Part shown: positions 1-64,000 of the stretch, in pieces | How the letters are laid out: every line of letters begins with the position of its first letter | Position numbering within the stretch: the stretch's first letter is position 1 | Source of the DNA: Octopus vulgaris | Lineage: Eukaryota | Direction: 5' to 3' | DNA: 64,000 nt | NCBI GenBank assembly: GCA_951406725.2 | Contig: OX597816.1 | Span: forward strand, 120,528,001-120,592,000 | Translations under genes and position numbers: made by a program | The notes under the pieces: model-generated | Told to the model about the DNA's origin: nothing | Database searches by the model: none | What the model saw: only the letters and a program-made list of their open reading frames with translations

Positions 1-1
1 G

Positions 2-550
2 ACTTCTACTTCGCACATCTTCCCTAACCTACTACCCCCTTCCTTCGAACGAGCCCACAACCTATGTGACCTCCTGGTCCACAGTTTCTTCTCTAACCCA
101 ACCTTCCAACCCGGCTCGTTCCCCTGCTCACGCCCACGTTGCTGCGCTTGCTCGTACCTCTCCAACACCACTATCCTCACAGGCACCCATCATCGACCCT
201 ACCATATCTCTGACTCCTTCACCTGCACTTCTAGCAACTTCATCTACTGCATCTCCTGCTCTCTCTGTTCTTCTTTATACATCGGTAAAGCGGGACGCCG
301 CTTGGCTGACCGGTTCGTGGAACACCTCCGAGACATCAGACTCGGCAACGACACCCCAGTCTGGCGCCATTTCCGCTCTACTGGTCATTCTTTACAACAC
401 CTGTCTGTGTTTAGATTGTCCTCGCACAGGGGCCATCCGGACTCCTATCTTCGCCGTGAACAGAAATTAATCTTCTCTCTTCGCTCCTTTGCACCACATG
501 GGCTCAACTCTCCTCCCCTCTTCATCGAACCCCCTCCTCTCTTCCACTGA
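2..550 (+). pseudogene. Penelope-like retroelement C-terminal GIY-YIG endonuclease (Neptune-like), open frame running off window start
   Basis: Frame 2 reads ...PCSRPRCCACSY...FTCTSSNFIYCISCSLCSSLYIGKAGRRLADRFVEHLRDI...PVWRHF...REQKLIFSLRSFAPHGLN; Cys-rich linker, IY..YIG motif, RFxEH and PxGLN are typical of PLE endonucleases. Confidence 0.9.
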
Positions 551-1165
551 CACCTACTTTTTCCCTTCACTCCCCTCTCCTCTCCTCTCTTGCTCTGACA
601 CCTACTTCCTCTCTTCACTCCTACCCACCTTCTCCCTTCCACCCTCTCCCTTCATCGTCAGCCCTACATCGTTACCCCTCTCCTACACATTCCAATCCCA
701 CTATCTCAATGCATCCCATTCCACCCCCACCTCATCCATACATTTCACTCGTACATACCTCACCCCTACAATCACACCCCAATCCCACATACCCCACCCT
801 TGCTCTCCCCACCCTCACCTCCCCCACCCAAACACCACCACACCAAACACCACTATACCACACTACACCACACCACATCACACCACTCCGCACACACAAG
901 CACTGACCACATCCCAGCACCCACACCAATATCCACACACCTACGCATGCGCATACGCACACGTCAAGGTCACCAGCCCTTATCCTCACGCACATACACA
1001 TTCTCACATACGCACACACGCGCACCTTTGTTTTGGGATGATCACCCCTACTTTATTGTCTACCCTTCTCCTAGTTCTCCTGCCTGACCACCTCTGTCCG
1101 GCATTCGCCATAATTGATCACTAGCCACTAAACCTTTTTTCTCTCTCTCTCTGTTTACTTTTGTG

Positions 1166-1197
1166 TTCTGTTGAAGAGCATTGGCTCGAAACGTAAA
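1166..1197 (+). ncRNA. Degenerate or variant minimal hammerhead ribozyme
   Basis: CTGTTGA-a-GAGC(attg)GCTC-GAAA-CG-TA; stem II and GAAACGTA intact, core position 6 deviates, stem I weak. Confidence 0.5.
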
Positions 1198-1306
1198 AGA
1201 CCTTCTCACTTCTCGAGCGTTAAACTAATACATCTGCTTGTTGTTTACACACCCGTCTTCGTCTTTTGTTTTGTGTTTTGTTGTAAATTCCAACTATATA
1301 TGTATG

Positions 1307-1356
<50 letters not shown>

Positions 1357-2236
1357 GAATGAGGGAGAGAGAGAAAGAGTATGGTAACAAATACATGCAA
1401 CAATACAACTGGATATGTGCTCATACACACACACTGACACACACAAATACACACACAAACACACGCACACACACACAAAGACTCACAGAAATATATATGT
1501 CTACAAGTCCTAATGCGTAGTAAGGTAACAGGATAATACCGTTAGTAGGGAAGGTTAGGAAAGACAATAAAAGAAAATAACGGAATTAAAACTGAATAAA
1601 ATTAAATAAATTAATGACAGTAAAATATAGTTAAATACCAGAAGATATAAGGAGGCTTAATTTTCTATACTTTTCTATAAAAGGAAGTTTAATTTTCTAT
1701 ATGCGTGTACATAATATGTGCGTGAATGTACGTAGCGATATCTGTGCAGTGGTGGGTCCTAGTATGTCTCCAACATAGCTGTGCGTCAAATATAATCAAC
1801 AAAAGCAGTACGAGATAGAAAGAAGTAATGGCGGCAATCTGACTCGTTCACTCTCTCTTTCTCTTTTTGTCTGTCTGTCTCTCTTTTTCTCCCTCCCCAC
1901 ACACATACACAAAGAGAAAGAGACAGTGTGGGAGAGAGGACGAAAGTATCTGAAGAAGGTATTCAAAATTGAACATCAAGCTAGAAAGAGAAGCAAGAGG
2001 CGGGATGAAGATAACGAAATGTTCTAAATTTAATTTAAAATATGGCGATTATGGAGCTATTTTGATGATATTATTTATCATTACGTATTTTTAAACATAT
2101 TTAATATTGTTTTACATATTTGTAATGCTATTAAAATAAACATAAATTGAATTACTTTCAAAAGCACAAACACAAGAGTATGTACACACACAAACACGCA
2201 CATGCACACACACACGCACATTTATGCATTTATGTA

Positions 2237-2285
<49 letters not shown>

Positions 2286-2870
2286 GTATGAACGGGTGTA
2301 GTTTTGCATGTACCTTTGTAGATGTATTTTATAGATGTACGGTACATAATAGAATATCATCGAAGAGTTTGTTATTTCCTATTCAATAAGAGCAATTGCT
2401 GAGCTTTTCACGAAAAGAGATTAACTTATTGACGAATGCTGAATTAGAATCACACGGCAAAGAGATAAAAGAGGTGTTTTGTAATTTTACATGGAATTGA
2501 CGCTCCATCACGTCTGGTGTTCTTAATTCAATCTAACAGTATTAGTTACCTTCTAGTAAGTCATTTAATTTGATTTTTTTTTTGAAATATTCACTATATT
2601 ACTATATATCATAGCGCGTAGCTATTTAGTTTGATATAAGGTATTTATTCTGTTTTTTTCTATGTTTTTATTCGGTAAACTACTTTGTATTTCGACTGCT
2701 AATACACAGACGTGTTGGCACACGAGTACACTCACTCAAACACACACTCACACACACACACACACGATCAAATACAGCATTTTTTTACATTGATACAGGC
2801 ATGTTAAAAGCCTAACTTTAGATAAGAAAGTGCATGGAGACACATGCACATATACAAATTACAAATGATT

Positions 2871-2918
<48 letters not shown>

Positions 2919-3063
2919 ACACACGAATATACTTAAAAATATGCACACAATATATGAGGGGTATACACGCATACGCTTGTGTATGCATACATTACACATA
3001 CGCATATATATGTGTTATGTTTGCAAGTTTTATGAATCAATACATGATAAAAATAGAATGAAC

Positions 3064-4160
3064 CACTGAATAAGCACAATTTTATTTAACGTAGGTTATA
3101 GGGCTGTTCAGCTGGTTTTATTATTTTATTGATAACATCAAGGAACATTTTCAAAAAAGTTTTTAGTCGTCTTGCTTTTTACAATTAGTCCAATCTACTT
3201 TGATGGTGCTGGGTTCAAAAATGCCCTCATAAATTTTCTATCACGTCAAGTTTTTTGTCCAACAGGAATTCATTTTTTACAAAAAATGTCAATTTTGCCA
3301 TTAAATGCAATGCTGAAATAAGAAACTAACACAAACCAAATAGTACTTTTTCATTGTTTAGCAAATATATTACATAAAATATTTAAGTACAAATCTTAGT
3401 GTCAAATTGGAATTTCAGCTACTTAAGGTGTGAACTTTCTCTTTGCTGCTTTGCGTGAATGAAGAGCATCATGACAGTCAGTTTGTAGAGCTCAGCAGTA
3501 GTCAACCATCATATTTATGTTCTACCTGCTTTGATACATAGTCTCCATGGTTTCGATGTCGTAGTGGAATCTTTCTCCTTGTTCATCACTTATTGCAATA
3601 TTATTTTCAGGGAAGTAGTCTAGATGACTGTGCAGGAAATTCACTTTTACACTTATGCTGTAAGACTTTGAATTAGACATTTGTAAGACATTTGTAGGAC
3701 TTTGAATTAGACATAACTGCAGCAAAAGTATTTAGATAAGAAGACATAGCAGAAGACATCGGGCTGTTTTGCATTTACTTCTCTCACAACTGGCCACATT
3801 TCTGAAATACAAAATATGTATTGAAACCAAAAAAGCATTCTCAGAATTGTCAACAGTTATAAGATAAGCGAATGCAGAATTTTGATGGCAAAGTTCCATG
3901 AAAAGCATACATGCCATGAAGCTCTTTCAACAGTTCTTTGACCATGCTTGACAAAAACATGTCACACCAAGCTTGCTATGTTAGTCACACAAAATCAAGC
4001 ATAGCGTGGGCATTTGTGCAGACAAATTCCACAAATACGAGACATGTATTATGTTAAGGACCACAAGAATGTGTTGTTTATTAATATCTAATTGTATAAA
4101 GGATATATCTTTCATCATCATGATATTTAAAACAAGTCAGGTTAAAAATAAGTGTAAGTT
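3064..4160 (-). mobile_element. Internally deleted Chapaev(3)-like (CMC superfamily) DNA transposon relic
   Basis: Minus-strand peptide pieces PDVFCYV (~3740-3780) and FLHSHLDYFPENNIAISDEQGERFHYDIETME (3530-3645); CACTG at 3064 is a possible terminus; family assignment from recalled motifs. Confidence 0.6.
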
Positions 4161-4189
4161 GTTCAAGTTTGATGCTTTTTATTCACTGT

Positions 4190-5015
4190 AGGTACTTAAA
4201 AAACAACAATACTGGGCTTAGTAAATTAATTTGGTCTCTAAAGGAACATAAACAATTTGATTTAGAAGGGAATATTCTATCCAGATCCTTCCAATATGAT
4301 AAAAGTAAATATTTTTGTCCACTCTGTAACGAAGGACAATTCCCCATCCTGTTCTCGGAGAATTCTCTTGTAAACACGTTTAAAGAACGCGTTTATCGTT
4401 GCAAATATTGGCAAAAAACATACCTTTAGTTCCTCTAAGTAATTTCTACCAATCTATAAAATTCGGCCTTTAACTGCCTTCTTACATTTTATTTCCACTA
4501 CATAAATCTATTTCCACGCTTTAAAGCTCAATTCCCATTCATCTATCTCACTACATTACTTCACTATTAATTTTCTGTTAATTTCTTTCTTTCTCCCCCT
4601 TCTCTTTCTCTAAATTGCCTTTAACGTTAACTCTATTAACGGTTTTTTAAAAAATTAACTTGGCAGCTTTCCCCTTCATCATATACGCGGTAATCGCATT
4701 CAGTTAAAATGGTTTATTAATATGTTTTGTTTGTCTTTTGTCCCTGACAAGATGATTTCATTGTTTTACATCATTTTATTCCCTCCGGAATAATATCAAC
4801 GTTTTCTTTCGAAACATATGTCGGAAGTATAAAGATTTGAAAAACATCTACGTTTGACTCCGTTTCTTAATTTATCTATGTTATACAAAAATATTTCACT
4901 TAACCCTGGAATTTCTACCTTTATAAGTAGGCTGTAATATCCTTGGCACTTATGTGAATATTGGCTACCCTGGTAACTATTTATTTATTTTTTCTGTGTT
5001 ATCTGTACACATTAA
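4190..5015 (+). mobile_element. PLE 3' fragment (Naiad-like C-terminus) with 3' UTR
   Basis: TGLSKLIWSLK...NILSRSFQY...CPLCNE...LVNTFKERVYRCKY matches the TxLSKxIWxLK..CxLC..LNxRxE..CxH pattern; HHR-like motif downstream; ends at (CA)n/(TA)n. Confidence 0.75.
4741..4825 (+). ncRNA. Hammerhead ribozyme-like motif with long stem II insert
   Basis: TCC-CTGACAA-ga...tc-GAAA-C(ATAT)G-TC-GGA; palindromic stem III, GUC site, C3/A8 mismatch. Confidence 0.55.
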
Positions 5016-5035
5016 AATACACACACACACACACC

Positions 5036-5092
<57 letters not shown>

Positions 5093-5331
5093 GTAATATG
5101 GGGTTTAGTTCACCTGTGATCTAAACGAATAGGTACGTTGGGGGAGTGCTGTAATGGATTATCAGGGTTCCAAGCTCGTAACTGATGCGGGAGCTATGTT
5201 TCCGTTTTAGGTTTCCGATTTGTTGTCCTCTTTCACACACGCACGCACGCACACACACACACTTATCTTTGTATCTGTATGTGTCTCTGAATGTCTGTGT
5301 GCCTCTGTGTGTGTGTGCAGACACTCACACA

Positions 5332-5402
<71 letters not shown>

Positions 5403-5408
5403 ACACAT

Positions 5409-6560
5409 ATATTAGTTTATCCGGTAAGCTCTAAGCATTTTTCAATATGCAAAAATGGATATAAATAATTGACCTATCAATAAATTTTATTCAATGAAAT
5501 AATTTATATTATTTTTAATGCACTTCGCCCATCTACCAGGCAATTTAAATATTCCATCAGTATAAAGTTATACTGGTTTTGAGGGGAAAAAATGCTATCT
5601 AGATGCATTTTGACTCCATCTATATCGTTAGATGTTTTTCCTTGCAATGAGTTCTGTAGAGACAAAAAAGTGATAGTCGGATGGCGTAATATCAGGGGAA
5701 TATAGTGGATAGGGTAAGGGATCCCAGCCAAGTTTATTGTCTTGTTGGAACACTACTCCTTTCCTGTTGGCAATCTCCGGCCTCAATTCTTTGATTTTTG
5801 GTTCAAATTAGCCAGCTGATGACAGTACACATCAGAATTAATGGTATAGTCTTATGGGCTAAGCTCATAATAAATAATGGCGTTACGATCTCGTCAAACA
5901 CAAAGCATACCTTTTTTGGCAGGGATATCTATCTTTGGTCACTGTTTTGGGTGATCCTTCCTCAAACTCCAGGATATTTTTCGCACTACATTTTCGTACA
6001 CAATCCATTTTTTATCTCCAGTCACAAGTTGTTTAAAAAAAAGCATGCTTTAATTCCGTTTCAAAAGTCTATCACAAACGGAATACCGGTCCAAGCAATT
6101 ATTTTCTGAGAGTTTGTGAGGTGCCCATACATTATAGCGAGAAATGTATCCTAGCTTCACTAGATGTTTATGATTCGAACGTTTAGAAACTTCCAACTCC
6201 TCTGAAAGTTCTCTAGTCGTGATATTTGAGTTTGCTTCGATTTCTGGCTTCAAAGCATCTTCATCTAATTTTGAAGGTCTCCCACTGAGACTGTCATCTT
6301 CCAAGCTAAACTGTCCAGCTTTAAATTTTGCAAACCACCTTTGAACAGTTGATTCATCTACAGCATAATCACCCTAAAATTCACAAACGTTTTTGGAAGT
6401 CTTTGCAACATTTTCTCCTTTTTAAAAGAGAAAAGCATTACAAAGCGAATATGAAATTTTTGGTTATCCATTTCAAATGTCAATAAAAGGTAACCGGAAT
6501 GTCAGGAACAAAGAAGAGACGCACTACCACTTCAAGCCACTCCAACAGAATTCTAGGTAT
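5409..6560 (-). mobile_element. Mariner (DD34D-type) transposon, degenerate
   Basis: From ATG at 6471: MDNQKFHIRFVMLFSFKKGENVAKT...TVQRWFAKFKAG..SLEDDSLSGRPS...WAPHKLSE (WVPHEL-like)...LVTGDKKWIVY; stops and frameshifts present. Confidence 0.9.
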
Positions 6561-6637
6561 GCACAAATGTAGAAATACAAGAGTAGAAACTTAAAGGTGC
6601 ATAAATTTTGATGTAATGATTAAAGATATACCTATTA

Positions 6638-6972
6638 GCACATTAGCTCAGTGGTTAGAGCGATGGGCTCACAAGCATAAGGTAGTGAGTTCGATTGTCG
6701 GACCGGGCTCTGTGTTGTGTTCTTGAGCAAGACACTTTATTTCACGTTGCTCTAGTTCATTCAGTTATAGAAATTAGTTGCGACGTCACTGGTGCCAAGC
6801 TGTATCAGCCTTTGTCTTTCCGTTGATAACATAGGTGGTGTGGATAGGGGAGAGTGATAATCATGGGTGACTACTGGTCTTCTATAAACAACTTTGCCTG
6901 GACTTGTGTCTCGGAGGGGAACTCTCTAGGTGCAATCCCATGGTCATTCATGACCGAAGGGGGTCTTTACTC
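6638..6972 (+). mobile_element. tRNA-derived SINE, family 1, near full length
   Basis: A box TAGCTCAGTGG, B box GAGTTCGATT, body GTGTTGTGTTCTTGAGCAAGACACTTTATTTCAC shared with copies at 13.6, 24.5 and 25.7 kb. Confidence 0.85.
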
Positions 6973-8280
6973 TTGTTATCAATACATTACAAAATAAAAA
7001 GTTATGAGTATTTTTGCACTAAGGTAGCAATAGCAAAATATGAAATACAAAATACACGAAAACCAAAAGTCAGTAATTAAGATTACAAAAGATAAAGTAC
7101 ATATTACAAAGTTATTACATTACGTAAATTACAACACTGTAAAACTAAAAATACCAAAATGCAATACATATTACAAACGACAAAATTGCAACATTATAAT
7201 TGTATAGCAACTGAGGATAATCGAATTTGCAGCATTATTATATTATAAAGTCATGACATTATATCATGAAATTATAAAACTGTAACGTCATTGAATTAGC
7301 ATTGAATTATTGAATTATAGAATTTCAATAGTGTGACCATAGCAATTCGGGTCAGTGACGGAAATGTGATTGTATAGAATAGTTATTTGCTAAGACAGGC
7401 GTCCAAATATAAGGGTACGTCATATGTTTACCTCACAAGGCAGACACGAGAATAATGGAAAATGGAAAATACACAAACAACATAAATTATAGCAGGTTAA
7501 AACATCCCCACCAAACAAAAAAAGATGCGGTAAAAACTGTTACCCAGAAGAGTTTTGTATAGATCTGATGAAACTCTGCAGTCGTTTAGTTCTTCCCTCC
7601 CTACTTCTACGGCTAGACGCTAGTAACTTCATGTGTTTTGATGGTTGAAAGTTCAGTGAAGTCAAAATATTTTCTGAGAATGTGCTCTTTGAGATGTTCG
7701 TCAAAATTTAAGTCACTTGCTGTAAAATACTCTGCTATTCCATCGATAGAGTGTTTCTGCGTCTGACGTCATATTTATGCCCATTAAATCTTTTCCTTAA
7801 TTTTCCTTTTGTGAAACCAGCATAAATCAAATTTTGTTTGATAATGCAGCTGCGTACTTCATTTTATTCCACGTAATGGAAATTGTTATTCAACGCTACA
7901 GTTCAAAGTTATCGTTGTTGCGACATTGGCAAAAGTTTGAGCACCTTTCAACAAGTGTGTTCTTTTGAAAATCGTTTCAGTTATTTATGTAGTTGTCTGA
8001 AGAACTTTGAAGGTAAAGAAATGTTATCCCCGCGGACAAAAACAAATAAATAAATACATAAAATAAAATTAAAAAAAGGAAAAAAATGTTGAAGACTTTG
8101 AAGGTTTCGTATTCGGAACAATTTAGTTGAAAACTTTTAATTTGAAAAAATATTGAGAAGCTAATTTTTGTTTTGGGGACAAATGTTATGTGACTTCAGT
8201 TTGAAAATAATAACTGAAAATTTCCATGAGATTCCTATACAGCCCTACCATAATTTCATACATCAATATTCGCGTACGTG

Positions 8281-8443
8281 TATTTCCTCTGTCTTTACGT
8301 TCTGAGTTCAAATTCCACCGAGGTCGACTTTGCTTTTCTTCCTTTCGGGGTCGATAAATTAAGTACCGATTGCGTACTGGAGTCGATTTAATCTACTGGC
8401 CCCCTCCCCTAAAAGTTCGGGCTTTGTGCCTAGAGTAGGAAAG
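8281..8443 (+). mobile_element. SINE family 2, 5'-truncated, with 16-bp TSD
   Basis: Flanked by AATATTCGCGTACGTG at 8265-8280 and 8444-8459; core GAGTTCAAATTCC..GAGGTCGACTTTGC. Confidence 0.85.
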
Positions 8444-9148
8444 AATATTCGCGTACGTGGCCCACACCATAAAATGTTTATTCATCACACCGAAAGCAAT
8501 CACTTTATTTTATCAATCAAATTTGTGTAGACGCCTATGTTTATGGGAGTTTAAATTTACCCGTATCACTTGAGCTAATCGCATGGATAATAATGATCCT
8601 ACAGTTCAACAAGGTCAAATAACTAACCCTCATGTTGGACCATATGATTGCATTTTTTTTTTGCCCTTACATTTGAGCTAGTCATTGGAAACGTTTCAGA
8701 AAAGCATTTAATTGACCAAGCCAAAATATGAACTCATTTTAAGTTAATTTGTTTTAAATGCCCGCAAAATACTTAAAAACTACTAAAAGTCGACATAAGT
8801 TTTCACATGAAAGTCGACTACAAACTTTGCCACCAATAAATTCTATCAATAAAAATTAAGAGTCAGAAATTTAATGTAAGTTATGCTATGGTAAACACTT
8901 ACCTCCCAAAATTTATGACTTTAGGAAAGAAGTCAGTCATAGATTTATTTAAGTCAAACTCAGAAATTCCTAACGTAACGCACTTCGTCATCTTTCTAAC
9001 AATGAAGCAGAAACAAGCGGGATTGCCTCAACCTGAACACGATCAACAGCAAAGGCTGTTGACGCATGATACTGAAATGCTGAAAGGTTTCCTATCCAAC
9101 TCAGGGATGGCCAGAGGCTTTATGTAGCTGTTCCACCCCGATAATATT

Positions 9149-9544
9149 CTTTTCTACTCTAGGTACAAAGCCCAAAATTTTGGGGGAGGGGCCAGTCGAT
9201 TAGATCGACACCAGTACGTAACTGGTACTTAATTTGTCGATTCCGAAAAGATAACATGCAGAGTCGACGTCGGCGGAATTTCAACTCAGAACGTAAAGAT
9301 AGACGAAATACCTATTTCTTTACTACCCACAAGGGGCTAAACACAGAGAGGATAAACAAGGACAGACAAACGGATTAAGTCGATTACATCGACCCCAGTG
9401 CGTAACTAGTACTTAATTTATCGACCCCGAAAGGATGAAAGGCGAAGTCGACCTCGGCGGAATTTGAACTCAGAACGTAACGGCAGACGAAATACCACAA
9501 AGCATTTCGCCCGGCGTGCTAACGTTTCTGCCAGCTCGCAACCT
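9149..9544 (-). mobile_element. SINE family 2, full length with internally duplicated body, 18-bp TSD
   Basis: TTCCACCCC(G/T)ATAATATT at 9131-9148 and 9545-9562; two tandem core units. Confidence 0.85.
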
Positions 9545-10459
9545 TTCCACCCCTATAATATTATTTAAAAAATATTATGCATGTATGTTGTTGTTGTTGT
9601 TGTTGTTGCTGCTTTTGTTTGTGTGTGTGTGTGAGTGTGTGTGTGCGCGTGAGTGAAAATAAGTTGTGAGAAAGTATGAGTAATCTCGTCGGGTGGATTG
9701 TTTCTGTAATTCAAATCTCAGGTCTTCTTAAAACTGTTTAACGCTTATTCAACTCTGCAGAAACTCAGCTACATATTTCGCTAATCCGGTGACCATGTAG
9801 TTCTGTTGATCGAATAACAGGCTACTGAAAATGAAAGAAGCTCGTTATATATGTATATATACAGAACAAATGTGTGCGTGTGAATACACAAATGTGTATG
9901 TACATGTGTATGTGTGTACACGTGTCAGTGTGCACGAGTACGTGTGTTTGTTTACACTTCTGTCAATAAAGACATTTGAAATAAGAGATCTCAAAAAGGT
10001 GAGAGTTAGCGACGGGAAGGGCATCCGGCTGTAGAGGAATGCCTGAATAATATAAATGTCTAACCCAGCCTATAGCTTGCTTCCCAGCCACTTGGTTCTT
10101 GGTTCAGCGAATGAAAAGCGGAAGTTTATATTCAGACATGTAACCGGTCGAAGTGCTTGCAATAGAGTGGAACCTGCTAAAGATACCCAAGAATGAAGTT
10201 GTTGTAAATTAAGATTACCACTCACTTATATTTTGTTAAAAGAAACCAGTTTGCATTTAATTTGTATATCTCACAGTCAAGAATCGACTATAAATGTTAG
10301 AACTTTAATTTATATTCTTTGGAGACTATTATGATTATTAATCTGGACTTTTATAGTTCTGTTGAACCCTTTGTATAACAGAATTTTAAGTGGACTAGGA
10401 TTTCAAATTTAAGAATATGTATATAGTCTTTGTGTATGTATACGTTTATGACATATACT

Positions 10460-10610
10460 TAGGGGTGCTGAAAAGTTCTTGGCTTTAAGGGTATCCCGAA
10501 AGGCCTGGTTGGAGAACGAACCTTGCGAGTTCTTTTACAGGGCCTAGAAAAACTGAAGGACTGCTGAGAGGGAAATATATTGAATAAAATCATAATTAAA
10601 AGATCCTTCT
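10460..10610. mobile_element. Mariner-derived MITE fragment
   Basis: AGGGGTGCTGAAAAGTTC TIR-like start and GGGAAATATATTGAATAA resembling a mariner C-terminal GxYxE* end. Confidence 0.45.
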
Positions 10611-11348
10611 CACTAGTGTTTCAGTTGAATACCACATAAATAGGGGTATAATGCAAATTACAAACAATAAATTAAATTGATAATATAAGGATTTATTTAC
10701 ATTTTAGCATAATATATCATGAATATAATATTATATGACATAAAAAATATTAAAAAACCAAAAAAGGCAACAATTTATTTTGACTTTTATACATTATTTG
10801 ATTTATATACAATTCATATCCATCTATATAAGTCTCTTCAGGGCTATGGTTTAAAAGACAGACGAAATTCCGTGTCGAAGGACGGCTGGATTGTAATTGC
10901 TATGTAGTTGAAAAGTTAACGCACACGATCCTAAACATAGGCATTTGAATTAATTTTTTTACAATCCAGCCGTCCTTTCACACGGAATATCGCCTGTCTT
11001 TTAAACCAAAGATCTGAAGAGACTGATATAAATGGATATAAATTGTTTATAAACCAAATAATGTATTTTTTGTTTTCTTATATTATATTCATAATATGTT
11101 ATAGTATAATATAAATACATCATTAGATTGCCAATTGAATCTTTCAATTAATTTATTGTTTATATATATATATCTTAAGTATGTCCTTGAGAACGATTAT
11201 TTATGTAGTAATCTTTTGTGCCCAATATTTTAAGGAACTTGTTGAACTTTTTTATGTCCTTAACATGTCCTTGTTACCAAAGACTGTATATATGTAATGT
11301 AGCAATTTGCAACAACCAATAATTAATGCAACCAAACTTCTACATGTT

Positions 11349-11389
11349 ACTTTTGACAATCTTTTTCCAAAGAGTGAAACCGGTAAAGT
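11349..11389 (+). ncRNA. Minimal hammerhead ribozyme, U3-A8 core variant
   Basis: ACTT-TTGACAA-TCTTT(ttcc)AAAGA-gt-GAAA-CCGG-TA-AAGT; stem I ACTT/AAGT, palindromic ACCGGT stem III. Confidence 0.7.
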
Positions 11390-11691
11390 AAATAAACATC
11401 TTTTAAATTGCATTTTCAAACCTTCTTTCGTATATAATTCCACTCGTGCGGTACCCCACAACTCCACTTTGTATATATATATATATATATATATATACAT
11501 TATTTGATTTATATACAATTCATATCCATCTATATAAGTCTCTTCAGAGCTATGGTTTAAAAGACAGACGAAATTCCGTATCGAAGGACGGCTGGATTGT
11601 AATTCCTATGTAGTTGAAAAGTTAACGCACACGTAGCAACTACAATCCAGCCGTCCTTCGACACGGAATTTCGTCTGTCTTTTAAACCATA

Positions 11692-11770
11692 GCTCTGAAG
11701 AGACTTATATAGATGGATATGAATTGTATATAAATCAAATAATGTATAAAAGTCGAAATAAATTGTTGCC
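11692..11770 (+). ncRNA. Hammerhead ribozyme motif with long stem II loop
   Basis: CTGAAGA(11695)-GACTT...AAGTC-GAAA(11755)-TAAATTG-TT; paralog of 54770-54848. Confidence 0.55.
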
Positions 11771-11965
11771 TTTTTTGGTTTTTTAATATTTTTTATGTCA
11801 TATCATATTATATTCATGATATATTATGCTAAAATGTAAATAAATCGTTATATTATCAATTTAATATATATATATATATATATACAATTGCAGCATGGAA
11901 GGTGTTTATAAGCCATTTAAGAAACACACAAAAGCCGTTCGATTCACTTCAACATTTAAGTTTAA

Positions 11966-12015
11966 TTTGTCAAAATATTTCCGTCGCTAAAATCCGCGAC
12001 CTGTTCACTGACAAA
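11966..12015 (-). ncRNA. Minimal hammerhead ribozyme, G3-C8 core variant
   Basis: Reverse complement TTTGTCA-GTGAACA-g-GTCGC(8 nt)GCGAC-g-GAAA-TAT-TT-TGACAAA; 7-bp stem I, 5-bp stem II. Confidence 0.7.
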
Positions 12016-12424
12016 AATCCGTGCTGCATCTGAGAAAGTAACAGTTAGTTCGTCATATATATGTACGTATGTATGTGTGTATGTATGCATACATGTGTGT
12101 ATGTATGTACGTATGCATGTACGTACATACGCCTGTGTATGTATGTATGTATGTATGTATGTATGTATGTATGTATGTATGTATGTATGTATGTATGTAT
12201 GTATATATGTATGTGTGTGTATATGCACGCACATACACACTATAAACATAAAGCTATAAACCTGTAGCGATGGATAGATGTAGAGTGACCACTCATCACA
12301 ATAATATCAAATTTCAACTTCCCCCGGCCGAAGCCTGGAAGTGATTTACGACCCTTACTCCCAAAACTATACCCTAAAACCTATTATATATTTATCTCTA
12401 TATCACAGAACTTTTGTTTTACTA

Positions 12425-12545
12425 TTGTGCGTATGTATGTATGTATGTATGTATGTATGTATGTATGTATGTATGTATGTATGTATGTATGTATGTATGT
12501 ATGTATGTATGTATGTATGTATGTATGTATGTATGTATGTATGTA
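12425..12545. repeat. (TATG)n microsatellite
   Basis: Direct reading; a second tract lies at ~12137-12203. Confidence 0.95.
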
Positions 12546-13036
12546 CATACGTACGCATGTGCGTATGTATGTATACGCGCACGTATGCATGTGCCCATGT
12601 ATGTGTGTGCGTACATGTACGTGCGTATGTACGTGTGTAGGTATGTATGTATGTTTGTACTCATGTGCTACGTATGTATGTGAGTGTCTAGGAGAATGGG
12701 CAGACGTGTCTGTGAGAGTGTGTACATGTGTATGTGTATGTGAACGTATGTCTGTGTACTGGCATGTGTCCGTCCAAGTTGTGTACATGACTGTTACTTT
12801 GATGAAGGTTGTATACATATTCACATATATGTTTGTATAGACGCACACACATATATATATGTGTGGGTGTGTGTTTGTTCCTCTCATCACCGTCTAACTG
12901 TGAATGGATACAACGCCTAAGTGCAACTGTACGTATCAAACAACGTACGCTCATACGGTTATATATAATTGCACATACGCATTGCAACCTGCATGTAAGG
13001 ACTACAAGTAACCGAGAGAGAGAGAGAGAGGGGTGG

Positions 13037-13576
<540 letters not shown>

Positions 13577-13605
13577 ATCAAATGGATATATATATATACT
13601 GTGAA

Positions 13606-13773
13606 TGCGCATGGCTCAGTGGATAGAGCGTAGAGCTTACGATTGGGAGGTTGTAAGTTCGATTCCCGGACCGGGCTGCGTGTTGTGTTCTTGAGCAATA
13701 CACTTTATTTCACGTCACTCCAGTTCACTCAGCTGTAGAAATGAGTTGCGACATCACTGGTGCCAAGCTGTAC
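13606..13773 (+). mobile_element. SINE family 1, 3'-truncated
   Basis: TGGCTCAGTGG A box, GTTCGATTCCC B box, family 1 body. Confidence 0.85.
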
Positions 13774-13777
13774 AACA

Positions 13778-13941
13778 TGTCGTTTCAAAATTTTTTGCAG
13801 GGTGAATTATGTCATGGTGCTGTTTTTCTCACAGTCGGTGACAAACTGACCCTAGTACACTGTGTATTCGACAAAATTAAAAACAAGCAAGCGCATGCGC
13901 GAAAAAATATAAAATGGTGACAATTTACCCATCGTACCCTG
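13778..13941 (-). mobile_element. Terminal fragment of the Tc1/mariner family at 49547-50367
   Basis: Aligns with 50200-50367 and ends in GGTGACAATTTACCCATCGTACCCTG followed by TA. Confidence 0.8.
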
Positions 13942-13943
13942 TA

Positions 13944-13995
<52 letters not shown>

Positions 13996-14130
13996 CATAT
14001 ATGGGTAGAGGATGTCACCAACAGGAAATAACATAAAATACGAAAACAAATGAGTTAAATACGCAAATAACGAGAGAAAAGAAGACAAGTAATACAAAGA
14101 ATGACCATTCATAAGTTATCAGCAATCAAC

Positions 14131-14239
<109 letters not shown>

Positions 14240-14601
14240 ATGCGCTCAGTCTGCGAAAATTATTGGCTCTTATTGTTAAATACGTGAAATTCCCCCAAGG
14301 ACACATATATAGATCTTTTTTATTTGAGTCCCTGGTTGTGTGTTTATCTTCAACTCATAGTTCAGTGCCAGCCGACCTTCTAAACCAGGAAATTCTAAAC
14401 CAGGAAATTATGTATTTCCATTGGAGATCATTCAATGTTAAAAGTCGGGATTAGAACTCAGCACGCAGAAGTCATCTCTTCTGATACACTAGGAATTTCA
14501 CTAACCTACTGCTTCGGGAAGGTACTTCATTCGTTGACCCCCGAAAGAGTGAAAGACAAAGTTGACCTCGACAGGATTTAAACTTAAAATCATCACCTTT
14601 C

Positions 14602-14708
<107 letters not shown>

Positions 14709-15896
14709 AAACACACACAAACGCACACTATGAATTTAGGAATACACATATATATATATGCTTATGCCTATATATATATATATATATATAGGTAGATGTA
14801 GATAGATAGATATACCTACATACATGCGCATATATATGGGTGTTGCTATGTTTATATATGACTTTCTAGGCATAATTTTATCATTATCTAATTTCAGACA
14901 TGAAATGGTCTTATTGGCTGTCGCAATCAGCAAAAGCATGCTTTACGAATCTACAAATAGTTTCATAAGTACTACTATTTGTGTATTAATACGCTGTAAA
15001 TAACTATTTTCTGTTTGCTTGATTTTAGATATAAAGGGAAACGTTGTTTATAAATACGAAGTGAAGTGAAAGTTTGAACTAGATTCCAAAATCCGGATTA
15101 TGGACTCTGTTAAGATATTGCTTCTATTCTATGGTGTTCACAGACAGAAATAGAACATTAAACAAAAATGAAAGGCCGATGTGGAGACTAGTATCCTGAA
15201 ATTAGAATAATATCGTGTGCATTCAAATAATATGTAAATTTATGTATATTTATTCAATACAAGTTCGATAATCGTTTACATTCTGCAAACCAATGCATTA
15301 TGCGAAATGCTTGACTGATCTTTGCGTTTCTATTTTCAAAAAAAAATTATATACCCTAATACTCATGGAAATAGAATTATGAATATAGCCTATTTTGTTA
15401 TCGTGGGAACATCTTTCGTGTGCTGTTTTAGAAAATCTAACTTTCATTTATCTATCTATCTATCTATCTATCCATTATCATTCTTCAATAGAAACCATTC
15501 TACTAGTTACAAAAACCTAATCAAATGAAGCATTCCCCAAACTCAAACAAAAGACAGAAGAATCGAGGTTATTATACATGCATATCTTCTCAAAACGAGC
15601 AACATTTTAGTATATTTTTCCTTGCACACAATGAGTAGTTTCATAATGTGTTCCATCCGGAAGTAGATATTCTACACTTGTAGCAAAAACTAATAGTTTC
15701 TTAAAGATAAACCTCGGTATAAACATTTTTAGTTCTTTCGTACGTTTCCCCATTGCAGTTATTTGGAAGTCAGCATTATTTAAACATTTAAATATTACAT
15801 AGTTTTCACATAATCTGATCTGAATAATGATATGGAACACGAATGAGATAGTCTTGTAGTACTTCAAGTCTAAGTTAAAGTGGTGACCTGACGGAA

Positions 15897-16320
15897 TATT
15901 GGTTTCAAATTTCAGCACAAGCCAGTAATTTGGGAGGAGGGAATAAGTCTATTACACGACTTCAGTATTTAACTAGTACAAGATAAAAGGCAAAGTCAAC
16001 CTTGGCAAATTTTGAACTCATACTGTAATGCCGGAATAGATGCCACTAAGCATTTTGTCCTCATTGCTAACAATTCTGCCATTCTCCACCGTCCGTTCAT
16101 AAAACAATCTTTTCTACAATAGGCACAAGGTCTGAAATTTTGGCCGAGAAGGCTGTTTATCTGCATCAACCTAAATGCTCAGCTGATACTTATTTCATAG
16201 ACTTCGAAAGGATGAAAGGCCAAGTTGACCTCTGTAGAATTTAAATTCAGAATGTGAAGACGGACGAAATGCCGTTAAGCATTTCGTCTGGCGTGCTAAC
16301 GCTCCTGCTAGCTCACTGCG
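15897..16320 (-). mobile_element. Two tandem degenerate family 2 SINE units
   Basis: Repeated AAAGGC..AGT(C/T)(A/G)ACCT...TT(G/A)AA(C/T)TCA and AAGCATTT motifs. Confidence 0.7.
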
Positions 16321-16789
16321 TAAAATAATGCTGTAAAAGAGGAGGAGCATATGAAATTTATCCTTATAGTTAGTGGTTCAATATGTTAATTGTACTGACA
16401 TTATACCAGTACGATTGACATGTGAGGTATATGACCTATTGTATCTTGGAACTACTCAAGTAAATAGAAAATTGGAGGAACATAGTTTTGTAAGTTAAAG
16501 AGAATAGCAGTCAAGTCCATCAGTTAGTTTAATTAACAGTACAGAAATCTCTAGCCATAAGTATTATACCAATATTAGAAATCAATAATTTCCTAACTGC
16601 TATTGTCATTAATGAGACTTATGGTACTAAATATATTGTTCTTTATCAAGCTTTGATAGAGTTTGAAGTATTGATGAAAGATTGTGGTGGTGTCCAATAA
16701 CTTAAATAGTTTATTAATTTCTTGAGAACCGCCACGAATATGGATCGTCTATAAATGTATATATTTTTCAAAAAAATTATTATTTTTTT

Positions 16790-17140
16790 TTTGCTGGACT
16801 GTAGCCATGCTAGAATGCCGCGTGAAGGGTTTGGCCGTGCAAATCGACCTTAGAACTTACTTTTAAAGTCTGGTACATATTAACTTGATTTTTTTTACCG
16901 AATCGTTGGGTTACGGAAACGTAAATAACCATCACCGGTTGTCAAGTGTTGAGTAGAGGTGAGGGCAAATAGAAAAGCAAAATACACATATACACACATG
17001 TAAAATGTGCTTTCATATAGTTTCTGTCTACCGAATCCACTCACAAGGCATTGGTCGACCGGGGCTATCGTAGAAAGCATTGCCCAAAGTCCACGCAGTA
17101 GAAATGAACCTAAAACTATGAGACAGCTATGCCTGCGCCT
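16790..17140 (-). mobile_element. SINE family 3, degenerate
   Basis: Reverse complement of the 53155-53560 family (AATCCACTCACAAGGC, GCCATGCT). Confidence 0.75.
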
Positions 17141-17464
17141 GAGTAATTTATTTTGCTTTATTACTTTTTTTGTTCTTGCGGTGCGATATTCGGTAAAATA
17201 AGTTAGCATCAAATACTTGAAGCAATGTAATAGACTAACTCTGTACTAACGGAATTACTGGCTTTGTGCCTAAATTAGAAGCAATGATTATAATCCAGGT
17301 GAGATCAATTTTGACTTTTCTATTACCTGTCTTGCTAAAATAACTTCTTATCACGTAATCGATTATACCGTGCCACTAAAAGATGTGGTCTTCAACCTTT
17401 GCAGGTTACCCTCCCAAATCTATTGTCCTTTTTGCCGCATTACTTTTACCAGCAATACGACAAA

Positions 17465-17810
17465 AGATAGTGGATTGATAGGATCATTAGAGTATCAGGC
17501 AAAATGCTATGCAGTGTCTTTTCCGACTCTTTAAATTCCGTGTTCAAATTTTGCCAAGGTCATCTTCGCTTTTCATCCCAATGAAGTACCAATCAAGTAC
17601 TAATATCGATTTAATTACCAACAGTGATTTTTACCAAATTTTGACCTTGTGACAATGTTAGAAACATTGTCGCACGGTCACAAATTTGGAAAAAAAAATG
17701 AAGTGGATGGCAGAACTGGAAGAGCATCGAACAAAATGCAATGCTTGCGACCCTTTACACTCTGAGTTCAAATTCATCACACATCAACTTTGCTTAGTCA
17801 TCCTTCTGAC
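17465..17810 (+). mobile_element. Old family 2 SINE relics
   Basis: GTTCAAATTTTGCCAAGGTCATCTTCGCTTTTCATCC and TCTGAGTTCAAATTC...CAACTTTGC cores. Confidence 0.6.
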
Positions 17811-19959
17811 GTTGTTGTTTAATTCTAGATAGCCTCACTTATCGAGCAGGCCTATGATCAAAGGCGTTTTAGACGAGATGAAATATTTTTAATTTTATTT
17901 TTCCTTTAAGTTCACTAGATGACCGAATTTGTCCCACCTTCTTTAAGGCATTAGACTGTGATTTGTGAGAAATCCGTTTGATATTTTTATTAAATATCTA
18001 GTACTGTGGTCAATTTCATTGATTCCTCGCCGTACAAAATAACCTGTGGCCATCCTTTGCTTGTTTTAAGGAAACTTTGTTAATATGGGGGAGAAATGGT
18101 GGAATGTGAGATGTTTTTCCATTATTCTATTTCCTTTAATATCGATTGTGCCTTCCATCTCTCCAGAGTCAACAAAATAAGTGACATGGGTCAACTCAGG
18201 CCTTCAAATATAACCATATTCAGAGATGTTTATCACCAAAAACTGGTCTTAATATTTTCCTTGTACTTTAATCAACTCTTAGTTTCCTAAGTCCTTCCAC
18301 TCAATTACATGATGCGGCCTAGATTGAAAACATAATTTTCCTATGAAAAATGTAGACATTCGAAGCAGGAGGTGTCAACTGCAGTTATCAACCATAATAA
18401 CATGAGTAATAGCTAGATGTAATTTGCAATGTATTAGCTTCAGCCTGTAGTCATTGATTTCACTGAAGTGATTAATGCAGTGGTTTTATAACAAGGGAAT
18501 ATAGTTATATGAATTAAAATAGTTAAGTATACTATATTTTGTTGTAATTTGATATCTATATATATATATTCTTATCGGAGGAATGGAATTTGATTAGTTT
18601 AGACGTCTTTGATTATGAAATATCGCGTAACTGGATTTATTTGTAAATGGAATGTTATTGATTTAAATTTGTTTGTATACGGAATCAGTTTACATTAAAC
18701 GATAAGTTATTGTAATAATTGAGGATTCACTGCACAGCTCCGATAACTTTACTTTACAGAAATGAAGTCATACTTCATTTGTGATATCAGTATCTGACTA
18801 CACGCAAAGGACTTATTTATTATATTGAGTAGGTGAAAATATTACTGCAACAGCCATATGTATCTTTTCAGAGAGAATTAGTGAATTAGTTTCTGTGAAC
18901 GGAAACCAAATTGTTTATCGACTTAACAATGTACTGTTACAAACTACCACTTCAGTATATGAGATATCATTGATAAAAATCAACACATCTTGCTGTTTTA
19001 CTACAAGCTTTTAGTTTTAAGGAAACTGCTTTTCAGCAGATCACAATGTTGATTGAATGTCGTGCGGAAATTTCATTAGCAAGAGTTGTGAATAAATATT
19101 ATAATTGAATATCAAACATTTTAGAATTATTATTTTTTCTATTAAAAACTGAATGCAAAACATCAAAGTGCTGATGCTAATAATTATGGGCATGATGATA
19201 ATCTTGTTACGATTGTAATGACGATGATAGTGATGATAAGGATAATGACGATGATGACGATGATGATGATAATAATAAGGATGCGATGATGATGAAAACG
19301 ATTATGATGATCATCATTATTCTCGTCCTCCTGCTACTCTTCTCCTTTTCCTCCTCCTTGTCTACCATCTCATCCTCCTTTCTTCATTGTCATCATCATC
19401 CTCATCGCCGTCTTCAACGAAATTACTATTGTCACATCTTTACTCCTGTCTTTTGGTTTTCTTTTATCGATAAAATAAATACCAGTAATTGTTTGGAAGT
19501 AATCAAATCATTCAGCATTCCTTCTCCGAAAATATGTAGAGCTATGTGAATTAATGAAATTCCTCTTTTCTTCCTCCTCCTCCACATCATCAATTTGCTC
19601 TATGACCTCCACTACCCTCATCAAAGTGGAGCACTGAACAAACTGTCCTACACCAGGAAGTGTTTAAATACATAATTTACGTATTTGAGTCCAAATATCA
19701 CCGATGTGAACTTTGCCTTTCGTTTTACATATTGTGCGGCAATAAATAAGAATCAAGTATCATTATCGATTAAATATTATACACTCATTCAACTTATTTA
19801 AATATAAATACCTTAAAAAACAGGGCTACTTCATGAAGTACAAGGCTAACAAAATGCATTTAAAGCAATATATACAGACTAGAACGGTTTTGACTTTCAC
19901 ATATTGCCAATAGAAAAATATAATTAAATAGAAGTGGCGCTTCCATTATTTTTCCAACC

Positions 19960-20019
<60 letters not shown>

Positions 20020-20487
20020 GCATATTGATCGAAAGGCAAATTATTCTATAATACATTAGACGAAAGAAAAACCAGAATATTCATCGAAATATCTAAAAAG
20101 AAATTGATGAGAATCACTGATAAATTATATATGTTTTTAATAATAGTCTCATTTCAACCCATGTCATCTCTGATCAAGCGCGTCTTTCCTCAAAGACATT
20201 CCACTACGGTTTTTCTATATTTTTCGAAGAATATGACTTCGATTTTGATCATTTTATCTTTCGGTCAACAAATAAAATCCACCTGATGAGCTTCTTTACA
20301 GTTTCCTCTCCCACAGTGTCACTTACAAGGTATCGGTCAACACGAGGTTAGGGAAATGGTAATTGCCCAAGCTGCCACACAGTGCGATCGAATCCGGCGC
20401 GTCGTGATTGTATAACAAACATAGACCGTATTGCGCTTACAATGTAAATTCATGTGTGTATGTGTGTGTGTGTTTGTGTGCATGAGT

Positions 20488-20533
<46 letters not shown>

Positions 20534-22634
20534 AGTCTGCTTCCAGTATATCTTTCTGCATCTTTGTCATTCATATTCAGGCTACTGACAGTTCTGGATT
20601 ACTTATGTTAGCTTATTTTCGTCTTGTGCAAATTATGCAAATCAATAGATGTTTTTGTATTTCTCTAACCCTCATGTCCGGCTGGAATCAAAATCGATTA
20701 ATTGCTGAGCTGATGACGTTAGTTGAAGCAGAAACACGTAACTTGTCTTTTTAAGAAAACTACACTTGCGTGATTATTCTGAAGAACAGTTGATACATTG
20801 AAGTTATCTCGCCTTTTCAATTACTGCTAGGCGTTTATTTACCTTTTTCTAAGCAAATATTGATTCAATAATTCTAAAATTTATCTCGCATGATACTTAA
20901 TATATCTTTCGCCGTTTTCTGTTATCCAAAATCCTGCCGCATACACTCATGTATGTGTGTGTATAAAGGACATCATAGACACAGTTTTCAATTATCTTCC
21001 CTCACCTTACAACAAACGCTGAAGCCACCATTACTAATGACTTTAAAATGTTTCAGATAACTGGAGTCACTATATTTTATAATTTGCTATGTTCACTTTA
21101 AAATTATGATACTTTGGTTAATAAAAGTTAGTTCCATTTTTTTTTCTTTTCTTTTTTTCCTTTTACATATTTTTCGATGAATATGACTTTCGATTAACTT
21201 GATTTTGACTGACATGACTTCGATCAATTTATTATTCTGCATATTTATTTTTTCAACCAATTTTATTTTCGCTGTCTATGCTTAATGCCATGTGCGTGTC
21301 TGATTTGACTGGTAGGAAAAAGATAACAGCTATATCTCCTTCAAACAATACCAACCTTCTTATGAATAGAGAGATACGTTGGATAGCTGAGTTCTAGTTA
21401 TACAAAAGATGTGCTGATCATGACGGGAACGCCTCTGGTCAAAGATCTGTCTAGTAAAACTGACCCCGTGTCAAAATACAAAAGCAATAGCAACACAAAC
21501 CAAGAAGAAAGGCTCAGCGAGATGTCCAATTGACTAGAAGCAATAGCTAAATTTTGTTTATGGCGCACACAACTATCTTAGAAAATAAAACTTGCCATTA
21601 CATTAGCTAATGCCTAATTACCTAATGAATGCTTCCTGTTTTAAGACAATAGAGGTTTGGCTCTTTATCTATCAAATCGGTGGATGAGTAGAAGATTTTT
21701 TACTGGCTCGCAGTGACATCTGTAATTTTCACAGCAAATATTTTCATTTCAGTGTAAATATTTGATTTTACTGTCTTTGCGTCGGAACTACGTAGTTTTA
21801 ATTACATTTACGATAACATAAACATATGTGAGTTAGATTGACATTATTACAGAATACGTAATAGCAAAAGAAGACCTGTAGTTTGAGAGGAGAGCTGTAG
21901 TGTTGGGGTAGAATAGCAGTGTGGGTGTGGAGCTGTAGTGTGGGAGTAAAGTTTGGATTGTATGTGTATTTAGTTATATCTGACTAAATACGACAGAAAT
22001 CAAAGAAATTTGTCTCCCCCGTTGGTCTTGAAATTATCTATCCTATTAAGTCATATTGTTTACATCAATTGACAGCCTTAGTCCTAAGGGAGATTAATAT
22101 TGATTATGCATTCTAAAGTATTTAACTTACTGAAACGTCTAAATGTGGATAATATTCTGATCGATCACAATGGAACATTGAGCATGGAAGAAGTATTCGG
22201 TAAACTAATTTCTGTTCTATGAATAATGATAAGTGCAGACTTGGCTGTGTAGTTAAGAAGTTTATTACCGACTGTATTTTCCCCACGTCGATCATATCAC
22301 TGCGCAGCACCTTGGCAAGTGCATTCTACTATAGCCTTGATTGAGTAATATACATTTGATAGGCGTAAACTGTGCATAAGCACCTGTGTATGCATGTTGG
22401 TCTTTGTTAACTTTTTCAGTAAAAGGGACTTTTTTATGTCGTGTCTCTTTCGTAACTTGGTGACAAATACATATCGATAAATAAAGTTCTCTAGAAGATG
22501 GTACCCTTACATTGCTGTTGTCCACTGATTAAGTCAATTGAAATATTATACTAAAGAGGTATAAACGAGAAATGAAATCAAATCCCGGGGACTCAACTAG
22601 CCTTTGCTTTGTGAGGCTACAACCTCTTTATTAA

Positions 22635-23036
22635 TATTGGTTTCAAATTTTGGCACAAGGCCAGTAATTTCGGGGGAGGGTAGTTGATTACATCAATCCC
22701 AGTGACTCCGAAACGAAAGACAAAGTCAACCTCGGTGGGAATCTGCTCTCAGAACACAAAGACGGACGAAATACCACTAAACAGCGATTCTGCTACCTCG
22801 CCGCCTTAATCATTTTATTAATATCAATTTTTGACTTTAGGAAGAAGGTTATTAATTTTGAGTGCAGGGATTTAGACGATTAAGTTGATCCTAGAACTTA
22901 AAAGGTACTTTATCTTATGTTCACGGGGGGAATGAAAGGTAAAGTTGACCGCAGAGGGTTTGAACTCAGAACGTGCCGGAAGAAATAGCATAGGGTATTT
23001 TATCCAACGTGCAAACGAATTTACCACTCTGCCACT
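22635..23036 (-). mobile_element. Two tandem degenerate family 2 SINE units
   Basis: CAAAGTCAACCTCGG, AAAGTTGACCGCAG..TTGAACTCAGAACGT cores. Confidence 0.7.
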
Positions 23037-24518
23037 CGACTGCACTTCACTCTATTTTAATCCAAGTATTAACTAAACATTTCATCCCTTTTGCAAGTAT
23101 TTCTCATGTAGATGGCGCTTAACAGTTATTTAACCTTTAAACAGTTAGCTTTCTCTTTGTCAACAAATTCATAATTTAGTATATATACTTACTGATTCAA
23201 GAGCTAGCACTTTGAAATATATATGTGATTGCAATTCAGCTAACGATTTCAAATACAAGTAAAACATTTCGAATTATCCCCTTTACTTATTGATGAAAGA
23301 ATATCTGTCACTAACTATTAATACTTTTAATTTTGTATCACTTTTTTTTATCGTACTTTTACTTTTTTGATATTCTAAGAATTTAACACTATTTCACCCT
23401 CTTAACTATTATAATATTGATTTCATACGCATGTGTAGATACACTGAATTATAATAGTTATTAAAGAGAGAAATGAGAGTGTGTGACATTCATGTCTTTC
23501 TCAAGAGTATTAGCAAAATTAATGTAAAGTCTTCAACCATAATTTTAAATTACATTGTGGAATTAGCTCACCACGTAATCATTTTTTTATTACTAACAGT
23601 AATTAAAATTATACGCTTAGAGAAATGTTTACTCTAAATTCATAATTGTATTATTTTTCGAGAATATTTCCCCCTGTACCAGCTAATATTTTCAGATAAT
23701 TCAATTTTCTAATTGACTCTGCACTTGGCTTTCAGATATTTTATTTTTATTTTACAAAAAAAAAAAATAATGATATTCGAATGATTGAAAAGCAGCTAAA
23801 TTGATGCATTATATCTTCTAACGTTTCTAGAGGCAATTAAAAGAACCAATCACTATTTAAGTACTTGGTGGTGTATTTTAATGAAATATCTTTCTGTGCA
23901 AAAGGAACAAATGAAGTGTATTATGAAAAGGAAACCACTCCCAAAGTATTAACATCATCACTCATTATATGTCAAATACAATTTCGAAATACAAGCCAGT
24001 TGGTAATTGTTTTTATGTATGATGTTATAGGTGTAGGCTTTAAGGTAAAAATAAGCTTCTAGCGTACTGAATTTATAGCTGGGTTTCAATCTCAGGCCAT
24101 AACCATATGACCTACACTTGCAGTCATTACGCCCTGGAGAAATGCGCAAGCAGATTAAACAAATATTCCTTCATCGTCATTTGTGCTGTGGCTTCAACGT
24201 TAGAATTAGATTTAGAAGAGTCAAAATATTAAATATATCATCGTTTTAACTTCTGTCTTCCCAATTTTACGAGGGCCTGACGGAATTCTCTGAGGCAAAT
24301 TTTCTACGAGTCGGATACCTTTCCTGTTGCCAATTCTCATTTTTTAAAATAAGTTTTCACAGAAGTTTGGAAATTAATGACACCACTTGTATGATGGTGT
24401 CATACATTTACAAGTATCACGCGATGTAAAAACAAATACACACACACTCACGAACAAAGATACACATACACAGATACACATTTACATGTGCTCGCGCGTG
24501 TGTGTATATATATTTATA

Positions 24519-24840
24519 GGGTAAAGACCCCCTTCGGCCCTGAATGACCATGGGATTGCACCTAGAAAGTTACTCTCCGTGGTACAAGTCCAGGCAAGGT
24601 TGTTTATGGAAGACCAGCATAACAGTCTCCCCTCTCTACGCCACCGATGTTATCCAAGGGAAAAGTAAAGGCCGATACAGCTTGGCATCAGTGATATCGC
24701 AACTCATTTCAACAGGTGAGTGAACTGGAGCAACGTGAAATAAAGTGTGTTGCTCAAGAACACATCACACAGCCCGGTCCGGGAATCGTACTCGCAACTT
24801 CATAATTGTGAACTCAACGCTCTAACTACTGGTCCATGCG
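24519..24840 (-). mobile_element. SINE family 1
   Basis: Reverse complement of 6638-6972. Confidence 0.85.
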
Positions 24841-24849
24841 ATATACATA

Positions 24850-25020
24850 CACGACAGGCTTCTCCCAGTTTCATTCTACTAAATCCACTCTAGAAGCTTT
24901 AGTCGCCCCGAGACTACAGTAGAACACATTTGCCCAAGGTCCCACGTAGAAGGACTAAATCTGAAACTATGCGGCTGAGAAGTAATCTTCATTAATCTTT
25001 GTAACTACATAGCTGCGCCT
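24850..25020 (-). mobile_element. SINE family 3, 5' part
   Basis: ACGACAGGCTTCT..AAATCCACTC..TTGCCCAAGGT. Confidence 0.7.
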
Positions 25021-25713
25021 ACCTCTAACAACAGGAAACAAATTCATTAAATAAATTGGATGACATAAAACGTCATATAATTTTATTTTCTTTCCTTATA
25101 ACAGTAAGATTTCGTATGTTTAAGAAATCAATATATCAATATCTTCAATTTCTTTTAGCTGAAACACCAGATGTAGTCCCGGAAATCCAACTTTAGATAA
25201 CTGTAAGCTAATTTAGTGATAATTTGAATACTGAAACAGTTAAAAAAGTTAAATGTTTAGTGAAGAAAAAAAATTAAAAAACGATTATTTATCAATGGCT
25301 CAATTTTTTTCACCTTACCAGCAATTACAGGGAACATATGCGGATGAATTTAAGTCCTATTCTGAGATCATCACCAAAGCATCACTTGAAACGCATGATC
25401 TCTCAATTTGTCTTTTTTAATGGGATTTTATATATGTTGACCTTTTTCTATCTTTATGAAGTCTTTTTTTTTCTTTTGTAGTAACAGTGTTCATTTTTAG
25501 TTCTAAATTGTGGTTGGTCTGTCTGCGATTGTTATTCGGGTTATAGTTCATGTTTCTATGTGTATGTTAGGATCCTCAGTTCTGGGAGTTATTCTGTCTT
25601 GAAACAAAAAAAAAACAAGGCTTTTGATTTCTCTTGTAGGGTTGCTGCGTTGACTAAATATTTTAGAATTAATGTTATTGTAGTCGTGTCCTCAGTGATT
25701 ATAACTTTGATTG

Positions 25714-25870
25714 TGACGGCGTATAGCCTAGTGGTTAGGATATAGTACTGGCGATCACGAGATCGTGGTTTCAATTCCTGGACCGAGTGATGCGTTGTGT
25801 TCCTGAGCAAACTACTTCACCTCACGTTGCTCTGCGACTATTTTGGCACCTGACGTGTAGTATACCACTA
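25714..25870 (+). mobile_element. tRNA-derived SINE head related to family 1
   Basis: TAGCCTAGTGGTTAGG, GGTTTCAATTCC, GCGTTGTGTTCCTGAGCAAA. Confidence 0.7.
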
Positions 25871-25938
25871 ACCTGTTCGAGCAACATCAATGTTATGGAC
25901 GGAGTGAGCTACAGTGCAGCACAAACATTGATCATCAT

Positions 25939-26172
25939 GAAGGTGGCGAGCTGGCAGAAACGTTAGCACGCCTGGCGAAATGCTTAGCGGTATTTCGTCT
26001 GCCGCTACGTTCTGAGTTCAAATTCTGCCGAGGTCGACTTTGCCCTTTATCCTTTCGGGGTCGATAAATTAAGTACCAGTTACGCACTGGGGTGGATGTA
26101 ATCGACTTAATCCATTTGTCTGTTCTTGTTTGTCCACTCTATGTTTAGCCCCTTGTGGGCAATAAAGAAATA
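25939..26172 (+). mobile_element. SINE family 2 with 18-bp TSD
   Basis: ACAAAC(A/G)TTGATCATCAT at 25921-25938 and 26173-26190; head GGCGAGCTGGCAGAAACGTTAGC. Confidence 0.88.
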
Positions 26173-26567
26173 ACAAACGTTGATCATCATAAACAAGTCA
26201 TTTCTGCAGCGTATTCAGCAAGAAATTGTAGAAGCGTCTTTCTTGGACTACGCGAGACCACCATCATAAATTTGATGTGAAATTACCGGTAGATATGGTT
26301 CTAAACAAACTGTACAAGTGGTCACATAGAAGAGAACTGAGTAACCTTTACGATGTGCGAAGTGAAAGCCATATATTGGAATTTTGTAGAAATTATTACT
26401 TATAGGGAGCTGAGTGCTCTGTTGTCACATGGTATCATATATATATTTAAAATAATGGTTCTCGAAGCACATCACATACAGCTACAAAGAATAGCATGCA
26501 AAAACATACACGTTTGTACATATATCATACATACATATATAAATACATATGTATATGTATGCATGTA

Positions 26568-26608
<41 letters not shown>

Positions 26609-26789
26609 CTGTGTGCATTGAAGTTATAAGAATTTAGGAACTTGGAGAGATCGAGAAATAATCTACCAAGAGCATACAATTCTCGCTCGTAAGTATAAAG
26701 TTTTTAAAAAGGTATTGTGTGCATCAGCGTGTGTAAATGCAAACGAGCTGGTAGTACAATTTCCATTGTTTTGTGCATGCGTGACCCCC

Positions 26790-26834
<45 letters not shown>

Positions 26835-29168
26835 TATGCGTGTGGGGGTATGCATGTGTGTGCGCGCGCGCGAAGTTCTGTGCGCATGAGTGTAAGTGTG
26901 TGCGTACGCGGCTATATGTGGCTGGGCTCTTACTATCCATTTATGTGTTCGAGTCTGAATACTGTTGTTTACAAGCTTCTCTTTGCGATCACTGGCCTGG
27001 TTAAAAAGGACTCCACTCAGCCTTAACTGGTCATTCCTTCCCGTTCTAACCCTCCCTTCTTTATCCTTTCTATTGTCTCACCAGCCTATTCATCCTCAAA
27101 TTCTCTATTTCTTTCTCTCTGATTACATCTTTCTACGTATGCGCAGCTGCCCACTTCCTTTGTTCTTTCCTATTATTCTCCTCTGTATCTAAATCCTCGT
27201 AGACAAAAGTTGATGAAGACCTTTTTTACTTTCTCTTTATCCTTGAAGAACTTTATCTGATTATCTGAAACGTCGAAAACAACTTTCCTAACGATTTACG
27301 AACTAATGGAACCCTTAAATTTTACTTATACAAAATAATATACTTGGCAGTTCTGAGATGTGGTAAAAACGGAGTTGATCTTAATTTGTATACTAACAAA
27401 TGTCATGATATGTCAGCTACCAAAATCTGAGTCAGAATTAGTATTACATTCGTATTTGAAAATTTTTAAAAATAATTTCCATCTATGTTCATAAATGATC
27501 CAGTTTATTCGATACTCCATCAGCATTTTTCGCTTCCTCACAGGATTCCAATTTACTTTCAGATTGAATAAAGTAAAGAATAACTTTGTGCATATAGGGT
27601 CAAATGGGATTCCAATTTAGCATTAAACTAACAAACAAAAAAGAAACGTCATTCTGACACGCAATCATATCATCCATCGCAAAGCTGCAATTTCTTTGAC
27701 AGCCGCTAAAATGGTCGTTCTCAAACAAGGGAGAGAATCAAATCAAAGTTGGCACTTATAAATATTCATCAACTATATAAAATATGACAACAAAAAATAC
27801 GAAAAACAAATATTTTATCTCACATGTCTTCATATTATTAACTGAAATGTTTATATCAAAATACAATACATGAGTATGTTACTGAATTCTTTATCTAATG
27901 ACCCCAGGAAGATGGGTTACAAAAGTCGATATCGCAGAACTTATAGAGATATAACTAAATACTGAAAATAATTTTGTCTGGAGATCTACCGATTTTATCA
28001 ATATATCTCAGTAACTTATCTTACAATAAAGAGTTTAAAAAAGCAATATGAATTCATATAATGATATTTCTATTAATTGTTGACTAATTTGTTTTGGTGT
28101 TTATGATTAATTTCTTATATTACTGTTAACAATTAAGTTATTATCTATTATTGTTACATGTGCATCATTCATTTACAGGAAACATTACCTCTATTTAATA
28201 ATGACATTTTCTCAGGTCAACAAGGTGTCCTGTGGCAGATGTTGCAGTTTCTCTGACCAATATATTCTCTGCTCATCTGCTGAATTTACTGAGCTCGAGA
28301 TGGTTTGATTTAAGATATTTTAAAACCATACTCTGAGAATATGTCTCTCATATCACATTGGCCATGGCATAAAAAACAATGCTATTCAATGCATAATGAC
28401 CAACACAAATTTATTAATGTTTTAGTAAAAACAAAACCTCCATAAAATGAACTAAAGGAAATAACTCAAGTGGTCTATTGTTAAGAAGTGATGTATTGAA
28501 AGACGTATGCAAAACATTCCAAATTAGTTGAAATTTTCTATATATAAAATACATTTTAGAATGATCAAAGCAGGATTCAGTAAACTATGCAATACTGATG
28601 AGATATCAATCGACTGAATCATGTCCAAATCTGTCTTTTGAAAAAAATAAATGCGATTTTCTCCTCGGTGAAATTTTGCGAAATTAATCCTTAATTTCAT
28701 GAAATTATCTCTCCCTTATTGACAGTAACCATTGGGTTTCTGTCCTCGAATGAGAGGGAATTTTCAGTTAATTAAAGTTCTTTTACGTAAGACATTCCAT
28801 TAGCTACTTTAATACTTTGGTGCTGCTTTTAAGTACAGCTGGGTGCAAATTCATTGTTGTAAGTAATAACAACACTGAAGTTTTAATGAATATTTCGCTG
28901 AGTTTCTTTGGTTCAGTTCTCCTGGCACGGAAAAGTATCTGCGGTATACCAATGCCCTGTCCATGAGGATATGTATTACTCATCCACCAAACATGACGGA
29001 AATAGTAGAGGTGCACCATTTTAGTTGATTTATTTTCTTCAATCAAGCATTAGTTTTATCTCGTCTTAGATACTTTGACTATCGCTTATCAATCCAATCA
29101 TTTACATTCTTTACATTGTTTACATTATTTACATTCGACGGATATTTGTCCTTATCTTGTTTGTTGTT

Positions 29169-29214
29169 AACACAACGTCTCGGCTGATATACCCTCCAGT
29201 CTTCTTCAGGTGTC
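29169..29214 (-). ncRNA. Hammerhead motif, left arm (GAGA instead of GAAA)
   Basis: rc: GACAC-CTGAAGA-a-GACTG(10 nt)CAGCC-GAGA-CG-TT-GTGTT. Confidence 0.65.
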
Positions 29215-29269
29215 TTGGGGAAATTTCGAACCTGAATTCTCATTCCTAAGGTATTTTTCGATGTTGTTG

Positions 29270-29356
<87 letters not shown>

Positions 29357-29570
29357 TTGTTGTTGTTGTTGTTGTTGTCAGTGTTCAGGTCACTGCTTGG
29401 AATCGAACTCGGAATCTTGAGGTTAGTAGCCCGCACTCTTAACCACTAAGCCATATGCCCGTGGGCGTAGTGGTTAAGAGCGCGGGTTACAAACCCCAAG
29501 ATTCCGAGTTCGATTCCAAGCAGTGACCTGAACAATAACAACAACAACAACAACAGCAATAATAATAATA

Positions 29571-29603
<33 letters not shown>

Positions 29604-29616
29604 ATAATGATAATAA

Positions 29617-29649
<33 letters not shown>

Positions 29650-29703
29650 CAACAACATCGAAAATTACCTTAGGAATGATAATCCAGGTTCGAAATTTCC
29701 CAA

Positions 29704-29748
29704 GACACCTGAAGAAGGCTGGAGGGTATATCAGCCGAGACGTTGTGT
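29704..29748 (+). ncRNA. Hammerhead motif, right arm (GAGA instead of GAAA)
   Basis: GACAC-CTGAAGA-a-GGCTG(10 nt)CAGCC-GAGA-CG-TT-GTGT. Confidence 0.7.
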
Positions 29749-29879
29749 AAACAACAAACAAGATGAGGACAAATATCCGTCTAGTGTAAATAATGTAAAT
29801 AATATAGATAATTCCTCATCTCTTAAATATAGAACTAAATCGAATCATTTACATTAACATGTGTCATCCTTATCGAGTC

Positions 29880-30070
29880 ATATAGACTCGGCTGGTTTCC
29901 CGGTTTCCATGGCGTATATATTCCCCACCTGTTGCAGGATTATTCATTTTTGTCAGTTGAGTGGAGTGAAACAACGTGAAATGAATTGTTTTGCTCAAGA
30001 ACATAACACGTCAACCGAACCAGGAACCGAAACTACAATTTTACGATCATGAGTGCAACACTCTGATCAC
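29880..30070 (-). mobile_element. Degenerate SINE related to family 1
   Basis: CAACGTGAAATGAATTGTTTTGCTCAAGAACATAACACG. Confidence 0.65.
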
Positions 30071-30719
30071 ATTAATGCCCAGCAACAGAAGCATTCACCA
30101 ATATATGATCAATCCTGTTGACTTTTAGATTCAACTACTGACTTAAACCGGCCACATTTATAAGAAGACCTAAAACAATCGATGTTTCGGATTTTCGCAT
30201 GAATGCACACAGAGCTGTTGATAAAGAAGTGTTTTGGTTTGATTTTGGACAACTCTCAATGCCACAACAGGATATGAATTGCTGATACTCGTCGTCAACT
30301 TGTCTGATACTCAATCAGCTGAGACTCTTTAATGGCCTAATTAGGAATCATTGTAATTGACGTTGAGACAAATTGTAAATGAGAAGATTATGCTGTTTTC
30401 TATTTGAATTTCATTTACTAAATGATGACGACGATTAAATCCATCTGATTACAAAGTTATTTCTCATTGGCTAGAAAGATTTTGTGTAGCAGAAAATATT
30501 TAGAGATTCCGGAATAATATTTTATTTCAACTTTAGGAAGGACTTAACGAACTTTCAATTTTCTGGTCTTTCTGTATTGTAGAATAGTGTGTTATTATTT
30601 TTCGCTAGTCCATATCTGCCCTTATCAAGCACGCCAATGATCAAATGTGTTCCAGTTGTGGTAATCTCGTCTATTGTTCAGGCATAATATATTTGACTAT
30701 ATTATTCGTCGTGCCTTAG

Positions 30720-31620
30720 TGTTTTAGGAGGCTATGGAGTGTGATTTGATATATATTTGGCGACTGTTTATAGCAAATCGAGTTACTATTCAAGGCTTCC
30801 GGCGCAAAGTTAACGTGGTTAACGTTCACTTTGAACATATAAAGGTTCTTTGCTGAAGAGTCACATATGGATTCACTTCTAAAATGAATAAAGCAATTAA
30901 CTTGGGAAGATGTTCGTCGGTCAGCGTTAAAAAGGGTGATAGAACAAAACATTACTTTTGTGGTCAGTGGTTGTAATGTATCGGTAAGTAAAAGCTTGTC
31001 ACAACCATCTGGATCTTATTCTCTGGTTACAGTCGAAAGAGTACATGGTATCATATGTAATGCTCTTGTGGTGGGAACAATTCTTCAATGTGGACTTACT
31101 AGTATCTTATACATTTTTGGAAAGTGTTAAGCACTAACAAATTTTGTTGTCCTGAAGAGGAAATCTTTTATTTGCGATGCAATCATCGTTATGTAGGATA
31201 TCTGTGGCTACTTCTCTATATTCCGGCATATAAGTCGAATTTTCAAACCAGAATTTACAACCAAAAATAGTAGGACTGCTTATACACCAAGACGACTTTG
31301 AGGAATCAAAAATTCTATGTCAAATACAGCAAGATTTGGAAAGATAGGGATGATGTTTGCACTACATATTTACACTGTGTTGCGTTCACTAGTATTCCGA
31401 AAAATACGGTATTAAAAATCATGGGAGTCGGTAAGCTCTAGCATTTGTATAGAGGCTGAAGGTTTTATACGATTTATTTATTCATCTACCATTGGTTACA
31501 GGTTTTCATTGGATTGATCATTGTTTTGTCGTATTTCTGATGGAAAGAATGATAGGAAAGTGTCTGTAACTCGATGGGAAATGAATATCTTAAGGGATAG
31601 GGATTCGTTCCTAAAGCACC
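30720..31620 (-). mobile_element. Highly decayed CR1/L2-type LINE reverse transcriptase relic
   Basis: Residual peptides NATQCK (NxxKC-like) and MYKILVSPH (LYKxLVRPHLEY-like) in the expected order. Confidence 0.45.
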
Positions 31621-33844
31621 GGTTAGTTAACTTTCTCGCCGGTGCCAATATCCTTTCCCGATATACGTGATTTTATATACTTTCTGTTTACCAAATTCTA
31701 CTTACAAAGTATTCATCAATCCGAGTCTATGGGAGGAGACATTCGCCCAAGGTGCCGAGCAGTAGGATTGAACTCAGAACCACGTGACTTCTTAAACTCA
31801 CAGTCGCCTGCACCCCGTTTTGACTGTGTTGTTCCTGAGCAGTGTGGATATAGAGTTAGGCAAATATCTACGCTGTTTTTAACATTTGTGCACAATAGCC
31901 GAGAGAAAAGTATAGTTTTTAACTGCGCTGGAATGTATGTTAGACGGCGTGATACTTAGCAGTTCGTTAATATGTATACGAAATATTCTTGGAGATTAAG
32001 ATGCACCCTCGTTTAAAAATACATCCGAGTTGGATGTAATTTATAGTAAGCTCCGTTATTAAATATTGCGCTAGAACGGTCTGACAAGTACTTTCTTATA
32101 TCAATAACCTTTGTAAAAAAATATGTGAAACTAATCTTAGCAGAAAAAAAAAAACTTCACACCAAAAGAATATTGATAAAGTTATTCTATCAAGAAAGTA
32201 TTGGAACTGGTTATGAGAAAGAAATGTTTAAGTCAGGATACTCAATTCTGGTAATAATAACGAACGAACAGTTTGATATTTGTTACAGAGATTTTGTTAG
32301 GTATATCCATATAACTAGAACTACCAAATAAAACAAAAAGAAAAAGCCAACAAAATAATATTCTGGTTACAGAAGATCGTGAAGAAAAATATGTCACGTA
32401 TTCCTGCGACTAGTGCTGTATCTGTAGCTTATGACAATATTTATCCATGATCCGGTTTCGATTTTCGATTGCAATAATTTCAGTTCATTGCGTTGAGAAA
32501 GGATTAACCATAGCACAGTCTTCGATTTCGTTTCTACTATAAGTCTAAATCCGTAAGCTTGTGTAAAACGAAATATATATAAAAAAGAAATCCCCACAAA
32601 TATAAACCATAAACGGATTTCCCAAATAAGTTCCTGGAGAATCGATTCAGCTACTCAAGTTCAGTTTCTGACTGTAAATATTTTAATGAAACAAACATTT
32701 ACTTGTACCTTTGAGAAAGTTAAGGATGTTACATACTTTCTTTAGCCTTTTGATAATCGAATGATTTCTGCCACTATAAGCATTAAATACATTTTAAGGT
32801 GCATTATGGAAAGGTCTTGAGTCCTTTTGGTTTCTTTTGACGAACGATAAAGGTTAGTGTGTTTCGTGCGGTAAAAAGCTTGGAAAATTAGTTAAACTCG
32901 TGGTTTTTCCCTGTAGAATTAGTGATGTTGTAGCGCAAGTAACTCATACACACCACACACGTACACACATACATATACACCACAAACCCATGTACACACA
33001 CACACGCACACACACCGTTCCTCGGATTTCCATTAGTAAAATCAATATGAAGAAAATGAATTGATTTTTAGTATTACGGTTGACAGAACATAGTTTTTTA
33101 CGGTGTAATTGCTACTTTATTTCAATCCTTCCGGCATTTATAAATCACTTTTCACGCTCCACTCACCAGTCTAATAACCACTTCAACATATTGCTCTCCA
33201 ATTTATGCTGTCACGATCAAAACAATCCGAGTTTTATTTATTTGCCATAGATGTATCAATTAATCTTTGACACAAGTCGCCGTTTAACAATAAAGTAACT
33301 AAAAGAGAAAGGGAGTGCTTTCAATTTTAAATCTTAATTTGTTTTCTCTTCATTCACAGTGGTTCGAATACAGGCGAGGAAAGAGACTTGATGTAAATCT
33401 AATTAACTAGTGAGATTATTGTTATACAATCACCTATCTGTGAACTGTACAACGGTTATATTTCCCGACAAGCTGGCTATACGAACTAGTTTTAATTACA
33501 GTTGCATGTCGCGCTTGTGACTTTGGCAGTAATTAATAGATTAAGCGAGAATGAGCGGGAGAGAAAGAGAGGGGCAGATGGAAGGAAGATAAGCTCCACT
33601 ATTCTTATTTGGTCTCATTTGACAATTCTTTACATAAAAGTGGAGGCTTTAGTGGTGTTTACTTTGCGATTTAGTTTCATTTCTTTATTTTTCCATTGAA
33701 AGTGATCTAAATGTTTTTTTTTAATATGATAAACTACTTCTATCCCTCAGAATCTGTCACAGAAAATTAAATATAATTCCCCTTAACATAGGCGTTTGTG
33801 GTTTTCGTAATCACAGATTCCACCATTTTCCAAATTCACACTTG

Positions 33845-33884
<40 letters not shown>

Positions 33885-35154
33885 CGCTCGCTCGCTTGCT
33901 CGGTCTCGCGTTATAATACCATTTTGATTTTTAACAATGAAATTATCAGCATGATGGGTTATTAATGAAAAAAACTAAATTGCAACATATTGTATCTAGA
34001 ACTACACTCTCTGAAATAACCTTCTTTTTAAGGCAGAATGGTGTGATTTAATGTCAATTTAGCTGCTATTTCAATTAAATTGTGCGACTATTTACAGACT
34101 CGTTAATGATTTTTTTTATCTCTATCATGAACGATCAATATAAAGCATGAATTTAATAACGGCTAACTATGTCAGCAGTAGAGTTTCAGCTACTGATTGA
34201 CGCCATTTTCATTTCCTTTATACCACTAATGCATCCTGGACAAAGGGCAAACGTCAGAACTTTCAATTCAACTGAACCACTGGCACTAATCGTCGAAAGC
34301 GACGGAGGGTCATTATAATATAAGATCAAGACCACAATCATATTAAATTGTTTCTCATATTTGCCATTAATTTGAGAAAAATGTTAGTATCACACAATAA
34401 TCATTCTTTTTATTTATAAGTGCTTATACGAAAAGTGAAAAATAGTTATTAAATAAAAAAATTAAGAGATCAAATGAATTTTTGAATAGATTTTTTTCTA
34501 TTATTCTCTTCTGTTATTAACATTCAATTCAAAGTTGGTAACAAAACAACTGAAATTGAATACTTGTGTATACTTTGTGGCAAGTCTGATTAGCAATCAA
34601 ACAGAATCTAAGAATAAATACATTTAAGATGAGGAGACTATTGAACGCGTAAAACAATGGACTTGAATTACATTTCCTAACAATGAGCAATACGTAAGCT
34701 ATTTTTACTACAATTAAAACTGTTGAATATATTAACCAACAGAAACTTAATAGCGAATTATATTTTCACAAGTCAATGAGGTTTTATAGTCACTGACATG
34801 CTGGACAGTGGCTTCAGGGTCGAATTAACCTTATAGCTTAAGCAACATTAGTTACGGGTCTCACATTTCCGAGGATCCTGCGCTGAGTGCTTGCAAGCTG
34901 ATCAATATCAAATGTGTAATTATGTTCTGTTTTTGGTGGAGCTTCTCTATATGTCTCCATTGAAGCCTAATGTCGGCTCCGTAACGATTAGATAATACAG
35001 TTCTATATTTAAGAGGAATTCATCATCTCTTAAATATAGAACAATATCAATTGGTTCCTCAAATAAGCAGTTTCTGCAAGCAATAGCAACCAACTTCATC
35101 TTCATCTTATGATAGCCACTCTATATACATTGGTTCTTCATATCTATGTATCTT

Positions 35155-35275
<121 letters not shown>

Positions 35276-35324
35276 ATATCGGAGAAAAGAATTAGATGTA
35301 GAACCTCGAAGAGGTCTTAGGCAA

Positions 35325-35371
<47 letters not shown>

Positions 35372-35373
<2 letters not shown>

Positions 35374-35552
35374 AGTAAACACATAAATGTGAAACAATGA
35401 AAAAGATACTCAAATACAGTGGTAGAGTATCTTATTACACGAAAATTATCTGTTACTGAGTTTTCGTTGCGTTCATATACGCTACACCTTTAAAAGAGAT
35501 GGATTGTTGATGGCCTAGAAAAACGGTCAATCTTCACTATAAACAAAGGTCA

Positions 35553-35591
<39 letters not shown>

Positions 35592-36667
35592 TATATATAT
35601 ACATACAAAAGGATGCGTAAACGCATACATACATATACAGACGTTGAATATGAATCTAAAAACGTAAATCGGGAGAAAAGTACGAAGGAGGTGGGAAAAC
35701 TTAGTATATTATTGGCTCTAAGATGCATACTTTCACTTACACATACACAGATACGTGTTCAAATAGCTATACAAAACTTATATAAACACCTCGTTTTAAA
35801 AAATATTAATAAAAATATATACGAAAGAATATAAATAAAATATACATCTATTTGGTCATTAAAATATAATATAAATAATCAAGGTAATCTATGAATACAA
35901 TAACATGAAAACAAAGTTGTGGTTTTCAATATATATGTAGAAACAATAAGACTTTGCTATAGGTCCGTCGTAGGCTCAAGAGTCAAAATCAAATCAAAAA
36001 ATCAAAATACAAAATATATATCTATCCATATGGTATTTTATATCGACATTTAAATTTACGTGCTACTAGTTCATTAACTCACTTTGATTCAAAGAATTAG
36101 TCTTTGAATAATATGCATTTCTCTAATAAAGTGCACTTGAAATTATATTTGTAAGCTCCATGCCTGTAGGTGCGCCCTCCAGAATGCTCCATGTCACGTT
36201 GAGGTGTTTTCTTTAGTTCCCATATTTTGCTAGGTGGTTTTCTTCCTATTCTCTGGGTATTTAAAGACTATGAGAATATTTGTTTTAATGAATTTCTAGC
36301 CCCTGTATGTCTGTATTCGAGAGCCTCCACTTCACCTTGTCATAAACTACCCTTCACAACATTTCCTCTAACGAAGAGTTTCGTTTTGGCTAATCTCATT
36401 ACTTCCTATATGTTCTTGTAAGAGAATTCTAACAGAATAGCTAACTCGGGTTCTTCTATTAAATATTCTGTGAATTGACCCTGCTTAAATGCTTAGAGAT
36501 TCAATCTTTATATTTACGGCCTGAAAGCGGTTGAACCACAAAACTTTCCTGGTCCTAGTTCTTCGCAGCATTATTATTGCGTTGAATGACTTCCAGAATC
36601 CACATTCTTTAATGCGCTTCGATAAGGTGCAGCATTATGGAATGCGCTGTCGAAGAAATGAATATTC

Positions 36668-36670
<3 letters not shown>
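35372..36670 (-). mobile_element. PLE (Naiad-like) relic: RT thumb, endonuclease and 3' UTR
   Basis: Broken minus-strand peptides ALKECGF, RTRKVLWFN, HRIFNR..SYS, SKIWELKK, VTWSIL, LEKCIL; bounded by (TA)n tracts. Confidence 0.75.
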
Positions 36671-36725
<55 letters not shown>

Positions 36726-36899
36726 ATTTATAATTCGGTAATATTACCAGATTTCAGTTCAGGTAATGACAAAATGTGTCCAATATTTTTAGTAATACTA
36801 CTCAAATGACATAATACTTATAATGCTGTGATATTTCTCTGAATGTTTGGGAAAACTTATCTCTTTCCCATTTAAGATGTTCATCTTAGTTTAGTTTAG

Positions 36900-37330
36900 T
36901 TTAATAATTGAAAAATGCACGCAATCTGAAAAGTAGTTCCTCTCACGGACAAGCTTTAATATCATTGTTGATACGCAAAAAGCAGGCAAAGGTGGATGTG
37001 TCCATTTCTGCCTTCTGAAAGGAATGGAAACTGAACAAAAGTTTTGTTCTAAAGAAAACCACTGAAGTTGTAAAGTCTCTCTCTTTTTTATAGAACAAGG
37101 GCTTTCATTTCGTAGTCAGAATGAAACAACTAACTCTTCTCAAAAATAGATATTACGTGCAGTTTTGAGAATTTGTGACTTACTGTGACTCCTTTCTATC
37201 GGAAGATATAAAACATACATATATAGATATCACATATATTTAGGTATTTAAGGAAATTCATTACTCTAATTGGATCCTGCATATTGGGTCTATGTAGGAA
37301 AGTAACACAAATATTTTGTTTCAATAGATT
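36900..37330 (+). mobile_element. hAT (Tip100/DUF4371-like) transposase relic
   Basis: EQGLSFRSQNETTNSSQ ... CDSFLSEDIK resembles the xxGLAFRGxxE...DxFLxxHI block. Confidence 0.5.
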
Positions 37331-39048
37331 CTAGCTGGATTCTCTCATCTCTTTGACGAATGAGGGTCCAATAGTTCTAAGCTCGATTCTTTGTCGTGTC
37401 GTATGATTTGGGAATTCAGGCCTATATGAGATTTTCGATTTTATCATTCATCCTTCCAGGGTTGATAAAGTACTCGTGGAGCACTAAAGTTGCCTTAGTC
37501 ACCTTTTCATTCGCACCAAATTCATGCTTCGTGCCAGTGTTATTAATTGTTTCTTTTGTCCTCAAGAGCCATGAAATCGCTGTCATCTTTTTTGACATTG
37601 GGTTTCTTCATGCATAACGATCTGTATTCATCGACAGTGAAATCCCAAGTCTCTCATCTCGTCTTGTGCATGTTTTCACTAACAATATTATCCAGTGGAT
37701 AGTTTTTCATTCCTTTTCTTTTCCTTTTTGCTCAAGTTCTTACTGGAAATTTTGTTGAACATAAAAAACATCCTTATGGAAATTATGAACCTTGCTCCTA
37801 GTGAATTTTATTACTATTCAGTATATTATCACTAGAGAGGCATGATCACTAACATATGATCACTATCAGTCAAACCTCTCTCAAATCCTTAAATGATATC
37901 CAGTTGTCTTAAAAACTAAAAACATATTAGTTAGCGTGACTTGATCTGTTATGTCTGAAACAAGTTTGGATTGTCATGGCTGGGCCGTCTTTAATAATAG
38001 ATCTATCCGATCGCAGCTAGCTCGGATAAGCAACGTGAGACCTGGCCTGATAGTTCTTATGGTAGAGTTTAATATGTTTTGAGTCTAAAACAGATGGATT
38101 CAGATAAAACTGTATTCATTAATTTTTGTTCAATTGAAACCTTTGATGTTTTGTAAGCCCTATCGATACAGTTAATAAGACTTCCAGTGTATGTGAAATA
38201 TTATCATAATCTTGCGATTTCCCAACAGTGGCAACAAGTGATTTTGATACCTGAATTTAATAACCTGGTTATTTTGCTTAAACAAATATGTTTCACATAC
38301 TTATTGACTCTATCAGATATGTCCCGAATATAGTACACTTTGTCGGCATAATTTTTTTTATAATACTACCTCTTCTTTCATTAACATTTAAGGGGTAGAA
38401 GTCAAAGACTTCTCAACAGAATTTGGAATCAAGAATTCCATAACATCACGCGATATATGGTAAACAACTGACCCATATGGCTATATTTTAAATGAATGCT
38501 GTCAGTCTATATATAATAATATGATGCAGAATAAAAGATTATTAGTTGATATACGACACAGAAAATTAAAGTTATACTGTTCTGGATTAAAGTTTGTTTT
38601 CATTGTTATCTACATTAACGTTTACAAATTGTTCTGAATGTTTTTTTAAAGATTCACTTGACGTACAAAATGAAATTTTAGTAAGCATGCTGACACGTCT
38701 CATACATCGATAACATTATTTTGCTTAGACTTTAACATTATGCTCCTTACAGATCGGGATTTCATAGAATAGCTTCCAGTAGTAATTTTATAAATTTCTT
38801 CATAAATTTACACAAATGCTGTAATCGTTCTGAATAAAATTTCACCAAATTTCTATCGATTATATAACTGATGTGTAATCACAGTCGCTGGGGAAAGAAT
38901 ATAAAACAGAAATATAACGAAATTACTGTTTCAGCGAAATGTATGACTTTCAGAAAATAATATCAAAACGAACTCTATCAGTTATCAATTATACTAAAGA
39001 TTTTTGCAGTCATTTTCGTACGTTTGTCATTCAATTTGATAATCGGGT

Positions 39049-41077
39049 TATTCAAAGTTACGAAAAAAATTAGCGCCATGAAGTTAGTCATTCAAATTCG
39101 TTTTTCAATCACTCAATTTCGCACTTCGGTTAAAGAATTTAGCATTTATATCATTCAAATTAAAATGCCCGTCGGGAGCATTCAAATTAGTCAGAATGCG
39201 AGGAAGCGTCTTTTCGCGCATTCAAATTAGTTTCGGAGAAATCTATTTAACACTTCGAACAATCAAATTAGCACAATAGCTGTTTTGGTTTTATCTCATG
39301 ATCATTGTTATAACAATCATGTGTTTTCATCCATTGTTTATGCTTTAAGCATTCTATCGTGCCCATGTCTTTTCTGTGTATTCTTTTATGTTTGCACACG
39401 TACATGTTTGCACAGATACATTGTTAAAAGCTCCATGAAATCGCATTCCAGTCTTTTCAATTTTTTTAAAGAAATTCACAATTACAACAAATGCTCATTT
39501 TCTTTGATTTTGAATACATTATGCTGTGATATGTGTTCTTCCTTTGCATAATATGTCCTGTTGGGAAAAGCATATATTTCTTTGATTTTGCATTGTTTTC
39601 TTTCATCGGGGGAAAGATAATTATTTATCTATAGTTTTGATAAGGAGAGTTCGAGAGGATTTAGTTGTCTATTTCCTGGCGGTCAAGGCATCTCGGGAGG
39701 TAGGTTTGGGTGTGTCTATACCAACGAACACAATTTTCTGGAGTGATAGCGTCGATGTTGCGCCTTGCAACCTGTTGTATGGCATGTGCTCGCCATTCTT
39801 CCATGGCCATTCCGGTTTCTGCAGCTGTCCAGTCACCGACACTTTGCTGCAACTCACCTCGAGCGACGTCCCGTTTTTCAGCCGCCCTAAAGGCAGAGTG
39901 CGCCATTTCCGTACAATTAAGAAACGCTGCGTAGGGAAGCAGAAGTTTCAGACTGATCCGTAGGTCGGCATCAGCTGGGAGCTCGGCACAAACGTGTGGT
40001 CGCGCGTTGTCGTAGATTAAGTAGACAGGTTCATCCGGTGGGGACATAGCGGCACATGCTCGAACTGTTTCCACCAAGAACTCCTCGAAAGAGTTTCGTG
40101 TAGTGGTATCGTTCGCAATGGAGTGGTGAATCAGGCCGATTTCTCCCGACACCGCGAAAGCGACCTTGCAGTTTTTCCTACACTGACGGTTGGCAACTCG
40201 GCGAACAGGAGCGCCTCGAGGGGCTCGTCCAAAAGACCGCCTGACCCAAATGTTGTAACCACGTTCATCAATGAATACTCAATGGCTGACGACTCCCTTT
40301 TCTATGAACCAATGCGCGTACTCATAATGCTTTTTCCAGAGTTCTTGGGGCATTTCTTGCATCTGAGACGTCTTCGGCCAACTTCATGGTTACCAATATC
40401 CCATCTAGAGCCCGTGAGATTGCAGACACGAAAACAGGCGACTTCTGGGCAATTTGTGGCGCCTCCCAGACCGTAGGAAGGTCGCTACTATGGACCGGGC
40501 ACTACTTTTAATGCTAAGTGTGTCTGCCAGTTGCAGGTAGTCGGTGTGATGCCTCTCTAAGGCATCAATCATCCTTGCCCTATCTTCGTCCGATATACGC
40601 ATGTATCTTACGCGTGGCTCCATGATTACAAGTTGGTGTAAGAGAATGGGATATAAAATGCAACTGATACCGACCGGTTACGAATGCTGTAATGAAAAAA
40701 AACTTTCATGGACAGAAGAAGCACGTAAATTATTTCTTCCTTGTAGCTATAACAACATGATAACATTTGCATGACAAAACATGTCATTTAAATTTGTCAT
40801 TTTAACATTCGCTTCTTAGAATGTGAGTAAAACCACACTTGTAAAATTAGTGCTAAATTAAATAAACTTATTCCGAACTCGAATGCTCACGTGCGAATCT
40901 GAATGCTCGGAAAGACACTTCCTTGCATTCCAACTAATTCGGATGCTCTCGGCGGGCATTCTAATTTGAATAGTATAAATGCTAAATTCTTCGACCGAAG
41001 TGCGAAATTGAATGATCGTTAAACTAGTTTGAATGACTAACTTCATGGCGCTAATTTTTTTTCATAAGTTTGAATGA
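39049..41077 (-). mobile_element. IS630/Tc1/mariner DNA transposon with ~225-bp TIRs
   Basis: 39049-39274 is an imperfect inverted repeat of 40850-41077, with internal CATTCAAATT direct repeats; encloses a transposase pseudogene. Confidence 0.9.
39661..40623 (-). pseudogene. DDE_3-type transposase (HTH plus DDE), frameshifted
   Basis: MEPRVRYMRISDEDRARMID...(HTH); VFIDERGYNIW; LIYDNARPH; LLPYAAFLNCTEMA (LPPYSPFLNPIE-like). Confidence 0.88.
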
Positions 41078-41084
41078 TAACCAT

Positions 41085-41300
41085 TAACACGCCGAGCAAA
41101 ATGCTTTCCAGGATTTCGTCTGTCTGTACGTTCTGAGTTCAAATTCCGCTGAGGTCAACTTTCAATCTTTCGGGGTCGATAAAATAATTACTAGTTGAAC
41201 ACTGGGACCGATAAAATAATTACTAGTTGAGCACTGTAGTCGATGTAATCGACTTCCTTACTGGCTCCAAACTTATTGACCTTCTGCCAGAATTTGAAAC
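41085..41300 (+). mobile_element. SINE family 2 abutting the transposon TIR
   Basis: CACGCCGAGCAAAATGC..GTTCTGAGTTCAAATTCCGCTGAGGTCAACTTT; internal tandem duplication at ~41178-41236. Confidence 0.8.
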
Positions 41301-41499
41301 TAATTACACTATCAAGCTACAATAATACTTTTTTTTTATGAGGAATATTTGACTGGTACCTATTTCATCAACACTAGAAAGAAGGACTTACGAAATTGCT
41401 TTGAGTATGTTCGCCTTAATCCAACAAGAGGAGAACTCCTTTTCAACCAATATATTTACTTTTTCTTTGTCATCTAGGTTATTTTGTAGATGCATTTGG

Positions 41500-44400
41500 C
41501 AGTCGAAGGTAATTAGAACAACCGGGAATGGCATTAAGTCCCGGCCGTTCGGCGTGGATTTCTAAAGAAGCATTTTTCTCGCCTTTGATCTTGGTTCATC
41601 TTAGCTTTTTGTTTTTACTTTTTGTCCGCGATGTTTTCTTAACTCTCTCCAGACTCAATTCCCTCTTGGCCACCGTAACAGAACGGATCAAACTGCTGTG
41701 CGGAAGCTCTTTCTGATCCTGAGCTAGAAGGCGGAATAAGCTCCTTGGTTTGACAGCCCCATATTATATTGACTCTTTTGCAGGTGGCTCTGAGATGGAT
41801 CCTTCTAGCATTTCCCTCCGCTTTGGCTATCCTAGGAGCTGCATCTGGCGCTGTAGTGGAAATAGCATTAACAGCAGTCGCAACGATGGTCTACATCTCT
41901 AGGAATTGATGTTGCTTGTGCTTCTGCTATTGTTTTTCGATCACCTCATTTTTCTTTCGTTTTTCAAAGCCCCCAATGACATTTATTATCACAAAGCCCC
42001 CAAATGACATTTATTATCACATGTGTAGTAACTTGATCTACTATACCCTACAAGTATGAGTGGCCTCCTCTCTGCTCTTCTAATGCAGTATACTAATTCT
42101 GGGATAGCATTGTAGTTATCCATACAAACTTTACACGCACACATGTTATTGCGTGTCACCTCGACACTTACCAAATGTCTGCACTGCTCCACAGAGGTGA
42201 CAATAAGCCAAAGTTCAATGTCCATACCAATTTCTCTAGACTGTGACGTCAACCACGTATACAGACACGGCTTTCATGAATCGCAACTTGATCAGGATAT
42301 TTCTCGATATCTACAAATTTCGTGTCAATAGCCACAAAAGCGAAAACGTGTACGGGCTATCACAGGTAACAATTTTGATGATAGGTTGCCAATTATTGAC
42401 ACCACCGAGCAGATGCTACTGTATAAAGCTGCGATGCAGCCAATGGTAACCATATTGAAATCAGTTGCGTTTTGCACAGCCCCCAGGTACTAATGGTCGA
42501 CCCATGAGACACTTTTAAACTAATTCTTCCCCTCTATAACCAGATCTAGGTTCTATCTTCCATGGGACAACTTGAAGTTTGTCATGGATAGAACTGTCAG
42601 AGATCTCACAGACTTGCAAAGGTTTGATGACACTATTCGCGAAAAGCGCCAACTTCTTGGCGAGTAGAATTTAGTAGAGATATCATTCATGTCATAGGGA
42701 GTTCTTCCAGTCTGCTACCAGTTTGCAAGCGAGTGACCACAATAATGCTTAGACAGAAAAACCATCCAATCCTAGAGATTTACTCTTGCACAACCAGACA
42801 TAGCATCTACATTTTCTTGAGCCGAAATAGAATTTTTGCATCATTTCACTTCAGCTGCCATAATTCGCTACAGAACATCGAGATAATCATCGAAGTTCAT
42901 TTCCAGTTCAGTCCTCATGAAGAGTTCTGATAAGTATGACAAGTATGACTACCTTTCGTAGTCTGTTAATTACCATAACGTTCTTCGGTAGCCTCAAAGT
43001 GCAGCTCACCCTGGCCATCGTATCTTAGCACACACACACCTTGTACCAACAGCAGTCTTCGTATTTATCGTCGAATAAATTGTTAAATATTATTCTTGCT
43101 GCTACCCTTCGGTCGCACTGCCTCTCCTAATGAATTCTTATAAATTATGTATCTGTCTGTCTATCTGACTGTCTCTCTCGCTTCTAATTCTTTTCACTGT
43201 TACTTGCTTATTACACCTTATCGATTCTATTCTAATTTTTTCCTTTTGAAGTTGACTTACAGTATTGTGCATAATTTTCACCGTCAATTACTGTCTAATT
43301 AGATCATTGATTCGGTTCAGTGGGCTTTTTGCCCCATAAGTCATACTTCCATCTTTAGTTGATCGTACAAATCATAAAATTGAGCCTGCGTAGACAACCA
43401 TTCGAAAATATAAGCACCCACAGGCAGCTGTTTCTGTCTCTATTTCGGCTTTTTAAGGCAACCATTAAATATCGAGGAACGTTTTGTTCAAGGCATATCA
43501 TAACTTCGAATATCTTCATTCTTGGTATTAGAAAATAAGAGTCCCAGAAGTGCCCGTAGGCATTCTCTGTGTTGAAATAGGCTCCAATCCTATCATGACG
43601 TCTGAGAAGTTCTTGATAGTAGTTCTTATTGTTCTTGATATACTTGGGTTTAGTTTTCAGTGATTGGCTATCATTTGAGTGTTACACATAAAGTTACCAG
43701 TCCTATCCTCAACAACTTTATTAACTCTTTATTTGTTAATCATTATAGCAAAACGATAGGTTGGTACTACTGGGAGAAAGCGTTTTAGCATCTTTATCAC
43801 CAGCACCTGGCACTGGGGACGGGGAAATTTTAAAACGATTTCGTTTTACTACAACCAGTACTGCTATGAAGGAACCAGCTTCTGGAGCTCACTGTTCGTT
43901 ATTGCTGCCTCCTTTGTTGCTGTCGGTCTTTCTCTCTCTCTCCTCCTCCACTGCTTTTCTTGTTCTGGGAGAACACTCAAGTTCTTATGATTAAAATCCC
44001 TTCAACGCACATCGCAGCTTAGATTTCTGCCCTGCACTTTTAGGCTAATTTCTTTCCTCCCTACCAAGTGGGGGTATATATCTGGAATACTTTAGTACCC
44101 TTGTTGGTCATCAATACTTTCAGGTCAATATAGGCCCTATCTCAACATATGTTATTTCGTGTCACCTCTGCGATGGTATAGTGCTGTATTGTACAGCAAA
44201 GTTTATAACAAACCAATCGTCACCGTTACTACCAACGCATCTTTTCGTGAACAATGTGTTTCACCTCCTTATATGTTGCGTCGCTAGCCTGTAGACAGAT
44301 TTGCGCTCAACTCCACCTATTTAATTTGGAAAGCCGAAATAATACATATCTTGATGTATTCCTTAGGAGAAGAAGCACTTTTTTTAATAACACATCTCTT

Positions 44401-44877
44401 CCTCACATGATCTTTTCCAGAGCCTGATCTCTATTAAGTACCACCCTCTATTTAGTAATTCTGGAAGAAAAATTGTTGCTCTTGCTATTAAAGTTAATGG
44501 AAATATCGTTATTTTTCATTTGTTAAAGTGTAAATGTTTAGTATATCTGCTTCAAATATTTTAATTTTCTCTTTTTAAACTCTGTGCCATTGCGTTCAAA
44601 ATTTTTACCGAAGTTCTTGAGGCTGTGATCACTACTACCTCATTATTGCAAGCACTTGCCACTATTACTCCAGAAAAAGAAGCCATTTGAATAACTAATG
44701 AGCAACAATGAAGAAAAAATAATATAAATGTATAAAGTACAGGTTTTTTTCCAAAACCCCTTATCAATAAAAAGAGAAAAACTATTTCCTTCAACTCAGT
44801 GCATCTTAGCAAAATGAATATTTTCGCGGAGTTATCTCAAATATACTTCAACACTTCAATACATCGTAATAATAATG

Positions 44878-44920
<43 letters not shown>

Positions 44921-46500
44921 TGATGATGATGATGATTTCAAATTTCTTCCAATAAATTTACCGAAGGAAGCATTTTCTTCTCCGCCATCCCCTTCCCCTC
45001 TTGATGAAAAATTGAATTGATCAATGAGGAGTTGGTCGAAGAAGGAAGAATTAATCTTCTGTCCTTTCAGATGCATTCGCTCTAAAACCTCTCTTTCGTC
45101 CGATCCACCCGATAGAGATGTACTATCTACTCTTCCCGATCAAAGGAAGGTGGTGAGGACTCGACCGATAGACGATCCGTTCAATACATGAAAGTAACTA
45201 TTCGACAAAACTTCTCAAGTCAGCATTGCTCGGAAACTGCTTATTTCAGCTGTCTGCGAGTATCTCGGATAGATCGGGTTGACGGCACTTCCATGTGTGT
45301 AGAGTTTCTCCCGAACCGGAATTTCTCCCACCCTGTAACACTGCCTAGCCTGAGATTTGGAGAAATAGCTCATAGTCTCTGGGGTGAAAGTACTTGGGAA
45401 CAGGGTACTAGTTCGTTCTTATCGATGGTCAAAGTTTCCCCCAAAACGTCGACAGTTTTTCCATTGCTAGCCTCCTGTAGAAAGCCGAGCACCTGACAGC
45501 ATGTCAGATATTTTGTTGTTGCTGTTGTGTTGTTTTGGGTCTTGTGAAGTCGGGAGCATAACAGGCGGGAGCCTTCCTACAATCGGCTTTTGTTGAAGCA
45601 GAAAACTCACATGTGGTTGACAGCACTTGAGATTTTTTTTGTCATCTGCAGTCAGGTGCAATTCTAATCCATTTACGGTTGAATTAAACCGGGATCTTTT
45701 CAAAGTGTTCTGGTTCCACTTTTAGTAGGATTCCTAGAAATTAATTCCGGTCAAATTTTCCTATCTATTTTTTTACGCATCTGAAAGATTTCCTGTAGGA
45801 TGTTGCAACCTACAGCCCACTAAACACACCTAATCTCGTGACAAATGAGATATCCTGATCCTCACTATCTGTCTGCGCAGTTAAGTAGGGATGAGAACAA
45901 ATTTCTCGTTTATGCAGAGTACAGTGGAATGCTTTAATGCTAGGGCTTCTTTCAGGATTTTCACTTCGACGGCACCAAATTTTCAGGGTCTGGTGACGAA
46001 TTCTATCTCCTTTTATATCTCTCGCAAATATCTTACCACTTTAACACGTGTGGCCGTTTCCACAGCTCGGTTTTGACCGACTGATGCTGGTAAAGAATTC
46101 CTCTGTTTTTCTATCTAATTTAACAATTTGTTCAGCATTTCTTATGTTTGTAAGCTCGTCTTTCATACAAACAGAAACATCTTTGTGGCAGTTCCTGCAC
46201 AGGAATAGACTTTAATATTGATGGTGCTTCCGCTGCTTCCGATGGTCTCAGTGAGTGTGGTAGTGATGTTGAATACAATAGCAGTAATAGAGTAGTAGAG
46301 TTGTTCTTGCCATTCTCTGTTGCTCTAATGGTGGTGGTGGTGATAATGGTGTTTGACAAATTGTTATTCTCATTTGTGATGTTGGTGTTGCTGGGGCTGT
46401 GGGAGGTATAAGAAGAAAAGTTTTCGTTATTGGCAGAGTGAAATGGAAACAGAAACAAATTCAATTTCCCTTTCAAAATTATGTTCCACTTCTTTTCGTT
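41500..46500 (-). mobile_element. Decayed L1/Tx1-type ORF1 (gag-like) relics, probably several copies
   Basis: Minus-strand broken peptides such as EIEFVTRP*KFGAVEV..FVLIPT*LRRQIVRIRI (45850-46075) and zinc-knuckle-like YTCDNKCHLGAL (~41990-42030); higher GC than flanks. Confidence 0.4.
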
Positions 46501-46735
46501 TCCTAGCTCTCGAAGACGACATCATCGTCAATGTCATTCTTATACAGAAGTAAATGTTTTCCTTAATTTTAGCACTTTAGGGCTAATAAAGGATTTGGCT
46601 AGCTCGATAAAGTCCTGATTAAAAACAAAAGTGTCAAGCAAAAATTAATCAAAAACCTTTTAACAGACAAACAACTAATGTACAGAGAGCTCTCCTGTAT
46701 TTGTTACTAGTTCAGGAACAATATCAACAAAAACA

Positions 46736-46797
<62 letters not shown>

Positions 46798-46870
46798 TAA
46801 TAATAATAATAATAATAATGATAATAATAATAATAATAATGATAATAATAATAATAATAATAATAATAAT
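46736..46870. repeat. (AAT)n microsatellite
   Basis: Direct reading; similar tracts at ~44868-44936 and ~47652-47720. Confidence 0.95.
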
Positions 46871-47651
46871 GGTTTCTAATTTAGACACATTGCAAGTCAT
46901 TTTCAGAGGAGGCGTTTGTAGATACCACTGAATGGTAGTTGACCTTTTCTTCTAACAATAAGATAATTCTAGTTTTTCTTTTTAGTCATTATAACGTTTA
47001 TAAACCTAATATCTATAATGTGTTAAATTATTTTAACAAATTGTTTTTGACAAAGCACTCGAAAAAGTTTAAGTTTCCAGACTGTTTATAAGTGATTAGT
47101 GTCTTGGATAATTTGTCCGTATATGATTAGTTAAAGCGCTCAACCAGAAGTTAAGACACTCAGAATATAATTGGTTGAGTTAATGAGAAAAGAGAAAAAG
47201 AAATACGAAATTATTGATAAATTGATGCATTAGTGTCAAGAGAGAAGGTGGGAGAGAAAACGAGAGAGAGAAGGAGGGGGAGTGGAATAAACTGAATATT
47301 ACTTCCCTCAGTAAAATACCTTATAAGGATAACGATGGCACCCAATACATTAAAAAAGTTTCATTCTCTCAATTACATATTTTATATTGTTTATTATAAT
47401 TAAATCAATAAGTAAAGTTGTTTCACAGTTCATTTTATGAATTAAAAATATAATTAAAAACTTTATTGCCTTTGCTTTTAAAATTGAAAATAGAAAGCGA
47501 AGTGTATAGCCTAGGGACGAAATAGCATAACAAAATAATAAAATAAATTGAAGTGTGTTAAGTTTTATTAGATAAGACACGAGATTCATTATGGGTCATA
47601 ATATTTCGGCATTGATTAAAAAACACTTAACTTATATTTTACTACTTTGCA

Positions 47652-47701
<50 letters not shown>

Positions 47702-47742
47702 TAATAATAATAATAATAATATATATATATATATATATATAA

Positions 47743-48252
47743 CACATCCAATTTAGAATGGAATATAGTAAGGAACAGTTCCCATTTCTGGACATTTTGA
47801 TTTTTAGAAAGTCCAACAACCAAATTGCAACTGGCATTTACTGAAAACCCACAGACTCAAAATAGTATCTCCTTTTCAGTTCACACCATCCTGAATACAC
47901 CCAAATAAATATCCCATTCAATCTAGTAAAAAGGATCTGTACAATTGTATCTGTCAGAACCACTCGGGAACTTCGTCTACAAGAACTCAAAATAACACTC
48001 ATTGAACGTCAATACCCTCCTACACTTATGGAACATGGAATTAAACGTGCCAAGAAATTGGACACAAACACACTAAGGACTACAAAACAAAACACCACAC
48101 CTCACCTTAAATCACTCCCATACATATCAACCCACAACCCCAGAAACAATGAAGCATACAACACAATTATACAAAATCTCCCTCTGCTCACTCAAGAGCC
48201 GAAAATGAACAGCATCCTAAATACACACAAATTACTAAAATGCAAAAGACAA
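47743..48252 (+). pseudogene. PLE reverse transcriptase C-terminal motif and thumb fragment
   Basis: HIQFRMEYSKEQFPFLDILI...IY*KPTDSK*YLLFSSHHP...NIPFNLVKRICTIVS...ERQYPPTLM...PYISTHNPRN. Confidence 0.9.
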
Positions 48253-48293
48253 AATGCGTGTGTGTGTGAGTGCACTATTATATAGGCCTGCGT

Positions 48294-48684
48294 GGAGGCG
48301 CAATGGCCCAGTGGTTAGGGCAGCGGACTCGCGGTCATAGGATCGCAGTTTCGATTCCTAGACCGGGCGTTGTGAGTGTTTATTGAGCGAAAACACCTAA
48401 AAGCTCCACAAGGCTCCGGCAGGGGATGGTGGTGATCCCTGCTGTACTCTTTCACCACAACTTTCTCTCACTCTTACTTCCTGTTTCTGTTGTACCTGTG
48501 TTTCAAGGCGCCGGCCTTGTCACTCTCTGTGTCACGCTGAATATCCCCGAGAACTACGTTAAGGGTGCACGTGTCTGTGGAGTGCTCAGCCACTTACACG
48601 TTAATTTCACGAGCAGGCTGTTCCGTTGATTCGGATCAACCGGAACCCTCATCGTCGTAACCGACGGAGTGCTTCCCCCCACCC
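48294..48684 (+). mobile_element. tRNA-derived SINE family 4 with 14-bp TSD
   Basis: TGGCCCAGTGG A box, GTTTCGATTCC B box; ATATAGGCCTGCGT at 48280-48293 and 48685-48698. Confidence 0.88.
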
Positions 48685-49316
48685 ATATAGGCCTGCGTAC
48701 ATGTGTATTTAAACCCGTACGCAAGTATGCATACATTTATTTTATTTATTTATTTTATCTAGTTTCAGCTTACGAGCTGTGGCCATGCTGGGGGCACCGC
48801 CATTCTAAAAAACATCTATGCCTAAAGATCGATGTTTAGCTCTATGAGATTCGAACTCGGGACGTATAGAAGCGGAAGTACTACAAGGGCACTTTTTTTT
48901 CTCCGACATTCTAACGATGTTGTCAAATATATATATATATATATATATACATACACATATACATATATACACATATATACATATATACGCATGAGTACAT
49001 ACATATACATATATAATGCATACATACACATATCGATAAATATATGTACATGGAATCTACGTCTCCACATTTTCTATTTGTAATGACAAAAAAGAGCGCC
49101 TATTAGAATTTACATAACACGGACAAGAAGCATTTCTACCGCTTCAACACTCCACATTCACTGGATAATGGAACTGCAACTATAACATCTTATATTTTTA
49201 TTTTTATTTCTACTTTCATTCTCCTATTCCCCTCTATACTCCTTATTTCCTTCCTTTTCCAAAATGACTCCTATATTGAACTTTAATATTTCCCTCTATT
49301 TAACCATCTCACATCG

Positions 49317-49362
49317 TCTCTGATGAAGGGATATCCCTAATATCCCAGAAACAGCTGTAAGA
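49317..49362 (+). ncRNA. Canonical-core minimal hammerhead ribozyme (PLE 3' UTR)
   Basis: TCT-CTGATGA-a-GGGATAT(cccta)ATATCCC-a-GAAA-C(AGCT)G-TA-AGA; GUA site, palindromic stem III. Confidence 0.85.
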
Positions 49363-49463
49363 ATAACTTTCTCTTTATAAATGTCCTGAAAATTCCACAC
49401 AGCTTTGTTATCTCATTTGGCTTTGTAATCTCATTTTATTTAACATATGTTTATGTGTGTGTG

Positions 49464-49498
<35 letters not shown>

Positions 49499-49546
49499 TG
49501 TATGTGTGTGTGTGTGTGTGCGTGTCTGTGCGCGCGCGCGAGTATA

Positions 49547-50367
49547 CAGGGTGCGGTAAATAAATTGTCGTCTAAATTAAGCAAAAATGAAAATAACGCT
49601 AACATCTCATTTTAACAAATATTTAGCAAAATTACATTAAAAATATCTTGAGTTCATCATCTTCTACAACTCTCCTAGATGGTGTCCTTGTTTAAGCTGG
49701 TGAATGCTGCCATAATCCTTTCCTTCATTTCATCTTTGGTGTTACAAGGAGAATTGTTGGTGTCTCACTTGACTGCGTCCCACACGTAATAATGAAGAGG
49801 GTTGCAATCTGGGGAGTTAGGTTGCCAGATGTTAGAGGTCGCAGAAATTGTCTGACAGCCATGACTAGGTTCCTCTGCATCTGTGGCATGGTGCAGAGTC
49901 CTGTTTCCAGACATAGGGTCCTCTAGCTGCCACCTTCTTCATCCAGAGCCGCACTACCTCCTCCAGGCACTTGATGTAGGCCTCTGTGTTGAGTCTGAGG
50001 CTGTATGGGAAGATGCATAACGGCGCCATCACTAGTGATCATTTCAAACACCAGGATGTTGACTGGGTGTTTGATTTTTATCATGTCCTCACGTTGCACT
50101 GTACATGTCCTCACGTTGCACTGTCCTCAGACTGACACCCAAACACTCTGAAATGTTCGTACTAGAGCTTGCGGTGCGAATGCCAAGCAGTAGAGTATCT
50201 CGTTTCCAAATTTCTGGCGGAGTGAATTGCTACATGGTGTTGTTTTTCTCACAGACTGTAACCAGCTGACCCTACTATACTGTGTAGTCGACAAAATCAA
50301 AGACAAGCAATGTGCATGCGTGAAATAAAAATATAAATTGGTGACAATTTACCCCCATCGCACCCTG
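49547..50367 (-). mobile_element. Internally deleted Tc1/mariner (maT-like) transposon with both TIRs
   Basis: CAGGGTGCG..AAATTGTC / GACAATTT..CGCACCCTG; peptides KHPVNILVFEMITSDG, YVWKQDSAPCH, WQPNSPDCNPLHYYVW. Confidence 0.85.
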
Positions 50368-50419
50368 AATGTGTGTGTGTGTATATATATATATATATGT
50401 ATATATGTATATATATAGA

Positions 50420-50868
50420 TAAGAAAGTTTGTTTGGTAAAGCACGTGGGTGAATATATAAGAAAATAGTAAAGTGTGAAAAAACGACAGAAGGCTTAAAT
50501 GTTAAAAAATATATATATTTGTGTCAAAATGTCTGGAGAATATTGGAAAAATTTTTTTTCCTTTCCTTAAAATGACATAATTTAAAAATTTTTTAAAGAA
50601 ATTACCGGTTTCGCGTGTAGCTTTTCAAATTTCTTGTGACGTTATGTTTATATTGCATGGAATTATCGTTGTTTTTATTTCCAGGAGATTTCTAAATAAG
50701 GGGAGGTAGTGAGTGATTTTTTCCGGTGTAGGGGAGATAATCGCTTAAAAATTTTTTTTCCCATTTCCTTGTTAATTTCTCTGTGTCAGTATGTTCGGAT
50801 GGTTGAGTCTGGGTTTGTACTTTTCAATGAAGAATGTTTCCTTGTTCAGTGTCATTTGTGTTGATGAT

Positions 50869-50870
<2 letters not shown>
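50420..50870 (-). mobile_element. PLE extreme 3' fragment
   Basis: C-terminal peptide NKETFFIEKYKPRLNHPN; UTR with HHR; flanked by (TA)n; homologous UTR at 56655-56925. Confidence 0.75.
50596..50635 (-). ncRNA. 40-nt hammerhead ribozyme, U3-A8 core variant
   Basis: rc AAGAAAT-TTGAAAA-GC(tacac)GC-GAAA-CCGG-TA-ATTTCTT. Confidence 0.75.
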
Positions 50871-50906
<36 letters not shown>

Positions 50907-50976
50907 CATACAAACTCACACACACACGCAAACATATACGCACACATACACACACACACATATATATATATATATA

Positions 50977-51187
50977 CGACGGGCTTCTTTCAGTTTCCGT
51001 CTACCAAATCCACCCACAAGGCTTTGGTCGGCCCGAGGTTGTAGTACAAGACACCTGCCCAAAGTGCCACGCAGTAGGACTGAACCCGAAACCATGTGGT
51101 TGGTAAGCAAGCTACTTTTATTCATCAAATTGGCCATGAAAGCCAATTTGTAAGCAAGCTACTTACCACACAGCTACTCCAGCGCCT
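50977..51187 (-). mobile_element. SINE family 3, 5' part with a short internal insertion
   Basis: Reverse complement of 53155-53315; AAGCAAGCTACTT repeated at ~51105 and ~51152. Confidence 0.85.
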
Positions 51188-51839
51188 ATATATACAGTTT
51201 TTAATCTGTGCTGCCACGCAAAGTAACGAACCAAACATGTTGCATAAATGTATATGTGTGTGTGTGCGTATGTGCGCATGCATGTGTACAAATACACACA
51301 CACACGATCAAGCACTCGCACATGGATTTTCAAATATATTGTCTATATATAACCTACTTTTATTGCTATTTATCTGATCGATTTATATAAATATAATGAC
51401 CGACACACTTCGAAATATTTATATAATGGTGAAAAATAACCATATTTTGATTATATATAACATTCCAGATAATTTTGAGTTATCTTGTGTTCGTCTCCAT
51501 TGAAATCATGCAGTAGCGAGGAAGACAAATCAAATTTAAAGCCTCTCCAGAAATCGATAGTAACTAAAGCATTGTTGAACAGCAGTAAATGCAATGAAAT
51601 TCTCACTTGTTTTGAGATTTATTGCAGTAGCAAATGTAAAGTTGTGTCATGGTATACACGAGACATTCTATGTTCTCTACATAAGACAACAGAACATCGT
51701 TTCGAAAGAGACAAAGGAAAATAAACATTTGTCTGTGTAGCACAAACACATGTAGGTAAATAGCTAAAATTAAAACTACCTCTGAATCTCATATTTATTC
51801 AGGGTTTATTCTTCAGTTACATTAATATTTAAGAAGGTT

Positions 51840-52050
51840 AAGGTAGCGAGCTGGCAGAACCGTTATCATGCCGAGCAATATGCTCAGCGGCATTTTGGTC
51901 GTCTTTACGTTCTGAAATAAAATTCCGCCAAAGTCGACCTTACCATTCATCATTTCTGGAATCAATAAAATAATAACCAATTGAACACCGATGGCGATGT
52001 AATCGACTTATCCCCTCCTACGAAATTGCTGGCCGTGTACCAAAACTTCG
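51840..52050 (+). mobile_element. SINE family 2
   Basis: AGCGAGCTGGCAGAACCGTT head, AATTCCGCCAAAGTCGAC core. Confidence 0.78.
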
Positions 52051-52663
52051 AAATAAATATTTAAGCAGGTTGTATGATGAAGTTGTACATAAGTGCTTGT
52101 CTGTACCACATATAATGTTCAGTTCTAACATCTGCCATATTTATACTGAATCGAAAACATCCTTAAGACAATTACAAGATACTGGGTTTGTCGAATATGT
52201 ATTACATACATACGTAATGCATGCATCCATGTACACATACACACAGATGCACGTATAATATTTATCCCCAACACAGCGTGTATTATAAAGCTAAAATAAA
52301 TTAATGCGGTTAAATTCACTTCAGTTTTTAAGTCTTTTCGATGTGGAACAATAAACACGTGTAAATACATACTGGTATTCTCCTCGTACACAGAAATAGA
52401 AAGGGTATTGTCCGGACATGTTTTAGTAAGTCATTGACTATTGATCACAGGACAAGTACTCCTTCACTTTTCTTCAGTGACAAAAACCAGCAAATAGCCA
52501 TCTAAATAAAACATACAAGAGAACACAGCTATAACCGTTAGAGTGCCTTGTTGATGGCATGATTGAATAACTAATAAACATTTATGGACAGTACAGTCCA
52601 TATCAAGAAGACCAACTTAATTTTAAAGGAACGAAAATTATTTTTCAATGCCGCGCTCTCCCC

Positions 52664-52700
<37 letters not shown>

Positions 52701-52708
52701 CATGTGTG

Positions 52709-52963
<255 letters not shown>

Positions 52964-53088
52964 TTAATAAGGGTGAGAGAATTAGATGTATTTTCGTGGT
53001 TGAAACCTTTTGGATTAACTGGTGCTAGAATGATCAATATAGTGACCACTCTCTTATATTTATTATATATATATATATATATACATAC

Positions 53089-53124
<36 letters not shown>

Positions 53125-53154
53125 ATATATATAGGCTGTGTGGAGCCTGTATAT

Positions 53155-53560
53155 AGGGAGTGGCTGTGTGGTAAGTAGCTTGCCTATCAACCAGATGGTT
53201 CCGAGTTCAGTCCCACTGCGTGGCACCTTTGGCAAGTGTCTTCTGCAATAGCCTCAGTCTGACCAAAGCCTTGTGAGTGGATTTGGTAGAGGGAAACTGA
53301 AAGAAGCCTGTCGTATATGTATATATATATATGTGTGTGCGTGATTGTGTTTGTGTATATTTGTGTCTCAGTGTTTGTCCCATCACCATCGCTTGACAAC
53401 CGATGTTGGTGTGTTCACGTCCCCGTAACTTAGCGGTTCGGCAAAAGAGGCCGATAGAATAAGTACTAGGCTTACAAAGAATAAGTCCTGGGGTCGATTT
53501 GTTCGACTAAAGGCAGTGCTCCAGCATGGCCGAAGTCAAATGACTGAAACAAATAAAAAT
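53155..53560 (+). mobile_element. SINE family 3, full length
   Basis: TGGCTGTGTGG A box, GAGTTCAGTCCC B box, internal (TA)(TG) tract, tail GTGCTCCAGCATGGCC..TGACTGAAAC. Confidence 0.88.
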
Positions 53561-53633
53561 ATAACAATATATATATGTATATATAACAAAGGCGGCTATA
53601 CGCAATATAAAACCAAAAAGGAAAATTTCAAAC

Positions 53634-53749
53634 GTCACTAATTGTGACTGAGGGTGCAGAGTGGCATCTACATTGCTAGAAAGGTTCTAAAGGTTTTCAA
53701 ACTCTTATTTCTAGCAATGTACTCTGCACCCTCAGTCACAATTAGTGAC
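53634..53749. repeat. Inverted repeat forming a long hairpin
   Basis: GTCACTAATTGTGACTGAGGGTGCAGAGT / ACTCTGCACCCTCAGTCACAATTAGTGAC perfect, plus inner ACATTGCTAGAAA / TTTCTAGCAATGT. Confidence 0.92.
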
Positions 53750-54129
53750 AATTGAATATACATACATAAATATATACATACATACAAACACCATATATAG
53801 AATCCCATATATAGAATCAAATACATGCATACAAATCCCATATATAGAATCACAAGACCTTAAACCTCAGATCTGTTTGACAACGAATGCGAGAAAATTC
53901 TCCAAAGAAATTAACATGAACATTTCTTTTAAAAAAATTCTCCACACCCAAGTTAACAAAGAACTATGAACTAAAATTTATATTATTTATATTAATTATA
54001 TTATTAAAAAATTAAAAAATAATAAATTAAATTGATTAGAATTACCAGTGAAATCATTCTTTTTCTTTTTTCAAATACACACACACACAAGGTAAAGAAT
54101 TCCTTCAAAGAGGTGTGTAAAACATCCAA

Positions 54130-54950
54130 TTCACTGGTATGTTGGTTGAATACCGCATAAATAGGGGTATAATGCAAATTACAAACAAATCAAATAGAGC
54201 GATTCAGTGGGTAATATGGTAATATAGATTGTAGTTATTGTAGCTCTAAGTTTCTCTTCATTACAGATTTTTCCCTCCGATAAACCAAGTAAATAAAAAA
54301 CCATTGTTTGTTAAGCTTCTCTTCATATTTATTATGGAATTATCCCTCCGATAAATAATTTGTTTTATCAATAACTTTAGATAAAAGAGGAGTTGTTATA
54401 TATTACCAATATAATACTATATTATCATTTATATTTCTTTAAATATTTTATTACACTCTCTAAATTAAGTAAGACCCTGTTACTTAATTTATACACTAAT
54501 ATATTGTTGTTGTATGTTATTATAATAGCCAAAGATTGCCTTCGACCTAATCGAATTTGGATTAATATTATGTGAGATATATAGAAGTATATTTCGATGG
54601 TTATAGATTCTATTTACTTAAGTATTTTGTCAGTTATACTTTTTTTTATTGTAATTGTTATGTAGTTGAAAAGTTAACGCTCACGCTCATAATACATAGG
54701 CATTTGAATTAATTTTTTTTACAATACAATCGTCCTTTCACGTGGAATTTCGTCTGTCTTTAGACCAAAGCTCTGAAGAGACTTATATCAATGAATATGA
54801 ATTGTTTATAAATCAAATAATGTATATAAGTCGAAACAAATTGTTGGCTCTTTTGGTTTTATAATGATTTTTTATGTTAACTTATATTATATTCATAGTA
54901 TATTATATATAATGTAGATAAATATTGGATTGTCAATTGAATCTATTTAA
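54130..54950 (+). mobile_element. Non-coding HHR-bearing repeat, same family as the 10.6-11.9 kb cluster
   Basis: GTTGAATACC(A/G)CATAAATAGGGGTATAATGCAAATTACAAACAA shared with ~10625-10668; 54650-54950 matches ~10890-11160. Confidence 0.8.
54770..54848 (+). ncRNA. Hammerhead ribozyme with 9-bp stem II and large loop
   Basis: GCT-CTGAAGA-GACTTATAT...ATATAAGTC-GAAA-CAA(A)TTG-TT-GGC; distal ACCAAA/TTTGGT extends stem I. Confidence 0.7.
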
Positions 54951-54956
54951 TTTATG

Positions 54957-55014
<58 letters not shown>

Positions 55015-55929
55015 TGTTGTAGAGGAGACCCCGAGTGAGAGAAGTGGGGTGTTCCACTACAAATAAATGGTGGACTGATGGACAGACACAACGCGTGGTG
55101 TCAGTTGGCGAGGAATTATGGTGATATCTGTACTCCATTTTTTGCTTGTTATACATGTATCTGTGTGTTTGTGTATACATACATATGCACATGTACATAT
55201 ACATGCAAAAATACACAGATACACATATTTATCCTATTACAGAATATGCCTCTCCTCAATCGCCATTTAAAACTAATATATCTTAGCCCCGTAGAATAGT
55301 TAACTTATCAAGACATTGTAATACCTTAATCTATCCACACACGCACAGACCAGCAAGAATATTCGCATACCAGCTTTTACTAAACACCATCACAGTTTAG
55401 TCGTCTAACAATTCTTTTCTTATTATAAATTATTATAAATTCATTCTTTTATTTAATATTTTGCATTATATTTTATGTTCTATATTTTACTTCTTAATTT
55501 TAGTGTATATTCACATACATTCTTCTTCCACTTTATTGAATAATATTCTACAATTTCCTTGTAGTTGTTGTTTTTTTAAAATTTTCACATTTATTTAAAT
55601 AGTATTAACAGTTTTCTTACCATGACAAACAGATGTGCATATTTTCTATATCCTTTTTAATAGAACGAAACAATATTTCCTTAACATTAACGATCATCCT
55701 TAAGTTACACTTATATCTTAATCAATCTATTTCATTAAATGACAACATCATATATATTCCGTCTTTTATCTTTCACTACCTTAAATAATATCCAATATCG
55801 CTTCACACAATATACAACAAAATATCTAAAATTATTGGCTATTATTACTTTGCAAGGCATCGTTTAACTTTAACTTTCTCAGTAATATGAAAGAAATTGT
55901 TGTATACAGTGCTCAGGTGCGCTACAACT

Positions 55930-56200
55930 AAGAAGAAAAAAACGCCATCAGGTGTACTGTTGGCGGATTTTTCGAAGCATGGTAGTTTTGAAGGCTGTAG
56001 TATCTGGACAGTTAACGACTGATACGGGTAGTTTATCCCATGCTTCAATAATTCAGTGCGTCAAAGTATGTTTCCGAAGGTTACGGGTGTTGTGTTGTTT
56101 TGATTTTGTGAGCATGTCCACGAATGTTTGACATATGGAATTCAAAAAAGTGCCCAATGTTGTTGGAAAGTCTCTTTCCACAGCAGTTCTCAGATTTGTG
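55930..56200 (-). mobile_element. CR1-type LINE 3' end relic
   Basis: NIRGHAHKI ... RKHTL..IIEAWDKLPVSVVNC..TTAFK, matching the TRGH..WNxLP..VV..FK terminal block. Confidence 0.75.
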
Positions 56201-56302
56201 ATATTTTATTGTATAATTTATCTCTTCTTCAAAACAATTCTTTTTAATATGTAGTTCTTTATAAGAAAATAATCATAAAATCTCATTTTCACTATTTAAT
56301 AC

Positions 56303-56466
56303 AGGCGCAGAAGTGGCTGTATGATAAGAAGCTTGCTTCCCAAGCAGATGGTTCCGGGTTCAGTCCGACTGCGTGGCACCTTGGGTAAGTGTTTTGAACT
56401 ATAGCCTCGGGCCGACCAAAGCCTTGTGAGTGGATTTGGTAGACGGAAACTGAAAGAAGCCTGTCG

Positions 56467-56468
<2 letters not shown>
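56303..56468 (+). mobile_element. SINE family 3, 5' half
   Basis: GGCGCAGAAGTGGCTGT..GGTTCAGTCC..GCCTTGTGAGTGGATTTGGTAGACGG. Confidence 0.85.
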
Positions 56469-56497
<29 letters not shown>

Positions 56498-56575
56498 CCT
56501 TTCCTGAGCGTCCAATAACACTATACTTGTTCCACGTCCTCGCATTGTGTTTTCTCTTTGTTCATGTTTGGATTA

Positions 56576-56634
<59 letters not shown>

Positions 56635-56817
56635 TATATATATATATATATATAGGTGAGAAAGTTGGTGTGTGAAAGCACGTGGTTGAATATATAGAAA
56701 ATAGTAAAAAGTGAAAAAACTACAAAAGGCTTGTTTTAAAAGGTTAAAAAATATATATTTGAGTCAATATGTATGAAGAATGTTATAAATTTTTTTCATA
56801 CAATGACATAGTTTTTG

Positions 56818-56857
56818 AAGAAATGACCGGTTTCGCGTTCAGCTTTTCAAATTTCTT
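56818..56857 (-). ncRNA. 40-nt hammerhead ribozyme, U3-A8 core variant (second copy)
   Basis: rc AAGAAAT-TTGAAAA-GC(tgaac)GC-GAAA-CCGG-TC-ATTTCTT; GUC site. Confidence 0.78.
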
Positions 56858-56924
56858 ACATCGTTATGTTTACGTTGAGAAGAGTTATCGTTATGTTTAT
56901 GTTGAGAAGAGTTCCAGATAAGGG

Positions 56925-57544
56925 GACAGACAGACAGACAGACAGACGGACAGACAGACAAACAGTTAGATATGCATATGTCCATGCATACATACACACA
57001 TGCATGCATACATGCATACACACATACATACATAAATACATGCTTGCATGCGCACATGCATACAAGCATACAAACAATCTTACGATCATGTGTCCAACAC
57101 CCTAACCACTAAGCCACGCGCCTCCACGCTACTTCCTTTTCAATATCATTGATATTCCCCGTGCTGTGATTCCAATGTCTCTCCTAATTTACTTGGATAA
57201 TACATTAAATAACCTTGTCTGATCCATCATCTTATCCTGCAGTTCATTTTTGTATTTCGCTAAATAAACCATTTTGTATGTATGTATGTATGTATGTATG
57301 TATGTATGTATGTATGTATGTATGTATGTATGTATGTATGTATGAATGTATATATGTGTGTATGTATGTGTACGTACGTATGTATGTATATATGTTTGTA
57401 TGCATGTATGCATGTGCGCATGCAAGCATGTATTTATGTATGTATGTGTGTATGCATGTATGCATGCATGTGTGTATGTATGCATGGACATATGCATATC
57501 CAACTGTTTGTCTGTCTGTCCGTCTGTCTGTCTGTCTGTCTGTC
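56925..57544. repeat. ~150-bp inverted duplication of low-complexity DNA
   Basis: 56925-57076 is the near-exact reverse complement of 57393-57544. Confidence 0.88.
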
Positions 57545-57647
57545 TATCTAAATATCTATCTGCTATACATACATATATACATTATATATATATATAGTTA
57601 AAATTTATAGAAAAACAAAAGACGAAGGCAGGTGTATGAACAACAAC

Positions 57648-57686
<39 letters not shown>

Positions 57687-60527
57687 TTTACGTATGATTT
57701 AATATATAATACAATACATTTTGATATAACGTAATATTTTGTCATATTATATCATATTATATTAAATATATTCGTAAAGTCACTGGATGCTTTTACGGCC
57801 TCTTTTAAAAATTTGCGTCTTCTTATCGCACTCTATGGGTATGCATGACTTTTTTCGAGGGAATAATACTTGAGAAAAAAATTGAAAGAAACCGCTTTAT
57901 ATTCAATCATGTTCGAAACGTACAGATCAATTATTAACTTATACAACCTTAAAGTTTGTCATAAATAGTGTAATAATCTTTAAATGTCCTTTTTATGAAC
58001 AGAAAAAAAAACTTAGAATCCTTCGTGCGTTCAAGAAAAATGTCCATCTAGTTATTGTTAAGTATCAGGCTTATACTGTTTTAGAAAACCTATGAAACAA
58101 AGGTATTGCAACTATGAACAGCCGATTTATTGTTACCTAATATTGCATTTTAGTATGTTCTTTTAGATTGCTATAATTTAGAGGAGATTTGATAGTTATT
58201 TCTAGCAGGTTGAGCGACCACGTAGAGTCTCTCTTTTCTCGCATTCGTCTAAAATATTGTCGGTGTCTGTACGCAATGAGTTAATCATGGGACGTTGCAC
58301 TACCCTAGCCACTACACATAGCTCGAGTTCGGAACTGAAGTCCAAGTCGAGTGGTAATGCATCAAAAACGAATGGTGGATCCTAAAGCCTGGCTCTAGAA
58401 GCTTACCACTTGCTCTGCAGTGTGAGCAATGCACTGTTAAAGATAAGAATCTCTTACATTGGCTTCAATGCTACAAGTTGTTGTTACGCTATAAATCATT
58501 ATATGATCAAAAGCGTCGCAGTGGTGGCTATGCAGCCTTTTTTTCAGGCATTGCGTATCTAATATCACATCATCTAATGTAATATTTTAGATATAATCTT
58601 CGTAAAATGGTAGGAGAATTTGAATGTAAGTTGGTTGCGTTTTCTGACAGATCGAGTGTGTACATAAAAGCTCTTTGAATGGTTCATAAAAATTACAGTC
58701 TTACAGAGGACTGAGTCAACGACAGCTCAGACTTTGTTATTTCCTCGAACCTGGGAGCATGAAATCCGTTCTGATTGGGTTTCAATTCAGAACCTAGCGG
58801 ATGTAAGTAGACAAACATAGCTGGTTAGTTTACGTGACAATCTACATATTGTTCCCACCAACACAGCCCTTTCGCACAGGTTAAAAGACAACGTTGTTAG
58901 TTAGTAATGATTAAGTGGATTCGATTCAGACCAACCTTTTTCGGCATTGCCAATGCAGCAATTAATCTTTATCTGAGCTTTTTTTTTTATGTCTCTCATG
59001 TGCACGATTTTTTTTTACTTATTAATTTGGTGTCGCTTTCATATCAAAAATTTCAATTTATGAGACGACAAACATATACTGTTCATTTTGATACGCTTTA
59101 AGATTTTTAAATGGGGAACTATGTTCATCATCATCATCATCATCATATGTGTGTTTGTGTGTGTATGCATGTATGTATGTACGTATGTATGTATCTATGT
59201 ATTGACTACAAGGTTATTGAATTTTACCTAAAAAAAACATTCACAACAGCAAACAAAATCAAATCAAAAGCAAAATAAAATAATGAAGAAAGAAACATCT
59301 AGATGTAAGTAAAGATTATCGATTTATATATGTGATTAAACAAAAATACTAAAATGTTTAAAATTGTTTAAACATAAGGAAACCAATGTAATGTTGATTT
59401 GTTATGGGTAATAAAGCACAATCTTCGTTGGACCAAATCTGATTTCTATGTCGCCTAACTTAAGTATTCGTCTTTGTAAAGAATTTCCTGAACAGTTTGT
59501 TGATTTATTTTCTTTGGAATCTAGAAATGTTGTGCTACCTAACGTTTCTAATGATATTATGCATATGGTTGCACCTGGTCATATGTCCTGCAAAATACAT
59601 GATATTTGTATATTTTTGAAAGCAATTTAAATGTAAATATATAAATTAACATGTCATTAATTGAATATTTGAGATACCTTGTTCCAACTTATACCGAGAT
59701 ATTTTTAATGTTTTATTTAAGATATTATCTTGTAGATTGCTGCAATTCACTTTCATACTAGGAGAACTTATACATTATCAGTCACATATCTTTTGTTGAA
59801 AATGATAAACTTATCTGATACTGAGCGAAAATATGCATATGAACGTAGGTGTGCAAGTTTATCTAACTACTGTGTTTGTTTTCTCCAAAATAACAAATGT
59901 AGGTGTCTACATATATTCTGCTTATTAATTATTAAGAAGTCTTTTACAAGCATTCGCAAGTTTGCATATATACCGTGTTTTCTTCCTCCACTATTACAAA
60001 TGAGTCTGTATATAGTGTTTATCAACTATTTTGTAAATCGTCTTTAGAAAACAATGTTCTTTAATGTTGCAAGACAACGATAAAGCTTGTATATTTCATA
60101 ATAGGTTGGTGATTTGCAAACTGCCATTGCCATTGTGACGTGTTCGACTCCAAGAGATAGTTTCGATGCTCGATAAATACAAATTCGTACTCGTATGAAT
60201 AGCAGTAATCCCACACAATCTCATTATTTTGTAATAAATAAATTATATGCATTACGATTTACTGTCAAGAGCAGTAAGTATGCTTTTGGCAAGTTGAATT
60301 CTCGACATGGTTTCACTATTTTCTGGTAATGGTGTTCTGTAATATTTTCCTGTTCTTTGTATGAGCAATGAATAATCATGTATGTGTCAAAATGTTCAAA
60401 TGATATTTCATTAGCTACTTGCAATATGTATATACATGAAATTATCGATTCTGTCGACTCGAGATTTGTACGGTCGACTTAATAGTGGTTGAGTGAAACC
60501 CTAGTTTTTATATCTGTTTATCTCATA

Positions 60528-60926
60528 CTAGCAGTATATCCCAGCGTTGCTCGGGCTTGTTTTCTTTTCGACCCTTTAGAATTGGAATTTTTGAAAAGTA
60601 AAAATGTTGCATTATGTAGCTTGTTATTCTCTTTAAGTGAACATTTTTCTGATTGAAATACACCGAAAAATGGCGACACAGCAGTCAAAAAATCGTAAAA
60701 AATAAGGTTTTTCATAGAAAAAAAAGCACCTTTTTTATATAAATAATTTTTGGTGTTAACATGGTTCGATTTGAATGTTTTCTTCTACGAAAGGAAGAGC
60801 AAGCCTTCTTCTATCATACTCTCTCAATGTTGGTCAACTTTCGCCGCAGGGTCTCGGAGGAGATAGTGTTAGTTGAAGGCTACCAAACCTGCCATACACA
60901 GACAACTTCAGCTTTATATATATAGA
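60528..60926 (-). mobile_element. Non-autonomous Helitron
   Basis: On the minus strand begins A|TC, ends with hairpin CCCGAGC-AAC-GCTGGG then CTAG|T; inserted at AT with no TSD. Confidence 0.8.
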
Positions 60927-62650
60927 TAAGTTAACATGTAACAGACTCCAAGAACTTTCTATTCAAAAGAAAATTTATAGAATACTGAAGTGTTTTTATA
61001 CCACAAAAGAAACTAAACCCGTACCTATGTGCATGTGTGTATGTGTGAGTGTGTGTGAGTGTACATATACATTTATGATATTCTCTGTGATGTATACATA
61101 TAATGTATATCTATGTATCTATCTTTTCTATGATTATATATTTGTGCTCCTGTGCCCCAAAATTGAGGTATTATTGATGCATACCGCATAGAACTTTTGT
61201 TATCTTACAACTTTTTATTATGTCCAAATTAACTCAGTTTCCCTTACAAAGAATAATAGGTGTTTAAATTTCGACCGTCAGATACACTCTTATGTGCATT
61301 GATCAACTAAATACATCTGATGGAAAATTTGTTAAGGGATCGCAACAAATATCAGCAATTTTTGTTACGACAGTGAATTAGTTTTTTTTATTCACCACTG
61401 TGATATATATAACTGCACTGTGTATTTCATTATTTTACAAATAGGTGGTCTGTTTATGAGGTATCTTTTGAACTGGATAAGAAGCCCGTCTATAATAGCT
61501 TTTACCAATTTTACATTGAAACTCAACGTTGTAAGTTAATGAAATATTAAGCAAAAAGTAATTAGCGAATTCTCTTTCAACATAATTATTACAAAAGAAT
61601 TCCAGTGCTAAGATTAGTAAGCTGCGCTGCCTCATAATGTCTTTTGGGGAACCAAGTGATTTGGCTATTGGAATATATGTGTCTGTGTCATAAACACGTT
61701 CATGAAAAACGTCTAGGTACAAAATGTCGGCACTTCACCTAAAAGGCCGACATCAAAACGACTATTATACATGCACACACACACACACACACACATACAT
61801 ATATATGCATGCATACACATATATTCAGTGTGTGTGCCTGCACGTTCAATCCTAGTTTCCCTGGATTCAAGAATTTGGGTTAAATTATTATGGCTTCTTT
61901 TCAATCTGTACCAAAATCGCCTATTGTATAGGAGAGAGAAATGTATCATTCATAATTTTCTTCAAAAGCGTTTATGGCATATGTAATGCAAAATAGTTGC
62001 TAGCAAGAATCGAAACATCATAGTGGTTTGGACTTGACAGAAACCTTCTTCCTGTTGTACAGTATACACCATTAGATGTTTAATAAGTTGTACAGTATAC
62101 ACATTAGATGTTTAAACAAGCTAACCACACTTTCAGTATAATTTTATAGCATTTTATAGTCATAACACCAAGTCATTCCACTTGTTATTTCTTAGCAAAC
62201 CCTATTTCTCTCTGCCTCTTAAACTAAAAACAGCCTGTTGGTGGCAGCAGCGGAGGTCGCCAGTCAAACTACAAATTTAATCTTTTAGGAAAATCGCCAA
62301 TAAAAGACTATTTGAACATCTATGCTAATAATATAGCAAGACTTTGCTCACACATGGTAACAGAACTGATTGTCATTTGAAATAGATTCCTTAGATATTT
62401 ATGATATTTCAACTTTTCCCTCGTCTTTTTATAACTCTAAATTAAATAATTTACTCTGTCACTCTCTAAATATATATGCCAGCATTATAGAGAAATGGAC
62501 GAATAGAAAAATTACTCTCCTTTTTTTATTTCAAGTTCGTTTAAAAGTTGCTTTTAAAAATTTTTTTTGCCTCTGACAAAGTATTTGTCAAAAATAGATG
62601 AGCAAGAAAAGATAAGTGGTACATTATATATATATATATATATATATATA

Positions 62651-62726
<76 letters not shown>

Positions 62727-63886
62727 TTTGTTAATATCAAAACTACAATAAAATATAGAAAATTATCCTTAACACGTTAGCTAAGTCATCAATCTGAATA
62801 ATTTCCCATTGAAACATTATTTCATTAATTAAAGTTTCAATGGCAAAGATTTTAAGATGTAGCTTTTAACCATGTTGATAACATCTTGAAGCTTTACAGA
62901 TTAACTCAGCGTTTCTCTGAAGGCAGGGAGATACAGAGAAACACTTAAGTGCTAGAGATGTCAAGTGAAGCTTAGATTGGATTGGATTTCTAAATTATTG
63001 AGATATGTCACTCATCTGTCACATTGAAAATATGGCTTCAGAACAGTAAAGTTTGTAACTAAATGAAATAACATCAGAAACCTGATAGCAAAATGATGAA
63101 GCTGCAAAGTTTTAGCAAATTAATTAAAGAGAAAAGACATATTTAAAATGGATATTCAACAAATTGTGAAAATAATTGTTTCTCAGTATTTTGAATTATA
63201 TCAAACTATCTATCTTAAATAGCACTGAGTAAACAAACTATTGTTTCGTACAGAAGCTTATCATAGTAGAATAGTCGGATACTGGGAATGAGAGCTTAAA
63301 GTCGGGTCATATGCCTAAATAAACTGTTTTGTGCTGTTATTATACATGAGTTTGTAAGCAGTTATCATAATTATTTTTTTCATACAGTGAGCACAAAACT
63401 AATTCTTCTTGAGGTTTGAATTTCAACTCCATATATGAAAGTTATATGACTGGCGTCATTACTTCAACGCTAAAAGTAGTGTTGACTTCTCGGTTTCCAT
63501 TTTATTTACGTGTAATCTTGCCCAATGCCTAATAGATGTATAGTAAACAAAGTAGAAAACAAATGGCTTTTATCATAAGGTTACATACTGTAACCTTATG
63601 ATAAAAACCATGACATCGTTAGTCGAGATGCTAACTCTTTCGTTACTATATTTATTTTGAGATGTTCTAAAATGCGACTAAGGTTTAGTGGAAGATTTTA
63701 ATTCAAAACTTATGGAATCAAGACATTTGTACTCAGAGCCAGAGCCGGTTTCAGCCGGGTTGCCGATGAAAGAGTTCAGTAAAAGACATTTAAGATTTAG
63801 ATACTACTTTCAGTATATGTGTAAACTATATTATGAAATGCAAATAGCTATTGTATTTAGACACACACACACACACACACACATTC

Positions 63887-64000
63887 ATTTATTCTTTTAC
63901 TTGCTTCAGTCATTTGACTGCGGCCATGCTGGAGCACCGCTTTGAAGGATATTTAGTCGGATAAATCGACCCCAGGACTTATTTCTTAAGCCTAATGCAA
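63887..64000 (-). mobile_element. SINE family 3 tail, running off window end
   Basis: TTCAGTCATTTGACTGCGGCCATGCTGGAGCACCGC..ATCGACCCCAGGACTTAT. Confidence 0.8.

What the first reader, a model, noticed from the sequence alone, without database searches (positions are those of the whole stretch)
29091..29855. Palindromic twin-promoter tRNA-head plus hammerhead element inserted as one unit
Seen: two inverted arms joined head-to-head at ~29460. Reading outward, each has a tRNA-like head (A box GGC(G/T)TAGTGG, B box GAGTTCGATTCC), an (AAT)n spacer, and a tail with a type-I minimal hammerhead motif (CTGAAGA, stem II, GAGA, CGTT). An 18-bp near-perfect direct repeat brackets the whole palindrome, and the left arm lacks the terminal ~30 bp present in the right arm. 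Known: tRNA heads are Pol III promoters of SINEs; minimal HHRs and inverted partial duplications are hallmarks of Penelope-like elements. Inference: a non-autonomous, Pol III-driven, ribozyme-processed retroelement mobilised by PLE machinery, transcribed divergently. I do not know a described SINE class with this architecture, but cannot exclude a repeat-library entry.
Basis: partly seen in the sequence, partly recalled or inferred. Interest (0 to 1): 0.85.

Follow-up and report, generated by a model that had tools for sequence, protein, structure and literature searches.

The report
Penelope retrotransposon carrying a tRNA-type promoter
The palindrome is two back-to-back copies of the end repeat of a protein-coding Penelope-type jumping gene, and that gene carries a tRNA-like promoter and has almost no T-runs, so it is likely read by RNA polymerase III, an enzyme not normally thought to drive protein-coding retrotransposons.

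Summary
The palindrome, tRNA-like heads, minimal hammerhead, missing ~30-nt tail and 18-bp duplication are all real. It is not a fixed twin-promoter SINE. Each arm is the pseudo-LTR of an autonomous Poseidon-type Penelope-like element (PLE). The head directly follows the PLE ORF end in 28 of 30 loci. The hammerhead and tail are the first ~55 codons of that ORF. The inversion is an insertion by-product: 84 of 147 loci are inverted pairs with variable joints, 75 of them with one full and one short tail, and only 6 with two full heads. The new feature is the promoter. 5' ends pile up at the tRNA head: 51 of 103 start in its first 9 nt, and 2 in the 100 nt before it. The sense strand has no conserved T4 terminator: 0.5 runs/kb against 4-5/kb in other PLEs. 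Pol III transcription of a protein-coding retroelement is therefore likely but unproven; no RNA ends were seen. Both hammerheads in the window copy carry A14G. New variant of a known kind.

The parts
29091..29108 (+). Target-site duplication, left copy (overlaps the short-arm end by about 3 nt)
   Evidence: (D5)
29106..29466 (-). Left arm: pseudo-LTR copy from the inferred start site to the inner (short-tail) end
29386..29466 (-). Full tRNA-like head: A box 29453-29443, B box 29410-29399; starts at the family's 5'-end peak
29265..29385 (-). (AAC/AAT)n spacer, variable in length among copies
29106..29243 (-). First 46 codons of the PLE ORF, open from the ATG (MRIQVRNFPKTPEEDWRVYQPRRCVNN...)
29170..29213 (-). 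Minimal type I hammerhead, left arm; A14G plus a stem II mismatch
29464..29837 (+). Right arm: pseudo-LTR copy ending at the outer (full-tail) end
29464..29530 (+). 5'-clipped tRNA-like head (A box 29464-29473 without T8, B box 29506-29517)
29531..29654 (+). (AAC/AAT)n spacer
29676..29837 (+). ORF start (ATG 29676), frame shifted by a 1-nt shorter C run
29705..29748 (+). Minimal type I hammerhead, right arm (core 29709-29715 and 29737-29744; A14G)
29810..29837 (+). PLE 'tail' of about 28 nt, absent from the left arm; predicted to pair with an upstream stretch
29838..29855 (+). Target-site duplication, right copy
   Evidence: (D5)

Best explanation
This is an inverted double insertion of the pseudo-LTR of a Poseidon-type Penelope-like retrotransposon whose pseudo-LTR contains a tRNA-like A/B-box head that likely serves as the element's RNA polymerase III promoter. 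Shown: the unit order is head - (AAT)n - ATG - hammerhead - tail - rest of ORF (RT, GIY-YIG-type end) - head. Insertions are mostly one full-tail arm plus one inverted short-tail arm inside a TSD of about 9-18 bp. Inferred: RNA starts about 13 nt before the A box and runs, without meeting a T4 terminator, through the ORF into the next pseudo-LTR or the flank. The PLE protein nicks both target strands and primes reverse transcription internally at two sites about 30 nt apart, one per strand and probably on the same RNA. The two cDNAs are then joined at their 3' ends by short homology, giving the head-to-head palindrome with a variable centre. Priming at the first tail gives short, SINE-like copies like this one; priming at the second gives ORF-containing copies. 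Hammerhead cleavage is probably not needed for insertion.
For: Head follows the ORF end in 28 of 30 ORF-end loci. Hammerhead and tail run into the ORF in 9 of 30 ORF-5' loci, in frame from the ATG in 6 of these 9; this N-terminus matches an 847-aa relative at E 3e-20. The RT piece hits RVT_1 above cut-off, and the C-terminal piece matches the Anolis protein P0065 at E 6e-24. 75 of 84 pairs are full+short (p 4e-14 against 50%). A TSD scoring 9 or more is found in 52 of 84 pairs against 7 of 124 swapped controls. The two arms of one locus share rare non-CpG variants: 23 in 13 of 69 pairs against 0.093 per unrelated pair. 5' ends: 51 of 103 at head positions 0-8, 2 in the 100 nt upstream, 11 more than 100 nt into the ORF. 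T>=4 runs on the sense strand: none conserved, and 21 in 41,292 nt of 30 copies. Controls: 4.1-4.6/kb in three other PLE families of this genome and 50 in 9,831 nt of eight metagenome PLE relatives. Two internal RT start sites, extension of both strands and hammerhead-independent insertion were shown in vitro for the anole element (PMC11167929).
Against: No RNA start, end or polymerase was observed. The synonymous-codon shuffle is not significant (P 0.12-0.65; 0.15), because the TT avoidance lies in codon usage itself. TTT<TTC is significant in only one of two copies (p 0.03 and 0.10), and one control family also prefers TTC. Genome-wide decay of the B-box CpG is almost symmetric (982 against 1,077, p 0.04), so there is little sign of selection on the promoter among source copies. 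Only 1 of the 9 loci with a 5' pseudo-LTR still shows the head upstream of the ORF (L166; L171 is a deleted case). How an uncapped Pol III RNA would be translated is unexplained. Shared arm variants could come from gene conversion after insertion.
Confidence: 0.68

Rival explanations
1. Same PLE and same insertion mechanism, but the full-length element is read by Pol II. The tRNA-like head only yields short Pol III RNAs or marks a Pol II start, and the lack of T-runs is a side effect of codon or TT bias.
For: Codon-shuffle control not significant. D. virilis Penelope has a LINE-like internal promoter with a downstream promoter element (PMC2377424 passages). The protein needs a translatable RNA. 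Retroelement sense strands are often A-rich (recalled).
Against: T content (about 0.23) is like that of the control PLEs, yet T4 runs are about 10-fold rarer. The 5'-end peak sits where a type 2 Pol III start is expected (expected position recalled).
Confidence: 0.22
2. One reading: an independent non-autonomous tRNA SINE lineage with its own short master copies that borrows the PLE machinery.
For: Heads outnumber ORF ends: 2,931 against 781 exact 22-mers, roughly 5-9 fold after correction. Arm-shared private variants, including A14G here, suggest that already-mutated copies served as templates.
Against: No diagnostic substitution separates 53 short heads from 38 ORF-linked heads; differences are mostly C>T/G>A decay. 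The head is an integral part of the autonomous element. Internal priming explains short copies without a separate master. Some secondary spread from short copies remains likely and is compatible with the best explanation.
Confidence: 0.12
3. A palindromic master was copied whole and its centre later eroded by hairpin deletions.
For: A recurring symmetric centre in some loci; the arms of a locus share variants.
Against: Either arm can be the long or the ORF-containing one. Many heads start at the same base while the partner arm stops far away. The short-tail end clusters at reference positions 134-166, which a 5'-truncated end would not do.
Confidence: 0.04
4. DNA-transposon MITE with long terminal inverted repeats.
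For: Inverted arms and a TSD.
Against: Asymmetric ends, variable TSD length, a PLE ORF and a hammerhead in the arms.
Confidence: 0.01

Closest known systems
Penelope/Poseidon PLEs (Anolis PAc; D. virilis Penelope)
   Same: RT followed by a C-terminal endonuclease-type region, pseudo-LTR, minimal hammerhead in the first codons of the ORF, 30-40 nt tail at one end, inverted 5'-truncated partner (PMC11167929; PMC8557442 passages; PMC4209133).
   Different: tRNA-like A/B-box head inside the pseudo-LTR and no T4 runs. Penelope's mapped promoter is LINE-like (PMC2377424 passages).
Schistosoma Sm-alpha / Sj-alpha SINE-like repeats
   Same: Pol III promoter plus hammerhead in one short repeat (PMC6765202 passages).
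   Different: As described there: tandem repeats freed by ribozyme cleavage, with no link to a PLE ORF. Here the copies are inverted pairs, the hammerhead is minimal, and the repeat is part of an autonomous element.
TRIMp3 elements (Cassandra, Helenus, Ajax)
   Same: Small-RNA-derived Pol III promoter inside a terminal repeat (PMC10886601 passages).
   Different: Those are non-autonomous LTR elements of 311-1263 bp, and that paper argues their autonomous partners must use Pol II. Here the promoter is in the autonomous element itself.
Non-autonomous Chlamys PLEs (MRC1)
   Same: Short PLE derivatives sharing 3' ends with autonomous families (PMC8557442 passages).
   Different: No tRNA head reported in the passages seen; Naiads, the sister group in that paper, lack canonical hammerheads.
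Octopus SINEs OK, OR1, OR2 and Ceph-SINEs
   Same: tRNA-derived heads in cephalopod genomes (reference listings and passages).
   Different: Sequences not available, so identity with OK could not be tested. OR1/OR2 are CORE SINEs by those passages; no CORE search was run on this element.

Membership tests
Penelope-like element (Penelope/Poseidon clade) | Single ORF with a PLE-type RT | tested here: met
   RVT_1 34.8 bits against cut-off 29.6; 278 homologues, 42% identical to Anolis P0065. All copies seen are broken; best open stretches.
Penelope-like element (Penelope/Poseidon clade) | C-terminal GIY-YIG endonuclease | tested here: inconclusive
   No Pfam GIY-YIG hit for the L075 piece, but it aligns with the C-terminal region of P0065 at E 6e-24; 5 of the 120 listed homologues carry PF01541.
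Penelope-like element (Penelope/Poseidon clade) | Pseudo-LTR from partial tandem copies | tested here: met
   Same repeat after the ORF and before it; both in one copy in L309.
Penelope-like element (Penelope/Poseidon clade) | 30-40 nt tail at one end; inverted 5'-truncated partner | tested here: met
   75 of 84 pairs are full+short.
Penelope-like element (Penelope/Poseidon clade) | Minimal type I hammerhead in the pseudo-LTR | tested here: met
   Core intact in 66 of 114 unselected arms; fold. The window copy has A14G.
Hammerhead ribozyme | Self-cleavage | not testable with these tools
   No assay. The core is not significantly more conserved than flanking columns (3.1% against 4.1%, p 0.12).
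tRNA-derived SINE | tRNA-related head with A and B boxes | tested here: met
   Alignment z 4.7-6.4 to six of ten host tRNA sequences, best Arg-TCG; source tRNA not assigned. Boxes.
tRNA-derived SINE | Pol III transcription | tested here: inconclusive
   5'-end peak and absence of T4 runs fit; B-box decay test weak; no RNA holder listed.
tRNA-derived SINE | Independent non-autonomous family, head not part of the autonomous partner | tested here: not met
   Head present in the autonomous element; no diagnostic columns.
MITE | Symmetric terminal inverted repeats and fixed-length TSD | tested here: not met
   Asymmetric ends and TSDs of about 9-18 bp.

The most novel reading that the evidence does not exclude
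An autonomous, protein-coding retrotransposon that captured a tRNA-derived promoter, purged Pol III terminators from its whole ~2.6-kb unit, and is transcribed end to end by RNA polymerase III. Through internal priming it is its own SINE: one element yields both full-length copies and on the order of ten thousand short SINE-like inverted pairs.
Probability: 0.5. Interest if true: 0.88.

Novelty: new variant of a known kind. Interest (0 to 1): 0.72.

Why it matters
Protein-coding retrotransposons are held to need Pol II (or Pol I for R2), with Pol III left to short non-coding passengers; PMC10886601 says so for non-LTR elements and for LTR partners of Pol III TRIMs. A PLE built as a Pol III unit would break that rule and raise a testable question about cap-independent translation. 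It would also show one route by which a SINE-like family arises from the autonomous element's own end. Independently, thousands of short pairs with one full and one short tail, and arms sharing private variants, give a genome-scale test of the open PLE integration mechanism (two primings on one RNA). In practice, such copies are likely mis-annotated as SINEs, MITEs or miRNA hairpins.

Tried and rejected
ARAGORN and Rfam find neither the head nor the hammerhead. The Pfam GIY-YIG search returned mainly other, Neptune-like PLE families (label recalled from the CxxC motif) whose ends do not match this element; they were reused as controls. The partner was found instead through L013. A small-sample hint of B-box protection (C>T in 2 of 53 short heads against 10 of 38 ORF-linked, nominal p 0.003, one of 22 columns listed) shrank to a 10% asymmetry genome-wide, so it is not used as support. 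The synonymous-codon shuffle for T4 runs is not significant. 5' ends show no clear peak at the hammerhead cleavage site (68 starts listed, 3 at positions 93-94; not tested statistically). Junction overlap from BLAST ends is broad, -5 to +24 in 39 resolvable pairs, and has no control. Relaxed ARAGORN on control PLEs gave noise. Sequencing runs: no RNA holder listed; contigs of four runs cover the repeat and the ORF but cannot show starts, strand or level. No second Poseidon-like family appeared among the 30 loci, so there is no close head-less control. Earlier scan findings: none returned. The Albertin 2015 paper is not held.

Full report
Observation. The window holds two inverted arms, 29106-29466 (-) and 29464-29837 (+), 91-93% complementary and bracketed by an 18-bp repeat with one mismatch. 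Each arm reads outward as tRNA-like head, (AAC/AAT)n, a unique body with a minimal hammerhead, and 9-bp repeats. Only the right arm has the last ~28 nt. ARAGORN and Rfam call neither a tRNA nor a hammerhead. The genome is 2.80 Gb in 227 contigs. That fits the octopus assembly described in PMC13282606 (parts 1-2 and one supplement search read), so an octopus host is my inference.

It is a large family. Exact counts: 1,690 for a 34-nt hammerhead stretch, 2,931 for a head 22-mer, 781 for a 22-mer just upstream of the head; all reversed controls are 0. Dividing by exact-match rates in loci not chosen on those patterns (6/71; 6/39 to 23/93; 12/34) gives very roughly 20,000 arms, 12,000-19,000 heads and 2,200 ORF ends.

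The palindrome is a by-product. I examined 147 loci: 30 chosen by similarity to the window tail (window included), 90 by the hammerhead pattern, 27 by the head pattern. The 90 are from the 100 listed matches, all on contig 1; two were skipped as already held and the last eight were not fetched. Three head loci were dropped as duplicates. 84 loci are inverted pairs: 75 full tail + short tail, 6 short+short, 3 full+full; 63 show no pair within the fetched flank. A duplication scoring 9 or more flanks 52 of 84 pairs, against 7 of 124 swapped controls. Joints fall anywhere: two full heads in 6 pairs, full+partial in 9, one full head only in 33, none in 19, ORF-containing in 6, other in 11. This is the PLE signature of a tail at one end with an inverted truncated partner (PMC8557442, passages).

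Each arm is the pseudo-LTR of an autonomous PLE. Locus L013 showed a PLE ORF end running into the head. Among the 30 best matches to that ORF end, 28 are followed by the head, one keeps only its first 10 nt and one has none. Among the 30 best matches to the ORF 5' part, 9 have body, hammerhead and tail directly upstream and continuous with it. Six of these nine translate from the arm's ATG as MRTQVRNFPKTP..G.RVYQPK.CVN...SSLKYRTVLSNR into the ORF, with scattered substitutions and breaks. The window's left arm gives the same peptide for 46 codons, and the N-terminus matches an 847-aa relative (E 3e-20; the window peptide alone E 0.002). The RT piece hits RVT_1 and has 278 homologues, including an Anolis protein at 42%; the C-terminal piece aligns to that protein. 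The anole Poseidon element has the same layout, with the hammerhead at the ORF start and the tail inside the ORF between two RT start sites (PMC11167929, main text and methods parts 1-2 read).

The unusual part is the promoter. The head has A and B boxes and aligns to host tRNAs (z up to 6.4; source tRNA not assigned). In 120 loci not chosen on the head, 103 head hits start as follows: 51 in positions 0-8, 39 further in, 2 in the 100 nt upstream, 11 deeper in the ORF. Many start there although the partner arm ends far away, so the small palindrome at the start does not explain the peak alone. The peak lies about 13 nt before the A box, as for a Pol III start (recalled). Pol III stops at runs of four or more T (recalled). 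The arms have none, and neither does the whole unit: no site is shared by more than 4 of about 35 copies, the 2,570-nt column majority has 0 where base composition predicts 4.7 (P 0.009), and 30 natural copies have 21 in 41,292 nt. Three other PLE families in this genome have 4.1-4.6 per kb (one span each), and eight distant relatives have 5.1 per kb.

Results against this reading: shuffling synonymous codons is not significant; the TTT<TTC preference is significant in one of two copies; B-box CpG decay is nearly symmetric genome-wide (982 against 1,077); the head is seen upstream of the ORF in only one of nine 5' pseudo-LTRs; no close head-less control was available; and there is no RNA evidence either way.

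Mechanism. Inferred: RNA starts at the head and runs on until a T-run in the flank (29947 and 28934 for this copy). The PLE protein cuts both strands and primes internally at the outer and the inner tail site. The strong excess of full+short pairs (p 4e-14) and the variants shared by the arms of one locus (23 rare ones in 13 of 69 pairs, against 0.093 per unrelated pair; three in the window copy) fit one RNA primed twice, with gene conversion as an alternative. The tail is predicted to pair with an upstream stretch, placing the inner site in a loop (z -1.75). Both window arms share A14G, so the template probably had a dead ribozyme, in line with the in vitro result that cleavage is not needed for insertion. 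Arms are about 4.4% from the column majority in a sample biased to young copies; at the rate used in PMC13282606 that is roughly 12 million years.

Comparison. It is a member of the Penelope/Poseidon PLEs by RT, pseudo-LTR, tail and hammerhead. It works like a SINE in its short copies but fails the test of being a family separate from its partner. A Pol III promoter with a hammerhead is known from schistosome repeats (PMC6765202, passages), and Pol III promoters in terminal repeats from non-autonomous TRIMs (PMC10886601, passages). Nine answered searches on these themes (listings and abstract starts seen) showed no paper describing a PLE with a tRNA-derived promoter. The library lacks most subscription journals, and Repbase, Dfam, SINEBase and the Zenodo library of PMC13282606 could not be searched, so a library entry may exist. 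Other papers seen: PMC4209133 (parts 1-2 of 4); PMC7761336, PMC2377424, PMC4758252, PMC4824008, PMC3531059 (passages).

Verdict. The PLE pseudo-LTR identity is about 95% certain, Pol III use of the head about 70%, and Pol III transcription of the full ORF about 50%. New variant of a known kind; interest 0.72.

Noticed in passing
L003, L005, L028, L063 (inside the AAT spacer): The same ~540-nt sequence (starting TGCCCTGATGCAGTACCAG...) sits in the (AAT)n spacer of four unrelated copies; probably another element that targets AAT repeats, or a longer subfamily.
   Followed up: no
L115 and L125: Two unlinked copies have the same 13-bp duplication in opposite element orientation, apparently at the same site of another common repeat; hints at a target preference.
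   Followed up: no
window 29890-30070: The right flank is another interspersed repeat (22 hits among fetched loci).
   Followed up: partly
L037, L042, L289-L291 and many rows: A young PLE family with many intact 781-aa frames and tandem repeats in its 3' region; possibly still active.
   Followed up: partly
L034, L058, L280, L288: Other PLE families with hammerhead-like motifs that have a palindromic helix III.
   Followed up: no
L017, L030, L012, L157 flanks: Several 5'-truncated arms lie next to the AAT-tailed 3' end of what looks like a LINE; the AAT spacer may pair with such tails during insertion.
   Followed up: no
P0019 N-terminus: A distant relative keeps the PD.G...PKRC peptide that the hammerhead core encodes in frame, so the ribozyme leaves a protein-level signature usable for searches.
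   Followed up: partly
L247:138-2854: Cluster of seven tRNA-Cys-like genes within 3 kb.
   Followed up: no
runs X1, X6, X14, X19 laid on L166:900-2200: Contigs from four coded organisms carry both the repeat and ORF parts, so the family is not confined to this genome.
   Followed up: partly
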